Of a stretch of DNA of 64,000 nt, positions 1-64,000 are shown piece after piece. Within the stretch, counting starts at the first letter, position 1. Each line of letters starts with the position of its first letter. The position numbers and the translations under genes are program-made. Source of the stretch: Spirochaetia bacterium (GTDB taxonomy: Bacteria; Spirochaetota; Spirochaetia; SP-2023). The stretch spans positions 2,208,001-2,272,000 of the forward strand of contig OZ253665.1 in assembly GCA_965263295.1 (NCBI GenBank). The letters run 5' to 3'. The notes under the pieces are model-generated. The model saw only the letters and a program-made list of their open reading frames with translations, was not told the origin of the DNA and ran no database searches.

Positions 1-1
1 G

Positions 2-619
2 GCGCCGGCGGGCCTGCGCAACAACATCTCTCTAGAGATGATCAATGCGTTTGAAGGTCTGCTCCAACCGCGCTTTCAGCATTATTTTCGCGACAGCTTA
101 GCCTATTATATTCAGCTGCAGTTTGGCACCCATCTAGCTTCGGGCCTGAATTTTACTGAAGAATATCAGGGCCTGTCCTACAAGCGCTTGCAATTAGGAT
201 TTGAACTGGGGCTGATCAGTTTGTTGTATGCCCGTAACTCTAAAGTTACCAAGGATATCCGGCGTTGGGGTTCGGGCCTGATTGCGGGGTTTGGCTTTCG
301 TTCCATGCTCAGTAACCTCAGTGGCAGTGTGGAAGAAACTATTTTTGGCCTGGGTTTAATTACAGAACTGGGTTGGCAGCTACAGTCACGCAATTTCTCG
401 GTTACTATGTATTTGGAACTGCGCATTATGTTGCAAGTCGGCCTGCGGGATTCGGGGGCATTGGCCCGCGATATGCCTATCATCCTCGATCGCGGGCCGC
501 TCAGTCGGGCTTTACCCAGTATCCCGCTGGTCAACGATAGCCTTGCCAGCCCCTTCGGGCCCAATGTTTTTTATTGTCTTAGCCAGACTTTAAACGTCCG
601 TGTCAGTTACTACTTCTGA
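2..619 (+). CDS. Hypothetical outer-membrane beta-barrel-like protein, probably 5'-truncated by the window edge
   Basis: Frame is open from position 2 through ATG 38 to the stop at 619. Alternating hydrophobic pattern, C-terminus LNVRVSYYF ending in Phe. Confidence 0.55.
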   Translation, partial: APAGLRNNISLEMINAFEGLLQPRFQHYFRDSLAYYIQLQFGTHLASGLNFTEEYQGLSYKRLQLGFELGLISLLYARNSKVTKDIRRWGSGLIAGFGFRSMLSNLSGSVEETIFGLGLITELGWQLQSRNFSVTMYLELRIMLQVGLRDSGALARDMPIILDRGPLSRALPSIPLVNDSLASPFGPNVFYCLSQTLNVRVSYYF

Positions 620-1287
620 GCTGCCGGCGATTCCAGAATATCCTGGGGCCTTGAAACAATGTGGGTGGCCCCGCTAGCTCGTAGCTCTTGTTCGCTACCA
701 AAGCCGTAGGTCACGCCAATACGGACAGTAAAGCCCAGCTCTCTTCCCGCGCTCATGTCGTAACAGCGGTCGCCGATCATGGCGCTCTGCTCTGGGACAC
801 AATCGTATTTATGGCAAAGCTCCTGCAGTAAGTCACTCTTTTCGTGGGGGGATTCATCCATGTGGGCTCCAATCAAGTCCGTGAGCAATGAATCATAATT
901 CAAATATTGCATGATCTTGCGGGCAATTGGCTGCGGTTTTGAAGTGCAAACAAACAGGGTCTTATTCCGTAGCTTCAGTTTTTGCAAAAGCTCTTCAATG
1001 CCGTCGTAGAGGATAAAATCTTTATAATAAATATTTTGGTAAGCCTGCTGAAAGGTGGCGATATAGTTTTGGATTGCGCTTGGCTCCTCGCTGCCGATCA
1101 GGCGGGGAACACTCAGGCCGAGCGGAGGCCCGATGGTCCAGCCGATGCCCTCTTCTGCTAGAATCCTCAGGCCATCCATGTAACGCAATTGCTCCAAACA
1201 GTGCGTGTGGGCACTGAGCAGGCCGGGCTCCGAATTGATGATCGTGCCATCAAGGTCAAAAAAGTAATTCTGTAGGGAATTAAACAT
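610..1287 (-). CDS. HAD-family hydrolase (phosphoglycolate phosphatase/5'-nucleotidase-like)
   Basis: Motif I FDLDGT, motif II CTSK, motif IV MIGDRCYD. Confidence 0.9.
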   Translation of the reverse strand: MFNSLQNYFFDLDGTIINSEPGLLSAHTHCLEQLRYMDGLRILAEEGIGWTIGPPLGLSVPRLIGSEEPSAIQNYIATFQQAYQNIYYKDFILYDGIEELLQKLKLRNKTLFVCTSKPQPIARKIMQYLNYDSLLTDLIGAHMDESPHEKSDLLQELCHKYDCVPEQSAMIGDRCYDMSAGRELGFTVRIGVTYGFGSEQELRASGATHIVSRPQDILESPAAQK

Positions 1288-1486
1288 GGGTCCTCCCAGA
1301 CTTCAAATGGCCCAGATTGCGAGGCAAGACTCCAAGTAGAACGGGTTGGAACTCAACCAGGAAAGATCGTTGAACCGTTACTTGAAAATTTATTGGTGGG
1401 TATTCGGTTTTAGAGTTGCCTTGGCGTGAATTCTATAGGTGCTGCTGTCCTTGTACAAGTACTTTGGAATAGTCGGGGCATTTTGC

Positions 1487-1516
1487 TTTGACCTAAGTGG
1501 TCAAAACAGTCATAAT
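1487..1516 (+). promoter_or_regulatory. Sigma70-type promoter for fabF with an inverted repeat overlapping the -35 element
   Basis: TTGACC (1488-1493), 17-bp spacer, CATAAT (1511-1516). Palindrome TTTGACC-TAAGT-GGTCAAA at 1487-1505. Confidence 0.55.
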
Positions 1517-1614
1517 ATGCGGCTGTTTGCATCCTGTAGCTTAGTGTCAGCCTGATACGTGCCGCCTGACCGAGGGTGCGTACCGTAAATATTGTAGCTT
1601 AAAAAGGTGAACTT

Positions 1615-2877
1615 ATGACTGATAGAAGGGTCGTTGTTACTGGCATTGGTACCATCAATCCGCTGGGCAATGATGTGCCCAGTTTCTGGGCCAACCTGGC
1701 CGAGGGAGAGAGTGGTATTGTCGACTTGCGTCCTATCTATCCGATATTGAGTGACTACAGCGTCAAGATCGGCGGTTATTTTGCCTTGCCAGACGATGCC
1801 CGCAACTATTTTGGGCGTTACGGCAAATGGCTCAAACGCTTAGATGAATTCACTGTGTACATGCAAATCGCTGGGGCCCAGGCCATGAGTGATTCGGGCC
1901 TGGATATGAGCTGCGAAGACCCTTTCCGCGTCGGCTCTCTATTGGGAACGGGCGAGGGCGGTTTGAACAGTCACGAGCGCAACCAAAGCTATCTGCAAAA
2001 GCATGGTATGAGTGCCCTGTCGCCTCTGTATGTGCTCAATGCGATACCGAATACGGCGACCGGCTTTTTTGCTCAGAGCTATGGCCTTTGCGGCCCGAAT
2101 TTTGCCCCTGTATCGGCGTGTGCTACTTCTAATCACAGCATTGGCCTGTCTTGCATGATGATTGAGTCGGGCATGGCGGATGTGATGTTTGCCGGAGGCT
2201 CTGAGTCGAGTTTGAACCCTTCCGGCATAGGTGCCTTTGGTAACTTGGGCGCCCTTTCCACCCAGTTCAACGAGGAACCTCGCCGGGCTAGCCGCCCCTT
2301 CGATATACAGCGCAGCGGCTTTGTCATGAGTAATGGTTCCGCCGTCCTTTGCCTTGAAGAGCTGAACCATGCCAAGAAACGCTGTGCCAAAATCTATGCA
2401 GAGGTTTCGGGATATTGTTTCTCTGCCGATGCCCACGATTTAGTGGCGCCTCACCCCGAGGGCACCAGTACTTCCCATGCGATGAAAAAGGCTTTGGAGA
2501 AGGCGCGTCTGAACCCGGCAGACATTAGTCTGATCAATGCTCACGGCACTTCTACAGCCTTGGGCGACAAGGTCGAGGAAATTGCAATTTACAAAGCATT
2601 GGGCTCGGCGGCGTCAAGCGTTGCAGTGCACAGCACCAAATCGATGACAGGCCATACCATAGGGGCTTCCGGTGCGATTGAGGCCATCGCTGCCCTATTG
2701 GCCCTTGAAAAGGGAATTATTCATCCGAGCATAAACTGCGATGAGCAGGACCCGGATATACGCCTTAATGTCATTACAGAGGCACGGGAGGATATTCCGG
2801 TGGAACATGTGATGTCCAATAACTTTGGCTTTGGTGGCCAGAACGCAGTGGTCATCTTGTCGCGTTTTAGCGCTTAG
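1615..2877 (+). CDS. fabF: Beta-ketoacyl-ACP synthase II
   Basis: RRVVVTGIG N-terminus, SACAT catalytic Cys, NAHGTST, KSMTGH, SNNFGFGGQN. Confidence 0.95.
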   Translation: MTDRRVVVTGIGTINPLGNDVPSFWANLAEGESGIVDLRPIYPILSDYSVKIGGYFALPDDARNYFGRYGKWLKRLDEFTVYMQIAGAQAMSDSGLDMSCEDPFRVGSLLGTGEGGLNSHERNQSYLQKHGMSALSPLYVLNAIPNTATGFFAQSYGLCGPNFAPVSACATSNHSIGLSCMMIESGMADVMFAGGSESSLNPSGIGAFGNLGALSTQFNEEPRRASRPFDIQRSGFVMSNGSAVLCLEELNHAKKRCAKIYAEVSGYCFSADAHDLVAPHPEGTSTSHAMKKALEKARLNPADISLINAHGTSTALGDKVEEIAIYKALGSAASSVAVHSTKSMTGHTIGASGAIEAIAALLALEKGIIHPSINCDEQDPDIRLNVITEAREDIPVEHVMSNNFGFGGQNAVVILSRFSA

Positions 2878-3341
2878 TATCAAGCTGTTTGGGCGAAAAC
2901 TGCCGCCATAGCTCCCTCGTCACAGGGCCGGAACTTGCCAATGTCATGGCCTCAAAGTGGTCAGTGAATTTCACAGTGTCATTGGGGCAGCCGCAGTTTA
3001 CGCTTAACTTAAGTAATTTTGTGTGTTATTTGCGTTACGCTAGTCCTTCGCTTTGAGATATCTGGTCGTTGGGGTATTATGGGAACTCTTGGGACCGGTC
3101 TGCCGCAGACCCGCCACAGGTGGGGCTGCCGGCAGGCTGTAGCTGTACGAGCGCAATCGGGGTGGCGTGTTTTTGAGTATTTTGATTGTCAATGTGAAGA
3201 GTATAAGCTTGTGCAGGTTTTTGACAAAGGTGGAACGGCTTTTGTGTGGAAGGGCAGGCCCTGCGGTGGAGCAATTTATGCCTGCTGGGCTCGAGCTTTT
3301 GGGCTCGGCCGATTACCGGTATAAAAAACAGGGGGAATTAT

Positions 3342-4307
3342 ATGAAAAATGATCTAGAATATTCCAGTGCGGGTCTGGCCTTTAAGTTCTGGCCGCCGGC
3401 CTCTTCTCTGGCAATAAAATCAATGCATTCATTGCCTATTGTTGTGTTACACGGTTTGCTGGGATCACACAAGAATTTTGGCCGTTTTGCCCAGTCTTTT
3501 TCGGCTGCGGGCCATCCAGTATTGTGTTTTGACTGCCGCAATCACGGCGCTTCATTCCATTCGGACGATTTTGACTATCCTTTGATGGCCGCAGACCTCG
3601 ACGGCCTGCTGAGCGACCTAGAACGACAACGTTACGGAGGTTTGAGCTGGCGCAGGGTTGTCGTTTTGGGACATAGCATGGGGGGGCGTACCGCCATGAT
3701 GCATGCTTTGTTATACCCTGGGCGAGTGGCTGCCCTGATTTCGGTAGATGTTGTGCCGTCTTTGGAAAATCCAGATATCGGGATCGCTCAAGTTGTGGAG
3801 GCGATGTATCGTATTGAACCACAGCTGGCGAGCTTGGGCCAGCGCAAGGAGGCGGAAGCCTTGCTGCGTCGCGAACTGAAGGCGCGCGGTTCGGACTCGG
3901 AGGCGACTTTACAGTTCCTGTTGTTGTGTAACTTGCAAAGCACGGGGCAACAGGGTGTGAAAGATTACTCTGGTTACCGCTGGGCTTGCAATGCCAACTC
4001 GCTGCGAAAGCACCTGCAGCAAGTTGTCTGTTGGCCCGCAGACTGGCTTGAGCAATACTGGCATAAACAAAACCCGCAAACGGCCGCGGCCGTCCCCGTC
4101 AATCTGCGGCTGCCCCTGTTATTGATAGCCGGAGGACGTTCTCCATATGTGCAGACTGAGGGCTGGGAGCTGCTGTTGCGATATTTCCCCCATTCGAAGG
4201 CGGCCCCCACCGTTCAGAAAGTTATCGAGTCGGCTTACCACTGGCCACATACCCAGACCCCTGAAGAATTCGGGGCTCTGGTAGCCGAATTTTTACGGTC
4301 GCTGTGA
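3342..4307 (+). CDS. Alpha/beta hydrolase (YbfF/ABHD11-like esterase)
   Basis: LHGLLGS, DCRNHG, GHSMGG nucleophile elbow, AYHWPH. ATG 3342 follows a GGGGGA RBS. Confidence 0.88.
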   Translation: MKNDLEYSSAGLAFKFWPPASSLAIKSMHSLPIVVLHGLLGSHKNFGRFAQSFSAAGHPVLCFDCRNHGASFHSDDFDYPLMAADLDGLLSDLERQRYGGLSWRRVVVLGHSMGGRTAMMHALLYPGRVAALISVDVVPSLENPDIGIAQVVEAMYRIEPQLASLGQRKEAEALLRRELKARGSDSEATLQFLLLCNLQSTGQQGVKDYSGYRWACNANSLRKHLQQVVCWPADWLEQYWHKQNPQTAAAVPVNLRLPLLLIAGGRSPYVQTEGWELLLRYFPHSKAAPTVQKVIESAYHWPHTQTPEEFGALVAEFLRSL

Positions 4308-4329
4308 GTTTTCTAATGGAATTAAAATA

Positions 4330-5586
4330 TCACCGAGCCAGGGTGCGGGCTTCAAGATAAAAAGTTGCCGGCCTAGCGTTTGCTTGTGGTAGTTCGCTGG
4401 GCATCTGGTCTGGGTTTTGCTTCTCTGCTCCTGGTTTTGCAATATCATCGGCTATCGTTTTGGGGGATTGGCCAGCTGCCTTTGCCGCCGCCGTGGTGTG
4501 CTTTGGGCCGGCCAAGTCTATAACTCTGATACGGCCAAAGACGGTCAGTGCCTGGTCGGTCGGAACGCTGATCAGGTCTCCAAGCAGTACGAGAACTTGT
4601 CCTTCCAGCACGGTACCGTCGGTGTAGCCGACTAGTAGAGTAAATTGCAGTTGGCCTTTTTTATCGATGCGAATATTTGTGGGCCGACCTCGCCAACTGA
4701 CAAAGCAATTCTGGTAGAGTTGAGGATTGCTGCGCACTTCTTGAAAACTAAAGTTATTCTTCAGGTTGTAGATTTCCACTTGATTGCCCAATAGGCTTTC
4801 AATAATGCGCAACTTGGCTTTTACTTTGTCACTGGCATTGGAGTAGAAAATCTTGTTGATGTCGCGCTGCACCAAGTTGTCGTTGTAGAGATCATAATTT
4901 TTGCGGATCTGGACTGTCAATTGGGTCAATTGTTCTTCGCTAAACTCAAATAGGTGCTGCTTCTTCTCAAATGAGAAGTATTCACTGGCGTCTAAGTCGG
5001 CGAGAGAAATGTTGTCGGCCTGTTCGCGCTGCTCTCGCCAATCCTTGTAGAGTTTTTGTAGCTTTGGGGCGCCGACACTGTAACCCAGCCAGGCACCCCA
5101 GAGCAGCAACAGGAGAAAGATGAGGCGCCACAGTTTACGGCTGATGCGATAACGCAGTACGCCGGGCAGGGCGGGGAGCAGTTTCGCAAATTTAGGACTT
5201 CGAGTGAAGTTGTAGAGTTCTTCAACGTCATTAATGCGGCGGATCTGGTCCAGTCCATAACGCAAGCAGGCGCGGCGGCAGCCAGCATTCTCCAGCTTCA
5301 GCCAGATTGAGATAGCGCGGTAAGTATCGCGCTCTTTAACTGCGAAGCAGGCTTGCATCAGTTGAATTTCTTCGTGGTTAGGTTCATTTTCCAGGCCTCT
5401 TCTTAGATATAGCTGGGCATTTTCTGAATCTCCCGCAGCAAAATAAGAGCGACCAAGTAGATAAAAGTAATCGGCATTATCAATAAATAAAGATATTTTA
5501 GGCTCCAGCAGGTTGATGCAACCGGTTAGCTGTCCCCGTATCAACAGTCTTACAGCTTTGCGCAGGGTTCGGTTTGGGCTGTTCAT
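4330..5586 (-). CDS. Membrane-anchored TPR-repeat protein
   Basis: N-terminal TPR-like helices (YYLLGRSYFAAGD), one TM segment (LIFLLLLLWGAWLGY). Start overlaps the stop of the upstream gene. Confidence 0.7.
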   Translation of the reverse strand: MNSPNRTLRKAVRLLIRGQLTGCINLLEPKISLFIDNADYFYLLGRSYFAAGDSENAQLYLRRGLENEPNHEEIQLMQACFAVKERDTYRAISIWLKLENAGCRRACLRYGLDQIRRINDVEELYNFTRSPKFAKLLPALPGVLRYRISRKLWRLIFLLLLLWGAWLGYSVGAPKLQKLYKDWREQREQADNISLADLDASEYFSFEKKQHLFEFSEEQLTQLTVQIRKNYDLYNDNLVQRDINKIFYSNASDKVKAKLRIIESLLGNQVEIYNLKNNFSFQEVRSNPQLYQNCFVSWRGRPTNIRIDKKGQLQFTLLVGYTDGTVLEGQVLVLLGDLISVPTDQALTVFGRIRVIDLAGPKHTTAAAKAAGQSPKTIADDIAKPGAEKQNPDQMPSELPQANARPATFYLEARTLAR

Positions 5587-8500
5587 TTGTCGATATGATA
5601 TTTATTTTCAAGGTGAGACCAACGTTTTTCGCTATCATTAACGTCCTTCTCATCAAATTTTTTGTATTTTAGATAAGTATCCATATCTTGGATGAAATTT
5701 TTTACATCGCGGTAGGGCTCGCTGTCATTGCCGATTGAAGGTTGTTGAAGGATGCTTTTGGCTGGAACCACAGATGAATCAGAGCCCGGAGCTGTTTGCG
5801 GAGAGTGCTGAATGCCGTCGGGTGTCCTGCGGGCGAGGCCGCCGCCCTGCTGACTGAGCTTCTGACCGTAATTGGGAACTTGGGCCTGTGCTTTGCCGCC
5901 GCCTTGTAGGCTTTGGGTGCCGTCGGGTGTCCTGCGGGCGAGGCCGCCGCCCTGCTGGCTGAGCTGCTGGTCGTAACTAGGAAGCTGGGTTTGTGCTTTG
6001 CCGCCGCCTTGTAGGCTTTGGGTGCCGTCGGGTGTCCTGCGGGCGAGGCCGCCGCCCTGCTGGCTGAGCTGCTGGTCGTAACTAGGAAGCTGGGCCTGTG
6101 CTTTGCCGCCGCCTTGTAGGCTTTGGGTGCCGTCGGGTGTCCTGCGGGCGAGGCCGCCGCCCTGCTGGCTGAGCTGCTGGTCGTAACTAGGAAGCTGGGT
6201 TTGTGCTTTGCCGCCGCCTTGTAGGCTTTGGGTGCCGTCGGGTGTCCTGCGGGCGAGGCCGCCGCCCTGCTGACTGAGCTGCTGGTCGTAACTAGGAAGC
6301 TGGGTTTGTGCTTTGCCGCCGCCTTGTAGGCTTTGGGTGCCGTCGGGTGTCCTGCGGGCGAGGCCGCCGCCCTGCTGACTGAGCTTCTGACCGTAATTGG
6401 GAAGCTGGGTTTGTGCTTTGTCGCCGCCTTGTAGGCTTTGGGTGCCGTCGGGTGTCCTGCGGGCGAGGCCGCCGCCCTGCTGGCTGAGCTGCTGGTCGTA
6501 ACTAGGAAGCTGGGTTTGTGCTTTGCCGCCGCCTTGTCGGCTTTGGGTGCCGTCGGGTGTCCTGCGGGCGAGGCCGCCGCCCTGCTGACTGAGCTTCTGA
6601 CCGTAATTGGGAACTTGGGCCTGTGCTTTGCCGCCGCCTTGTCGGCTTTGGGTGCCGTCGGGTGTCCTGCGGGCGAGGCCGCCGCCCTGCTGGCTGAGCT
6701 GCTGGTCGTAACTAGGAAGCTGGGTTTGTGCTTTGCCGCCGCCTTGTAGGCTTTGGGTGCCGTCGGGTGTCCTGCGGGCGAGGCCGCCGCCCTGCTGGCT
6801 GAGCTGCTGGTCGTAACTAGGAAGCTGGGTTTGTGCTTTGCCGCCGCCTTGTAGGCTTTGGGTGCCGTCGGGTGTCCTGCGGGCGAGGCCGCCGCCCTGC
6901 TGGCTGAGCTTCTGACCGTAATTGGGAACTTGGGCCTGTGCTTTTGGTCCTTTGCCGCCGCCTTGTAGGCTTTGGGTGCCGTCGGGTGTCCTGCGGGCGA
7001 GGCCGCCGCCCTGCTGACTGAGCTTCTGACCGTAACTAGGAAGCTGGGTTTGTGCTTTGCCGCCGCCGTGTAGGCTTTGGGTGTCGTCGGGTGTCCTGCG
7101 GGCGAGGCCGCCGCCCTGCTGACTGAGCTTCTGACCGTAATTGGGAACTTGGGCTTGTGCTTTTGGTCCTTTGCCGCCGCCTTGTAGGCTTTGGGTGCCG
7201 TCGGGTGTCCTGCGGGCGAGGCCGCCGCCCTGCTGACTGAGCTTCTGACCGTAATTGGGAACTTGGGTTTGTGCTTTGCCGCCGCCTTGTAGGCTTTGGG
7301 TGCCGTCGGGTGTCCTGCGGGCGAGGCCGCCGCCCTGCTGACTGAGCTTCTGACCGTAATTGGGAACTTGGGCTTGTGCTTTTGGTCCTTTGCCGCCGCC
7401 TTGTAGGCTTTGGGTGCCGTCGGGTGTCCTGCGGGCGAGGCCGCCGCCCTGCTGACTGAGCTTCTGACCGTAATTGGGAACTTGGGCTTGTGCTTTTGGG
7501 CCTTTGCCGCCGCCGTGTAGGCTTTGGGTGCCGTCGGGTGTCCTGCGGGCGAGGCCGCCGCCCTGCTGACTGAGCTTCTGACCGTAATTGGGAACTTGGG
7601 CTTGTGCTTTGGGGCCTTTGCCGCTGCCTTGTAGGCTTTGGGTGCCGTCGGGGGTTCTGCGGGCGAGGCCACCGCCCTGCTGACTGAGCTTCTGACCGTA
7701 ATTGGGAACTTGGGCTTGTGCTTTTGGGCCTTTGCCGCCGCCGTGTAGGCTTTGGGTGCCGTCGGGTGTCCTGCGGGCGAGGCCGCCGCCCTGCTGGCTG
7801 AGTTTCTGACCGTAATTGGGAACTTGGGCCTGTGCTTTTGGTCCTTTGCCGCCGCCTTGTAGGCTTTGGGTGCCGTCGGGTGTCCTGCGGGCGAGGCCGC
7901 CGCCCTGCTGACTGAGTTTCTGACCGTAATTGGGGATTGGGGTTTGTACCTGGCTACTACGGTCACCGTAGCCCAAATCGGTCGAGGCATGAGGTTGAGG
8001 TTTTTGGATACTCGTTTGGTTGGGCTCTATGCCATAATATGAGGAGGGGATCTCGCTGCTCTCTAGATCAGTGCGGTAACTTTCTACATAACTTTTTCTT
8101 TCTACTGGGGCGATAGTTTGAGGGCGGGTAAACTGTCCGGTGTAATTTCCATCAACGGTGGGATTACGGCCCACGGTTGTACTGCCGTCGGGCATCACAG
8201 GGTTGCCTTTCGGCACGATAGGTTCTTTGCTGGCAGCTTGGGGCGCATAATTTCCATAGGGAGAAGGGCTGGGACTTAGCGCCGAACTAGAGGGCTGATT
8301 TGAATTTTCATTGCGCTTGTATTCAGGCAAGGGGGGACTGCTTTTTTCGGGAAAGCCTTTCAAAGCATTGTAGAGTTCGTTTTCGTTGATTTGAGGACGA
8401 ACGGTATCCGACATTTTATTGCGGGGCTTGCGATTTCTGCTTGTGGAGGGATAGGGGTTTACCAGCTGTACCAGTTGGGCCGAAGCATAGTAATCGTTTT

Positions 8501-10805
8501 GCAGTTTGGGTAGTGAATGCTTCAGCAACTGCGGCAGCGAGAATTTCGATAGTTGGACGACCTGTTTTTGATCCAGCTGGCTTTGAAGTTCATTTTGTGC
8601 GCTTTGCAGTTTCTGCATGGCTTCATTTTGCCGGTCAATTTGGGCACTGACCTGTTGTAAGAGTTCTTTAATTTCCTGTTCTTTGTGGTAAGGATTATAA
8701 GCCAGGCGAGTCTGGTGCAGACTAATATCTTCCTGCCATTGCTCTAATAGGCGAATATTGCTAAATGCCACTTGCAACTGAGAGGCAATAGCTTTTAAAT
8801 CACGATTGTTGGATTCCAGCTTCTGGTCGTTGTGGAATAAACGCTGTTGCAGGAGAGCCTTGAAACCTTGCTGCTGGCCGGCCTGTTCGGCGTAGCCTGA
8901 GAAGTCGATATAGAGTTGTTGCAGGAGCGGCTGGGTATCGACAAGGTTTTGGCGCACAGCTAACAGGGTATTGCTCATCTCGCCATAGAGTGGCGATAGC
9001 GGTGCTTGCAGACGCTGTTGCACCCCATTGCTGTAACGAGCTAGATCGGACAGCTCGTTCATATATGAGGCCAACTGCTGCTGCATCTGGTAGAGAGCAT
9101 TGCCAATGCGTTTGGCCGGCTCGCCGACTTTGCCGTTTTGCCAGTCTTCCCAGGTATCTTCGACGCGCTGTATCAGAGGCGCCCACTGTTCGACAAGGCC
9201 CCTGAGGTCTAGGCGCAGGTCCCGCAGGTTATGGTGGAACTTTATGACTTCCGGTTGCTGGCGTGAGCTTTTGGGCAGCTGAGCCATAATGTTGACTAAG
9301 TAGGTGTTCCAATTATCCAGCTGCCCCGACAAGCGTATTTGCTGGACGCGCCAGGCCTGTAAATCTTCTTCTGGTGAACGCAGCTCTCTGTAGGGGGCGA
9401 GTTGGCGCAGTTTACTTTGTTGAAGTTCTTGGGCGACACCCAGGTTCTCCTCCAAGGCCTGTAATTGGGAAAAGCGTTTACTTTCGCTGTGGTAAAGCAG
9501 ATTTAAAGCTTCGATGTCAATGCTGGGCAGGTAGAGAGTTTCTGCTTGTGGCTTATCGCTGTCCTGGGTCTTTGACTGGGGTTCGGCTTGGACGGTCTGG
9601 GCTGCCTGGTTTGTTTCACTTGTCTGGTCTGCCTGGTCTTCTGTTCTGGCGGCGCTCGCTTGCCGGTGCTCTTCCAACAGTTGGTTGTTGCGACGTTGTT
9701 CTGCTAACAATTGACGCAGTAGCTCGTCGGTCAAGGATTCTTTTGCCGGTGGCACCTCTGGCTGTGTGGGGGCCGGGGCCGGCTCTTCTGCTACCGGTTT
9801 GTCTTGAATCGGTTTAGTTTCGATCGGAGCTGAATTCAGTACCTGGGGGTCATGAAATTCCCGCAGGTTAGTGAAGCTTGGAACGGAATCGAAAGCGAGG
9901 TAGATGACGTAGCTACGCGATTGGCGCGCCGAAAGTGGACGTGCGTCGTAGTAGAGGCCCAATGCCGGGTTGTTGCTGTCGTACAGGTTGTAACCGAAAC
10001 CTTGGCTGTTGAGCTGGAAGCCATAGTTCCAGCCGGCCTCGTGTAGTTTCGTCCAGTTCGCCAAGATGACTCGGTCAGGGCAGGTGGAGCCGCGCACGTT
10101 CAGATAAAAGTAGGCGTTGTAGCTAGTTTGGACAAAATAAGGCACCTGGCTTGTCTCCAGGATAGTTTCGCGAAATACATCGCCGTCGGGCAAGGAAAAC
10201 GCCGGCAAGCCCAGGTTGTTATTGGCAATGTCAAACATATGAAAAAGACCGACGCTTTGGGTAATTGATGCCGAGTTTTCGATAATTATGTTCAATCGGA
10301 TATAACTGGTCAGGCTGGACTCACTGAGGATGCGTACATAATACTTGACGTTGATTTTTTGTGGCAACTTCCAGAACATGGCCCCGCCGTCCGTCAACAG
10401 GGTGAGGCGCTCCGCTTTGTTGGCCAGGTAGCGGGTGCTGCGTCCGAGAGTATAGACGCGGCCATTTAGGGCTATGGCGATGTAGGTACTGCGCGGTTCG
10501 CGATCGTTGATCAGGCGCACTAGGCGGTTTTTGCCGACCTCACGCTTGTAAAGTGAATATGAGCCAGTATTGGGGCTAAATCGGATGATGTAATTATTTT
10601 TTTCAACGACTGGGTTATTCGTTCCCGTCATTGAAACTTGTGCATGTAAAGAGGGGAATATTTCGAGATGGCTTAGCCATAAGAAACATAGATAACTTAG
10701 AGTGGCGGCGGCCAGTCGATGCTTGCTGACTTGCTTTCGCATGGCAATGTGGGCTGGAGTCCAATTTCGCGGGCGTCTATTGGGTATTATGTTTAGAGTG
10801 TCCAA
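5583..10805 (-). CDS. Large exported protein: N-terminal globular domain, Q-rich coiled coil, Pro/Ser-rich linker, 20 tandem repeats
   Basis: 1740-aa ORF; ATG 10742 is an alternative start. Signal-peptide-like segment ending SLHA-Q, heptad Q/L-rich region, repeats containing LARRTPDG. Confidence 0.8.
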   Translation of the reverse strand: MDTLNIIPNRRPRNWTPAHIAMRKQVSKHRLAAATLSYLCFLWLSHLEIFPSLHAQVSMTGTNNPVVEKNNYIIRFSPNTGSYSLYKREVGKNRLVRLINDREPRSTYIAIALNGRVYTLGRSTRYLANKAERLTLLTDGGAMFWKLPQKINVKYYVRILSESSLTSYIRLNIIIENSASITQSVGLFHMFDIANNNLGLPAFSLPDGDVFRETILETSQVPYFVQTSYNAYFYLNVRGSTCPDRVILANWTKLHEAGWNYGFQLNSQGFGYNLYDSNNPALGLYYDARPLSARQSRSYVIYLAFDSVPSFTNLREFHDPQVLNSAPIETKPIQDKPVAEEPAPAPTQPEVPPAKESLTDELLRQLLAEQRRNNQLLEEHRQASAARTEDQADQTSETNQAAQTVQAEPQSKTQDSDKPQAETLYLPSIDIEALNLLYHSESKRFSQLQALEENLGVAQELQQSKLRQLAPYRELRSPEEDLQAWRVQQIRLSGQLDNWNTYLVNIMAQLPKSSRQQPEVIKFHHNLRDLRLDLRGLVEQWAPLIQRVEDTWEDWQNGKVGEPAKRIGNALYQMQQQLASYMNELSDLARYSNGVQQRLQAPLSPLYGEMSNTLLAVRQNLVDTQPLLQQLYIDFSGYAEQAGQQQGFKALLQQRLFHNDQKLESNNRDLKAIASQLQVAFSNIRLLEQWQEDISLHQTRLAYNPYHKEQEIKELLQQVSAQIDRQNEAMQKLQSAQNELQSQLDQKQVVQLSKFSLPQLLKHSLPKLQNDYYASAQLVQLVNPYPSTSRNRKPRNKMSDTVRPQINENELYNALKGFPEKSSPPLPEYKRNENSNQPSSSALSPSPSPYGNYAPQAASKEPIVPKGNPVMPDGSTTVGRNPTVDGNYTGQFTRPQTIAPVERKSYVESYRTDLESSEIPSSYYGIEPNQTSIQKPQPHASTDLGYGDRSSQVQTPIPNYGQKLSQQGGGLARRTPDGTQSLQGGGKGPKAQAQVPNYGQKLSQQGGGLARRTPDGTQSLHGGGKGPKAQAQVPNYGQKLSQQGGGLARRTPDGTQSLQGSGKGPKAQAQVPNYGQKLSQQGGGLARRTPDGTQSLHGGGKGPKAQAQVPNYGQKLSQQGGGLARRTPDGTQSLQGGGKGPKAQAQVPNYGQKLSQQGGGLARRTPDGTQSLQGGGKAQTQVPNYGQKLSQQGGGLARRTPDGTQSLQGGGKGPKAQAQVPNYGQKLSQQGGGLARRTPDDTQSLHGGGKAQTQLPSYGQKLSQQGGGLARRTPDGTQSLQGGGKGPKAQAQVPNYGQKLSQQGGGLARRTPDGTQSLQGGGKAQTQLPSYDQQLSQQGGGLARRTPDGTQSLQGGGKAQTQLPSYDQQLSQQGGGLARRTPDGTQSRQGGGKAQAQVPNYGQKLSQQGGGLARRTPDGTQSRQGGGKAQTQLPSYDQQLSQQGGGLARRTPDGTQSLQGGDKAQTQLPNYGQKLSQQGGGLARRTPDGTQSLQGGGKAQTQLPSYDQQLSQQGGGLARRTPDGTQSLQGGGKAQTQLPSYDQQLSQQGGGLARRTPDGTQSLQGGGKAQAQLPSYDQQLSQQGGGLARRTPDGTQSLQGGGKAQTQLPSYDQQLSQQGGGLARRTPDGTQSLQGGGKAQAQVPNYGQKLSQQGGGLARRTPDGIQHSPQTAPGSDSSVVPAKSILQQPSIGNDSEPYRDVKNFIQDMDTYLKYKKFDEKDVNDSEKRWSHLENKYHIDK
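5815..7938 (-). repeat. Intragenic tandem array of about 20 units of 105 or 114 bp (35/38 aa)
   Basis: Unit (V/L)P(N/S)Y(G/D)Q(K/Q)LSQQGGGLARRTPDGTQSLQGGGK[GPK]AQ(A/T)Q. 105-bp period checked between 5821 and 5926. Confidence 0.97.
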
Positions 10806-11884
10806 TCGACACCTCGAGAGCGCAAAAAGTCTTCAGCCTGCTTCTTCAGCAGATAGAGGCTGATGACACTGGCTTTGTACTGGGCTATGTTCTGCAAATC
10901 ATGCTGAGAAAAATAGCTGACTACCAGCAGATATACCGTGCGAGCGCCCTCCAGGTAATTGTCGCGTTCTAGGCTGCGTGCAATCCAGTAGTAGGCGTTG
11001 GGCACATAATAGCTGCCCTGGAATTGATAGAGGTAATCGACGAAGATTTCGCGGGCTTTCTGCATATTGCCTAAGGCAAAGTAGTAACGCCCGATCAAGT
11101 AGTAGAGTTCGGCATCGCGTTCATCGGTACTTTCGCGTAGAACATCCTGTTGCAGGCGAAATTGTTTGAGATAGTACGGAATAAATTCAAGGCGCCGTGC
11201 GGCTAGCAAGGACTTCAGCAACCAGTTCAAATAGTATGGATCGTTGACGGCGTCGGCGGTGTAACGGTTTTCCATGATGATTTCGCTGGCCAGCTCATAA
11301 TTACCTTGCTGAAACAGGCGTTTGCCATCGCTAAAGCTGCGGCCGGCCCTAGGCTCCAACTGTATTCCATAGGATTGTTTGATGGCCCCCTGCCGGCGGG
11401 ATCTATCACGGTTTTTTACATGATCGGCAATAGCTGAGTCCCCAGCTTGTATGTCAGTTGAAGACGGATAATTTGCGGACGGCTGGGGTGGTGAGAGTCC
11501 GGGATGTGGTATGGGCTGCCTGGGTGCCGCCACTGTGGGCCGTCTTTGATGGGCTAAGGTTTCTAGGGTACCTTGCAGAGTCTGCTGGAATTGGTTCTCC
11601 CGGCGGATCTGATTTTGAACTTTGCGGACTTGCCCCACTTTATTTTGTTTCCCTTTTTTTGCAGAAAAATAATCCGATATCAACTCCTGTAGATCAGTTT
11701 GCAAGGCCGGCCCTTGGGCGGTGAGGCTGAGATTACAAAGACAGAATAACGATAGACTTAGTAAAAGGGCACAACTGTGGCGCCAGGTGAAAACCAAGGC
11801 TTGCAAACCCGTTCTACCTATTTGTATAACTGGGATTTGCGTGCTTACTGAAGCGCTTAGTCGCCAAAGTGGCGTGGACGACAT
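10793..11884 (-). CDS. Exported TPR protein (CpoB/YbgF/BamD-like C-terminal TPRs)
   Basis: Signal-like hydrophobic stretch; TPRs LYYLIGRYYF and YVPNAYYWIARSL. Confidence 0.75.
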   Translation of the reverse strand: MSSTPLWRLSASVSTQIPVIQIGRTGLQALVFTWRHSCALLLSLSLFCLCNLSLTAQGPALQTDLQELISDYFSAKKGKQNKVGQVRKVQNQIRRENQFQQTLQGTLETLAHQRRPTVAAPRQPIPHPGLSPPQPSANYPSSTDIQAGDSAIADHVKNRDRSRRQGAIKQSYGIQLEPRAGRSFSDGKRLFQQGNYELASEIIMENRYTADAVNDPYYLNWLLKSLLAARRLEFIPYYLKQFRLQQDVLRESTDERDAELYYLIGRYYFALGNMQKAREIFVDYLYQFQGSYYVPNAYYWIARSLERDNYLEGARTVYLLVVSYFSQHDLQNIAQYKASVISLYLLKKQAEDFLRSRGVDWTL

Positions 11885-12188
11885 AGATGATTCCCCTCGA
11901 GCTTACAATCCCCCTCTATTGTGCTAATCTTAGAAACAGTCAATATAAAAATAAAGATTTCCTCTGCGTTTTTTTCTTTAGGGTTGAAAAATACAATGTA
12001 GTGTTTACTAGCGAGTTGCTTTGCGGGCTTCATCAGCTTGAATCTCTAATTTGAGTCCCTTTAACACATGAAGAAATTAAACCGTGGAAACGGTATAAAA
12101 ACTATAGCGAAATGGTTTTTTTGTTTCAAAAAGTGCCTTTTGAATGATATCAAGAGGCCTAGGGCCCAGAAAAGAAAGGAGTGCAAGT

Positions 12189-12632
12189 ATGGCATATATT
12201 AATTCGGTTATCATTCAGGGGAATTTGGTGCGTAAACCAGAGTTGCATCAGTTACCGAGTGGGACTTGTGTCGGGAGTTTTACCGTGGCGGTCAACCGCA
12301 GTTATCCAAAGCGCGACGGGAGCTGGCAGAATGATGTCTCGTATTTTGATTGTGAGAGCTGGGCCAATGAAGCGCAACGCTGCGAGGAAGAGCTGGAAAA
12401 GGGTTGTCACGTAAAAGTCGTAGGTCGCTTGCGACAAGACCGTTGGCAGGATAAGGAAGGCCGATCCCACAGTAAGATAAAAATTGTCAGTGAATATTTT
12501 GAGCGGCAGCAGACACAGCGTCAGAGCCATCGTGTTGAATCCTTGCACGCCGAGGCTATTCAGGCCGTGGCAAGTTCACCATCAAATTTAGCTGCAAGCT
12601 CCTCACAATCCGGCTCGGACATTTCATATTAA
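12189..12632 (+). CDS. ssb: Single-stranded DNA-binding protein
   Basis: INSVIIQGNLVRKPEL, FTVAVNR, V-GRLRQDRWQDKEG. AAAGGA RBS before ATG 12189. Confidence 0.92.
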   Translation: MAYINSVIIQGNLVRKPELHQLPSGTCVGSFTVAVNRSYPKRDGSWQNDVSYFDCESWANEAQRCEEELEKGCHVKVVGRLRQDRWQDKEGRSHSKIKIVSEYFERQQTQRQSHRVESLHAEAIQAVASSPSNLAASSSQSGSDISY

Positions 12633-12696
12633 TGAAATTGCGATAAAACTTAAAGAGCGAGATTTCAGGGGGCTTAGAGACGCCAGAAAGCAAGGC

Positions 12697-12736
12697 TCTG
12701 CCAGGAAGGCTTTGGGCCTTCCTGGCAGATATTTTT
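12697..12736 (+). terminator. Intrinsic terminator between convergent ssb and the nqrE-like gene
   Basis: 14-bp stem TCTGCCAGGAAGGC/GCCTTCCTGGCAGA followed by TATTTTTT. Confidence 0.7.
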
Positions 12737-13338
12737 TAGGAAACAGGAATCATGGCGGTAAAGCCGGTAAAGGCCAAAGCCATGAAACCAATCAGAAAAA
12801 GAGTAATTCCTGGACCGCGCAGGCCAGGTGCCAGCGGAGCCTTGGCAATACGTTTTTGCATGGCTGCTAGCAGGACAATGGCCAACCACCAACCTAAGCC
12901 GCTGCCCAAGGCAAAAGTCATGCTCTGTAGCAAGCTATAGTTGCGCAATACCATGAACAGTACGGCACCCAGGATAGCGCAGTTCACGGTGATCAGTGGC
13001 AAGAAGATGCCAAGGGCCATATACAGTGAAGGCGAGAGGCGATCAATCAGCATCTCAAGCATCTGTACTACGGCAGCGATGAGTGCGATATACACAATGT
13101 AACCTAGGTACTCAATTTCAAAGGGCACAAGGATATAGTTACGTACCAACCAGCTCAAGGTCACGGTGATAACGAGCACTACAGTGACGGCCATACCCAG
13201 ACCCATGGAAGATTTCTGGTCCTTGGAAATGGTGATGAACGAACACATGCCCAGAAAGTTGCTGAGTAGGATGTTGCTGGTAAATACCGAAGCAAACAGC
13301 AGTACCCAGGGGTTGATATTTGGTGCCAGTGCTTCCAT
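12736..13338 (-). CDS. nqrE: NqrE/RnfA-family membrane subunit (NqrE-like)
   Basis: FLGMCSF, LGIFLPLITVNCAILG, GSGLGWWLA, GLRGPGIT. Confidence 0.82.
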   Translation of the reverse strand: MEALAPNINPWVLLFASVFTSNILLSNFLGMCSFITISKDQKSSMGLGMAVTVVLVITVTLSWLVRNYILVPFEIEYLGYIVYIALIAAVVQMLEMLIDRLSPSLYMALGIFLPLITVNCAILGAVLFMVLRNYSLLQSMTFALGSGLGWWLAIVLLAAMQKRIAKAPLAPGLRGPGITLFLIGFMALAFTGFTAMIPVS

Positions 13339-13340
13339 GT

Positions 13341-13946
13341 TTATGAGTCCTCCTTGATGTATTTGCCTCGGACAATCCAAATAATGGTACCGAGCAGAAA
13401 AAAAGCGCTGGCCGGCATAGCCATGATGGTCCACTTAGGCATTTGATAAAAACCGGGCACCGGCATATTTAAAAAGGTGCCGAAACCGAATAACTCGCGG
13501 ACGATCGCAATTGCGACCAGAACAGCCATGTAGCCCAAGCCAGAGGTTAGGCCATCCCACAGAGAGAGCAGGACTGGATTGGACAGTGCAAAAGCCTCGG
13601 CGCGACCCATGATAATGCAGTTGGTAATGATCAAACCGACATAGGGGCCCAGGACTTTACTGGCTGCGGGGAAGTAGGCTTTGAGTATCATATCCACGAT
13701 AATTACGTATGTGGCAATGATCAGGGTCTGCACGATCATGCGCACCTTAAACGGGATTAATTCTTTTAGCAGGGATACCGTCAAGTTACTTAGGCCGGTG
13801 ACAAACATTACGCCCACAGTCATGATTAGAGTATTGCCGACATTGTTGGTTACGGCGAGAGTCGAACAAATACCCAGAATCTGCACAAAGATTGGATTTT
13901 GGTACCAAAGGTTGTTTTTCAGTACCGTCAATGGTGAATCGTACAT
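13341..13946 (-). CDS. nqrD: NqrD/RnfE-family membrane subunit (NqrD-like)
   Basis: NPIFVQILGICSTLAVT, VGLIITNCIIMGRAEAFA. Confidence 0.85.
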   Translation of the reverse strand: MYDSPLTVLKNNLWYQNPIFVQILGICSTLAVTNNVGNTLIMTVGVMFVTGLSNLTVSLLKELIPFKVRMIVQTLIIATYVIIVDMILKAYFPAASKVLGPYVGLIITNCIIMGRAEAFALSNPVLLSLWDGLTSGLGYMAVLVAIAIVRELFGFGTFLNMPVPGFYQMPKWTIMAMPASAFFLLGTIIWIVRGKYIKEDS

Positions 13947-13966
13947 AGCAAATGTCTCCTTAACGC

Positions 13967-14554
13967 TTAGTTCTGCTTTAACTCTTTGATAGCATTATTG
14001 ACGATCAAGGCAAAAGATGTTGAAGTTAGAGTCGCTCCAGAAATGGCATCAAATGCGCTGTTGTCGTGATCTGTACTGTAATCACCGCCGGCAGAAGGAG
14101 TCATGGTAATACTGTTGTCGATCTTCTCGCCGCGAAACTGATCTTGGAAAGGCTTCTCGCTAATGCGTCCCCCCAGGCCCGGTGTCTCTTTCTGTTCGAT
14201 GATTGACAGGCCGATAATCTGTGAAACATCTGCATTGACGGCAATGATACCACTTATGCGGTCCCACAGGCCCATCCCTGAAAAACGCAGAACCTTAACG
14301 AGCTCATTGTCCACTTGGGTTTCTTCGAGTGCAGAGGCTTCCGCGGGTAATTTGCCAAACTGTTTTTTATAAGCTTCGACAGGGTCATCGGTAGGATCTA
14401 TGCCGAGGGCCGTCAGCGTCGCTTTGGCCACTTCTTCCTGTTGGTTCAATCGGACTTGCTCTTCGGTGCAGTTGTAAATCCAGGCCAAAACCAGAACCAG
14501 GACAAAGGTCAGGGCAAATGTAAATAATGTACTGTACGCAAAATTTTCTCTCAT
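13967..14554 (-). CDS. nqrC: NqrC/RnfG-family FMN-binding subunit (NqrC-like)
   Basis: N-terminal TM, GMGLW, ETPGLGG, flavinylation motif DAISGATLTS. Confidence 0.82.
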   Translation of the reverse strand: MRENFAYSTLFTFALTFVLVLVLAWIYNCTEEQVRLNQQEEVAKATLTALGIDPTDDPVEAYKKQFGKLPAEASALEETQVDNELVKVLRFSGMGLWDRISGIIAVNADVSQIIGLSIIEQKETPGLGGRISEKPFQDQFRGEKIDNSITMTPSAGGDYSTDHDNSAFDAISGATLTSTSFALIVNNAIKELKQN

Positions 14555-14571
14555 CGGGGCTTCCTCCTATT

Positions 14572-15588
14572 TTAAGCTTTTGCTACTGCGGGTGCGGCGG
14601 GTTTCTTCTTTGCGGCTTTTTTCTTGACCGGAGCCATCGCATTGGGAGCATTGGGGAAGAATTCATCAAGGTAGGGAGCAAAGACGTTAGCGACCAAAAT
14701 GCCGAAGCTGGTCCCTTCGGGGAAGGAGGGGGCAAAGTAGCGGACCAGAACTGTTACCACGCCAAAAATCAGGCCGTAGTACCAAAGTGAAGGACGTTTC
14801 TTTGGCGCACTTACCGGGTCTGTGAGCATGAAAACGCAAACAAATAGAAAGCTGCCCGAAAATGTGCCAATGATTGGGTCAATGGCCGGGCTGAGGCTGT
14901 GTACGTTGAGAACTTGAGGGGCAAATAGTATAGAGGGAAGCAAAAAACCAATCAGGCCGCTGAGCATCAGTCTCCAGCTGGCTGTCTTGCTTGCCAGTAA
15001 ATAAATGGCAGCCAAGAGAACTAGAAGAATGGCACCTTCGCCTACAGAGGAGCTGTGGAAGCCTAGTAGCAGATCGACCCACCAGGGATTACCCGCACCC
15101 TTACTGGGGTCTGTCAGACCGCCCAGGTCGGCGCCGGCGCGAATCTGCATCAGGGGCGTGGGACTGGTATTGCCATCAAAATTTAGGCCAAAGCTGCCGG
15201 GCGCAAACCATTGCGAAGTCATGGGACCGGAAAAGATCAAATACATTAGTACCCGGCCGGTGATGGCCGGGTTGAACAGATTTCGGCCAAAGCCACCGAA
15301 GACCATCTTTGCCAGTATTACAGCCAGAATGATGCCGATAGGGACCATCCACAGAGGAAGAGCGGGGGGCATACCCATGGCGTAGAGAACAGAACTGACC
15401 AGTACAGCTTCGGAGACCTTTTTCTTCGAACTTGTGTACTTCAAGTACCAGTATTCCGTGAGCGTTCCGGCAAGAACAGAAACCAGGATAATGGCCAAGC
15501 TGCGCCAGCCATACAGGTAGACGGACCAAAGCGCAATGGGTGCGAGAGCGTACAAGACTTTCCGCATCATTGGCTGTTTTTGAAACAT
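14572..15588 (-). CDS. NqrB/RnfD-family membrane subunit
   Basis: KMVFGGFGRNLFNPA, T-S-P-T-P-L FMN site, VGEG, FMLTDPVSAP. Confidence 0.88.
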   Translation of the reverse strand: MFQKQPMMRKVLYALAPIALWSVYLYGWRSLAIILVSVLAGTLTEYWYLKYTSSKKKVSEAVLVSSVLYAMGMPPALPLWMVPIGIILAVILAKMVFGGFGRNLFNPAITGRVLMYLIFSGPMTSQWFAPGSFGLNFDGNTSPTPLMQIRAGADLGGLTDPSKGAGNPWWVDLLLGFHSSSVGEGAILLVLLAAIYLLASKTASWRLMLSGLIGFLLPSILFAPQVLNVHSLSPAIDPIIGTFSGSFLFVCVFMLTDPVSAPKKRPSLWYYGLIFGVVTVLVRYFAPSFPEGTSFGILVANVFAPYLDEFFPNAPNAMAPVKKKAAKKKPAAPAVAKA

Positions 15589-15749
15589 ATATACAATTCC
15601 TCCTCAATGGAAATATCGGGTTCTTGTCCAATTTAAATTCTGCACTTTATATTACCAATATTCAATATGGCGGACAAGGGATTTAGTCGGAATTCACACG
15701 GTTTACAAAGTTTGACCACGTTTTACCACGGGCCTTTTATGTAAATCGT

Positions 15750-16541
15750 CTAGAAAGTCGCTCTGGTTCTGATGCAGCTGTGCGCATCGTGTTTGTCCAT
15801 CTGTGAGATACCGTAAAGTGGGGATTGCGGGGAATTGCGCAGCCATTCAACAGGCAGGCCGATGACCGTATTTGCGCTGCCAGTGATTTGGGCCACAAGC
15901 TGGCGTCCCTGGTTCTGCAAGCGGTAGCCGCCCGCGGCACCACGCCATTCTTCGGTAGCTATGTATGCGGCGATGTTTGCGGGAGAGAGGCGATGAAATT
16001 GCAGCCGGGTAATTTCACTGTATCGTTGTGGCCACGCAGGCTTAGAGCGATCATGCCAGGCGATGGCTGAACAGACGTATTGTGGCGATGAGCTCAAATA
16101 GTGCAAGAAACAAGAGGCGGCCTGCGGGCTTGTGGGCTTGCCGAGTAGCAGCCATGGACCCCAAGGCTTTGCGCCGGCAGCTTGTAATTCATGTTTGCAC
16201 GGTACTGGCTCTGCGACTTTGCGGTTGCCAGCCAGGCGGGGATTCAAAATGGCTACCAGGGTATCTGCCGCCAGCCACACGCCTTGATCAATTTGCTGGC
16301 GATACTGCGCAAGTGCTGCCGTCAACTTGCCGGCGGCTATGTATTCGACTGCGTAACGTAATTCGGTCTGGGCGGGCAATGTGGTTGACGGGCAGGAAAG
16401 CTGTGGTTTGCCGGCCAAAAGTTGGCGGTCGTTTGGGAGTGCTTCGCTCGTATCTACCGGACAGATTTCCGGCTCCCAGCCAAGTTGCTGCAGCAGCGCC
16501 CGGCGTTGCGGTGAGGCCGAAGCCAGATAAAGCTTTTGCAT
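15750..16541 (-). CDS. maf: Maf-family nucleoside triphosphate pyrophosphatase
   Basis: LYLASASPQRRALL, AADT, LLGKP, AGGYRLQ, VIGLP. Carries loop insertions. Confidence 0.85.
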   Translation of the reverse strand: MQKLYLASASPQRRALLQQLGWEPEICPVDTSEALPNDRQLLAGKPQLSCPSTTLPAQTELRYAVEYIAAGKLTAALAQYRQQIDQGVWLAADTLVAILNPRLAGNRKVAEPVPCKHELQAAGAKPWGPWLLLGKPTSPQAASCFLHYLSSSPQYVCSAIAWHDRSKPAWPQRYSEITRLQFHRLSPANIAAYIATEEWRGAAGGYRLQNQGRQLVAQITGSANTVIGLPVEWLRNSPQSPLYGISQMDKHDAHSCIRTRATF

Positions 16542-16563
16542 GCTTGGAATCAATCGTTCCAGG

Positions 16564-17790
16564 CTAAAGTCCGGACAAAGCCGAGAATCCTTGTTCAAGG
16601 CCGCGAATCAGATTTTCTGGCTCTTCAAGACCGACGGACAGGCGCAAGAGCCCGTAGCGTATGCCGGCGGCTGCGCGGGCCTCTTCGCTCATATCGACGT
16701 GAGTCATGGTCGAGGGATGGGAAAGCAGGCTGGAAACACCGCCGAAAGAAACGGCAAACGATGCAGCCTTTTGGCCATAGACAAAAGTTTTGAGCTCCCT
16801 ATCCGTGGTGTCGGCCCCTGTCTGCTGGCCGCCCTTGCCGCGCAGCTCAAAGCTAAGCATTCCGCCAAAGCCTGCGAACTGTTGCCGGGCCAGTTGGTGA
16901 CCGGGTTGACTGGGTAGTCCGGGGTAAAATACCTGGTCCACCTGTGGGTGCTTTTCTAGGTACTCGGCCAGTTTTTGCGCACTCTCTTGCTGACGGCGCA
17001 TGCGGAGTGGCAGGGTATGCAGGCCGCGCGTCGCCAGCCAGGCATCAAACGCGGCCGCGCCCAGGCCCATGGTTTTGACCCACCAGTCAAGTTCGTTGTG
17101 CAAGCCCTCCTCGCGGCAGATGATGGCCCCGCCGATCAAGTCTGCGTGGCCATTGATGTACTTTGTCGTCGAGTGCCACACGATATCGGCTCCCAGAGAA
17201 AGGGGCTGGAAATTTACGGGGCTGAGCATGGTGTTGTCTACGGCGACGACGGGAGGGCGGCCCTGTGGGTCTCTCGCCTGCTGTGCCGCCCTCGTCCATG
17301 CGGCGACATCGCAGACACCTAATAGCGGATTGGACGGCGTTTCCAGCAAAACCAGGCGCGGTTTCAGGGCGAGGGCCTCGGTGGCAACTCTTGGGTCTGG
17401 GCTGTTGATGTCACAGTAGTGCCGGCGCAATAGGCCGCGTTCAGCCATTGCGTCGAGGAAGCGTTGGGTGCCACCATAGGCATCGTGTCCGCTGATGACC
17501 CAGTCGCCTGGTTGTACCAGCTGTAAAATCAGATTTAGGGCGGCCATGCCAGAAGCGGATATGATGCCTTTGCCGCAGCCACCCTCCATTTCGGCAAGGG
17601 CCTCGGCCAGGTAGTTGCTGTTGGGGTGAGAAACGCGGGCATACTCGTGCTCGCCCTCCAGGCCGAAGTCGGCCATACGGTAAATAGAGGTGGTATAGAT
17701 AGGTGTGTTCACGGCCTTATAATGGCTTTCGCGATCTACTCCCGCCAGGGCGGCTATGCTGTCGCGGGAGCGCTGCGGCTTTTGCTCCAT
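16564..17790 (-). CDS. metB: Cystathionine gamma-synthase (Cys/Met PLP enzyme)
   Basis: PIYTTS, YARVSHP, SGMAA, ETPSNP, VDNT, HSTTKYINGHAD (PLP Lys), LLRLSVGLE. Confidence 0.88.
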   Translation of the reverse strand: MEQKPQRSRDSIAALAGVDRESHYKAVNTPIYTTSIYRMADFGLEGEHEYARVSHPNSNYLAEALAEMEGGCGKGIISASGMAALNLILQLVQPGDWVISGHDAYGGTQRFLDAMAERGLLRRHYCDINSPDPRVATEALALKPRLVLLETPSNPLLGVCDVAAWTRAAQQARDPQGRPPVVAVDNTMLSPVNFQPLSLGADIVWHSTTKYINGHADLIGGAIICREEGLHNELDWWVKTMGLGAAAFDAWLATRGLHTLPLRMRRQQESAQKLAEYLEKHPQVDQVFYPGLPSQPGHQLARQQFAGFGGMLSFELRGKGGQQTGADTTDRELKTFVYGQKAASFAVSFGGVSSLLSHPSTMTHVDMSEEARAAAGIRYGLLRLSVGLEEPENLIRGLEQGFSALSGL

Positions 17791-18031
17791 GGTTAATTCC
17801 TGCCTAACGAGTATTGGATATTTACTGTAGGCAATATAACGGAATAGCCGAGACATTTGAAGCTGCTGCAGTCGACTGGCATGGAGTTACTTTCCAACTT
17901 CAAATTATTTTTTCAAAATAAAGAATGCCTCGCCGCAAATAAGTTCCGTTAAAATTAAGAATTAGAGGAGTTAGATTCGGCAGATATTTGTTGCATTGGA
18001 TTTGTAAAACTGTAAAGAAATACTTGTTTTA

Positions 18032-19312
18032 CTAGCCTGCCGCGCTCAGATTTTTAACTAAACCTTTGGCAATCACATCCTCAATGATATTCAGAGCGCG
18101 GTCAATTGTTTCTGTCTCCAACTGCGAGGACACGGAAATGCGGAAGCGACGCTCGTGTGCCGGCACCGCCGGGTAGTCTACTGGTTGCAGAAACAGGCCC
18201 CGGCGTTGGACCTCGTAGGCCATTTTTAGCAGAGTCTCACCGGAGGAGCCAATAATAATCGGGATGACTTGAGATTCCGTGTGCCCCAGATTCAGATTCA
18301 TGGCCTCCAGGCCCTTGCGGAAGTAGTGGGTGTTCTCCCACAGCTTGTCGCGCAGGCTAGAGTCGCGCGTGGCCACTTCAAGGGCTTTCAGCAAGCCGCC
18401 GACAATCGGCGGCGCAATGGAACAGGAAAAGTTCCACGGGGCCGAATAACCTTTGAGGTAATCAATGAGTTCCTGGTTGGCGCAGATAAAGCCTCCGACG
18501 CCGCCAAATGACTTGCTGAGCGTACCGAAACTGACTCCTATTTTGTCTTCCAGGCCGAAATGTTCGCCGACGCCGCGGCCATTTTTACCAAAAATCAGCG
18601 AAGAGTGGGCCTCGTCCAGAAATAGCCCGGCATTGTAAGTTTCGCACAAAGCGCTGACTTCTGGCAATTTTACCAGGTCACCGTCCATTGAGTATATGCC
18701 TTCAACTAATACTAATGTGCGTTTTGCTTTGTACTTTTCCAATAAGACTTCCAAATTTTTAATGTCGTTATGTGGGAAAAAGACCATCTTGGCGCCGGAG
18801 GAAACCACGCCTTCGACAATGCTGCGGTGGATTTTTTCGTCCATGATGGCAATGTCACCCTTGCGCAATATACCCTGGATTGCCCCGACGTTGCCGCCAA
18901 AACCGCTGGAATATAAAAGGCAGGCTTCTTGCTCCTTAAATTGAGCCAATTTCTCTGCCAGCTGGACGTGTAAGTCGAACGTGCCTGAAAGTAGTGGGGC
19001 GCCAGAGGCACCCATGCCATACTTGTCCAAAGCCTCTTTGCAGGCTTGGATAACTTCAGGATGGGTGGAAAGTCCGAGGTAGTTATATGAAGTCAGGTTA
19101 ATGATGTCGCGCTCTTTGCCGTCAAAGTTGCTGCGCACTCGGCTGTGGGCCTGGGGTGCTCGCAACAATTGCTGTTCAAAAAAACCAAAGGCACTGCGCA
19201 CCTTGGGGTGGTAGAGCCATTGTTTGAAGTCTTCTGGCGGCTGCAATACATTGGGGTTGTCGTTGTAATGGAAATCGGCGAGGCTGAAATTCAGCAACTG
19301 GTCTTCTTTCAT
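18032..19312 (-). CDS. Alpha-oxoamine synthase family PLP enzyme (SPT/BioF/KBL-like; substrate unassigned)
   Basis: SYNYLGL, EGIYSMDGD, DEAHS, GTLSKSFG. Confidence 0.9.
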   Translation of the reverse strand: MKEDQLLNFSLADFHYNDNPNVLQPPEDFKQWLYHPKVRSAFGFFEQQLLRAPQAHSRVRSNFDGKERDIINLTSYNYLGLSTHPEVIQACKEALDKYGMGASGAPLLSGTFDLHVQLAEKLAQFKEQEACLLYSSGFGGNVGAIQGILRKGDIAIMDEKIHRSIVEGVVSSGAKMVFFPHNDIKNLEVLLEKYKAKRTLVLVEGIYSMDGDLVKLPEVSALCETYNAGLFLDEAHSSLIFGKNGRGVGEHFGLEDKIGVSFGTLSKSFGGVGGFICANQELIDYLKGYSAPWNFSCSIAPPIVGGLLKALEVATRDSSLRDKLWENTHYFRKGLEAMNLNLGHTESQVIPIIIGSSGETLLKMAYEVQRRGLFLQPVDYPAVPAHERRFRISVSSQLETETIDRALNIIEDVIAKGLVKNLSAAG

Positions 19313-19621
19313 CGGATATCCTTGACTGTAAAGATTTTATTACAATGCATTAAATTGTTGCCACCCCGGCTCAATCGGTGATTAAAGCCTCATTTGCCCA
19401 AAATTTTGAAGGCTCCAAATCAAGGCTTTAATCGCGGCCCCAATCGTGAAAATGGGCACTTAACATGATATTGGAAAATCGGCGGCAGGGCAAATTAGTT
19501 TTGTCGAATACTTTTCTGACAGAATATTTTGCTTCTTTCGGCGCTGCTCGCGCAGTTGATTTTGAGCTACTTTGTCGCTACATCTTGCCGTGACGGGAAC
19601 AAAAAAGTGGCACAAAGACTT

Positions 19622-19666
19622 GAGTATGCTAGAGCTCCCCCTTTTGGGGGGAGCTCTAGCATACTC
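19622..19666. terminator. Perfect 20-bp inverted repeat downstream of the ACP gene (terminator or mRNA stabiliser)
   Basis: GAGTATGCTAGAGCTCCCCC-TTTTG-GGGGGAGCTCTAGCATACTC. Confidence 0.6.
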
Positions 19667-19713
19667 GCATTATCCTTGTATTCTTTCTTTCCTTGGTCTG
19701 AATCAAGTTCTAC

Positions 19714-19959
19714 TCAAGTGTTGGCTACTTCGACAAATTTGTCCGCGAGTTGATCAATGGTCGTGATATCTGCGAGTTCAGCGCGAGGCACTTTTATCTT
19801 CAATTCACGCATGGCACAGGAAACGACTTCGATAATATCCAGGCTGTTGGCGCCGTAGTCTTTCATGGACTTATTGGGGTCGATATCATTGATATCGACA
19901 TCGTCCAGATTTTCTACAATCTGCTCTTTAATAACGGCAATGACTGCTTCTTTTGTCAT
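19714..19959 (-). CDS. Acyl carrier protein, AcpK-like (beta-branching donor ACP type)
   Basis: 81 aa, acidic, phosphopantetheine site YGANSLD (GANS rather than the FAS-type GADS). AAGGAG RBS. Confidence 0.9.
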   Translation of the reverse strand: MTKEAVIAVIKEQIVENLDDVDINDIDPNKSMKDYGANSLDIIEVVSCAMRELKIKVPRAELADITTIDQLADKFVEVANT

Positions 19960-20084
19960 GGCTTACTCCTTTAAAGGTGGGTAAAGGTTGATAAAGTTTG
20001 AATTTCGTTGCGAATATACGTTTAATTTCCCGATTTTTTAATTTGAATGCGATCTGTGGCCAGCAAACAATTGCAAGCCTAATG

Positions 20085-20939
20085 TCAGATGCTTGTAGCT
20101 CCTAATTGCGACTGGGAGGACCCTGGCGGGACTTCCTGATTATTTTGAAAGCTAAAACGGTTCATCAGATTATCCTGAAATGGCAGGCCGTGGTCAACTT
20201 GCAGCAGTTGACCGTTCATGGCATCGAAAAGTCCGGAGCAAAGGGCAAAGAGAACTTTCCCACAATCGTCCGTTTGCAGTTGCAGCTTGGGGTCGACGCC
20301 GTTTTTCTGCGAGAATTCAAAAAATTCGTCTCCAAAAATAAACTCAAAGGACTCGGTTTTTACGGTGCCAAAACGCACAACATTGACGCTGGAGCCCTCT
20401 TTTTGCAGGTGCACGGCCAGGTAGCGACCCAGAAATTCCAACATGGCCTTGGAAGCGGCGACAAAATCGTAGCCGGGATAGTAGTGATCGGGCCCGTCGC
20501 TGGAAACGCCAAGGACATGGCGCGGGTAGTGGCCAAATTGTTTCTTGGACTTTTGGCAGTAATCCACCAGCGGCCAGGAGCTATAATCGAGGGTCTTGTA
20601 GAGTGAGCGTTTCTTGTAGTCATCCAGTTTCTCGGTCTTGAGGGCAAAGCCCACGTTGTTGATGAAGACATCCAGCTTGTCGCAGTGCCGGGCGATTTCA
20701 GCCATGACTGTCGGTGTGTCTTCTTCGCGCGAAACATCGGCCTGAATGAATACCGGGGCCCGGCCTTGCAGTTCTGTGGTGAACTCGCGCGCGATGGCCT
20801 GAGTATCCGCGGAGCCCCATTTGTAGGTCAGGTAGACTTGGGCTCCAGCGCGGGCAAAGTACTTGGCCGCCCCTAGACCAATGCCCTTGGTGCCGCCGGT
20901 AATCAGGACATTCTTGCCCTTCATGTCGATGGAAAACAT
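20085..20939 (-). CDS. SDR oxidoreductase, enoyl-ACP reductase (FabL/FabI-like)
   Basis: TGGTKGIG; Y-x6-K catalytic spacing (YDFVAASK) typical of enoyl-thioester reductases. Confidence 0.8.
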   Translation of the reverse strand: MFSIDMKGKNVLITGGTKGIGLGAAKYFARAGAQVYLTYKWGSADTQAIAREFTTELQGRAPVFIQADVSREEDTPTVMAEIARHCDKLDVFINNVGFALKTEKLDDYKKRSLYKTLDYSSWPLVDYCQKSKKQFGHYPRHVLGVSSDGPDHYYPGYDFVAASKAMLEFLGRYLAVHLQKEGSSVNVVRFGTVKTESFEFIFGDEFFEFSQKNGVDPKLQLQTDDCGKVLFALCSGLFDAMNGQLLQVDHGLPFQDNLMNRFSFQNNQEVPPGSSQSQLGATSI

Positions 20940-20955
20940 AATAAGCTCCTAAGAA

Positions 20956-21699
20956 TCAATCCCCTGCGTAAAACTCTTTGATTATGGACTGGGTTTCGGG
21001 CAGGTTGAACGAAATTTTATGCATTAAATCCTCTTGCAGGCGGGCTTCAATGACCAGTTTTTTCTTGACGGCGCCCAGGCTGTGCTTTAACAGGTACAAG
21101 CTTTCCCGCGGCTTTTCCGCCATTTGCGTGGCGATATCCTCGGCTTTGGCCATGATTTCAGCTCTGGGCAGAATGTAATTGATATGCGTGCCGCGATTGG
21201 CGAGCTCTTTGCCTTTAAATCGCTTGCCGGTATACATCATTTCGGCGGCGGTGTAGGGCCCCAACAGTTGGGGCAGCAGGGTCGTGGAGGCCATGCCGGG
21301 AGTGAAACCCATGTTCATGAAGACAGCGCCGTAGCGGCTCTCGCGCGCGGCGAGCACGATGTCGCAGGCGGCACCCATCACCAGGCCTCCGCCCATGGCG
21401 TGGCCTTCCATCGCCGCGACAACCGGGAACGGGGCCCCTACTATCAGGTCGGTGATAATCAGGTCATCGACGGTGACTCGGCCTTCGGTGAGCCCAATCA
21501 GGCTGTCTTTGGCGCCGCCGGCGCAAAAGACCTGGCTCGTACCTTGGATAATGACGATTTTGGGTCGTACAACTTTACACAAATGCTGCCATTTTTCAAT
21601 GAACTCGCGCACAAGGTTTTTTGTGAGGACATTCGGGCCTTTGGCCTCATCCAGGCGAAAGATAAAATATCCCGCGGAGCTTTCAGTCAATTTGATCAT
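20956..21699 (-). CDS. Crotonase-family protein, PksI/ECH2-like decarboxylase
   Basis: VAAMEGHAMGGG, RESRYGAVFMNMGFTPGM, EDLMH match the PksI/CurF ECH2 pattern. Confidence 0.82.
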   Translation of the reverse strand: MIKLTESSAGYFIFRLDEAKGPNVLTKNLVREFIEKWQHLCKVVRPKIVIIQGTSQVFCAGGAKDSLIGLTEGRVTVDDLIITDLIVGAPFPVVAAMEGHAMGGGLVMGAACDIVLAARESRYGAVFMNMGFTPGMASTTLLPQLLGPYTAAEMMYTGKRFKGKELANRGTHINYILPRAEIMAKAEDIATQMAEKPRESLYLLKHSLGAVKKKLVIEARLQEDLMHKISFNLPETQSIIKEFYAGD

Positions 21700-21804
21700 G
21701 GCCAGCACTTTACGGAAAATCCGTGGCGGCGACAAGGGCTGAGGCGTTGCCCCGGCGTGCCGGCAGTTCAGGGCGGAGTCACATTGGCGGCCGCTTGAAT
21801 CCAA

Positions 21805-22314
21805 TTAGGATTTACATTTATGGCATTGCCCATTAATGCATTGATTGCATTGCCCATAGAGCACGAGAGTGTGGGATTTTAACGTAAAGCCATGTTCTGT
21901 GGCAATGCGCAGTTGCAGTGCTTCAAGTTCTTCGTTATGAAACTCAAAGTATTGGCCGCACTCGGTGCATATCAAGTGGTCGTGATGCTCGCAGTGGCGG
22001 GACGGTTCAAAGTAACTGGACTGAGTATGGATTCCCGGCGAGCCTTGAGAGCGCAGGTTCAACTCCTGAGCGAAACCGTTATTGCACAGCAACTTCAGAG
22101 TCCGGTATACTGTGGCCTGGCCAATCTGGGGCAGCTCCTTTTTTAGCATATGGTAGAGGCCTTCAGCGGTCAGGTGTTTGTCCTGCTCCATGAAGGTCTG
22201 AAAAATCAAGCGGCGCTGCTTGGTATCGCGCAGCTGGTTCATGCACAAAAAACGATTATATGCCGCGGCAGTTTTATCTTTCATGCGAGCCAGTATATTG
22301 ACATCAATTCTCAT
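21805..22314 (-). CDS. fur: Fur-family transcriptional regulator
   Basis: HLTAE, ATVYRTL, HHDHLICTECG, CNQC. Confidence 0.92.
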   Translation of the reverse strand: MRIDVNILARMKDKTAAAYNRFLCMNQLRDTKQRRLIFQTFMEQDKHLTAEGLYHMLKKELPQIGQATVYRTLKLLCNNGFAQELNLRSQGSPGIHTQSSYFEPSRHCEHHDHLICTECGQYFEFHNEELEALQLRIATEHGFTLKSHTLVLYGQCNQCINGQCHKCKS

Positions 22315-22647
22315 TATCTAGCCCCTAAACAGTTTCTCTGAATAAATTCGCTCTGCGCTCCCGCCTGCCCTCCCCTGAAAGTTTTTTGGGGAAAGCCCTT
22401 TATTATTTTGTGGAGTGGAGACTTTCGTCTCGTGGTCAAGGGTTTTGATTATTTTATCGGCGATTTTTATTGAATATTAAATTATTTTTTATCAGAAATA
22501 TTTTTATCCAATATTTTGGGCTTTTTTATTGACGCAAGAAAAAAAATATCCTTTTCATTCATTTTATTTTCACTTTCGTTCCGATCTTGTTGCAAATTGT
22601 TTTAATTTGCCTGGAATTCCATTTTGGGTCCCTGATAAATTTTGTCA

Positions 22648-22707
22648 ATTTTGCCAGGAAATTCCCAATTTAAAACGATTTTTAAATTGGAAAATTCCTG
22701 GCAAAAT
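22648..22707 (-). terminator. 28-bp imperfect hairpin just downstream of the outer-membrane protein gene
   Basis: ATTTTGCCAGGAAATTCCCAATTTAAAA pairs with 22680-22707 at 26 of 28 positions, 4-nt loop. Confidence 0.65.
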
Positions 22708-22755
22708 ATGAATATAGTTAAAATGAACTAAATGGAAGCCATTTTAGAAGCTATT

Positions 22756-24279
22756 TTACTTGTTGAACTTGGCCTTGAACGAGGCCTTCAGGCCGAGATT
22801 CATATACACGTCCGTGGAATAATTACTATGGTCAAATTTTCCGTTCTCGTAGGAGCCCCAACCCACACCCTTCTGCTTGAACGGGCGAGGATTTTCAATT
22901 TCCAACGAGGCCCAGATGCTGGCGCTCCTGTCCTTTTTGTTGACCAGGCGCTGCTCCACGCCAAAACCTAGGTAACTGAGCGGAGTTTGGCGCTCAACCT
23001 TTTCCTCGGTTGCATGTATCTTAGAGCCATCATTTTTTAGGTCCTTGTGGTCGGGCTCCCAGAATTCCATGCGCGTGCCGACCCAGGCACTCAGGTAGCG
23101 CTCGCCCATGACCGAACGCAGGGCGTCCGTCGAAACTTTGACGCCGATACCGCGGAAGGCTGTGTTGTCGACATAGCTCCTTTTTCCTTTGTGACCAGAG
23201 GCATCGGTAAAGTTGTCGTTTTCGCGCGTATCGCCGCCCATGTCGATACCCAGGCTGACCAGGTTGTAGCCTTCGTCCGGATCCTTCAGGCCGAATAGCA
23301 TGCCGGCGGACCACATGATCTTGGGATTTGCGTAGGCATTGGGCTGGCTGTTGCTGAGCCCCTGAACGCCAAGGTTGAACATGATGGGCGTAATATCCAG
23401 CGCGGCAAAGCCCAGGTCCAGGCTGGCCGTGTAGGCCAGGGAAAGGCCAAACTGGTCAAAATCCTGCGGCTCATAATCTCCGTCACTTGTGGTACCCACT
23501 TGTGGATTTGGTTCTTTAGCTTTGCCACTGATGCCGGCCGCCTTTTCATTGTTGGTCAGGTCTGCCTTGTAGCCAATGGAGGCACTGATATTGTGCATGC
23601 CAAACTCTTTTTCAAACAGCAGGGCCGCCCCCATGTCGTAGACTTTGTTCGGCTCATTTTTGCTGCCGATGGGTTTCTGAAAGTCGTGCAGGCTCATGCC
23701 CAGGCGCACGGTCAGCATGTCCAGTATCTTCATGTCCAGCTGCATATTCGGAACGACATACTTGAGGACTCCGGCCTGTGTGCCGCAGTCGTATTCCATT
23801 TTAAAGTCACCGCTAATGTCAGCAGCCCATTCGTCCTGCCCGGCGTCCTGACCGTTGCTCAGCTCGACGTCAAAAATGCCGCCCTGCAGGTACAGGTCAA
23901 ATTTTTCCTGATCCAGCCCCATCATGGCGTCGAGAATATGCATATAGACATACGACTCACCCAGTATAACGGCGGCATGCGATTGCCCTTTGTCTTTTTT
24001 ATAGTCGCCGGCGTAGCCCTCAATGCCGACCTTGACACCGACCAGGTTGTCGTAGTCAGCGTTTACCACGCTGGAGAACCTATCCTTTTGGGCAACGACC
24101 GCATTGCCTTCTTCCGCTTCCTCGCCACCCAGGTAAAACCTCCCCTTCAATTCGCCCTTGGGTTCAATGCTAAGTGAAAGCTTGCCGCCTTCTTGTTCGT
24201 CGGTCTGTGCCACAAGGTTGGGCATAGCCAACAAGCCGATAAACAACAATATTAAATTGTTCTTTATTAAATTCTTCAT
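22756..24279 (-). CDS. Probable major outer-membrane/outer-sheath beta-barrel protein
   Basis: AGGAGG RBS, signal peptide ending NLVA-Q, amphipathic beta-strand pattern, C-terminus LGLKASFKAKFNK. Confidence 0.7.
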   Translation of the reverse strand: MKNLIKNNLILLFIGLLAMPNLVAQTDEQEGGKLSLSIEPKGELKGRFYLGGEEAEEGNAVVAQKDRFSSVVNADYDNLVGVKVGIEGYAGDYKKDKGQSHAAVILGESYVYMHILDAMMGLDQEKFDLYLQGGIFDVELSNGQDAGQDEWAADISGDFKMEYDCGTQAGVLKYVVPNMQLDMKILDMLTVRLGMSLHDFQKPIGSKNEPNKVYDMGAALLFEKEFGMHNISASIGYKADLTNNEKAAGISGKAKEPNPQVGTTSDGDYEPQDFDQFGLSLAYTASLDLGFAALDITPIMFNLGVQGLSNSQPNAYANPKIMWSAGMLFGLKDPDEGYNLVSLGIDMGGDTRENDNFTDASGHKGKRSYVDNTAFRGIGVKVSTDALRSVMGERYLSAWVGTRMEFWEPDHKDLKNDGSKIHATEEKVERQTPLSYLGFGVEQRLVNKKDRSASIWASLEIENPRPFKQKGVGWGSYENGKFDHSNYSTDVYMNLGLKASFKAKFNK

Positions 24280-24505
24280 TTTTTGTCCTCCTAAAGAAGA
24301 AATTTTTTGAATTACCAGCAGAAGTAAATCTCTTTGCTCCGGGAAAAGCAAAATGAACTACTTCCACATCCTAATACATATAAAAAGAATTAATATAAAA
24401 TTCAAGGCATAATCATAAAAAATTTAGGAAAATTATTCACTAAAACGTTATTTACCTTCCTTCAAAATTTTAAAACTTTATTTATATATTTAAAATAGCA
24501 GGCTC

Positions 24506-24595
24506 CAAGATCAATCAAGGTTAATCAAGATCAATAAAGATCAATAAAGATCAATCAAGATCAATCAAGATCAATCAAGATCAATCAAGGTCAAT
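24506..24595. repeat. Nine tandem 10-bp units (C/A)AAGATCAAT upstream of the OMP gene
   Basis: Read directly; seven units contain GATC. Confidence 0.95.
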
Positions 24596-24919
24596 AATGG
24601 ATAGACGGAATAAATACTAACTACAAATTGTTTGGGAATTTAGCCCCAATGTGGGCGATCTGCGCCGGGTTGCGGTGATTTTTTTAATATTTGACATAAA
24701 TTGGACATAACTTGATCTTTTCCATATTTATGGGTGCAACACCATCTGCTGGATTCGTTCACAGACCGCGAGGCTCCGTACAATGAGCCTCTGCTTTTTT
24801 GTCGACTTGACCACGGCCGTATAATTGGGCTTTAATTAGTCCTGAATTGGTTCCGAATCTGCCCCGCCGCGCAAGCTGCGCTTCGGGCTGGCCCGTTGCA
24901 AAAGATAAATAAAATTTTA

Positions 24920-25489
24920 TTAGGTAAAATCATAGAAGTCACGGATCAACGGGATTTTTCTCTCAAAGCCGCTATATTCATGGCTGCCGCCCTCTTCTAT
25001 ATCGATAAGCGATCCCGAAAATTTGTTTTGCGCCTCTTGATAGTCTAAAAGTTCGTCACCCGTTTGTAAAAGTAATAAAAATTTGCCGCGGCCTTGTATA
25101 TTCTGTATATCGCACGCAAAATCTTTTAGACAGTCCCGGTACTCATCCGTGAAATAATAAATAGAATCATCAAAGAAATTTTTGTTCTCTCCCGTAAACC
25201 TTTGTAACGTTTTGCATGGATCAAGCGCCGGATTGATCAGTACTGCCTTCAAATTGTATTTATTGGCCAGGTAAATTGAGTAATAGCCGCCCAGGGAGCT
25301 GCCCACCAGTGTTATTTCGTAGGCATCTTTTAACAATTCTATGCTGTCTTCCAAAAGCCTCATCGCCAGTTTAGGATTGGCGTGCAAAGTGGGGGCGAAA
25401 GTGTATTTAAATTTTTGTTTTAATATATTTGCTTTTTTTGAGAAACAACTGCTGCCGAATCCATGCACATAAAATATTAGTTTTTTCAC
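24920..25489 (-). CDS. YqiA/YcfP-family esterase
   Basis: IFYVHGFGSS, GSSLGGYY, AVLINPA, QTGDELLDY, GGSH. Probable GTG start at 25489. Confidence 0.88.
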   Translation of the reverse strand: MKKLIFYVHGFGSSCFSKKANILKQKFKYTFAPTLHANPKLAMRLLEDSIELLKDAYEITLVGSSLGGYYSIYLANKYNLKAVLINPALDPCKTLQRFTGENKNFFDDSIYYFTDEYRDCLKDFACDIQNIQGRGKFLLLLQTGDELLDYQEAQNKFSGSLIDIEEGGSHEYSGFERKIPLIRDFYDFT

Positions 25490-25580
25490 AGCCACATTTT
25501 CACAACCACAGTCTGTGCCGCGCCAAAATTGAGTCCCCAGCTCCCGGCGGCTTGCCGCCCGGAGTTGGAGACTCAATTTT

Positions 25581-25660
25581 GGGTCTTCCTGGGTCTTCCT
25601 GGGTCTTCCTGGGTCTTCCTGGGTCTTCCTGGGTCTTCCTGGGCCTTCTTGGGCCTTGGT
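25581..25660. repeat. Tandem 10-bp GGGTCTTCCT x6 plus two degenerate units
   Basis: Read directly; intergenic between the mannosidase stop and the esterase start. Confidence 0.95.
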
Positions 25661-25694
25661 GCCTGAGCTTTTCTGAGCTCTTAGGCAGGCGGGC

Positions 25695-28600
25695 CTAGCG
25701 CCGGATCCTGAAGCTGCGCAGGGCAAAAGGGGAAAACAGCAGTTCCGTGCCATTTTCCAGAGGCTCGCCAAGCTCGTGCCACTCCATCAGATCGCATTCT
25801 TGCAGCGGGCTGTTTTGCAGGTGTGGGGCCAGGTGCAGCCGGACCCGGCTGTGCTTGCCGGCCCGCTCGACGAGGCGCACAATGATATCCGCCGACTTTT
25901 CGGCCTGTTTAACGACTTCCAGCGTGACGTTCTCCCCGGTAATTTTGATCGGCGGGACAAGCTCCAGCGACTGGCCGGCAAAGGCCAGCACGCCGGCATT
26001 AAACAGGGCGGCCTCCGCCTGAATCGTCGGCATGGCCTCCTGTAATGTGCCACTGTGCGGCAAAAAGGCGTAGCGAAACTCGTGTGTTCCGTCGCCGCGG
26101 GATTGGTCGGCGCTGCGGGATTGATCGGCATCGGGGTCGGGCAAGGTGGGCGAACGCAGTAAATTAAGGTCCATCCAGTTGCCCAGAATCTTGTGGCCGT
26201 ACTTGCTGTCGTTGAGCAGGCTGACGCCGTAGTCGTGGTCGCTTAGGTCGGCATAACGCTGGCCGAGGACTTCAAATTGGGCCATGTCCCAGCTGGTATT
26301 GCGGTGGGTGGGGCGTTCGAGGTAGCCGTAGTGAATGTCGTAGCTGGCCTTTTTGCTGCGCAGCTCCGGCTCAAAACTGACGCGCAACATGCGGTGTTTC
26401 TCGCGCCAGTCGACTTGCTGGAAAAAATCCAGGCGCTTGCTGTGCGCCTCCAGGCTCACGCGTTGGCTCATGCTGGAGCGCTCGCCGATCTTGTAGCGGA
26501 ATTGCAGGCTCTGCTGCAGGGAAGAGCCGCCGCCGCAAGATGCTTCGCAGGCATGGATTTCTTCGAGCCGCTCGGCTTCGTAATTGAGATCGATGTCCCA
26601 GGCGTCCCAGTCGCGGGGCCAATCCTGGTAGAGCGAGAAGCGGTTGCCCAGGCCGTCGGACGCCAGGATTTCGCGCTGTTCTCGTTTGTCAAAGGCCGCA
26701 GTCAGCTGGCCTTTTTCATTAAATGTGTAGCGCACCAGATCATTTTCCAGGCTCAGGTCCTTGCCTTGCAGTGCGGAGTCCGCCCGCTGCTCCGCGCCGT
26801 TGTGCAAGACGGCGATGGCCTGCGCCTCGAGACGCAGCAGCGCCAGGCCGGCCTCGGCTCCGAGGATCGCGACGTCGGCCTGGCCTTCGGCCACCCTGGC
26901 GCCGCGCCAGCCTTCGGGGAGTGGCACCAGGGCCTGCACCGGCAGGCTGTAGGGATTGACCAGGCTCAGCGCCGCCGCATCCTGTTTTTGCGCGTGGCGC
27001 CAGGCCTCGATGAGGCGCTCACAGAGCGCGAGGCCGGCAGCGTGCTTCTGGTGCGTCCCCTCACTCCCGTGGTAGACTTCGTGAATGCTGGAGCCGGGAA
27101 TGATGTCGTGGAACTGGTGAAGCAAGAGCATTTTCCAGGTCTGCTCAAGCTCCGCTGTCGGGTAGGCGAGCCTGGAATCCAGGCTGTAGAGATATTCGAC
27201 GACCCGCAGCTGTTGTTCCAGACGGCGATTGCCCGCTTTGACCTTGGCGTGAGTCGTCAGGGTGCCGCGATGCAGCTCCAAGTAAAGTTCGCCGGACCAG
27301 CTCGCCAGCTCGCCGCGCCGGGCTTCCAGGCGCTGAAAGAATTGGTCGGCCCGGCCGAATTGCAACTGTGGGCAGCCTTCTGCGCCGGCGCCGCCGTCGG
27401 CTCCAAAGCTTAGCCCGCGCTCCAGTTGCTCTTCATCGGGGCCGCCGCCGCCGTCGCCAATGCCAAACAAGGTCATGAATTCATCTAGGAAATGGCCTTC
27501 TTTAAATTGGTTTTGGGCCGCTCTGAGGCCGTTTGCGCTCAGGACGCTGTTGTATGTGGCCTCGGGCGGGAAGTGGGTCAATACCTCGCTGCCGTCGATG
27601 CCTTGCCAGAGAAAAGTGTGGTGGGGGAAGTCGTTGTACTGGCTCCACGAAAGTTTTTGCGTCAGAAAGTACTTGATGCCGGCGCGTTGCAGCAGTTGCG
27701 GCAAGTTTGCGCTGTAGCCAAAGACGTCGGGCAGCCACAGGTTTTCGACATCGACGCCAAACTCGTCGCGGAAAAAGTTCTTGCCGTGTATAATCTGCCG
27801 GACGAGGGACTCGCCACTGGGGATATTGGCATCGGCCTCGACCCACATGCCGCCCTGAACTTCCCAGCGCCCGTCCTTTACCCGTTGCTGGATTTGCCGG
27901 TACAGCCCTGGGTAGTGTTCTTTGACAAATTGATAGTGCTGCGCCTGCGAGGCGCCAAATATATAGCCGGGGTAATGCTCCATCAGTTTCAGCTGGTTGG
28001 CAAAGGTGCGGGCGCACTTGCGCACCGACTCTTTGAGCGGCCAGAGCCAGGCCGTGTCGATATGGGCGTGGCCGACGGCGATGGTTTTGGGCTCTGAGGG
28101 TGCGTTGCCCTGGCGCAGGGCATCCCGCAAGATTTTGTGGGCGGAGGCGAGATTGCCGCGTTGATAGGCATGGCGCGACAGGGACTGGTCCAGGGCATAG
28201 ATCAGGCGCCGGGCGCGGGGTGCGACAGCAGAGCTTTGACCTGTGCCAGAGCCGAGCAATTTTTTGGCAATTTGGCTAGCCGTTTGCACATCGAGCAGAA
28301 ACTGCCACAGAGCGCGGTCAAACAAGATAATGCGGGCGCAATTGACGCGGCCGATGTGTTCGCCGTAATAACGCGGCATGCCCTGGCGCGGATCGTCTTC
28401 GCGCTCCAGGCCAAAGAGGGTGTTGGCGGCGGCCTCAAGCCACAGTTCCAGCTTGCCGCCTTCGAGCAGCTTCTCTGCGCGCGGAACCAAAGAGCGTTGA
28501 AAGCCACCGCGGAGCACTGAGCCCTCGGAAATCCCCTGCAGCGGTTCACCTTCTTTGCTGAAAACCAGCCCCTCTCCGTTGAAGTTGAGTTGTAGGGCAA

Positions 28601-28892
28601 TTTCGGCGCCGAGTTCTGTGCCCTTGGCGCGCCACGCGTCCAGCTCCGCGCCGAGGTCTGCCTTCAGGGAGAACCAAGCGCTTTCCCAGACGAGATCCGC
28701 AGAGCGCCCCCACTCCGCCCCCTCTTGAATTGGCGCAAAGTTGAGGCGGTCCTTTTCGGCAAACTTTAGATGTTCCGTGCATTTTGCATATTGCAGGTCC
28801 AGTGCCTTGGATTCGATAACGAGCTGCTGGTAGAGGCGTTCACAGGCCTTTTGGGCGCGTCCAAGGACTTGTTGAAACTGTCGATCAAACAT
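25695..28892 (-). CDS. Alpha-mannosidase, GH38 (class 2C-like)
   Basis: GHAHIDTAWLWP, WLPDVFGY nucleophile region, GDGGGGP, QFHDIIPGSSI, NDSKYG. Confidence 0.95.
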   Translation of the reverse strand: MFDRQFQQVLGRAQKACERLYQQLVIESKALDLQYAKCTEHLKFAEKDRLNFAPIQEGAEWGRSADLVWESAWFSLKADLGAELDAWRAKGTELGAEIALQLNFNGEGLVFSKEGEPLQGISEGSVLRGGFQRSLVPRAEKLLEGGKLELWLEAAANTLFGLEREDDPRQGMPRYYGEHIGRVNCARIILFDRALWQFLLDVQTASQIAKKLLGSGTGQSSAVAPRARRLIYALDQSLSRHAYQRGNLASAHKILRDALRQGNAPSEPKTIAVGHAHIDTAWLWPLKESVRKCARTFANQLKLMEHYPGYIFGASQAQHYQFVKEHYPGLYRQIQQRVKDGRWEVQGGMWVEADANIPSGESLVRQIIHGKNFFRDEFGVDVENLWLPDVFGYSANLPQLLQRAGIKYFLTQKLSWSQYNDFPHHTFLWQGIDGSEVLTHFPPEATYNSVLSANGLRAAQNQFKEGHFLDEFMTLFGIGDGGGGPDEEQLERGLSFGADGGAGAEGCPQLQFGRADQFFQRLEARRGELASWSGELYLELHRGTLTTHAKVKAGNRRLEQQLRVVEYLYSLDSRLAYPTAELEQTWKMLLLHQFHDIIPGSSIHEVYHGSEGTHQKHAAGLALCERLIEAWRHAQKQDAAALSLVNPYSLPVQALVPLPEGWRGARVAEGQADVAILGAEAGLALLRLEAQAIAVLHNGAEQRADSALQGKDLSLENDLVRYTFNEKGQLTAAFDKREQREILASDGLGNRFSLYQDWPRDWDAWDIDLNYEAERLEEIHACEASCGGGSSLQQSLQFRYKIGERSSMSQRVSLEAHSKRLDFFQQVDWREKHRMLRVSFEPELRSKKASYDIHYGYLERPTHRNTSWDMAQFEVLGQRYADLSDHDYGVSLLNDSKYGHKILGNWMDLNLLRSPTLPDPDADQSRSADQSRGDGTHEFRYAFLPHSGTLQEAMPTIQAEAALFNAGVLAFAGQSLELVPPIKITGENVTLEVVKQAEKSADIIVRLVERAGKHSRVRLHLAPHLQNSPLQECDLMEWHELGEPLENGTELLFSPFALRSFRIRR

Positions 28893-28967
28893 TTTGACTC
28901 CTAATTATTTGAGCTTTGCTGGGGATTATTGGGCAAAAAATGGCCACTCTGCAAAAGTTGTACGAGA

Positions 28968-30437
28968 TCATTTTGTTGGCTGTGCTGCCGACTTCCATTG
29001 ATTGTATGCCGTATTAATTTTGGCGACGACTTCATACCAGCCTATTTCGCGCAGCTTGCTGCGGAATTTGTCCAGCGTCTCATCTACGGGCACGCTGCCA
29101 GAACTCAATATGGGGCCGAATTCGGCCAACGCCGCAGTCGCCATGGCAATCTCTGTGCGGTAGTCCTCGGTATTGATAACGAAGTTCAGCGCGGGAGAAC
29201 TCTCTGCTGCTTCGTTAAATCGCAGCAGGGCTTCGCGGGCGTCCGGGCGCTCATTTTCCATCAGATACAGCGGCATGAGGCTGCCCAAAGTAAAGTTGGA
29301 CATGTTGTAATCCCTGGCCTTGTCGGTCTTGCGGACCACATTTTCGCCTGTCTTCTGATAATGAACGCCCTCAATGCCGAAGCCGACGAGATTGCGCACG
29401 ACTGGATCGGTGTTGAGCACTTCGATAAAAGACATGGCATCTTCGGCGCGCGTCGAAATACTGGGTATGCTGAGCATGGCTCCCTTTGCGGTGTTGTAGG
29501 CCAGGGTCGGGGGGGCGTCCAGAGGGGCCGCGACGATTTCCAATCCCCATCGTTCGGCATAGATTTCTCCCGCTCCCGGAAAGCCGCTGTAGTGACGCAA
29601 AAACCAGTCTTTATTTCCATCGGCCTTGTAGCTTTCGGTTGCCTTGACCACGGCGGCATCCGAGGGGGTATAGCCCTTCTGGTACCAGTCGCGCATGATC
29701 TTCAGCTGGGCGATGTATTCGCTCATTTCCGGCAGCACCTGAAAGCCTTTTTCCGCTTCGGCAAACGAAAGGGCAATCGGGACATTGTCCGTGAATGGAT
29801 AGTCGGCCCGTATCCGGCTAAACCCTTCTCCAACGTAAAAATATTTGTTTGTCCCCGCCTCTTGGCTCCGGGCGAGCAGCGGCGTCAGGCTGGCCACGTC
29901 TGTGATACTGGAGACTTCGAGGCCGAGCTGTTCAAAAATTTTTCTGGGAAAGGCCGCGTAGAGCTGAAAAGCCATGTCCTTGTAATTGGGCACGGAGTAG
30001 AGCTTGGAGCCGACTCGCGCCGCCGTCCAAAATTTCTCAGGAATTGAGGCTTTCAACTTCGGCGTCTGTTCCAGTAGCCCGTCGAGCTCGCGCAGGTAGC
30101 CACTGGTTGCGTTGTTAAAGAAGTTTGCCGTCCACGACGCGGTAAAAATGATATCTGAGTATTCTCCCGAAGTCAGCATTAAAGACATCTTGCTGTTGTA
30201 GTCGCCCCAGTCAAAGCTATCGTAGCGCACGCTGTAATTCTTGCCGATCTCTTGGAGGTATTGATTCACTTGCGCGAACACCAGCTCCGTGTCCGGCGCT
30301 GGGGCCCCGATGCCATACCACAGTAGGGCACTGGACTGGTTCTCATCCCGGCCGCATGAGCAGAGCAAGGCCGCGAGGGCCAATGCGGCCAGAATTTTTG
30401 TATGCTTGTCTTTGAAAGGCTGTGCAAAAAAGGTCAT
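28968..30437 (-). CDS. Oligosaccharide ABC substrate-binding lipoprotein (copy 2)
   Basis: Lipobox LLCSC; DWGDY, FGIEGVHY and DUF3502-like C-terminus. Confidence 0.9.
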   Translation of the reverse strand: MTFFAQPFKDKHTKILAALALAALLCSCGRDENQSSALLWYGIGAPAPDTELVFAQVNQYLQEIGKNYSVRYDSFDWGDYNSKMSLMLTSGEYSDIIFTASWTANFFNNATSGYLRELDGLLEQTPKLKASIPEKFWTAARVGSKLYSVPNYKDMAFQLYAAFPRKIFEQLGLEVSSITDVASLTPLLARSQEAGTNKYFYVGEGFSRIRADYPFTDNVPIALSFAEAEKGFQVLPEMSEYIAQLKIMRDWYQKGYTPSDAAVVKATESYKADGNKDWFLRHYSGFPGAGEIYAERWGLEIVAAPLDAPPTLAYNTAKGAMLSIPSISTRAEDAMSFIEVLNTDPVVRNLVGFGIEGVHYQKTGENVVRKTDKARDYNMSNFTLGSLMPLYLMENERPDAREALLRFNEAAESSPALNFVINTEDYRTEIAMATAALAEFGPILSSGSVPVDETLDKFRSKLREIGWYEVVAKINTAYNQWKSAAQPTK

Positions 30438-30530
30438 GCAGAAGTTCTCCTTTGTGTCATTTTTGTGTCACTTGGACTGGATGGCTGTGAAAAAGGCAAA
30501 AGCATATTTTGCACGTCTGTTGTCTTTTAA

Positions 30531-32045
30531 TCACTGCCCTGCCAATCTCCATTGATTATATGCGGTATTTATTTTGGCGACGGTTTCATACCAGCCTATT
30601 TCGCGCAGTTTCCCGCGGAATCTTTCAAGGGTCTCGTCTACCGGCACGCTGCCGGCGCGCAATATGTATTTAAATTCCGCCATTGTTGCCCTGGCCATCG
30701 CAATTTCTGTGCGGTATTCCTCTGGATTGACGATGAAGCTTAGCGCGGGAGAGACTTCTGCCTCTGCGTTAAATTGCAGCAGGGCTGCGCGGGCGTCCGG
30801 GCGCTCATTTTCCAGCAGGTAGAGCGGCAGGAGGCTGCCCAAGGCGAAGTTGGGCATCTGGTAACCTTTGGCTTTATCGGTCTTGCGGATGACATTTTCG
30901 CCTGTCTTTTGATAATGCACGCCCTCAATGCCAAAGCCGACGAGATTGCGCACGGTCGGATCGGTGTTGAGCACTTCGATGAAGGACATGGCATCTTCGG
31001 CGCGCGTCGAAATACTGGGTATGCTGAGCATGCCGCCATTGGCCGTGCTGTGCGTCAGGATTGGCGGGGCATCCAGAGGGGCGGAGACCAATTCCTGGCC
31101 CCACAAGTCGGCCAAGGCGGTCTCGGCTCCCGGAAAACCGATGTAATCGTGCAGGAACCAATTCCTGTACGACGATGATTTATAGCCTTCCCCCTCTTTC
31201 ACCACGGCGGCATCCGCAGGGATATAGCCTTTCTGGTTCCATTCGCGCATGATTTTCAGCTGAGCGATATATTCGCTCATGTCCGGCAGCACCTGAAAGC
31301 CCTTTTGCGCTTCGGCAAATGAAAGGGCGACCGGGGTATCCTGCCCGAAAAGATAGTCGGCCCGTATTTTGTCAAAACCTTGGCCGAGATCCACGTAGCC
31401 AGTGCGCTGTGGCTCCAGCTCCCGGCATCTGGCGAGCAGCGGCGTCAGGCTGGCGAGGTCGGTGATATTTGATGCGCTGAGGCCGAGTCGTTCAAAAACT
31501 TCGCGGGGGAAGGCCACATAACGCTGGTAAACCATATCCTTGTAATTGGGTATGGAGTAGAGCCTGGAGCCGACCCGCACCGCCTCCCAGAATTTTTCAG
31601 GTATTGAGGCTTTCAGCTTCGGCGCCTGTTCGAGTAGCCCGTCGAGCTCGCGCAGGTAGCCACTGGTCGCGTTGTTAAAGAAATTTGCCGCCCACGATGC
31701 GGTAAAAATAATGTCCGCGCGTTCCCCTGAAGTCAGTATCAGAGACATTTTGTCATTGTAGTCACCCCAGTCGAAACTGTCGTATCGCACACTGTAAGTT
31801 TTGCCGAGCTCGCGCAGGTATTGATTCACTTGCGCAAATACCAGCTCCGTGTCCGGCTGTTTGGGACCGATTCCATACCACAACAATGCATCGTTCTGGC
31901 CGTTGTTTGGGGCGCACGAGCCGAAGAGGCAGGCGGCTATGAGAACACATGCGGCGAGGATTGCCGCACGCTTGTTTTTAGGGAGCCGATAGCCATTTGC
32001 AGAAGGAATATTCGCAGGATTTGCCGCATCTGGCTGTATTTTCAT
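30531..32045 (-). CDS. Oligosaccharide ABC substrate-binding lipoprotein (copy 1)
   Basis: Lipobox LFGSC; close paralogue of 28968-30437. Confidence 0.9.
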   Translation of the reverse strand: MKIQPDAANPANIPSANGYRLPKNKRAAILAACVLIAACLFGSCAPNNGQNDALLWYGIGPKQPDTELVFAQVNQYLRELGKTYSVRYDSFDWGDYNDKMSLILTSGERADIIFTASWAANFFNNATSGYLRELDGLLEQAPKLKASIPEKFWEAVRVGSRLYSIPNYKDMVYQRYVAFPREVFERLGLSASNITDLASLTPLLARCRELEPQRTGYVDLGQGFDKIRADYLFGQDTPVALSFAEAQKGFQVLPDMSEYIAQLKIMREWNQKGYIPADAAVVKEGEGYKSSSYRNWFLHDYIGFPGAETALADLWGQELVSAPLDAPPILTHSTANGGMLSIPSISTRAEDAMSFIEVLNTDPTVRNLVGFGIEGVHYQKTGENVIRKTDKAKGYQMPNFALGSLLPLYLLENERPDARAALLQFNAEAEVSPALSFIVNPEEYRTEIAMARATMAEFKYILRAGSVPVDETLERFRGKLREIGWYETVAKINTAYNQWRLAGQ

Positions 32046-32932
32046 TCTTTGATGGCCCCGACGGTCAGACCTGAAATAAAGAATCTTTGAAAGAACGGGT
32101 AACTTACGAGTATCGGCACAAGGGTAAGGACGACAATGGCCATGCGCGAGCTTTCCCTGGGCAGATCGGCCATAATAGCATTCTGAGCGAATCTAATTTC
32201 GGGGTTTTGCACTAGCAACTCAATATTCTGCTGGATCTTGCTGAGGAAGGTCTGCAAGGGCAAAAGATTTGGGTTGCGGATGTAGAGCAGGGCCTGAAAC
32301 CAGTCATTCCAGTATGTCACGGCAGAAAAAAGGCCAATTGTCGCAATACCGGGAATCGCGATGGGCAGAATCAAGTGAAAAAAAATAGTCCATTCTCCGG
32401 CGCCATCAATTCGACCTGAGTCGATAATTTCCTGCGGAATATTCTGAAGAAATGTCCGCAGCACAATGACAAAGAATGCATTGAATGCCAAAGGTAGGAT
32501 CAGGGCCAGTAGGGTATCCTGCAGATGCAGAATTTTAGTCATAACCAGATAGCCGGGCACCAGGCCGCCACTGAACAACATTGTAAAGAAAATGTAGAAT
32601 GTAAAAAAACGGCGGAAGGCAAAATCCTGTCGAGACAGGGCATAGCTGTACAATGACATCAGGAAGACGGCAAGTAACGTTCCGAGCACAGTGACGACGA
32701 CGGATATGCCGAAGGCGCGCAGGATACTGCTGCCGTTCTCAAAAATATATTCGTAAGCATGAATGCTGAATTCGCGCGGCCAGAAATGATAGCCATTGCT
32801 TATGATTGAAGCTTCGGAACTGAATGATATAGATAGAATTAACAGCAAAGGCGCGACCACCGTTAGCGCGATGACGCCCAAGACGACAGAGAGAATGGCT
32901 TGATATAAAGTCGCGCGTTTTACCGATTTCAT
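32042..32932 (-). CDS. Carbohydrate ABC permease
   Basis: MLFSGGLVP, EAA loop DSGRIDGA, YWNDWF, YPFFQRFF-GLTVGAIK. Confidence 0.93.
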   Translation of the reverse strand: MKSVKRATLYQAILSVVLGVIALTVVAPLLLILSISFSSEASIISNGYHFWPREFSIHAYEYIFENGSSILRAFGISVVVTVLGTLLAVFLMSLYSYALSRQDFAFRRFFTFYIFFTMLFSGGLVPGYLVMTKILHLQDTLLALILPLAFNAFFVIVLRTFLQNIPQEIIDSGRIDGAGEWTIFFHLILPIAIPGIATIGLFSAVTYWNDWFQALLYIRNPNLLPLQTFLSKIQQNIELLVQNPEIRFAQNAIMADLPRESSRMAIVVLTLVPILVSYPFFQRFFISGLTVGAIKE

Positions 32933-32945
32933 GAACTTTACCCGC

Positions 32946-33869
32946 TTAAAATATGCCGCTGTTCTTATCAAATCTTTTTACAAGACTATTGCAACTGACG
33001 ATCAACAGAAACCCGACGAGGGATTGATATAGACCTGCCGCCGTGCTCATGGGAATGTCGCCCAAAGACATTAAGCTGCGATACACATAGGTATCAATTA
33101 CATCGGTTACCGGATAGAGAATGCCGTTGTCGCGGGGTATCTGGTAGAAGAGACCGAAGTCGGCGCGGAATATATTTCCGATCGCCAGCAGGGTCAAAAT
33201 AATGATCAAGCGCTTAATTTGTGGCATTGTGATATATAAAATTTCCTGGAGCATATTGGCCCCATCCATCCAGGCCGCTTCGTACAAGGACTTGTCAATA
33301 GCTAGAATGGAAGCCAGGTACAGGGATGCGCCGAAGCCAATCCCTTTCCAGTTGTTGATGATGACCAGAAGCCATGGCCATGGCTTCCAATTGCTGTACC
33401 AGTCTACCGGCTCAAAACCCATGCTAGAAAGCATTTGGTTCAATATCCCACTGCTCGGCTGTAAAAAGGCAAAACTAAAGTAACTTACGACTACCCAAGA
33501 TATGAAGTGGGGGAAGAGAATCATGGTTTGATACGCGCTGCGCAGACCCGGACTGAGCAAATAGCTTAGTGCGATGGCCAAAAGAATCGAGCTTATTGTG
33601 CCGATCAGCAGGAAGGCGCTGTTGTAGGCAATCGTGTTGCGCGTTATGACCCAGGCATCATGTGAGCCAAATAGAAAGCGGAAATTGCTTAAGCCAACCC
33701 AATCGCTAGAGATGACAGAGGAAATGAAGCCGCCGTCGAAACGCAGGTGCTTGAAGGCTAATATGACTCCGGCCATCGGGATATAAGCGAGCACAAAAAC
33801 CAGAATAAAGCCCGGCAATGCCATGGTCAGAAATGGCAGAGAACGACGAATTTTCTCTATAGAAAGCAT
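32946..33869 (-). CDS. Carbohydrate ABC permease (LplB-like)
   Basis: WVGLSNF, PHFISWVVV, LYEAAWMDGA, DVIDTYVY. Confidence 0.93.
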   Translation of the reverse strand: MLSIEKIRRSLPFLTMALPGFILVFVLAYIPMAGVILAFKHLRFDGGFISSVISSDWVGLSNFRFLFGSHDAWVITRNTIAYNSAFLLIGTISSILLAIALSYLLSPGLRSAYQTMILFPHFISWVVVSYFSFAFLQPSSGILNQMLSSMGFEPVDWYSNWKPWPWLLVIINNWKGIGFGASLYLASILAIDKSLYEAAWMDGANMLQEILYITMPQIKRLIIILTLLAIGNIFRADFGLFYQIPRDNGILYPVTDVIDTYVYRSLMSLGDIPMSTAAGLYQSLVGFLLIVSCNSLVKRFDKNSGIF

Positions 33870-33921
33870 TTTTCCTTTTCCATCTAGCTAAGCTCCGCAG
33901 CTTGCGTGGATTCTACGACAG

Positions 33922-34018
33922 ATTTTATCATGCATATTTATAGTATGTCAACTATGAATTATATTTTGTTAAGTTAATTGTAGATTTAATTGACAGAATG
34001 TATTTCTAATTGTAAAAT
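33922..34018. promoter_or_regulatory. Back-to-back divergent sigma70 promoters for the ABC/GH38 and GH130/LacI operons
   Basis: Plus strand: TTGACA 33990-33995, 17 bp, TAAAAT 34013-34018. Minus strand: TTGACA 33951-33946, 18 bp, TGnTAAAAT ending 33922. Confidence 0.7.
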
Positions 34019-34075
34019 TTTTATACATTCTGGCTGGCCGTTTAACCGACCGAATGTTTAAGGAGATGGCTACTT

Positions 34076-35062
34076 ATGAGTAGAATTATTGGAGCTCCTC
34101 TGCCTAATATTCCCTGGGAAGAAAAGCCCCAGGGATCTAAGGCCCCCCTGTGGCGCTTTGCGGGGAATCCCGTCATTCCACGGGACGCGACTCCCAATTC
34201 CAACAGTATTTTTAATAGTGCCGTCATCCCTTACCGCGGTGAGTTTGTCGGCGTTTTCCGCTGCGACGATCGCTGTCGCAGCATGAATATTTTCCTGGGA
34301 CACAGTAAAGATGGGCTCAAGTGGCAATTGGAGCTAGAACCGTTAAAGTTTGAGGGCGATTCGGAGCTTACCCGCTTTGAATATCGTTACGACCCCCGTC
34401 TGTGTAAAGTTGATGATAAGTATTACATAAGCTGGTGTAACGGATACCATGGCCCGACCATAGGCCTTGCCGAAACAGAAGACTTCACACGTTTTCGTCA
34501 ACTTGAAAATGCGTTCTTGCCATACAACCGCAATGGCGTTTTGTTTCCCCGTCGAATTAATGGCAATTTTGCCATGTACAGCCGCCCCAGTGACAATGGA
34601 CATACCGCGTTTGGCGATATTTTTTACAGTGAAAGTCCAGACATGACGTATTGGGGCAGGCATCGTTTTGTGATGGGAGCCATTCAGGGCAATACTTCCG
34701 CCTGGCAATCGACAAAAATTGGCCCTGGGCCGGTTCCTATCGAAACTTCAGAAGGCTGGTTGTTGTTTTACCACGGTGTATTGAACAGTTGTAACGGCTT
34801 TGTGTATAGTTTCGGAGTCGCTTTGATGGATCGGGAAATGCCGTGGAAAGTCTTGTGTCGAAGCCGGCCTTACTTGCTTTCCCCACAAAAAGATTATGAG
34901 TGTGTCGGCGACGTGCCGAATGTCGTTTTCCCATGTGCCGCCCTGACAGATAGCGATACCGGTCGCATGGCCATATATTACGGTTGCGCCGATACAGTCA
35001 CCGGCCTGGCTTTTGCCTACGTAGATGAGATTTTGGACTTCCTGAAAAATAATGCACTGTGA
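34076..35062 (+). CDS. GH130 beta-mannoside phosphorylase
   Basis: NSIFNSAV, YDPR, YHGPTIG, LPYNRNGVLFP, RPSDNGHT-FGD, GDVPNVVFPCA. Confidence 0.95.
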   Translation: MSRIIGAPLPNIPWEEKPQGSKAPLWRFAGNPVIPRDATPNSNSIFNSAVIPYRGEFVGVFRCDDRCRSMNIFLGHSKDGLKWQLELEPLKFEGDSELTRFEYRYDPRLCKVDDKYYISWCNGYHGPTIGLAETEDFTRFRQLENAFLPYNRNGVLFPRRINGNFAMYSRPSDNGHTAFGDIFYSESPDMTYWGRHRFVMGAIQGNTSAWQSTKIGPGPVPIETSEGWLLFYHGVLNSCNGFVYSFGVALMDREMPWKVLCRSRPYLLSPQKDYECVGDVPNVVFPCAALTDSDTGRMAIYYGCADTVTGLAFAYVDEILDFLKNNAL

Positions 35063-35082
35063 TTTAATAAGGTTGTATTGCG

Positions 35083-36132
35083 ATGATTTCATTGCAACAG
35101 ATAGCAGACCAGTTACAGATTTCCCGAGTCACTGTCTCCAAGGTGGTCAACAATAAACCTGGGGTCGGTCTCAGAACTCGAAAAAGGATCCTAGAATGCC
35201 TTTTTAACAATGGTTACACAAAGATAGACAGCGAGCTCTTTGCTGAGTTTGGCATAGTAGAGCAAATAAGAGGAAAAGCCGCGTTGCAGACGATTGCTGT
35301 CGTCGCCACCGAACCACACTTTGCGCGATTCTGGCTGCGGATTCTCAATGGAATTTCTTCAACCCTTTCCAGTCAGGATCACCAGCTGAGTTACTATTTT
35401 TTGACGAGGGATGAGGAAAAATCCCACAAGATACCTCAGAGTCTGTTGCAGGGCAATACAGATGGCATGATCGTGCTGAATGTCTACGACAATGAAACTA
35501 TCACAGAATTGCAGAAAATTGCGATTCCCTGTGTTTTTCTCGATGCCAGCCCGCAGGCTGTACGGAAGAATTTTCAGAGTGACCTGCTCATCATCGAAGG
35601 ATACAGAACCATCTGGCAGATTGCAGAAAATTTGCTCCAACAAGGCTGCAGAGATATCGGGTTTATTGGCGATATTGAATATTCTGAAAGTATTCGCCAC
35701 CGTTGGGCTGGTTTCAGGGATGTCATGCAGCATTATTCCATAGCTTTGCGGCGGGAATTCTGTCTGCTCTCAGAGCCGTCGTCTCATTTTTATAATCAGA
35801 AAAACTTCAATGAGGCGATTTCCGCAATGCCGGGACTGCCTCGTGCGTTTATCTGCGCCAATGATTTTATTGCTTACATGCTTTTGAAGTATTTGAAGGA
35901 AAATAATTATTCCGTGCCCGGCGATGTGCTGGTTTCAGGATTTGACAATATAGGAAATCCGCTGGACGACAGCATTCCATTTTCATTGACTACTGTGGCC
36001 GTCGATGCCGAATATATCGGCTGTCGTTTAGCCGAACAGATTTTATTGCGCCTGCGGCGCCCCTCAATGCGTCTTGAGACTATTCATATTGAGCCGAATG
36101 TTATTTATGGGACTTCAACGCAGAGTTTTTAA
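35083..36132 (+). CDS. LacI-family transcriptional regulator
   Basis: HTH LQQIADQLQISRVTVSKVVNNKPGV; AFICANDFIA; VSGFDN. Confidence 0.93.
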   Translation: MISLQQIADQLQISRVTVSKVVNNKPGVGLRTRKRILECLFNNGYTKIDSELFAEFGIVEQIRGKAALQTIAVVATEPHFARFWLRILNGISSTLSSQDHQLSYYFLTRDEEKSHKIPQSLLQGNTDGMIVLNVYDNETITELQKIAIPCVFLDASPQAVRKNFQSDLLIIEGYRTIWQIAENLLQQGCRDIGFIGDIEYSESIRHRWAGFRDVMQHYSIALRREFCLLSEPSSHFYNQKNFNEAISAMPGLPRAFICANDFIAYMLLKYLKENNYSVPGDVLVSGFDNIGNPLDDSIPFSLTTVAVDAEYIGCRLAEQILLRLRRPSMRLETIHIEPNVIYGTSTQSF

Positions 36133-36292
36133 AAGTGCCTATGCTTGAGCTCCCGCCCGCTAGCCGTGTCCCCACTAGCCATGCCATAACGCTGTGCGGT
36201 TGGTTTCTCATTTATTTGCTCATCTCGTTTTTCATCCCGTTTTTCATGGCTGCCGGGAGCTGTCCCCCGGCAGGGAAAGTAGCTGAGCTGAA

Positions 36293-37252
36293 CTATTCCT
36301 TTACGCCGCCTTCGGTCAGGCCGGAAGAGACCTTGCCCATGGTGGCGAGGTAGACGAGCAACACAGGAATCAGGGTCAGTACCGAAGCGGCCATGATGCG
36401 CCCCCAGATAAAGTGGGTCGAAGAGAATAGGGTTTGCAATGCAACCGGTAAAGTAAACATGGCGCGGTTTTCCTTGAGGAAAATTGAAGCAAACAAGTAC
36501 TCGTTCCAGCCGATGATAAAACAGTAGATGAATACCGATATAATCATTGGAATTGATAGGGGGATGATTATCTGGGTGATGGCGCGCAAACGTGAGCAAC
36601 CGTCGATAATGGCGGCCTCTTCTAGGGAGTATGGTATAGTGCGGAAATAATTTCCGAGCATGAAAATAGCGACGGGCAAGGTCTGCAGCACATATACCGC
36701 GCCGAGAGCCAGGGCGCGACCCACATTGCTTTGGTTGAGCCCAAACTTCACATAGATTTGGAACAGTGGGATCATCAGCAGCACGCCGTTAATCATGTAA
36801 ATCATAAGTATACTGCGTTGAATCAACTGGCGGCCCGGAAAGTTCAGGCGCGAGACGGAATAGGCCCCCATGATGGCCAAGATAATAGAGAACAAAGAAG
36901 TCAGGCCGGCAAACAGAAGGGAGTTTTTCATGTACTTTAAAAATGGGAAGATATCGCGGGTATCAATGTACTTTGCCAGGATTTTCTCGCGGGCCTCTTG
37001 CGAAAGATTAGGGCGGGCCAGGACTTTCTTGACGGAGTCTGGCAGTTTTTCCGTCTCGACATCTTGGCTCAAGCCCAACAGTTCTTTGTAGGCTTCAAAC
37101 GTGACTTCGTTGGGAATAATATTAGGTTCTTGCCATTCATTGACTGGTTTTAGCGATACTGAGAGCTGCACGATGAACGGAAACAGGCAGATAAAGATGA
37201 CCAGCAGGGCACTCAGGTAAATCGCAATATGGCGTCCGATGGAATATTTCAT
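36293..37252 (-). CDS. Carbohydrate ABC permease (YcjP-like)
   Basis: SLEEAAIIDGCSR, WNEYLFA, WGRIMAAS, GLTEGGVK. Confidence 0.92.
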   Translation of the reverse strand: MKYSIGRHIAIYLSALLVIFICLFPFIVQLSVSLKPVNEWQEPNIIPNEVTFEAYKELLGLSQDVETEKLPDSVKKVLARPNLSQEAREKILAKYIDTRDIFPFLKYMKNSLLFAGLTSLFSIILAIMGAYSVSRLNFPGRQLIQRSILMIYMINGVLLMIPLFQIYVKFGLNQSNVGRALALGAVYVLQTLPVAIFMLGNYFRTIPYSLEEAAIIDGCSRLRAITQIIIPLSIPMIISVFIYCFIIGWNEYLFASIFLKENRAMFTLPVALQTLFSSTHFIWGRIMAASVLTLIPVLLVYLATMGKVSSGLTEGGVKE

Positions 37253-37261
37253 GCCCTGCCC

Positions 37262-38119
37262 CTACCACTTTAAGATTTTTTTCACGTAGAACCATATAAA
37301 CAACGCCAAAAAAATCAGTTGGAATACTGAGATTGTCGCGGCATAGTCCTGATTGATGCTGCCGCTAAAGGCTTCGTAGTATGTATAGACGGGGACAGTC
37401 CGAACGCTGGAAGAAATCAGAAAGACGGTGTCAAAAGCGTTTAGGTTCCAGATGAAGCGCAGCAGCACAATTGTTCCGAGCACGAAGCTCACTTCTGGCA
37501 GCGTGATGTATATAAAACGCTTCCAGGGGCCGGCGCCATCAATGGCAGCAGCCTCGTAGTAGTCCTTATTAATCGACTGCAGGCGCGAGAAAATCAACAG
37601 AGTCGCGATGGCAAAGCGCTTCCAGACGTCGAAAATAATTGAAATGGCCAGGCCATACTTGGGCGCAGCCATATTGATGCGCTGATCTGTCAGGTTCCAG
37701 ATGTCGACCATGTAGTGGTTGTAGATGCCGATGACCGGGTCAAAGATAAATTTCCAGGCAAAGACGACCGAGATCACCGGCACAAAATAGGGTAGCAGAG
37801 AGACCACGCGCACGACACTGCGGCCGATGAATTTTTCATTCAGGAGTAGAGCGACGCCTAAACCGAGTAAAGTTGTGCCCGTCACGGTACCCAACAAGAA
37901 GATGGCGCTAAATCCCAGCGCCCTCCAGTAGTCCGAATCGGCAAGCAGGTGACTGTAGTTTTTTAGGCCGATGAAGGCCATGGTGCCGTCAAGGCTGACG
38001 TCAAAGAAGCTGATATAAATGTTGTACAGCAAGGGGTAGATAATCAGCAAAACGATTAAAGCCAGCGATGGCCCCATCAGGCCGAGGCCCAGCCTGGCTT
38101 CCGCGCGGTTATAGTTCAT
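37262..38119 (-). CDS. Carbohydrate ABC permease (YcjO-like)
   Basis: FIGLKNY, YYEAAAIDGA, ITLPE. Confidence 0.92.
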   Translation of the reverse strand: MNYNRAEARLGLGLMGPSLALIVLLIIYPLLYNIYISFFDVSLDGTMAFIGLKNYSHLLADSDYWRALGFSAIFLLGTVTGTTLLGLGVALLLNEKFIGRSVVRVVSLLPYFVPVISVVFAWKFIFDPVIGIYNHYMVDIWNLTDQRINMAAPKYGLAISIIFDVWKRFAIATLLIFSRLQSINKDYYEAAAIDGAGPWKRFIYITLPEVSFVLGTIVLLRFIWNLNAFDTVFLISSSVRTVPVYTYYEAFSGSINQDYAATISVFQLIFLALFIWFYVKKILKW

Positions 38120-38199
38120 GGCGAATCCTCTCTAAAAAATTTAGCGCCGATTTAGCGCCAGGCGCAGAACCCCGCACTCGGCGCTAAAATGGACAAACC

Positions 38200-39600
38200 T
38201 CAGCGGCCCAAAATTTCGCGGGCTTTGCTGTCGGCCCACAGAATGGCATCGTCGATGGAAACGCCATCGTTGACCACCTTGCCAACCATTTGCTCTACAA
38301 CTAGCTTGGCCAAGATGCTCGCCGCGTCTGGGTAAGCCTTGCCGCCGTAGACATCAAATGCCTGAGCGTCGGCTAAACCATTGGAAATGGTGGCGAGCAT
38401 TTCGCCGCCATAGCGATTGTATAGGCCTTTAGGGTCGTCGAGAAACTCGCTGCTGGTGGCGATTTCTTTGATGGCGGGGAACATCCCGCCAATTCCCGTG
38501 TGCAGGTAGCTAATGTAGCTGTCCTTCTGCAGCATAGCCTGGACAAAGGAGCTGGCGTCGTCGCCACGTTCGGGGCCGTTATCCATGATGGTTATCCCCA
38601 GGTTCTTGCCAAAGCTGCCCTTGATACCTGAGGGTCCCTGAATTACTGGGACGAAACCGGTTTTGTTGGCCAGCTCCGGATCAAAACTGGCACCTTCGAG
38701 TTCATCAAAGTTTTCAGCTGTCAAAGAGCCCTTGGCGACATCTTCAAGGGCCAAGTCATCGAGAATATAGGTGGAGTAGAAAAACATTGCCAGGCGGTTC
38801 TGGAAGTAGTAGTCGCGGCTACGCCAGTTTTGCGGGCCAGGGGGGTTATATTGAGACAGCTTGGCATAGAATTCGAGTGTCTGACGCATTTCCGGGGTAT
38901 CAATGCCTAAGGAACCGTCGGGCTTGATCAGGTAGGCGCCGTTGGCAAGGGCGAACTGAGTAAAGACCTGGCCGGTAAAGTTAATCCCCGGATCTGTCCC
39001 GATCAAAATGCCGTATTTGTTTTCCTCTGGCTTATAAAAATACGCAGCGGCCTTTTCGATGTCATCCCAGGTTTGGGGCGGATTCAGTCCGGCCTGCTCA
39101 AACAGGTCCTTGCGGTACCAAATCCCCTGTACCCAACCGTAGTAGGGGATGGCAAAGTAGGAACCGTCGGGCAGTTGGTACTGGCTCAAAATGTCGCCGT
39201 AGCGATTCTCACCGACCTCCTCAATGGTCTTCGCGATGGCATCCTTGTTGAGCAGTTTGCTGATTGTAGAGTCCAGAAAATAAGAAAACTGGAAGCCGAC
39301 CATGTCTGGCTTGCTGTCGGCTGAGATGGCAGCGGCGAGCTTGCTCGGAAGCTCGGATTCTTCTACCGTGACCACGTTGTAATCGTTGCCGGTTTCAGCG
39401 GCCCAAACGTCACCGATCAGGGAAAGAGCCTTGATGCGCTCTGTCTCTCCGTCCGTAGTCCAGAATTCTACCTTGCTGGTGCCGCCATTTGCTCCTGTGC
39501 TGTCCGCAGATTTATTGCAGCTGGCCAATAGCAGCAAGCTCACGCCGGCAGCCAGCAGGCTGAGCCACTTGAATTTCATACTTGTTTTCATATATTTCAT
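38200..39600 (-). CDS. Sugar ABC substrate-binding lipoprotein (YcjN-like)
   Basis: Lipobox LLASC; GWVQGIWYRKDLF; P-TWDD. Confidence 0.9.
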   Translation of the reverse strand: MKYMKTSMKFKWLSLLAAGVSLLLLASCNKSADSTGANGGTSKVEFWTTDGETERIKALSLIGDVWAAETGNDYNVVTVEESELPSKLAAAISADSKPDMVGFQFSYFLDSTISKLLNKDAIAKTIEEVGENRYGDILSQYQLPDGSYFAIPYYGWVQGIWYRKDLFEQAGLNPPQTWDDIEKAAAYFYKPEENKYGILIGTDPGINFTGQVFTQFALANGAYLIKPDGSLGIDTPEMRQTLEFYAKLSQYNPPGPQNWRSRDYYFQNRLAMFFYSTYILDDLALEDVAKGSLTAENFDELEGASFDPELANKTGFVPVIQGPSGIKGSFGKNLGITIMDNGPERGDDASSFVQAMLQKDSYISYLHTGIGGMFPAIKEIATSSEFLDDPKGLYNRYGGEMLATISNGLADAQAFDVYGGKAYPDAASILAKLVVEQMVGKVVNDGVSIDDAILWADSKAREILGR

Positions 39601-40130
39601 ATGTATATTTCTCCTTGTAAGAATAATCGTTTTTCGGATTAAAAGCTTTTCGACGTCTGGCTAATTTCAGCACGACAGTGTTTGCCCATTCAAATTTTTC
39701 TGACGTAAATGCCCAGCTAAAAATCACAAGTCATTGTAAAAAAGCTGCTGGGGCCACGCAAGCTGCCAGACGGCTTGGCATTTGCCGGCGTGGCAGAAGC
39801 CACTCCGTCTATTCAGTCTCCTCAATCACCCAATCACCTGGAGGGCAAGGCAAAAAAAAGGCGGCCAGGAATAAAGCCAAAAATAAAGCAAATAATACTG
39901 AAAATAGCTTGAATCTTTAAAAAGGTGGTGACCTGCTTTTACTAAACCCAAAAAGCATTGTCGTATACCCCTAAAAGGTAATTGCAGTTCATTGCCGGAC
40001 CGCTATCCGGCCGTCAGAGTCTGGCAAATGACCTTGTCAACCCAAACCTGGCTTCTTGTTTGTAACAAAACTTGTCCGGGCCGGCCGCACAAATTTTGTG
40101 GGAAGTGCCGATGCTTCGCGCGGACAATCT

Positions 40131-40703
40131 TTAAAACCAAAAGCGAACACCTAAGTCAATTGGGCCATCAACATGGAGCCAGAGGCGCGGCGGATTGCCC
40201 AGTCCTATGCCCAGGCCAGCAATTGGTGTGAGATTCAGGTAGATCTGGAACCATTCCCACAGCCAAAAGCTCATGCCGAGGGGCATCCGTAGGCCTGCAG
40301 ATATCCCTATGCCCTTGCGGTAGCCGTAAAACGTCCCCCCGGCACCCAGGAATATATGGAGCTCAAACCATTTTGTGGCTTGTAGAGCTTTGAGCAAAAA
40401 ATCCACATTGGCATTGATGCCGTAGCCGCCAAAGCCCAAGCCGGCAATACCCGTGCTGAATAAAAAAGACGTCTGGGGCACATGCAGAGTTATGGCTGGC
40501 AAGGCGTCCGGGAAACCGGCGACAATCCCGGTATACGGTAGGAGAGCTGCCGCGCCGACCCCACCTTTAAAACCCAGGCCCCACTTGTCGCGTTGCCGCT
40601 CAAAACTTACAGTTTGTCGGCCGACCTCTACGGCAAAGAGCTGCAGGGAGGCACTCAATACAAAACATGTAGTTAAGACAATGAAGCTGCTTCTCGTCGG
40701 CAT
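40131..40703 (-). CDS. Small outer-membrane beta-barrel, DUF3996/BAPKO_0422-like
   Basis: Signal peptide; Gly/aromatic-rich strands (GLRMPLGMSF, QIYLNLTP); C-terminus LGVRFWF. Confidence 0.65.
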   Translation of the reverse strand: MPTRSSFIVLTTCFVLSASLQLFAVEVGRQTVSFERQRDKWGLGFKGGVGAAALLPYTGIVAGFPDALPAITLHVPQTSFLFSTGIAGLGFGGYGINANVDFLLKALQATKWFELHIFLGAGGTFYGYRKGIGISAGLRMPLGMSFWLWEWFQIYLNLTPIAGLGIGLGNPPRLWLHVDGPIDLGVRFWF

Positions 40704-40819
40704 CGGCGCCCGCCTCCCAACCTATATTTACGACCTATTTTATTGTGTGAAATTGTTAGCACCTGTCAATCTGGGGCATATATTCGTCGAACTGATGCCG
40801 AAAAACTGGAAGCGAAAGA

Positions 40820-42058
40820 TCAATCCCACTGCAGGGCTCCCCCCACTTGGTATTCCGTGACACGCGTTTCAAAGAAGTTTTTTTCCTTGCTCAGGTCCAT
40901 AATCTCAGACATCCAGGGGAAGGGGTTGGGCACTCCGCTAAACTCCTCGGTCAAACCGATCTGCTGTAGGCGCCGATTGGCGATGAATTTTAAATAATCT
41001 TCCATGACGGCAGCATTCATTCCCAGCACGCCTCGCGGCATGGTGTCGCGGGCGTACTGGACCTCCAGGGCCATGCCCTGCAAAATCAGGCTGGCAGCCT
41101 GTTGCTTCATTTCTTCGTCCCAGAGATCGGGATTTTCCCGTTTGATCTGATTGATCATATCAATGCCAAAATTCAAGTGCATGGACTCGTCTCGCAAGAT
41201 GTACTGGAACTGCTCCGCGGTGCCTGTCATGCGATTGCGGCGCCCCATCGACAGGATCTGGGCAAAACCGCAATAAAAAAACATGCCTTCGAGCACACAG
41301 TAATAGGCAATCAAATTGAGCAAAAGCTTGCGGTCGTTTTCTGGCGTGCCCGTGCAGAACTGCGGGTCGGAAAGGCCGGAAGTGTAGTGCAAGCCCCAGG
41401 CGGCCTTGCGGGCGACTGACGGTATCTCGTGATACATGTTAAAGACTTCGCCCTCGTCAATTCCCAGCGATTCAATCACGTATTGGTAGGCATGTGTGTG
41501 GATGGCCTCTTCAAAACTTTGACGTAGCAGATATTGGCGGCATTCTGGGTTGGTAATATGGCGATAAACGGCCAATACAAGGTTATTGGCTACAAGGGAG
41601 TCCGCGGTAGAAAAGAAGCCCAGGTTGCGTTTGACAATGCGCTGCTCGTCTTCGCTCAGATCGCCGCTCCTCCAAAGCGCTATGTCAGCTGTCATGTTAA
41701 TTTCTTGCGGCATCCAATGGTTGGCACAAGCGTCGAGATACTTTTGCCAAGCCCAGTCATATTTAAAAGGCACCAATTGATTTAAGTCTGCGCGGCAGTT
41801 AATCATGACCTTGTCATCGACCCGGACGCGTTCAAAACTGCTGGACTCGGCCAGATCGGCACAGACGTCCAGCTCGGCGAGCAAGGCTTCTGCCTTGCTC
41901 ATGCGTTGGCCGCCTCCGTCAATCCCCCGCAGCGAGGCAAAACCGGCGGCCAGTTGCTCATTGTCGAGCAAAGGCAAAATCGCGGATTCTTCTGCGGATT
42001 TTGATTTTGTAGAGATCTCGGCATGTGCCGCGTCTTTTTCTTGATCCCATTCGGACAT
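40820..42058 (-). CDS. nrdB: Class Ia ribonucleotide reductase beta subunit
   Basis: [25 protein letters not shown] (radical Tyr present), [24 protein letters not shown]. Confidence 0.96.
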
Positions 42059-42347
42059 AAGGGGAATCCTCCATATCAATTTAAAATCAGATATCTCAAG
42101 AAATCAATAATCAATATCATTATCTTGGCTCATCGTCAAAGCTTCAAAGCACGATATCAGCTGCGCTGCTCACAATCAGATGCCCTGGCCGGGGGCGACT
42201 AATTAATGTGGGGTTCTGTTGTGGATTTATTTATGGCAAATATAAATAGCTTCCACAACTCCCACGGTAAAAGTGGCGCAGGGCCGTTTAGATTGCTTAG
42301 ACTGCTTAGAATCCTTGGGTTGCTTGGGACAGCACCTTGCCGATTTG

Positions 42348-42497
42348 CTATTGACAAGCTTCGCAGTCCTGATCGTTTAACATGCAGTACTTGGCACCCT
42401 GTTTGTGCCCGCGTACGACCCGATCGGCAGCAGCGTCGATAAAATCGTCCGCCTGTTCCAGTTCAATCGCACTTTCATCCCAATTCAGCATACCCAT
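42348..42497 (-). CDS. Small ORF (49 aa) carrying the NrdA-type C-terminal redox cysteine tail
   Basis: MGMLNWDE...KYCMLNDQDCEACQ. AGGGAG RBS 9 nt before ATG 42497. Same reading frame as nrdA but separated from it by two TAA stops. Confidence 0.7.
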   Translation of the reverse strand: MGMLNWDESAIELEQADDFIDAAADRVVRGHKQGAKYCMLNDQDCEACQ

Positions 42498-42602
42498 ATT
42501 CCGTTTCTCCCTCGTACCTTTCGGTGTGTCTTTCATTTTTCGACGGTTTCGATAAAATTTGTAACTGTCTGCGCAACAATTTCCAACATTTTATTTATTC
42601 CA

Positions 42603-45032
42603 TTATTTGATAGTATTTTGCACGGCGTTAAGCCCACTGGTACTGACGGTCGATTTCTCCGTCGACGTGGCGGCCAATGCCCTCAAGTAATAGGTTGTTT
42701 TCAAGCCCCGAAGCCAAGCCATGCGATAGGTCAAATCAATTTTTTTACCGCTGGCCGCCCCCATGTAAATATTCAGCGACTGCGACTGATCAATCCATTT
42801 CTGGCGGCGTGCCGCAGCTTCGACGATCCAGCGTGGCTCCAGTTCAAAGGCACTCTGGTAACGCTGCTTCAGCTCATCTGGGATACTGGCTATGTTTTGC
42901 ACGCTGCCGTCAAAGCGCTTTAGTTCCTCAATCACGGCGGGCCGCCAAAGGCCTAACGCTTTCAGTTCATCCACCAGATAGCGATTAATTACGGTAAATT
43001 CGCCCGAAAGATTGGATTTTACATATACATTCTGAAAGGTGGGCTCAATTGACTGACTGACCCCGACAATATTTGAAATCGTGGCCGTCGGCGCAATTGT
43101 CATGACGTAGGAATTGCGCATTCCTCGGCGAACTTTTTGGCGCAAAGAATTCCAGTCCAGGCTCTGGCTGCGGTCCAAATCTAAGTAGCCTGCGCCGCGG
43201 CTTTGAGCCAGCAGCTCAATGCTGTCAATCGGCAAGATTCCCCGGTTCCACAGCGAGCCGGCAAAACTTTCATATGCCCCTCGCTCTTCGGCTAAGTTTT
43301 GCGAAGCTTCAATTGCGTAGTAGGAAATCAGCTCGGCAGAGCAGTCCGCGAACTGCACGGCCTCTTCTGAGCTGAAAGCGATGCCCATTTTGTATAGCGC
43401 GTCCTGAAAACCCATCATGCCCAGGCCGATGGGACGGTGACGCAGGTTGCTGCGGCGGGCCTTTTCGACGGCGTAATAGTTAATGTCGATGACATTATCC
43501 AGCATGCGTATCGCGGTGCGGACTGTCTGGCGCAACTTGTCGCGCTGCAGCTGGCCATTTTCGACGTGGGCCGCCAGGTTGACCGAGCCCAGATTGCAAA
43601 CCGCAATTTCCTCTTCATTGGTGTTCAATGTGATTTCGGTACAGAGGTTTGACGAGTGTACCTGGCCGACGTGTTGCTGTGGCGAGCGCAGGTTGCAAGG
43701 GTCCTTGAAAGTTATCCACGGGTGCCCGGTCTCAAACAGCATGGACAGGATTTTCCGCCAGAGGGTTACGGCTTCCAGTTTTTTGTGGCGCAGCTGGCCG
43801 CTGGCTGCCAGCTGTTCGTATTCGGCGTAGCGCTGTTCAAATTTTTGGCCATACAGGTCGTGCAGGTCTCGGACGTCGGATGGCGAGAATAGGAGCCAGG
43901 GCCCGTTTTCCTGCACGCGCTTGACCAGCAGGTCAGGCACCCAAATGGCGGTATTCATGTCGTGGGTGCGCCGGCGGTCGTCTCCCGTGTTTTTGCGCAA
44001 CTCGACAAACTCTTCGATATCCAAGTGCCAAGCTTCCAGATAAGCGCATACGGCCCCCTTGCGCTTGCCCCCCTGATTGACGGCCACCGCGGTATCATTG
44101 ACCACTTTCAAAAATGGCACCACACCTTGACTTTTGCCATTGGTACCCTTGATATGCGAGCCCATGGCCCGCACGGGAGTCCAGTCGTTGCCCAGACCCC
44201 CGGCCCATTTGGAAAGCATGGCGTTGTCGTGGATGGCATTAAAAATGCCGTCCAGGTCGTCCGGGACCGTCGTCAAATAGCAGGAAGAAAGCTGCGGGCG
44301 CAGGGTGCCGGAGTTAAACAGGGTCGGCGTGGAGCTCATGTAATCAAAGCTGGAGATCAGGCGATAAAACTCGATGGCCCGTTCGGTCGGTTGCGCCTCT
44401 TGCAAGGCCAGACCCATGGCGACGCGCATGAAAAAGATTTGCGGCAGCTCCAGGCGAACGCCCTCCCTGTGGAGAAAGTAACGGTCATACAAGGTCTGCA
44501 GGCCTAAGTATTGGAACTGTAAGTCGCGTTTGGGTTCCAGAGCGGCGGCCAGGGCCTGCAAATTGAAACGTCGGGCCAATTCAGGGCTCAGGAGTTCCAT
44601 TTCAATCCCTCTGGGAACATAGTCGAGAAAAACCTGGCGGTAAACTTCGGCGAGTTTTTCCTTGTCTGAGAGGACAAGGTGCTGAATGCCATAGGCTTTA
44701 GTCATGTCCTCGGCAAACAGCTTGTGTAGCAAAAGGCGCGCCGTGACGTAGCTGTAATTGGGTTCCTGTTCAACCAGGGTGCGGCTGCTGATCAGCAGGG
44801 CGGTGTGCAATTCTGACTCGGGTATCCCCGTGTAAAGACTGCGTAATGTCTCGCGTAGGACCTGTTGCCCATCTACCCCGGCCAGCCCCTGTAGCGCGTA
44901 GTCGACAGTGTGCTGCAGAAAATCAAAATCCAAAGGCTGTTCCTGCGAGCCAGAACCATCCGGCCGGGCTACTTTGACTAAAATTTTACTCGCAGCTTCG
45001 CGCAACTCATCGACAGGCATAATGTTCCCCAT
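42603..45032 (-). CDS. nrdA: Class Ia ribonucleotide reductase alpha subunit, lacking the C-terminal Cys tail
   Basis: STPTLFNSG, QLSSCYL, SNLCTEI, VCNLGS, IAPTATIS, WIDQSQSLN, KTTYYLR. Ends ...GLNAVQNTIK. Confidence 0.96.
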   Translation of the reverse strand: MGNIMPVDELREAASKILVKVARPDGSGSQEQPLDFDFLQHTVDYALQGLAGVDGQQVLRETLRSLYTGIPESELHTALLISSRTLVEQEPNYSYVTARLLLHKLFAEDMTKAYGIQHLVLSDKEKLAEVYRQVFLDYVPRGIEMELLSPELARRFNLQALAAALEPKRDLQFQYLGLQTLYDRYFLHREGVRLELPQIFFMRVAMGLALQEAQPTERAIEFYRLISSFDYMSSTPTLFNSGTLRPQLSSCYLTTVPDDLDGIFNAIHDNAMLSKWAGGLGNDWTPVRAMGSHIKGTNGKSQGVVPFLKVVNDTAVAVNQGGKRKGAVCAYLEAWHLDIEEFVELRKNTGDDRRRTHDMNTAIWVPDLLVKRVQENGPWLLFSPSDVRDLHDLYGQKFEQRYAEYEQLAASGQLRHKKLEAVTLWRKILSMLFETGHPWITFKDPCNLRSPQQHVGQVHSSNLCTEITLNTNEEEIAVCNLGSVNLAAHVENGQLQRDKLRQTVRTAIRMLDNVIDINYYAVEKARRSNLRHRPIGLGMMGFQDALYKMGIAFSSEEAVQFADCSAELISYYAIEASQNLAEERGAYESFAGSLWNRGILPIDSIELLAQSRGAGYLDLDRSQSLDWNSLRQKVRRGMRNSYVMTIAPTATISNIVGVSQSIEPTFQNVYVKSNLSGEFTVINRYLVDELKALGLWRPAVIEELKRFDGSVQNIASIPDELKQRYQSAFELEPRWIVEAAARRQKWIDQSQSLNIYMGAASGKKIDLTYRMAWLRGLKTTYYLRALAATSTEKSTVSTSGLNAVQNTIK

Positions 45033-45184
45033 TTATAGACCATGTATAGACCCTGTTCCCGTCCGGGACTCTATGTAAAGTAGAGGTATGGTTTTTGACT
45101 CGTAGGCCGTGCATTGGGCCGCATTGGCTATTTAACGGCTATTTAACTTTTGATGTGAAACTTAAGTATCCTTCAAAAACGTAT

Positions 45185-45243
45185 ACCACAATATATTGTT
45201 ATGTTAAGTAAAAATGTGGGCCAAACAACACAATATATTGATT
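45185..45243 (-). promoter_or_regulatory. Two NrdR boxes upstream of nrdA
   Basis: CACAATATATTG core at 45187 and 45229, 42 bp apart, matching the NrdR consensus acaCwAtATaTwGtg. Confidence 0.85.
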
Positions 45244-45673
45244 AAGCTATCATAAGTGCCTGGGCTAAACTGTCAAGTCGAAGGACGGGTGAAAGGGTCG
45301 GGAAGTGGCAGGGAAAAGATTAGAAAAAATGGTATGACAAGTAATCAAAGTATATGTGTCGTATATTTTTACAGTTAAGGGTGTGCGCCCGTTTAGATTC
45401 CAGGATGCAGGCTGAATATACCGGCCAAAGTAAAAATAATTTCCTTCAAATATATTGATAATATTCTAAATTTAAAATTTTAATTGAAAATTTAAGCAGA
45501 TTCTAAGTATTTAGCCTGGCAAAACCGTGCTCAAAAAATTGCGTATTTTGTCCCATTAGGACTGTCAAAAAGCAAAAACCGTGCTACAATGTGTCTTGCG
45601 GCCTTCTTCGGATGATTCCGAGACTTCGGAGGCAGTTTATTAAATAAGAATTTAAAAATTAAGGAAACATATA

Positions 45674-48370
45674 ATGAAAAACTACGTTTTTTGTTTTGGC
45701 GGAAAAAATACCGCTGGCAGGGCCTCTCAAAGACTCTTGCTGGGAGGCAAGGGCGCCAATCTGGCGGAAATGGCCAGAGAGGGTATTCCCGTTCCCCCCG
45801 GCTTCACCATCAGCACCGAAGCTTGTCGCTATTACTACGAAAACGAACGACAATTCCCCGCTTCCTTTCAGGAAGCTGTTTTGCAGGCTCTGGAAGAATT
45901 GGAGGATTTCACCGCCAAGGGCTTCGGAGATCGACACAATCCTTTGCTGGTCTCCGTGCGTTCAGGGAGTAGCGTGTCGATGCCGGGCATGATGGACACC
46001 ATCCTGAATCTGGGGATCAACGATGCCGTGGTCGAGGGCTTGGCGCAAAAGACCCAAAACGACTGGTTTGCCTACGATTGTTACCGGCGCTTTATTCAGA
46101 TGTATGCCGACGTGGTGCTGAACGTGAAAAAGAAGAAATTTGAGCGCATCATTGACGAGATCAAAGAGTCTCGCGGCATTACGCAGGACAATCAAATGGC
46201 CGTTGAAGATTTGCACGGTCTGATACGCCGCTTTAAAGAATGTGTTTTGGAGGCCACCGGAGCTTCTTTCCCGCAGGACCCGCGGGAGCAGCTCTGGATG
46301 GCCGTGCGGGCCGTGTTTGAGTCTTGGATGAACGAGCGGTCTGTGTTTTACCGCCAGGTCAACCATATTGACCACAAGCTGGGAACGGCGGTCAACGTGC
46401 AATCCATGGTATTTGGCAACATGGGCGACCGCTCGGCGACGGGAGTGGCCTTTACGCGCAATCCTTCGACGGGGGAAAAAAAGTATTACGGCGAGTACCT
46501 GATCAATGCCCAGGGAGAGGATGTGGTGGCGGGTATCCGAACGCCCCAGCCCATTGTGGGCGGGCCCGAGTCCTTGCAATGCAAAATGCCCAAGACGTAC
46601 GACCAGCTGCGACAGGTGTTTGAGCAGCTGGAGTACCATTACAAGGACGTTCAGGACATCGAATTTACGGTCGAAGAAGAGAAATTGTGGATACTCCAGA
46701 CGCGCAACGCCAAACGCACGGCCGCGGCGGCAGTCAAGGTGGCCTACGACATGGTGGAAGAGAAAAAAATGACGGCCGCAGAGGCCATCATGAAGATTGA
46801 TGCATCGTCGGTGAACCAGCTGCTGCATCCCCAGCTGGACCCCGCTGAGGAGAGAAAAATATTGGGGAAAGGGTTGCCCGCTTCTCCGGGAGCGGCTTCG
46901 GGGAAGGTGGCGTTTTCTTATGCCAAGGTAATGGAGTTCTCCCAGGAGCATGAGAAATCTATCTTGGTGCGTGTGGAGACCAGTCCTGAAGACGTGCAAG
47001 GCATTTACAATTCCGCGGGGATCTTAACAGCGCGCGGGGGCATGACGTCCCACGCTGCGGTGGTGGCCAGAGGCGCCGGCAAGCCCTGCGTCAGCGGCGT
47101 GCTGGCGCTGGACATACACGAAGAGAAGGGACATTGCCGGCTGGGGGAAAAAGTCTTGCGTGAAGGGGACTTCCTGACCATTGACGGCACTTTGGGAGAT
47201 GTCATTGACGGGGTACATCCCACGATTGAGGCGGTTCTTTCTAAGGAATTTGAGGCGGTTTTAAGATGGGCGGACGCCATTCGCTCGCTTGAAGTGCGCG
47301 CCAATGCCGAGACATACGTGGACGCCAAAAAAGCTTTGGATTTTGGTGCGGAGGGCATTGGCCTGTGCCGCACCGAGCACATGTTTTTTGCCGAAGATCG
47401 CATCAATTGGGTGCGGGAGATGATTTTGGCCGAGGACGCCGAACAGCGACAAAAAGCCCTGGACAAACTGCTCCCTGTACAACAGGGGGACTTTGAGAAG
47501 CTGTTTGAACTCATGGGCGATAAGCCAGTGACCATTCGTCTTCTGGATCCGCCCCTGCATGAGTTTCTTCCCCACACGAAAGAAGAAATGGAAGCCTTGG
47601 CCAAAAGTTCCGCCTACTCTGTGGAATACATTTGCCAAAGGGCGGCCGTTCTGGAGGAAAGAAACCCCATGTTGGGGCATCGGGGCTGCCGCTTGGCCAT
47701 CTCTTATCCTGAGATATATACCATGCAGATGGAAGCCATTTTCAACGCCGCCTACGAAAACTACAAGAAGACGGGCAAGGATATCCGCCTTGAGGTCATG
47801 ATTCCCCTCGTGGGCACGGTCAGCGAAGTGGATTACATCCGCCAGAGTCTGGAAACTTTGCGCAGCGGAAAGGAAGAAGAGTTTCGTTACGAGTTCAGAC
47901 ACTCGTGGGGTTCGATGATAGAGGTGCCCAGGGCCGTGATCCGCGCGCGCGAGATCGCCCAGAGCCTGGACTTTTTCAGCTTTGGCACCAACGATCTGAC
48001 CCAAATGGTTTACGGACTCTCCAGAGACGACGCCGGTTTTTTCCTAGAAGAATACATACAGAAGGATATCTACGACTTTGACCCGTTTTTCCGGTTGGAC
48101 CAAAAAGGCGTGGGCGAGTTGATCAATTTGGGCGTGCGCCGGGGACGCGAGGGCAATCCCAACTTGAAACTGGGCATTTGCGGCGAACACGGCGGGCAAC
48201 CGGATTCTATCGATTTCTTTCATCGGGCGGGTCTGGACTATGTCTCCTGCTCGCCCTATCGAATACCTGTGGCCAGAATAGCCGCCGCTCAGGCGAAGTT
48301 GAGAAGTGATGCCGCTTGTGACGGGCCAAGAGATGGCCAAGGGGCGGTCAAGGGATCTAAAGCGGGGTAA
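45674..48370 (+). CDS. ppdK: Pyruvate, phosphate dikinase
   Basis: LLGGKGANLAEM, PLLVSVRSG, GGMTSHAAVVAR (phospho-His), GIGLCRTEHMF, GTNDLTQ, GICGEHGG. Confidence 0.98.
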   Translation: MKNYVFCFGGKNTAGRASQRLLLGGKGANLAEMAREGIPVPPGFTISTEACRYYYENERQFPASFQEAVLQALEELEDFTAKGFGDRHNPLLVSVRSGSSVSMPGMMDTILNLGINDAVVEGLAQKTQNDWFAYDCYRRFIQMYADVVLNVKKKKFERIIDEIKESRGITQDNQMAVEDLHGLIRRFKECVLEATGASFPQDPREQLWMAVRAVFESWMNERSVFYRQVNHIDHKLGTAVNVQSMVFGNMGDRSATGVAFTRNPSTGEKKYYGEYLINAQGEDVVAGIRTPQPIVGGPESLQCKMPKTYDQLRQVFEQLEYHYKDVQDIEFTVEEEKLWILQTRNAKRTAAAAVKVAYDMVEEKKMTAAEAIMKIDASSVNQLLHPQLDPAEERKILGKGLPASPGAASGKVAFSYAKVMEFSQEHEKSILVRVETSPEDVQGIYNSAGILTARGGMTSHAAVVARGAGKPCVSGVLALDIHEEKGHCRLGEKVLREGDFLTIDGTLGDVIDGVHPTIEAVLSKEFEAVLRWADAIRSLEVRANAETYVDAKKALDFGAEGIGLCRTEHMFFAEDRINWVREMILAEDAEQRQKALDKLLPVQQGDFEKLFELMGDKPVTIRLLDPPLHEFLPHTKEEMEALAKSSAYSVEYICQRAAVLEERNPMLGHRGCRLAISYPEIYTMQMEAIFNAAYENYKKTGKDIRLEVMIPLVGTVSEVDYIRQSLETLRSGKEEEFRYEFRHSWGSMIEVPRAVIRAREIAQSLDFFSFGTNDLTQMVYGLSRDDAGFFLEEYIQKDIYDFDPFFRLDQKGVGELINLGVRRGREGNPNLKLGICGEHGGQPDSIDFFHRAGLDYVSCSPYRIPVARIAAAQAKLRSDAACDGPRDGQGAVKGSKAG

Positions 48371-48707
48371 GGCAAGGGTTTTAAAGCTTGGCGCGAACCC
48401 TCGGTGCCATCCGTTGCACGCTTGATCTCAATCTTTACATCTTGCATGGATTCGCCCTCAAAATGGCGACATGCCTCTACTTGGGATGCGCGTCAAACCA
48501 TTGGCCGGATCTGGCGGGAAGAGCAAAATTGAGGGTTCTGTATTAACAGAAAATTGTTGTGAACGCTTGTTGATTCGCCGGCTTGACGCATGTGCTCAGA
48601 GCTAGCGGTCTATCATGTCATAGAGTTTGCCGAGGATTTTGAAGGATTTTGTAGAAAGTTCCGAGGCCATTGGTTTGCAGGTGTCTTAGGAGGGTGTCAA
48701 AGATTAA

Positions 48708-49136
48708 ATGAATAAATTGTTTGAATACCCGGAGCAATTATTGTGGGATCGGCAATTGCAAATTTTACACGAAGACGCGACCAAACAATGCATCTTAGAA
48801 GAAAACAGCGTTGATCTGATTGTCGCATCGCCTCTGTATAATCTGGGCAAGGCATACAGTGCCGAGGTAAAAACGGATTCTCTCAATTATGAAGATTATC
48901 TCGCGCTTACAAAGAAATGGCTGAGATGGCTAAGAATGAGTGGCTTGTGGGCCGAGTTGTTTAGGTCTTTGCGGCGGAGGATTTATTGCGCCTTTGAGCC
49001 TACGCAAGTGGCCATGCCTGCCATGCGAGTGGGCATGAACTACCATCCCGCACGTCAAGCGTCCGTGGAAACGATTATTGTTCTACAAAAAGAGGAATGG
49101 AAGAGGCATTACTCTCCTGTTTTTCTAGCTTCTTAA
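48708..49136 (+). pseudogene. Remnant of an N4/N6 DNA methyltransferase (beta class)
   Basis: ENSVDLIVASPLYN resembles the SPPYN motif IV with substitutions, followed by YEDYL-TKKWL. No FxGxG motif, short, and overlaps the 3' end of sdhB. Confidence 0.6.
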
Positions 49137-49848
49137 TACTGCGTTTCATCTGATTGATCAATTTTGTGATCGGGATACCTTGAGGGCAAACCTTTGTACA
49201 TTCAAACATATTGTCGCAGGACCAGACGCCATTAGGATGGTTGAGAGCCTCCAGTCGGGGGCTTAGCCCCTGGTCGCGGCTGTCATACACAAAGCGCGCG
49301 GCCTGGACCAGCGCCATTGGCCCCAGGAATTCGGGATTTTCTTCTACAACTGGGCAAGCGGAAATGCAGGCGCCGCAAGCGATGCAAGTTGAAGCCTTGT
49401 CTATGAGTTCAAGCTGTTCTGGTGTCTGGGAATATTCTTTCTCAACTCCATTTGAGCAGGCGTCTTCTACCTTCTCTGCAGGAATAAAGTACGGCTGCAC
49501 TTTTTTGTATTTGTCAAACATTAATTGCTGATTCACCAAAAGGTCTTTGCTGAGGGGCAGGTGCTTCAAAGGTTCAATGTCGACGGTATATTGATTGTCT
49601 TCCGTGGCGACATCTTTAAATAAGGCTTTACAGGCAAGCATTTCCACGCCATTGATGCGCATGGCGTCAGAGCCACAGACTCCGTGGATGCAACTGCGGC
49701 GAAACGCTAACGTCGGGTCGGCATTGCGCGCAATCTGTTCAAGGGAATCAATAACGCGGGAGCTGCCCTCGGTTTCCACGTGATACTCCGATATGTAATT
49801 TCCCCTTTCAGGGGAAAATCGCTTGATTTTAAGCGTAATATCCATCAT
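49075..49848 (-). CDS. sdhB: Succinate dehydrogenase/fumarate reductase Fe-S subunit
   Basis: FRRSCIHGVCGSD, CIACGACISACP, CDNMFECTKVCP. GGAGG RBS before ATG 49848. Confidence 0.93.
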   Translation of the reverse strand: MMDITLKIKRFSPERGNYISEYHVETEGSSRVIDSLEQIARNADPTLAFRRSCIHGVCGSDAMRINGVEMLACKALFKDVATEDNQYTVDIEPLKHLPLSKDLLVNQQLMFDKYKKVQPYFIPAEKVEDACSNGVEKEYSQTPEQLELIDKASTCIACGACISACPVVEENPEFLGPMALVQAARFVYDSRDQGLSPRLEALNHPNGVWSCDNMFECTKVCPQGIPITKLINQMKRSIKKLEKQESNASSIPLFVEQ

Positions 49849-49875
49849 TTTTTCCTCCAATCCTTTCAGCTTAAA

Positions 49876-51657
49876 TTAATATATTCTGGGTTTAGGAGCC
49901 CATTTTTGTGTGTCAACAGGATCGTATGAAACTTGTATACGATCATTTTCATCAATATGTATCATGCTGTGCCACAGAAAGTTGGCATCGTCCCGTTCGG
50001 GATAATCCTCGCGCGAATGCGCTCCGCGGCTCTCTTTGCGGGCGCGGGCCCCGGCTGTCAGCGTCCTGGCCAGGCGGAGCATATTCCCCAGTTCAAATTT
50101 CTTAAGTGCCGCAAAGTTGTAATTGGCAGTATCATTTTGAATGTCGATATCCTGATACATTTCGTAAATTTCGATCAGATCTTTTTGACAGGAAGCAAGC
50201 CCTTCTTCAGTCCGGAACACTCCGGCCTTTTCCGACATTGTGGCTTGCAATTTAGTTTGCACCTGGCCGATAGTCCAGTTCCCGGCATGTTTTCTGTAGA
50301 CCTGATCATAGGTCTCTCTAGCCTGGGCTAAGTTTCTGTGATTCAATGAGTCCATATCGACCATATCGACATGGGCAGCACCTTCGGCGATGTACTGGCT
50401 CATATGAACAGCCGCGCGCCGGCCAAAGACCAGTAAATCAATCAGACTGTTTGATCCCAATCGGTTGGCCCCATGAACGGAGACACAGGCACATTCTCCA
50501 GCGGCGTAGAGTCCCGCGAAATTCTGCTGGGAATAGCCGACGCGGCCATCGATATCGGTGGGAATCCCCCCCATGATATAATGGGCAGTCGGATGCACGG
50601 GTATCGGTTGTACCGCCGGATCAATCTTTAAATAAGTTTGACAAAATTTCGCCACATCGGGCAGCTTAGTCTGGACTATTTTTTTGCCCAGGTGAGTTGC
50701 GTCCAAGTACACATAATCGTTTACCTTGCCGCTACCTTGAATGCCACGACCCGCCTGAAGCTCCAGGGTGATTGCCCGCGATACCATGTCGCGTGGTGCC
50801 AAGTCCAGTAGTTTGGGAGAATAGTTGCGCATGAAGGCCTCGCCGGTACCATTGCGCAAAATGCCGCCTTCACCACGGACTCCTTCGGTAATTAAGATGC
50901 CAATACCCCGTATGCCGGTGGGGTGAAACTGAATGAATTCAAAGTCTTCGACGGGAACTCCGGCGTTCAGAGCCAGAGCCACGCCATCGCCGGTGTTTTC
51001 CAGGGCGTTGGAAGTGATCTGAAAAATGCGGCCGGCGCCGCCGGTGGCCAGCAATACAGCCTTGGCATGAAATATGTGCAGGATTCCGGTGGCCAGTTCA
51101 ACCGCGGCGACTCCCGTGCAGACGTGCCGTTCCATCAGGAGCTGAATCACCTGGAATTCGTCAAAAAAGCTCATGTTATGCTTGAGGCATTGTTGGTATA
51201 ATGTGTGTAAAATCAGATGACCGATGCGGTCTGCGGCAAAACAGGTCCGCATCACTGCGCCTTCGCCGAAGTGATGCGTGTGGCCGCCAAATTTGCGCTG
51301 GGCGATTTGTCCCTCGGGAGTGCGCGAGAACGGCAGCCCGCTGTGCTCCAAGTTATAAATTATTCTGGGGGCATCTTCGGCCAGGATCAGGGCGGCCTGC
51401 TGGTCGACCAAATAGTCCCCACCCTTGACGGTATCAAAGGCATGCCATTCGTGGCAATCCTCACCCATATTTCCAAGTGACGCCGCTATACCGCCCTGGG
51501 CGGCACCCGTATGGCTGCGCAGCGGAACAAGCTTGCTCACTATGGCGATTCTGGCCTCGGGGCTACGAGCCTGGGCCTCCAAAGCGGCGTAGAGGCCAGC
51601 GCCGCCGCCGCCGACAATAATTATATCAAAGTCATGTTGTTTTATATCTTCTTTCAT
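49876..51657 (-). CDS. sdhA: Succinate dehydrogenase/fumarate reductase flavoprotein
   Basis: [16 protein letters not shown] (covalent FAD His), [29 protein letters not shown]. Confidence 0.95.
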
Positions 51658-52022
51658 ATTAAATAACTCAAATTAAATTTAGGATCTACAAATATCTTAA
51701 TAGCAATTATCCCCAAAATGCAAATTTTTTTTGATTTTTAAATATTTTTTTGTGTCAAGATTGAAAAGATCTGTTTTTTTTATTCTAATTTATAGCTGGT
51801 ACTATGACTTTTAATTATAGATTTATCTTACTTATTTATTTTAAATAGCAATAAAGAATATATAATTTTAAGTTGGCAAGATTATGGACTTTTTTGTCTA
51901 TCGTTAAAATTTTGGAAAATTTTTTGCAAAATTATAAATCTGTTTGTTATGATCATAAGGTAAGGAGTTGAAAGATTTAGAATTAAAAATTCAAGGATTT
52001 AAAAGTTAAGGAGTTTAAAATT

Positions 52023-53387
52023 ATGAAGTTTGATTTGATTGGTTTGTCGATGAACCAATTTGTATTACTGTTTATTGCCGTATTCATAGGCTTTTACATT
52101 GGCAAAATACTGCGGATAGGAGTTTCGGGTTGCCTTTTTTCGGGGCTGTTACTGGGATGGGCCATCACTAAATGGGCGCAAAATATTGTAGTTACGGCCG
52201 ATTTACATGTGGGTGCAGCCAATAAATTATTACAAATAAATGTTATAGATAAGATTTTTTTTACGTTTTCCATCATACTTTTTGTCACGGCCATTGGCTT
52301 TCTGGCTGCCGACAAGCTGGGATTTGTGGTTAAAAAATATGGGATAAAATTTATACTGCTCGGTTTTTTAATAACTTTTTCGGGAGCGGCAACGACTTAC
52401 CTCCTTACCGCTCTAAGCGGTAACTTCAACCCCTATGAGGTCTCTGGCGTTTACACGGGAGCCTTGACCAGTTCTCCCGGTTTGGCGGCGGCAATTGAGA
52501 CGACCAAAGATTCTGCGCGCGAACTGGCAGAGAATTATACCGATCTGAATGAACGCAAAAAGGAAGAAATTTTGACAATACTGGGCGATTATAATGCCGA
52601 GGATGCAAGTCAGAAATTAAAGCTGACGCAGGCAGAAATTGATGAATTTGTCGTAAAATCTGAAGCGGCGGTGGGCGTTGGCCATGCCATCGGTTATCCG
52701 TTTGGGGTGATTATCGTGATCTTGGCAATGCGATTCTTTCCGCTTTTGTTTAGAATGAATATTAAGGAAGAGTATGATAAATTTAATGCGGAAATGGCGC
52801 TCGCATCCGAGCGCAATGCGGAAGATCCAGGATTCATTCCCGTCTCATTTGATATTGGAGCATTTTGTTTTGCCTGCACTTTAGGTTATCTCCTGGGGAG
52901 CCTGAAAATATTTTTAGGTCCTCTGGGGTACTTCAGCCTGGGGGCGACAGGCGGTGCCTTGGTGGTTCCTCTATTATTGGGTTGCGTCGGCAAGATCGGC
53001 TTTATGAATTTCAGAATGGACAAGAAAATTCTAGGTGCCGTAAGAGAATTGGCATTGGCATTTTTCCTGGCAATCGTCGGGCTGCGCTATGGATTTGCCG
53101 TGATTGACGCACTGGTAAGTTCCGGTATTTATCTGGCATTTGTGGCATTGGTTGTCGGTTTAATTGCCATGATGCTGGGATTTGTAGTTGGAAGATACGT
53201 ATTCAAAATTAACTGGATCATGCTTTGTGGGGCTATTTGCGGTGGCATGACTTCGACTCCGGGCCTGGGGGCCGCCATAGATGCCCTCGACAATGACGAT
53301 CCGGCTGCGGGATACGGCGCGACATATCCATTCGCTTTGTTTGGAATGGTTCTGTTCACAATTATTCTTCACAGGATACCAATGTGA
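52023..53387 (+). CDS. AspT/YidE/YbjL-family antiporter (dicarboxylate/amino-acid exchanger), no TrkA-C domains
   Basis: Duplicated motifs GALTSSPGLAAA and GGMTSTPGLGAA; GYGATYPF. Confidence 0.88.
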   Translation: MKFDLIGLSMNQFVLLFIAVFIGFYIGKILRIGVSGCLFSGLLLGWAITKWAQNIVVTADLHVGAANKLLQINVIDKIFFTFSIILFVTAIGFLAADKLGFVVKKYGIKFILLGFLITFSGAATTYLLTALSGNFNPYEVSGVYTGALTSSPGLAAAIETTKDSARELAENYTDLNERKKEEILTILGDYNAEDASQKLKLTQAEIDEFVVKSEAAVGVGHAIGYPFGVIIVILAMRFFPLLFRMNIKEEYDKFNAEMALASERNAEDPGFIPVSFDIGAFCFACTLGYLLGSLKIFLGPLGYFSLGATGGALVVPLLLGCVGKIGFMNFRMDKKILGAVRELALAFFLAIVGLRYGFAVIDALVSSGIYLAFVALVVGLIAMMLGFVVGRYVFKINWIMLCGAICGGMTSTPGLGAAIDALDNDDPAAGYGATYPFALFGMVLFTIILHRIPM

Positions 53388-53451
53388 TAGGACCTCTATT
53401 GCAGCAGATTTAGGCAAATGAAATTTAAATTACAAAAGGAAGGAAAACAAA

Positions 53452-54633
53452 ATGTCGACAGTTTACGAAAAATCCTTGAATTTACACGAAAAACATAGGG
53501 GAAAATTAGAGGTAATTTCAAAGGTAAAAGTTACAAATAAAGAAGAATTGAGCCTCGCTTATTCTCCGGGAGTGGCCGAACCGTGCAGGAAGATTGCAAA
53601 GGACAAGGAAGATGTTTACAAATATACCAATAAAGGCAATTTGGTCGCAGTTATCACGGATGGTTCGGCGGTATTGGGCCTGGGGAACATCGGTCCTGAA
53701 GCCGCTCTGCCGGTGATGGAGGGAAAATCTATCTTGCTCAAAGAGTTTGCCGGAGTGGATTCTATTCCAATATGCTTGGCGACCCAAGATACAGAAGAAA
53801 TAATCAGGACCTGCAAGTTGTTGGCTCCGGGGCTCGGTGCGATAAACCTGGAAGATATTTCTGCGCCGCGCTGTATACAGATAGAAACGGCCTTGAAAGA
53901 GCAACTCGACATCCCCGTGTTTCACGACGATCAGCATGGGACTGCAATTGTTGTAACTGCGGCCCTGATTAATGCATATAAGTTGTTAAAGAAAGACTTA
54001 GGGAAGGCCAACGTAGTCGTCTGTGGTTCGGGGGCCGCGGGCAGTTCCATTGTCAGAATGCTAGATGAACTGGGTGTCAACGACATAATAGCTGTGGATA
54101 GCAAGGGCATATTATCCAGGGATGATCAGGCGCGGGAATACGATTTTCTCTCTAGAGAAATAGCTGCCATGACTAATTCTCAAAATATACAAGGCGGATT
54201 GTCCGAGGCTGTCCGCAGCGCGGATATTTTCATAGGTGTATCGGTACCGGCAATTTTGACTCAGGAGATGGTCAAGACTATGAATGCCGACCCGCTTGTG
54301 TTTGCCATGGCCAATCCCACACCGGAAATAATGCCGGATCAGGCTCTTGCGGCAGGGGCACGGATAGTGGGAACGGGAAGATCCGATTTTCCAAATCAAA
54401 TTAATAATGTGCTGGCATTCCCTGGATTATTCCGGGGTGCACTGGATGCCCAGGCCCGAAAAATAACGGAAGAAATGAAAATGGCAAGCGCGAAGGCAAT
54501 CGCGGACGTGCTAGATGAATCAGAACTTCGAGAGGATTATATTATACCCGATCCTTTTGATAACAGAGTGGTAAAAGTTGTCGCGGAAGCCGTGGCGAGA
54601 GTGGCAAAAGAGTTGGGAATTTGTAGAAGTTGA
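53452..54633 (+). CDS. NAD(P)-dependent malic enzyme
   Basis: AYSPGVAEPC, TDGSAVLGLGNIG, EDISAPRC, FHDDQHGT, AMANP, NQINNVLAFPG. Confidence 0.95.
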   Translation: MSTVYEKSLNLHEKHRGKLEVISKVKVTNKEELSLAYSPGVAEPCRKIAKDKEDVYKYTNKGNLVAVITDGSAVLGLGNIGPEAALPVMEGKSILLKEFAGVDSIPICLATQDTEEIIRTCKLLAPGLGAINLEDISAPRCIQIETALKEQLDIPVFHDDQHGTAIVVTAALINAYKLLKKDLGKANVVVCGSGAAGSSIVRMLDELGVNDIIAVDSKGILSRDDQAREYDFLSREIAAMTNSQNIQGGLSEAVRSADIFIGVSVPAILTQEMVKTMNADPLVFAMANPTPEIMPDQALAAGARIVGTGRSDFPNQINNVLAFPGLFRGALDAQARKITEEMKMASAKAIADVLDESELREDYIIPDPFDNRVVKVVAEAVARVAKELGICRS

Positions 54634-54965
54634 TAAGGATAGTTGCCTGTGTGCCGGCCCGCGACAGATACTGTGCGGCAGGCGGGGGCTCGCCTTTGAC
54701 TTCCCTAGATCTTTTCTCCTGGCAAGACTCGATTGAGAAACAAAATTCCCGGCAGATTGGAAAATTTCCAAGTGCCGGAATAAAAATTTTTATGATTTTA
54801 TGAAATCCAACGAGCTGGCCCAACTAGCCTAAGAAGCTGGAAGCTGGCCTCTGATTCCCTTTGATAAAAAAAGCTGCCCATGCAAAGCCGCCCATGCAAA
54901 GCCGCCCATGCGAGTTTTCCCCGTGTTTAAAGGGCAGCTTGAAACCTTTTGTGCCCTCGATTTGT

Positions 54966-56849
54966 CTATTTTTTACAAGAACTTACATATAAATAACGGG
55001 TCACTCCCAATATGACAAGCAGGGAAAGTATATTCGATATCCAACTGGCCAGTGGAATATCCAAAGTTAAATTGGAGACAATCAATATGGCCAAGAGAAT
55101 TCCGGCGATGGACTCTCCCGCAATCATACCGCTGGCCACCAAGATCCCTTTGTCATGGGCCTCCTCAATCTCGCCCCGCTTTGTCCTGTCGGCGAAGTGG
55201 CGGATTATCCCTCCAATCAGTATGGCAACCGAAAGGCTCAGGGGCAAATAAATTCCCACGGCTACAGGCATGACATGGGTTCTAAGCTTCACATCTGTCT
55301 TTTTTAGGCGTTCATTTAACACAATTAAAACAAGAGCGACAATACAACCGATAAAAAACATATTCCAGGGTATATTTCCTTCTCCGAATAGAGCCTCGGT
55401 TATGCTGGCAAACAGTGTGGCCTGAGGAGCTCGTAGCCCTTCGCCGATGCCGTAGGCGCTGTGCAATAGTGTCAGTACGGGAGCAATGGTAAATGCCGCG
55501 ATAAGAACTCCCAAAACCTGCCCGAATTGTTGATTGCGGGGAGTCGCTCCGAGCAAATACCCGGTCTTCAGGTCTTGGGAAATATCCGCCGCGGTGGCGG
55601 CGGCGCAGCAGACGACTCCCGCGACCCCCAGAGTGGCCAGAAAGGCATTTTCGCCTTTGAATCCGAATACCAACAGCAGGGCAGCCGTAAACAGTAAGGT
55701 ACAAATGGTCATTCCTGAAGCCGGATTGTTTGAGGAGCCAATAAGCCCCACAATGTAACTTGATACAGCCACAAAGAAGAACCCCGCAATAACCATGATC
55801 ACCATGGTCAAGACGGAGATACCAAAATTTTGCGTCAGAAAGCTGTAGAGAACGAGAATAATGATTACGCTCAAAGCGAAAAATCCCCCCATGGCCTGTA
55901 ATCCCATATCGCGGTCGGTTCGCTCTCCTCTATCCCGCCCGGCTCCTGTTTGGGCCTTCATAATACTCCGCAGGCCTCTAGCGACACTGGTTCTTACGGA
56001 AATAATCGACCAGATACCTCCGACAACCATGGCGCCCACGCCTATATACCGTATCTTGGTGGACCAGATTGCATAGGCAATGTCCACGGCATTGTTATCG
56101 AGGGGCATCTCTGTGGGAATTCTGAGCAGGGGAATCCCAATCAGCCAGGCGCCAAGCCCACCCAGAAACATCAGGAAGGCAATTTCCAGTTTGACAATAT
56201 ATCCCACGCCAATCAGTGCCGGAGAAATATCCATTCCGTAAAAGAAAACCCGATTGCCCATAAGCAATGAGGCGCCTTCCACGGTTCCCTTCAAGACCTG
56301 GACACCTGAAATAAAAATCTTGACCAGGCCCCCCATGAGCAGTCCTTTCATAATTGATGCGAAACCGCTCCCGCCGGATTCCCCCGCCTGCAGTACTTCC
56401 GCGCAGGCGATCCCTTCGGGGTAACTCAGCTCTTTTTCATCGACAATCAGGGCCTTGCGCAGTGGGATCATGAAGACCACGCCCAAAAGCCCCCCGGAAA
56501 TAGCGATCAAGGTGGTTGTCCAAAAATTAAAGGTTTGCCAGACCCCGATAATTACCAAGGCGGGAACGGTAAAAATAATTCCTGCCGCCAGCGTTTCTCC
56601 GGAGCTGGCAATTGTCTGAACTATATTGTTTTCTAGTAGGGTCCCCCTTTTCAGGATTCCCCTGAGGATGGCCATCGAAATGACCGCCGCCGGCACGGAG
56701 GCGGAAACGGTGATTCCCGCGTAAAGGCCAAGATAGGCGTTGGCGCCAGCCATAATGACCGACAATATCATGCCCAATATTACAGCTTTCAATGTAAACT
56801 CGGGGATTTTTTCTGCAGCTCCCGAATCTTTTTGCGTTGTGTCTTCCAT
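54966..56849 (-). CDS. OPT-family oligopeptide transporter
   Basis: ANAYLGL, ASVPAAVIS, ENNIVQT, YPEG, SNNPASG, QDLKTG, APQATL. Confidence 0.94.
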   Translation of the reverse strand: MEDTTQKDSGAAEKIPEFTLKAVILGMILSVIMAGANAYLGLYAGITVSASVPAAVISMAILRGILKRGTLLENNIVQTIASSGETLAAGIIFTVPALVIIGVWQTFNFWTTTLIAISGGLLGVVFMIPLRKALIVDEKELSYPEGIACAEVLQAGESGGSGFASIMKGLLMGGLVKIFISGVQVLKGTVEGASLLMGNRVFFYGMDISPALIGVGYIVKLEIAFLMFLGGLGAWLIGIPLLRIPTEMPLDNNAVDIAYAIWSTKIRYIGVGAMVVGGIWSIISVRTSVARGLRSIMKAQTGAGRDRGERTDRDMGLQAMGGFFALSVIIILVLYSFLTQNFGISVLTMVIMVIAGFFFVAVSSYIVGLIGSSNNPASGMTICTLLFTAALLLVFGFKGENAFLATLGVAGVVCCAAATAADISQDLKTGYLLGATPRNQQFGQVLGVLIAAFTIAPVLTLLHSAYGIGEGLRAPQATLFASITEALFGEGNIPWNMFFIGCIVALVLIVLNERLKKTDVKLRTHVMPVAVGIYLPLSLSVAILIGGIIRHFADRTKRGEIEEAHDKGILVASGMIAGESIAGILLAILIVSNLTLDIPLASWISNILSLLVILGVTRYLYVSSCKK

Positions 56850-57381
56850 TTTGAAATCTCCTTAAATGAAATATTATTTCCAAATATTATTAAAAATTAT
56901 TATCTCCTTACAAATCATTATCCCATTGGCGAATGAACAATAATTTAAAAAAACACTCTGTATGGCATTAAGTGTGCCACGGAATCCCGAAAAAAGCAAG
57001 AAAGTACATGGTCCGCGCTTTTTTACTACGACTACCGACAAGACTCCAAAATCTTCTGAAGCCCTGCCATTTTTTCAAGCAGGAATTGCTGCTTGGGAAT
57101 ACGGCCGGGAGAGCTCTTCAAGCATTATAAACAGAAAATTTTGCAACTCTTTTGAGTGCCGTTACACTTTCCATTTTTTACCTATTCCCACGACGGTATT
57201 GGGAAGCTAGTGTTGAGTAATTGAATATAGGAAAAATATCTTGAAGATTTTGTTGAAAATTATGTGAAAGGAATGCACCTAGCTTGTGCTGCGCGCGCGA
57301 CGAGAAATTGAGTCATGGCAAAATCTCCCCTCAATTACATATGCTTGCATACGCTTCTTGCGCTTGGTTATCGCGCAGGGT

Positions 57382-58263
57382 TTATCCGTTTCGATAAGCT
57401 GCCTGATTCATGGCATTGTGGATGTATGCCAGGGACTGCTGCAGGTCTTTGACACTTTGGTCGTGGGATTGTTTTGCCCAGACTTCAATGACAAATGGAC
57501 CGCTGTAATTTAATTCTTTGAGGATTGCAAAATAATGCGCAAAATCGACCTCCCCCTGGCCGATGGCTAAGTCGCGAAATTGACCGCGGAAACCCGGCCT
57601 TACGCGCAAAGTATCTTTCAGGTGTATGGCTACAATTTCGTGTATGCCGGCCTGGAGGTTCTGGCGGATATTATTGTTCCAGGCAAATAAGTTGCCCAGA
57701 TCTGGATAGACGGCGAGAAATGGCGATGGAATCTGTCGTTTGATCTCCATATACTTCAAAATTGAATTCAGATACGGCGTATCCATGATTTCCAGAGCTA
57801 GGATCACGCCGGCTTGGCACGCCATATGACAGGCTTGCTGCAGGCCCTGCAAGAATAGTTCATGCGTCTGCTCGTCCGCATTTTCGTAGTAGACATCGTA
57901 GCCGGCCAGCTGGATGATCCGCACTCCGAGGTCGTAGGCCAGTTCAATGCCTTGCTCCATGATCTCGGCCGCCCGGCGCCGTATTTCAGGGTCTTTACTG
58001 CCGAAAGGATATTTGCGATGCCCACTCAGGCACATGGAGTGAATCGGAAAGTCGAGCGCCCATGATCGCTTGCGCAATGCATCGCGCTGCTCGCGTGTCC
58101 AATGCAGGCGCTTTAGCCGCTCATCGGATTCATCAATGGAAATTTCCCAATATTCAAATCCCAGTTCACGTGCCATTTCCATTCGGCGGCCAAAGTCCAG
58201 CTCGGCGGGCAAGGCTTTCTCGTACAAGCCGATACGTCTCTGAGCAAACAATTTATTGGCCAT
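57382..58263 (-). CDS. ulaE: L-ribulose-5-phosphate 3-epimerase (hexulose-6-phosphate isomerase family)
   Basis: IGLYEKALP, EISIDESDER, SMCLSGHR, IQLAGYDVYY, EIMDT, HLKDT. Confidence 0.93.
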   Translation of the reverse strand: MANKLFAQRRIGLYEKALPAELDFGRRMEMARELGFEYWEISIDESDERLKRLHWTREQRDALRKRSWALDFPIHSMCLSGHRKYPFGSKDPEIRRRAAEIMEQGIELAYDLGVRIIQLAGYDVYYENADEQTHELFLQGLQQACHMACQAGVILALEIMDTPYLNSILKYMEIKRQIPSPFLAVYPDLGNLFAWNNNIRQNLQAGIHEIVAIHLKDTLRVRPGFRGQFRDLAIGQGEVDFAHYFAILKELNYSGPFVIEVWAKQSHDQSVKDLQQSLAYIHNAMNQAAYRNG

Positions 58264-58942
58264 AATAGGCTCCTTTGCCGTGTTTGCGGTAGTAGTGCTT
58301 GGCCTTCAGGCTGTCTTTCAGCTCTGGGACTTCTGGGTTTAACTGTGTGGATAAAAAGGCCATGCGGGCAATTTCTTCGAGAACCACGGCGTTCTCTAGG
58401 GATTTCATGGCATTTTTGCCCCAGGTAAAAGGCCCGTGGCAGGCGACGAGAATCATTTCGATTTCAGAAGGGTTGAGGTTCTCCAGCCGCCGCACGATTT
58501 GCCGCCCCGTTTCGACTTCATAATCCCCTTCAATGGCGGCATCGTCCATCACGGCCGTACAGGGAATATTGATCGTGGTATAGTCGGCATGGGTGGTTCC
58601 GAGAATGGGAATTTCCCGTTGGGCTTGGGCCCACGAGCAGGCGTAAGTGGAGTGGGTATGGGTGATGCCCCCGATCCCGCCCAATTCGCGGTACAAGACC
58701 AAATGCGTCTGAGTATCGGAGGAGGGCTTGCAGCGTGAATCAACGATTTTGCCATCCATATCGACCAATACCATGGCCTCGGGACTCAGCTCGCCATAGG
58801 GAACCCCGCTGGGCTTTATGGCCATGATCCCGGTATTGCGATCTATTTGGCTGACGTTGCCCCAGGTCAGTTTGGCCAGTTTGTGGGACTGGATCTGCAT
58901 GTTGGCCTCATAGACTTCGCGTCGTAGTTCTTGTAACAACAT
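58253..58942 (-). CDS. araD: L-ribulose-5-phosphate 4-epimerase (AraD/UlaF)
   Basis: TWGNVS, IKPSG, PSSDT-TH, HTHS, GTTHAD, HGPFTWG, HY-RKHG-GAYYGQ. Confidence 0.95.
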   Translation of the reverse strand: MLLQELRREVYEANMQIQSHKLAKLTWGNVSQIDRNTGIMAIKPSGVPYGELSPEAMVLVDMDGKIVDSRCKPSSDTQTHLVLYRELGGIGGITHTHSTYACSWAQAQREIPILGTTHADYTTINIPCTAVMDDAAIEGDYEVETGRQIVRRLENLNPSEIEMILVACHGPFTWGKNAMKSLENAVVLEEIARMAFLSTQLNPEVPELKDSLKAKHYYRKHGKGAYYGQ

Positions 58943-59045
58943 AATGAATACCTTTGGTGATTGCGGGGGCGGGGAGTTCTACTCCCTTGTGATGTATCAG
59001 ACGGGAGGCGCTAAAAGTAAAGCTTGATTAGCGCTGCCATCTGAG

Positions 59046-60107
59046 TTACAAAATAGAGGTGTAGGGTAGATCCGTTTCAATCGTGAACACATCGTGAAAG
59101 CCGCGGTCAAACATGAACTCCATGTTGTTCTTGTCATTTGGCCAGGTGAACTTTCCCCCGACCTGCCAGATGTATGGTTTGAACTTGTATTGCAGGCGAT
59201 CTTTCTTCATCTGCCAGAGCGTGGTCACTTCCTTGGGATCCGCCATAAAATTGGTCCAAGTCTCGTGGTGAATCGGAATGACGACTTTGGCGTTCAAAGA
59301 TTCGGCCATGCGCAAAACGTCCGAGGCTCCCAGTTTATCCGTCATGCCGCGCGGGTTTTCCCCGAAGGCGGCGAGCGCGACATCAATCTGGTTTTCGTTG
59401 CCATGCTTGGCAAAGTAGTTGGAATAGTGCGAATCCCCGCTATTGTAGAGCGAACCGCCCGGTGTCTTGACCAAGTAATTTAAGGCCAGTTTATCCATGT
59501 CGGCCACAGGTTGGCCCTTCAGAATTTCACCTTGTGGGGCTGTGACCAACATAGTGCGGTCAAAGGATTCCAAAGCTAAAACTTCAGTATCCTTGATGCG
59601 GATAGTTTGCCCCGGATGCATGACGTGACAGCGCGACTCAGGGACTCCCCAGGATGTCCATAATTTGATACAAGACTCCGGCCCGACAAAAGGCACGCTG
59701 TCTGGACAGTTCTGCATGATAGCGGCAGTCACATATGGATCGATATGATCGCCATGGCTATGGCTGGCCAATACCGCGTCGACAGTGCGAATTTCAAACG
59801 GGTCGAGGACGCACGGCGCGTTGCGCAGGTTAGGTTGCAGCGCAACACAGCCCGTGGCTCTTTGGTGTTGATGCTGTTTTTTCATCTCCTTGACCTTTTT
59901 GGTGCGCTTGCCAGTTTGTGTCCAGAAGTCGATCAAGATATTGGCGTTACCTTCGGACTTGATCCATATGCCGGTACAGCCCAACCACCACATGGCAAAT
60001 GTTCCCGTTCCGACAACTTCTTCCTCTATTTCTTCGTTCAACCAAGTTCCCCATTCGGGAAAAACAGCTTTTAGCCATTTATCTTTATCCAATTCTTGAA
60101 GATTCAT
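59046..60107 (-). CDS. ulaG: L-ascorbate-6-phosphate lactonase
   Basis: [42 protein letters not shown]. Confidence 0.95.
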
Positions 60108-60272
60108 AGTTACTCCTTACTCTTTTGAGATTAAGATATGCTATTATAATAGCACAAGCGTAAAATTTTGGCAAATAAATTCGATCATTTTATGATTGAA
60201 TATGATCTGCCAAATTTTAGTTCGACAAATATTGACTGATGTTCAAAGATAGGAATGGCGTGAGGTAAGCAA

Positions 60273-61046
60273 ATGAAAGTCACAGAGAACCGACAAAATT
60301 TGATTTTAGAAAGACTGAACAGAAATGGTGTGGTACTTGTAGAGGCCCTGAGTGAAGAGCTGGGGGTTTCAGCCATTACTATTCGTAGGGATTTAAAACA
60401 AATGCATGGCAAGGCTTTGCTGGAGCGCATTCACGGGGGGGCACTGCCGCTCAAGAATCAACAAAAGGAATTGCTGTTTGAGGATCGAAGTCACATGCAG
60501 GTCAAGGAGAAGACGGCCATTGCGCAAGAGATTGCCTCAAAAATTAAAGACCATTCAATTATTTTTGTTAATAGTGGCTCGACGACCCTCGAAGTGATCC
60601 GAGCTCTAGCTTGCCGGGAGGTTCAAGTAATTACCAACAATATTGACGCTTTAAAAATTTTTACAGAGGCTAACAAGCCTTTGCCGCTTGAGCTAATCTT
60701 AATTGGGGGTCAATACCGCAAGCAGTCACATTCAATTATTGGAGATATGACGCTTTCATTTATTTCAGACATTTACAGCTCTTATACGGTTTTGGGTGTC
60801 AATGGAATACATCCTGATTATGGTGTGACGAGCTCGTTTTTGCCACATGTGAGTTTGAACAGGTTAATGATAAAAAACTGTAAAGGGAATGTAATCATTG
60901 CGGCAGATAGCTCTAAAATCAATGCCATCTCCGATTTTGTCACCGCACCGTTGGCGGAAATTGATGAGTTGGTGACAGATGCGGCTGCAGATCCGGGAAA
61001 AGTGGCACTGTTGCGACAAGATGGGCTTCATGTCACATTGATTTAA
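60273..61046 (+). CDS. DeoR/GlpR-family regulator (UlaR-like)
   Basis: LGVSAITIRRDL, RIHGGA, NSGSTT, ITNN, AADSSK. Confidence 0.92.
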   Translation: MKVTENRQNLILERLNRNGVVLVEALSEELGVSAITIRRDLKQMHGKALLERIHGGALPLKNQQKELLFEDRSHMQVKEKTAIAQEIASKIKDHSIIFVNSGSTTLEVIRALACREVQVITNNIDALKIFTEANKPLPLELILIGGQYRKQSHSIIGDMTLSFISDIYSSYTVLGVNGIHPDYGVTSSFLPHVSLNRLMIKNCKGNVIIAADSSKINAISDFVTAPLAEIDELVTDAAADPGKVALLRQDGLHVTLI

Positions 61047-61360
61047 AATTATAGTTATTCACGATTTTTTAAAAACCTTGCAAAACCAGGCGAGCTATGT
61101 TAGGATACTTTGATGATCGAAATCGGTCTATTGGGGCTTTAATCATTGATCTCTAATGACAGGGTGCTCTTGAGTAAAAGCCGGCACATTTAGTTTTGCA
61201 GACAGCGGATGTCATGGCTAAGTTTCTTCCGTTTTTTGCAGAAATTTAGCCGGTTTTTACACGGTGTTGCCCAGAGCTGTGATCCCGTTGCTTGATTTTG
61301 TTTAATTTCGCTTGGTTTCTGTAGATGCCAAAATTTAGGTAGTCATTAAGGAGTGGCAAT

Positions 61361-61433
61361 ATGAACGCTGTTGTCAGATGCGCAGCAGGTATGCGTGCGA
61401 GTCGAGAAAATATTACAAGAGGGGGGCAAACGT
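61361..61433 (+). pseudogene. Possible 5' remnant of a PTS EIIB (UlaB-like) gene
   Basis: TAAGGAG RBS, then MNAVVRCAAGM (C-x-x-G-M active-site loop), then after a frame change VRVEKILQEG, running into ulaD. Confidence 0.45.
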
Positions 61434-62084
61434 ATGGAACGTCCTTTGCTTCAGCTTGCTCTAGATAATTTCAAAGTGAGCGATGCCCTGCGGGCTACCC
61501 GTTTATTAGAGCCGGCGCTGGATGTCATTGAAGCTGGTACCCTGCTTTGCCTGGCCGAGGGGGCCAGTGCTATTGAGGTCCTTCGCGCTTTGTACCCCGA
61601 CAAGATAATAGTCGCCGATTTGAAAATCGTGGATGCGGGCGCCGAGCTGGCGAAAATGGCCTGCCAACGCGGGGCCAACTGGGTGACCGTGATGTGTAAT
61701 GCCGCTGACGCCACCAAAGCAAAAGCGGTAGAGGCCGCAGCGGAGTATGGGGCCGAGATACAGGTGGAGCTGTTTGGCAATTGGACATACGAGCAGGCAA
61801 AAGAATGGCAAGGGATAGGCTTGAAGCAAGTTATTTATCATCAGAGTCGCGATGCCCTGCACGCAGGCGGCTCTTGGGGTGCCGCGAATATGGAGGTCGT
61901 CAAACGCTTGGCAGACATGGGTTTTGAGGTTTCTGTAACCGGTGGCTTGAGCGTCGATGTCTTGCCTCTGTTCAAGGGCATCCCGGTGAAATGTTTTATT
62001 GTCGGGCGGAACCTCCGCGATGCGCCCAATCCTTTGGAAGCCGCGCAAAGTTATCAGTCTGCGATTAATACTTTCTGGGGCTAA
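61434..62084 (+). CDS. ulaD: 3-keto-L-gulonate-6-phosphate decarboxylase
   Basis: PLLQLALD, VIEAGT, ADLKIVDAG, QVELFGNW, YHQSRDA, VTGG. Confidence 0.93.
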   Translation: MERPLLQLALDNFKVSDALRATRLLEPALDVIEAGTLLCLAEGASAIEVLRALYPDKIIVADLKIVDAGAELAKMACQRGANWVTVMCNAADATKAKAVEAAAEYGAEIQVELFGNWTYEQAKEWQGIGLKQVIYHQSRDALHAGGSWGAANMEVVKRLADMGFEVSVTGGLSVDVLPLFKGIPVKCFIVGRNLRDAPNPLEAAQSYQSAINTFWG

Positions 62085-62198
62085 GAGGAGAGCCGCTGGC
62101 ATTAAAGCTGGCAGAAAAATTGCTTTGCGGTTATGGTTGGCCTGATTTAGCTGAGATGCCTGACTATGCGTAAGTAGTAAAAACAACAGGGGGTCTAT

Positions 62199-62510
62199 AT
62201 GAAAATCTACCGTCCAATGGATTTCACGGGAGACCGCGCCTGGCAAGCCCTGGATATAGAGCGGTTCAACGCCGCGACGGTTCGCCTGCACTGGACCGAT
62301 CAACCCTATCGGTGGCATGTGAACGATGGACCGGAAGTCTTCGTCGTTTTACAGGGAGAGGTCCAAATGTACGTCCGTGACGCTTGCGGTGAGCATGCGC
62401 ATCATTTGTGTGCCGGAGATATCTTTCACGCCCAGAACGGCGATCAGCACGTCGCCTGTCCGGTGGCAGAGGCGCGGGTTCTGGTGATTGAGACGCCAGG
62501 TAGCGTTTGA
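62199..62510 (+). CDS. Small cupin-domain protein
   Basis: WHVNDGPEVF-V-GEV, GDIF, GDQHVA. Confidence 0.85.
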   Translation: MKIYRPMDFTGDRAWQALDIERFNAATVRLHWTDQPYRWHVNDGPEVFVVLQGEVQMYVRDACGEHAHHLCAGDIFHAQNGDQHVACPVAEARVLVIETPGSV

Positions 62511-62557
62511 TGGAGCCGGTCGCAACAAATGCCTGGCATTGGCTAGCCCGCTATTTG

Positions 62558-63574
62558 TCAAGGTTCTTGCGGCAGGGGCAGTTTTTGCGTCAGGCAAAAT
62601 ATTTCATAGGCGTTCAGTGCCGCGCCGCGCAGCAGTTGGTCCCCTGAGACGAAGAAATCCAGCCCAGACTTGCCGTAGATCAGACTGTGGCGCAAACGGC
62701 CGGCCTCGACATCGTAGTGGTTGGAGCTGGAGAGCGGCATTGGATAGTGCTTGGCTTGCGGTTCATCGAGCAGTTTGAGGCCGGAGGAACTGCGCCACAG
62801 CTCGCGCACGGCATCCAGCCCGGCTGCGCGCTTCAGCTTTACCGTGATGGCTGCGGCGTGGGAGCGCAGTGTGGGCACGCGCACACATGTGGCGGCGACG
62901 GGCAATTGTGGCCGGCCCAGAACCTTGCGCAACTCCCAGGTCGCTTTCATTTCTTCCTTGGTGTAGCCGTTGCCTTGGAAGGCATCGATATGTGGGACGA
63001 CGTTGTATGCCAGGTTGTGATTGAAAAATGCACTGTCGTCGTCGCTTCCGTAGGAAGTAAAGGTTTGGACTTTTTGCTGCAGCTCTGCCATGGCCGCAGC
63101 ACCGGCACCGCTGGCTGCCTGGTAGGTCGCTAGCTGTACATGCTCTAGGCCAAAGGTCTGTTCGAGCGGAGCCAAAGCCATTAAGGCAATGGCGCTGGAA
63201 CAGTTGGGGTTGGCAAGCAGCTTTTCGCCCCGGTAACTGCTGCCGTTGATTGCAGGCACGAGCAGGGGGACGTCGGCTTCGCAGCGCAGGGCGGACGAAT
63301 TGTCGATGACGATAGACCCTTGCGCAGCCAGGGCACGGGCATGTGCTTGGGAAAAATCTGCCGAAGCGCACAGAAAAACCACCGTTGCGCCATTCAGGTT
63401 TTCGCGCTGGAACTCCGCCACGCTTAGTTCCTGCCCTTTGTAGCTGCGCGTGCTGCCCGCCGAACGAGCCGAGCCGTGCAGGCTCAGCTCAATATCCTGG
63501 CGGGCATGGCGCTCAAAGAGCGCTAGCAGAGTGGTGCCCACGGCACCGCTGACTCCGACGATGGCGACTTTCAT
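62558..63574 (-). CDS. asd: Aspartate-semialdehyde dehydrogenase
   Basis: VAIVGVSGAVG, IDNSSA, ANPNCS, TYQAASGAG, YTKEEMK, TCVRVP, DQLLRGAALNA. Confidence 0.95.
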   Translation of the reverse strand: MKVAIVGVSGAVGTTLLALFERHARQDIELSLHGSARSAGSTRSYKGQELSVAEFQRENLNGATVVFLCASADFSQAHARALAAQGSIVIDNSSALRCEADVPLLVPAINGSSYRGEKLLANPNCSSAIALMALAPLEQTFGLEHVQLATYQAASGAGAAAMAELQQKVQTFTSYGSDDDSAFFNHNLAYNVVPHIDAFQGNGYTKEEMKATWELRKVLGRPQLPVAATCVRVPTLRSHAAAITVKLKRAAGLDAVRELWRSSSGLKLLDEPQAKHYPMPLSSSNHYDVEAGRLRHSLIYGKSGLDFFVSGDQLLRGAALNAYEIFCLTQKLPLPQEP

Positions 63575-63610
63575 ATGACTGCTGTCGTTTTGTTTTGTGG
63601 TGGTCTCGGC

Positions 63611-64000
63611 CTACTTCAGTGCGGCGAGAGCGGCCTCGTAGTTGGGCTCCTGAGTGATTTCGGCTACCAGCTCGGTATAAATGACTTGGGCATCTTTGAC
63701 GATGATCACGGCGCGGGCATAGAGGCCTGCCATGGGGCCGGCGGCAATTTCGACGCCATAGTCAGAACCAAAACTGCTATTGCGAAAGCCAGAAGCGGTG
63801 GCAATTTTATCAATGCCCTTTTCTTTGCAGAAGCGACTCTGGGCGAAGGGCAGGTCCTTGCTGATGCAAACAATTTGCACATCCGCGAGCGAGGCGGCTT
63901 CTTTGTTGAACCGCTCCGTGGACATGGCACAAACGCCAGTGTCAATACTGGGGTAGATATTTAGGATGATTGTACCTGTCTGCTCGGAAAGCTTCCAGTC
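63611..64000 (-). CDS. tpx: Thiol peroxidase (atypical 2-Cys peroxiredoxin), 5' end outside window
   Basis: LNIYPSIDTGVCA, ISKDLPFAQSRFC, ARAV, EPNYEAAL. Confidence 0.93.
   Translation of the reverse strand, partial: DWKLSEQTGTIILNIYPSIDTGVCAMSTERFNKEAASLADVQIVCISKDLPFAQSRFCKEKGIDKIATASGFRNSSFGSDYGVEIAAGPMAGLYARAVIIVKDAQVIYTELVAEITQEPNYEAALAALK

Follow-up and report, generated by a model that had tools for sequence, protein, structure and literature searches.

In the 64,000-nucleotide Spirochaetia stretch analysed here (the window), the cysteine-bearing C-terminal tail of the class Ia ribonucleotide reductase (RNR) alpha subunit, NrdA, is encoded by a separate small gene behind nrdA (Table 1). 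The reading that we favour, with a probability of about 0.7, is that gene fission gave rise to a catalytic NrdA and a separate redox-tail peptide, which would recharge NrdA in trans while docked via its LxWD motif. In class I RNRs the double-cysteine tail is described as residing almost exclusively on alpha (PMC9669993). In a literature search we came across no published account of a class I alpha subunit whose tail is encoded as a peptide of its own.

Table 1. Features of the nrdA region (positions in the window)
Feature	Position	Strand	Details
nrdB, RNR beta subunit	40820..42079	-	PF00268 E 1.7e-89; lies 268 nt 3' of the peptide gene
Free redox-tail peptide gene	42348..42497	-	49 codons; MGMLNWDES...C38-x6-C45-x2-C48-Q
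Spacer, nrdA stop to peptide ATG	42498..42602	-	105 nt; includes a second TAA in the nrdA frame (42593-42591) as well as the Shine-Dalgarno (SD) sequence
nrdA, class Ia RNR alpha subunit without C-terminal cysteine tail	42603..45032	-	809 aa; PF02867, PF00317
Two NrdR-box-like palindromes	45187-45200 and 45229-45242	.	ACAATATATTGTG-like; spaced 42 bp; flanked by the promoter-like site and nrdA
Sigma-70-like promoter TTGACA-16-TATGAT	45249..45276	-	11/12 consensus positions, upstream of nrdA; consensus match only

The large subunit contains the RNR barrel and the all-alpha domain (PF02867, E 8.9e-193; PF00317, E 1.5e-23) and is 60-65% identical to gammaproteobacterial NrdA. An earlier note on this DNA had placed it in the Pseudomonas type, which agrees with its closest solved structure, P. 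aeruginosa NrdA 5IM3 (1222.7 bits; query residues 19-805 against chain residues 148-928), and with the C-x6-C-E-A-C-Q ending of its fused relatives. The catalytic elements listed in that note (SSC, NLCTE, VCNLGS, TYY) are all present. In an alignment of 33 rows C251, N462, C464, E466, C479, Y781 and Y782 are invariant; by E. coli numbering, these are assigned as active site residues and the YY pair of radical transfer. The protein ends in ...TTYYLRALAATSTEKSTVSTSGLNAVQNTIK, four residues beyond the conserved LNAV motif, with its stop 27 residues past Y782. The absence of any cysteine beyond the YY pair, already pointed out, was confirmed in the window and in all four genomes of the genus set (G000, the genome of the window, and G001-G003). 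Thus the C-terminal cysteine pair expected on the polypeptide of a class Ia alpha subunit was lacking in 4 of 4 genus members, and a cognate NrdB was found in the genome (PF00268 match). No Pfam match to an ATP-cone was obtained in NrdA at E<=0.01, the alignment with 5IM3 begins only at chain residue 148, and the first ATP-cone is missing. Fused Pseudomonas-type (NrdAz) alpha subunits such as 5IM3 share the catalytic body and the tail ending with the present system, which differs in having the tail encoded by its own gene, in the extra LxWD motif at the N-terminus of that tail and in lacking the first ATP-cone.

Reading on in the nrdA frame, the first TAA (42605-42603) is followed by the codons for W, N and K, the second TAA and, later, MGMLNWDES...YCMLNDQDCEACQ and a stop. 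The peptide consists of an N-terminal LNWDE, a central DDF and a C-terminal cysteine triad (three Cys in 49 aa). Its SD sequence, AGGGAG at 42512-42507, lies 9 nt 5' of the ATG. The small ORF, its distance from nrdA, its frame and its ribosome binding site were all as the earlier note had reported. A longer ORF of 62 codons could start from the ATG at 42536; since its counterpart in the genus-mate G002 is interrupted by a stop, the proximal ATG was taken as the conserved start. The spacer contained no terminator-like site on the minus strand. The 49-aa peptide had no match in Pfam, a word-index protein search with it returned only the protein of the window itself, and the collection searched already includes it as a predicted protein of 49 aa.

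If a single genome is viewed alone, the small ORF might be what is left of an nrdA that broke recently and is now decaying, or might result from faulty sequencing or assembly, and the earlier note had asked for this to be checked. Contigs from four public runs of two studies, at least one of which may be the source of this DNA, showed 0 differences over 42200-43000. None of the public runs listed is recorded as RNA, which does not bear on expression of the peptide in either direction. The tail gene was detached in 4/4 genus genomes, each time with an SD (GGAG/GAGG) 8-9 nt ahead of an ATG, in line with the conservation that the same note had proposed to look for. The four peptides share 16 invariant columns, among them W, DF and C-L-D-DCEACQ. 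Their pN values (0.20-0.30) were well below pS (0.71-1.04, synonymous sites being saturated) and the single unsaturated pair gave a dN/dS of 0.17, which points to purifying selection on the peptide. Five further family members of 44-50 aa (P0004-P0008) come from metagenomes. In G001, G002 and G003 the one PF02867 match apiece is the tail-less nrdA, and NrdD (PF13597) had no match in these three genomes. Since 3 of the 4 genomes thus yielded no RNR catalytic subunit other than the tail-less NrdA, we count this as a need for its function, although nucleotide salvage may relax the need for RNR, as the organisms are possibly host-associated. With saturated synonymous sites, conserved peptides and a sole catalytic subunit, a remnant or an error is very improbable.

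Another way of restoring a complete alpha chain would be programmed recoding, in which readthrough, frameshifting or bypassing joins nrdA and the tail; translational bypassing had been put forward in the earlier note. The tail ORF does share the nrdA frame in G000 and G002, but two TAA codons intervene in the former and three stops (TAA, TAG, TGA) in the latter, and in G001 and G003 the peptide is in another frame. The spacers, measured from the nrdA stop to the ATG of ML.WD, are 111, 117, 133 and 85 nt in the four genomes, and a separate SD and ATG are found in each species. An Rfam search of 40000-46000 gave no match. We therefore reject recoding as a highly unlikely explanation. The three-component RNR with a free-peptide tail suggested earlier is thus supported by the conserved split, start and SD, by the purifying selection and by the sole PF02867 match in G001-G003, which make translation of the peptide and its function in trans probable.

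The split was then compared with the state of the tail elsewhere. In a genome of the sister family (G004) the frame is fused (978 aa, ending in ..DPDCESCQ). Among 38 genome-contig loci of relatives found with the 4-row peptide alignment 33 were fused, the remaining five being the three genus-mates and two remnants. The metagenome scan covered 80 loci among 115 relatives; 77 were fused and three ended at contig edges, so none of the 80 was free, and the contexts of P0004-P0008 were not recovered among these 80. A sample of 401 genomes of the phylum gave four other matches, all fused, and the 113 distinct other tails examined were likewise all fused. In a profile search of 1.84 billion protein representatives the 8 matches at E<=1e-3 were all 43-50 aa long; one of the 8 comes from a metagenome-assembled genome labelled Spirochaetota. 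A pattern search of viral contigs gave 52 matches, reduced to six loci: five fused phage NrdA, two of them being one contig read both ways, and one spurious match, with no free peptide found by pattern.

A hydrophobic-x-W-acidic motif is present near the start of every free peptide (LNWDE in the window). Read by eye, W occurs in 12/12 free peptides and W[DE] in 11/12, against 0/113 distinct fused tails with W[DE] and 6/113 with any W. The same motif is found at the C-terminus of NrdB: the protein of the window ends in ..GGALQWD, the four genus NrdBs in ..LQWD or ..LKWD, and the NrdBs adjoining the nrdA of relatives in 31/31 cases in ..L-x-W followed by 0-5 mostly acidic residues (e.g. ..LNWDE). 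The NrdB-like motif at the start of the free peptides thus seems to be new here, and we infer that it may dock the peptide onto alpha; the match is a short one that was noticed post hoc. In NrdB the motif stands at the C-terminal end, with up to five residues past the W in some cases, whereas in the free peptide it is N-terminal and internal.

Structure prediction of NrdA with the peptide gave complex scores of 0.47, 0.50 and 0.21 (median 0.47) against 0.00 for the best of three controls, with a partner pLDDT of 45-50 and at least 46% of the contacts agreeing between runs. Of 157 solved complexes, 116 reach the complex-score mark used, as do 2 of 215 mismatched pairs; with scores of <=0.60, only 18 of the 157 solved complexes reach it, along with both mismatches. 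The prediction weakly suggests an NrdA-peptide complex, and the mark may have been passed partly because the pair resembles alpha/beta-tail complexes of known structure. The peptide itself was modelled as disordered (pLDDT 28-38). When the in-frame read-through product was folded (894 aa, X at both TAA codons, 33-row alignment), the mean pLDDT was 74.9; every residue from 782 to 894 stayed below 50, a helix at 858-875 being of low confidence, and the fold is uninformative on docking.

In the fission model an ancestral Pseudomonas-type (NrdAz-like) nrdA would have split within the flexible linker past the LNAV motif. The two resulting genes, for the body (NrdA, 809 aa) and for the tail (43-50 aa), would be co-transcribed and separately translated. 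Thioredoxin or glutaredoxin would reduce the C-terminal cysteines of the peptide, and the reduced peptide would enter the active site of NrdA, where it would re-reduce the C251/C479 disulfide made in each turnover. To our knowledge, all other class I enzymes are re-reduced by a tethered tail, which in yeast R1 reportedly acts between monomers. Because the covalent tether was lost, the peptide would need a docking element of its own. The N-terminal hydrophobic-x-W-acidic motif (LNWDE) would be this element, a copy of the ..GGALQWD end by which NrdB tethers beta to the alpha cleft, and the peptide would then occupy the beta-tail cleft on the alpha protomer undergoing re-reduction. The tethering of beta to the alpha cleft by its C-terminus is described in PMC11903788, together with a preference of TrxA for the side without radical transfer, and the CX2C motif is described as indispensable for R1 regeneration (PMC6382339).

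If the peptide sits in the beta-tail cleft, it would be a competitor of NrdB and so could inhibit instead of help. The peptide may be expressed but mainly regulatory, acting as a mimic of the tail of NrdB, of alpha or of both and competing for NrdA, which would be re-reduced by another route (by a redoxin directly or by a small thiol). Small disordered RNR inhibitors are known in yeast. Competition with NrdB is plausible since the motif of the peptide equals the beta docking motif, and free tail-like peptides occur in the genus g74 and in a Mu-like prophage of G001, although the NrdA of g74 keeps its tail. NrdJa, the body of a split class II enzyme, is described as showing a small DTT-supported activity alone (PMC4520616). 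On the other hand, the peptide retains exactly the three cysteines and the surrounding DPDCEACQ of the fused tails, which a pure docking competitor could do without, the peptide gene occupies the former position of the tail in 4/4 genomes, and the tail cysteines of class I enzymes are described as accepting electrons from redoxins (PMC5704485; PMC11903788). A mainly regulatory role is thus rather unlikely, yet clearly less so than recoding or decay.

A free, titratable tail of about 45 residues, as expected under the fission model, would make it possible to examine re-reduction separately from catalysis, since the peptide could be added, omitted, mutated or labelled. The system also bears on the mechanistic question of how the disordered alpha tail and the beta tail share access to the active site.

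Two known systems resemble the one proposed. In the split class II RNR of Pseudomonas aeruginosa, NrdJb is described as supplying thiol-disulfide exchange to NrdJa (PMC4520616), and there too the body and the thiol-exchange module are distinct polypeptides of adjacent genes according to that source. That enzyme belongs to class II, is B12-dependent and has a folded NrdJb with a zinc finger, whereas the present one is of class I, has an NrdB and would use a peptide of 43-50 residues that was modelled as disordered. In phage Aeh1 a class Ia nrdA is likewise present as two genes, NrdA-a and NrdA-b; insertion of the mobile endonuclease mobE is described as having split it, and new terminal sequences as aiding reassembly (PMC3045599). 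There the products are two large fragments, whereas here the tail alone is detached, with no mobile gene between nrdA and the peptide gene.

The earlier statement that nrdB is intact and that two NrdR boxes are present held as well (Table 1). The palindromes lie downstream of the TTGACA-16-TATGAT site; the window contains 5 NrdR-box-like matches against 1.14 expected, four of the five being the two palindromes counted on both strands. A gene for NrdR itself is found in the genome (TIGR00244, 151 bits, cut-off 124.65), as are genes for thioredoxin (2 matches) and glutaredoxin (2 matches). The peptide gene has remained immediately 3' of nrdA also in the genomes whose nrdB has been relocated (29 kb off in G002, on a separate contig in G003).

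The free peptide of g74 has 47 aa (..LIKSWEDWD..KKLCLIEDPDCEACQ), the NrdB of g74 ends in ..LDWD, and IEDPDCEACQ is common to the peptide and to the fused tail of its own genus; this free peptide probably represents a second origin. Since the NrdA of g74 keeps its own tail, a free tail peptide is not always a replacement. It is tempting, if speculative, to regard the free tail peptides as functional chimeras, in which the beta-like motif would plug the beta-tail cleft and the cysteines would recharge that protomer, the beta tail and the peptide alternating on the halves of alpha2. They might then form a portable module with at least two spirochaete origins, a replacement here and an extra copy in g74, and the copy in the Mu-like prophage would possibly raise the dNTP supply of the host during replication.

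The nrdA stop codon of the window is followed, in the same reading frame, by W N K, a second TAA, 31 codons and finally MGMLNWDESAIELEQADDFIDAAADRVVRGHKQGAKYCMLNDQDCEACQ*, the redox-tail peptide encoded by a short separate gene. Both large proteins of the locus were clearly assigned by Pfam (NrdA: PF02867, E 8.9e-193, and PF00317, E 1.5e-23; NrdB: PF00268, E 1.7e-89), while no family was found for the free peptide in the same search. The NrdA catalytic residues C251, N462, C464, E466, C479, Y781 and Y782 were invariant in a 33-row alignment. The region 42200-43000 was found without difference in contigs of four public sequencing runs from two studies, some of which may be the source of the assembly. 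In one of these public data sets, run X1, a second contig of low depth matches nrdA at its TTYY region and the peptide gene at its end (window 42345-42750), with 276 letters between them versus 345 in the window; it probably stems from a related strain or species whose spacer is shorter.

Coordinates of the split reductase genes and of related short open reading frames
Feature	Location	Strand	Remarks
nrdA	window 42603..45032	minus	809 aa, C-terminus ...TTYYLRALAATSTEKSTVSTSGLNAVQNTIK*
AGGGAG	window 42512-42507	minus	9 nt 5' of the peptide ATG
Free-peptide gene	window 42348..42497	minus	49 codons, own ATG
nrdB	window 40820..42079	minus	3' of the peptide gene; PF00268
47-aa free tail-like ORF, genome G165	L025 1429-1572		
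47-aa free tail-like ORF, genome G110	L027 1411-1554		
Prophage 41-aa ORF, genus-mate G001	L014 4038-4163 (G001:C4)		second copy in L015
NrdD ORF	L085 1369-3138		589 aa, ends ..CPKCDAELLIEYSQRRS*
ORF with glycyl-radical-like motif	L085 3141-3314		57 aa, own start, TRVMGYHRPY; 2 bases after the NrdD ORF

The split seen in the window, whose genome is a single contig of 2,407,850 bases, is present in all four genomes of the genus (G000, the window's own, and G001-G003), so the earlier note's observation of a tail-less NrdA is real. The NrdA stop lies 4-6 residues past the LNAV motif, slightly earlier in G003, and the peptide genes start with M(x)ML[ND]WD and end with C-x-L-x-D-x-DCEACQ*. In the four genomes the ATG of ML.WD lies 111, 117, 133 and 85 nt past the nrdA stop, and the ribosome binding site is likewise conserved, GGAG or GAGG standing 8-9 nt 5' of an ATG in each. 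An alternative upstream ATG, which would give a 62-aa product in the window, has a counterpart closed by a stop in G002. A spacer stretch of about 15 nt, CGAAAAATGAAAGAC (window 42525-42540, minus strand), is common to G000 and G002 (L002), and the remaining spacer differs. The alignment of the four peptides contains 16 invariant columns. By the Nei-Gojobori method the peptide pS was 0.71-1.04, meaning saturated synonymous sites, at a pN of only 0.20-0.30, and dN/dS was 0.17 in the sole measurable pair; pN of the last 320 nrdA codons was 0.09-0.15. A sequencing or assembly error and a recent decay of the gene are therefore ruled out. Translational bypassing, proposed in the earlier note as an alternative, would join the two parts into one product, and the peptide indeed lies in the nrdA frame in G000 (two intervening stops) and G002 (three stops). 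Since it is in a different frame in G001 and G003, a shared recoding mechanism is ruled out. The main reading, a three-part ribonucleotide reductase with a trans-acting redox-tail peptide, is thus supported by the split in four of four genomes and the constrained peptide, as far as sequence comparison goes.

In the sister family, a 978-aa frame of G004 ends with the tail; in G005 the tail frame has only 55 aa, the match being at most 170 bases from the end of the fetched locus. In a class sample of 301 genomes the frames holding the tail matches had 850-1100 aa; the exceptions were this genus and another spirochaete genus, g74, and two more short-frame matches occurred in G149 and G219. Five of the 401 genomes of a phylum sample gave a match, G000 with a free and four with a fused tail. 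A scan of genome contigs yielded 38 loci. Of these, 33 are fused ORFs, 904-1074 aa long and spread over many phyla; the other five comprise the three split genus-mates and two 19-codon remnants in G001. The two 19-codon frames (L016/L017, identical with L054/L055) are the same on two contigs, end in HQQDAKSCLLSDPDCEACQ*, have a TAG just before them and no start codon, and probably represent relics within a repeated element. A profile search of 1.84 billion representatives returned eight matches at E<=1e-3, every one of 43-50 aa; one is a hypothetical protein from a Spirochaetota MAG, and five (P0004-P0008) represent new lineages; the clusters have 1-3 members. The contexts of these five were not recovered in the metagenome scan, where 77 of the 80 loci listed, out of 115 relatives, were fused and three were cut by contig ends. 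Six loci were obtained from viral contigs, five of them fused, and the pattern used detected no free peptide there. Fused gammaproteobacterial NrdAs read ..ATNAEKSTIHDGALNAVK...PKACSINDPDCEACQ*, a layout which places the fission point at the start of a variable linker.

The NrdB C-termini encoded beside the relatives' nrdA have the form ..EYQxGG(A/T)L-x-W plus 0-5 residues, mostly acidic (..LNWDE*, ..LSWD*, ..LNWEEES*) in all 31 cases found among 38 loci, the other seven being without nrdB within reach; in the genus the four NrdBs end in ..LQWD* or ..LKWD*. The free peptides start similarly, with MLNWDE, MLDWDN, MLDWDD, EFNWDE, VLDWDE, MPDWNN, MISWDD or KPNWDD. Read by eye, W occurs in 12 of 12 free peptides and W[DE] in 11; among 113 distinct fused tails W[DE] occurs in none and any W in six. 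Since the beta C-terminus is described in PMC11903788 as tethering beta to its cleft on alpha, the W-acidic motif, which is short and was noticed post hoc, may be a docking element, and a copy of the NrdB motif would then replace the covalent tether lost by the peptide. Complex prediction of NrdA with the peptide was rated 'weak support', at a median score of 0.47 (best control 0.00), with a contact agreement of at least 46% and a partner pLDDT of 45-50. Of 157 solved complexes 116 reach the mark used, as do 2 of 215 mismatches; at scores <=0.60 it is reached by only 18 of the 157 together with both mismatches. In the predicted fold of the read-through product, residues 782-894 had pLDDT below 50.

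In g74 (G110 and G165) NrdA is fused, in frames of 852 and 864 aa, and a 47-aa ORF, ME.TE.K.K.VNLIK.WEDWD...KKLCLIEDPDCEACQ*, occurs in addition at a syntenic position in both genomes, distant from nrdA and not beside nrd genes. IEDPDCEACQ is common to this ORF and the fused tails of its genus-mates, which suggests a separate origin of the g74 peptide. The NrdBs of these genomes end in ..LDWD* or ..LDWG*. In G001 a region of Mu-like prophage type, with terminase, portal and Mu Gam-like genes assigned by PHROGs, is present twice; each copy has a 41-aa ORF paralogous to the free tail peptide gene, MLNWESEE...CPLGDPDCEACQ*, 12 nt 3' of the gam-like gene.

The tail-less nrdA is the only PF02867 match in each of G001, G002 (a single contig) and G003, where no match to NrdD was obtained; G000 has one PF02867 match and a class III enzyme. 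The nrdB gene is relocated in G002 (29 kb away) and G003 (a different contig), the peptide gene still being directly 3' of nrdA. The genome of the window encodes NrdR, thioredoxin and glutaredoxin, and NrdR together with two NrdR-box-like palindromes and a strong promoter-like site at the nrd locus point to a regulated operon.

The nearest solved protein, P. aeruginosa NrdA (5IM3), aligned only from its residue 148, and no ATP-cone was found in NrdA by Pfam at E<=0.01. The first ATP-cone, present in Pseudomonas-type relatives, is thus missing from the window NrdA (44500-45032, minus strand), and dATP feedback on its overall activity may be absent or different. Split reductases are a known kind: PMC4520616 describes dithiol exchange mediated by NrdJb in the class II NrdJa/NrdJb pair, and PMC3045599 the phage Aeh1 NrdA-a/NrdA-b, fragmented by a mobile endonuclease. 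PMC9669993 states that class I enzymes 'almost exclusively' have the double-cysteine motif, and no account of a class I tail made as a peptide from its own gene was found in a full-text literature search. What the present comparison would add is a beta-like docking motif confined to free tails, a testable mechanistic addition.

The class III reductase of G000 (outside the window, G000:C1:1984046-1985856, locus L085) also looks split. The query with its glycyl-radical-like piece gave nothing in G001-G003. In G010 (L094), another member of the class, the corresponding piece (TRIVGYYR) forms part of a 159-aa ORF that is fused to a glutaredoxin-like part with CPYC and is flanked by nrdD and an activase-like gene. 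In 24 other genomes of the class the frames holding the match are mostly 77-226 aa long, those of three having 374, 510 and 727 aa.
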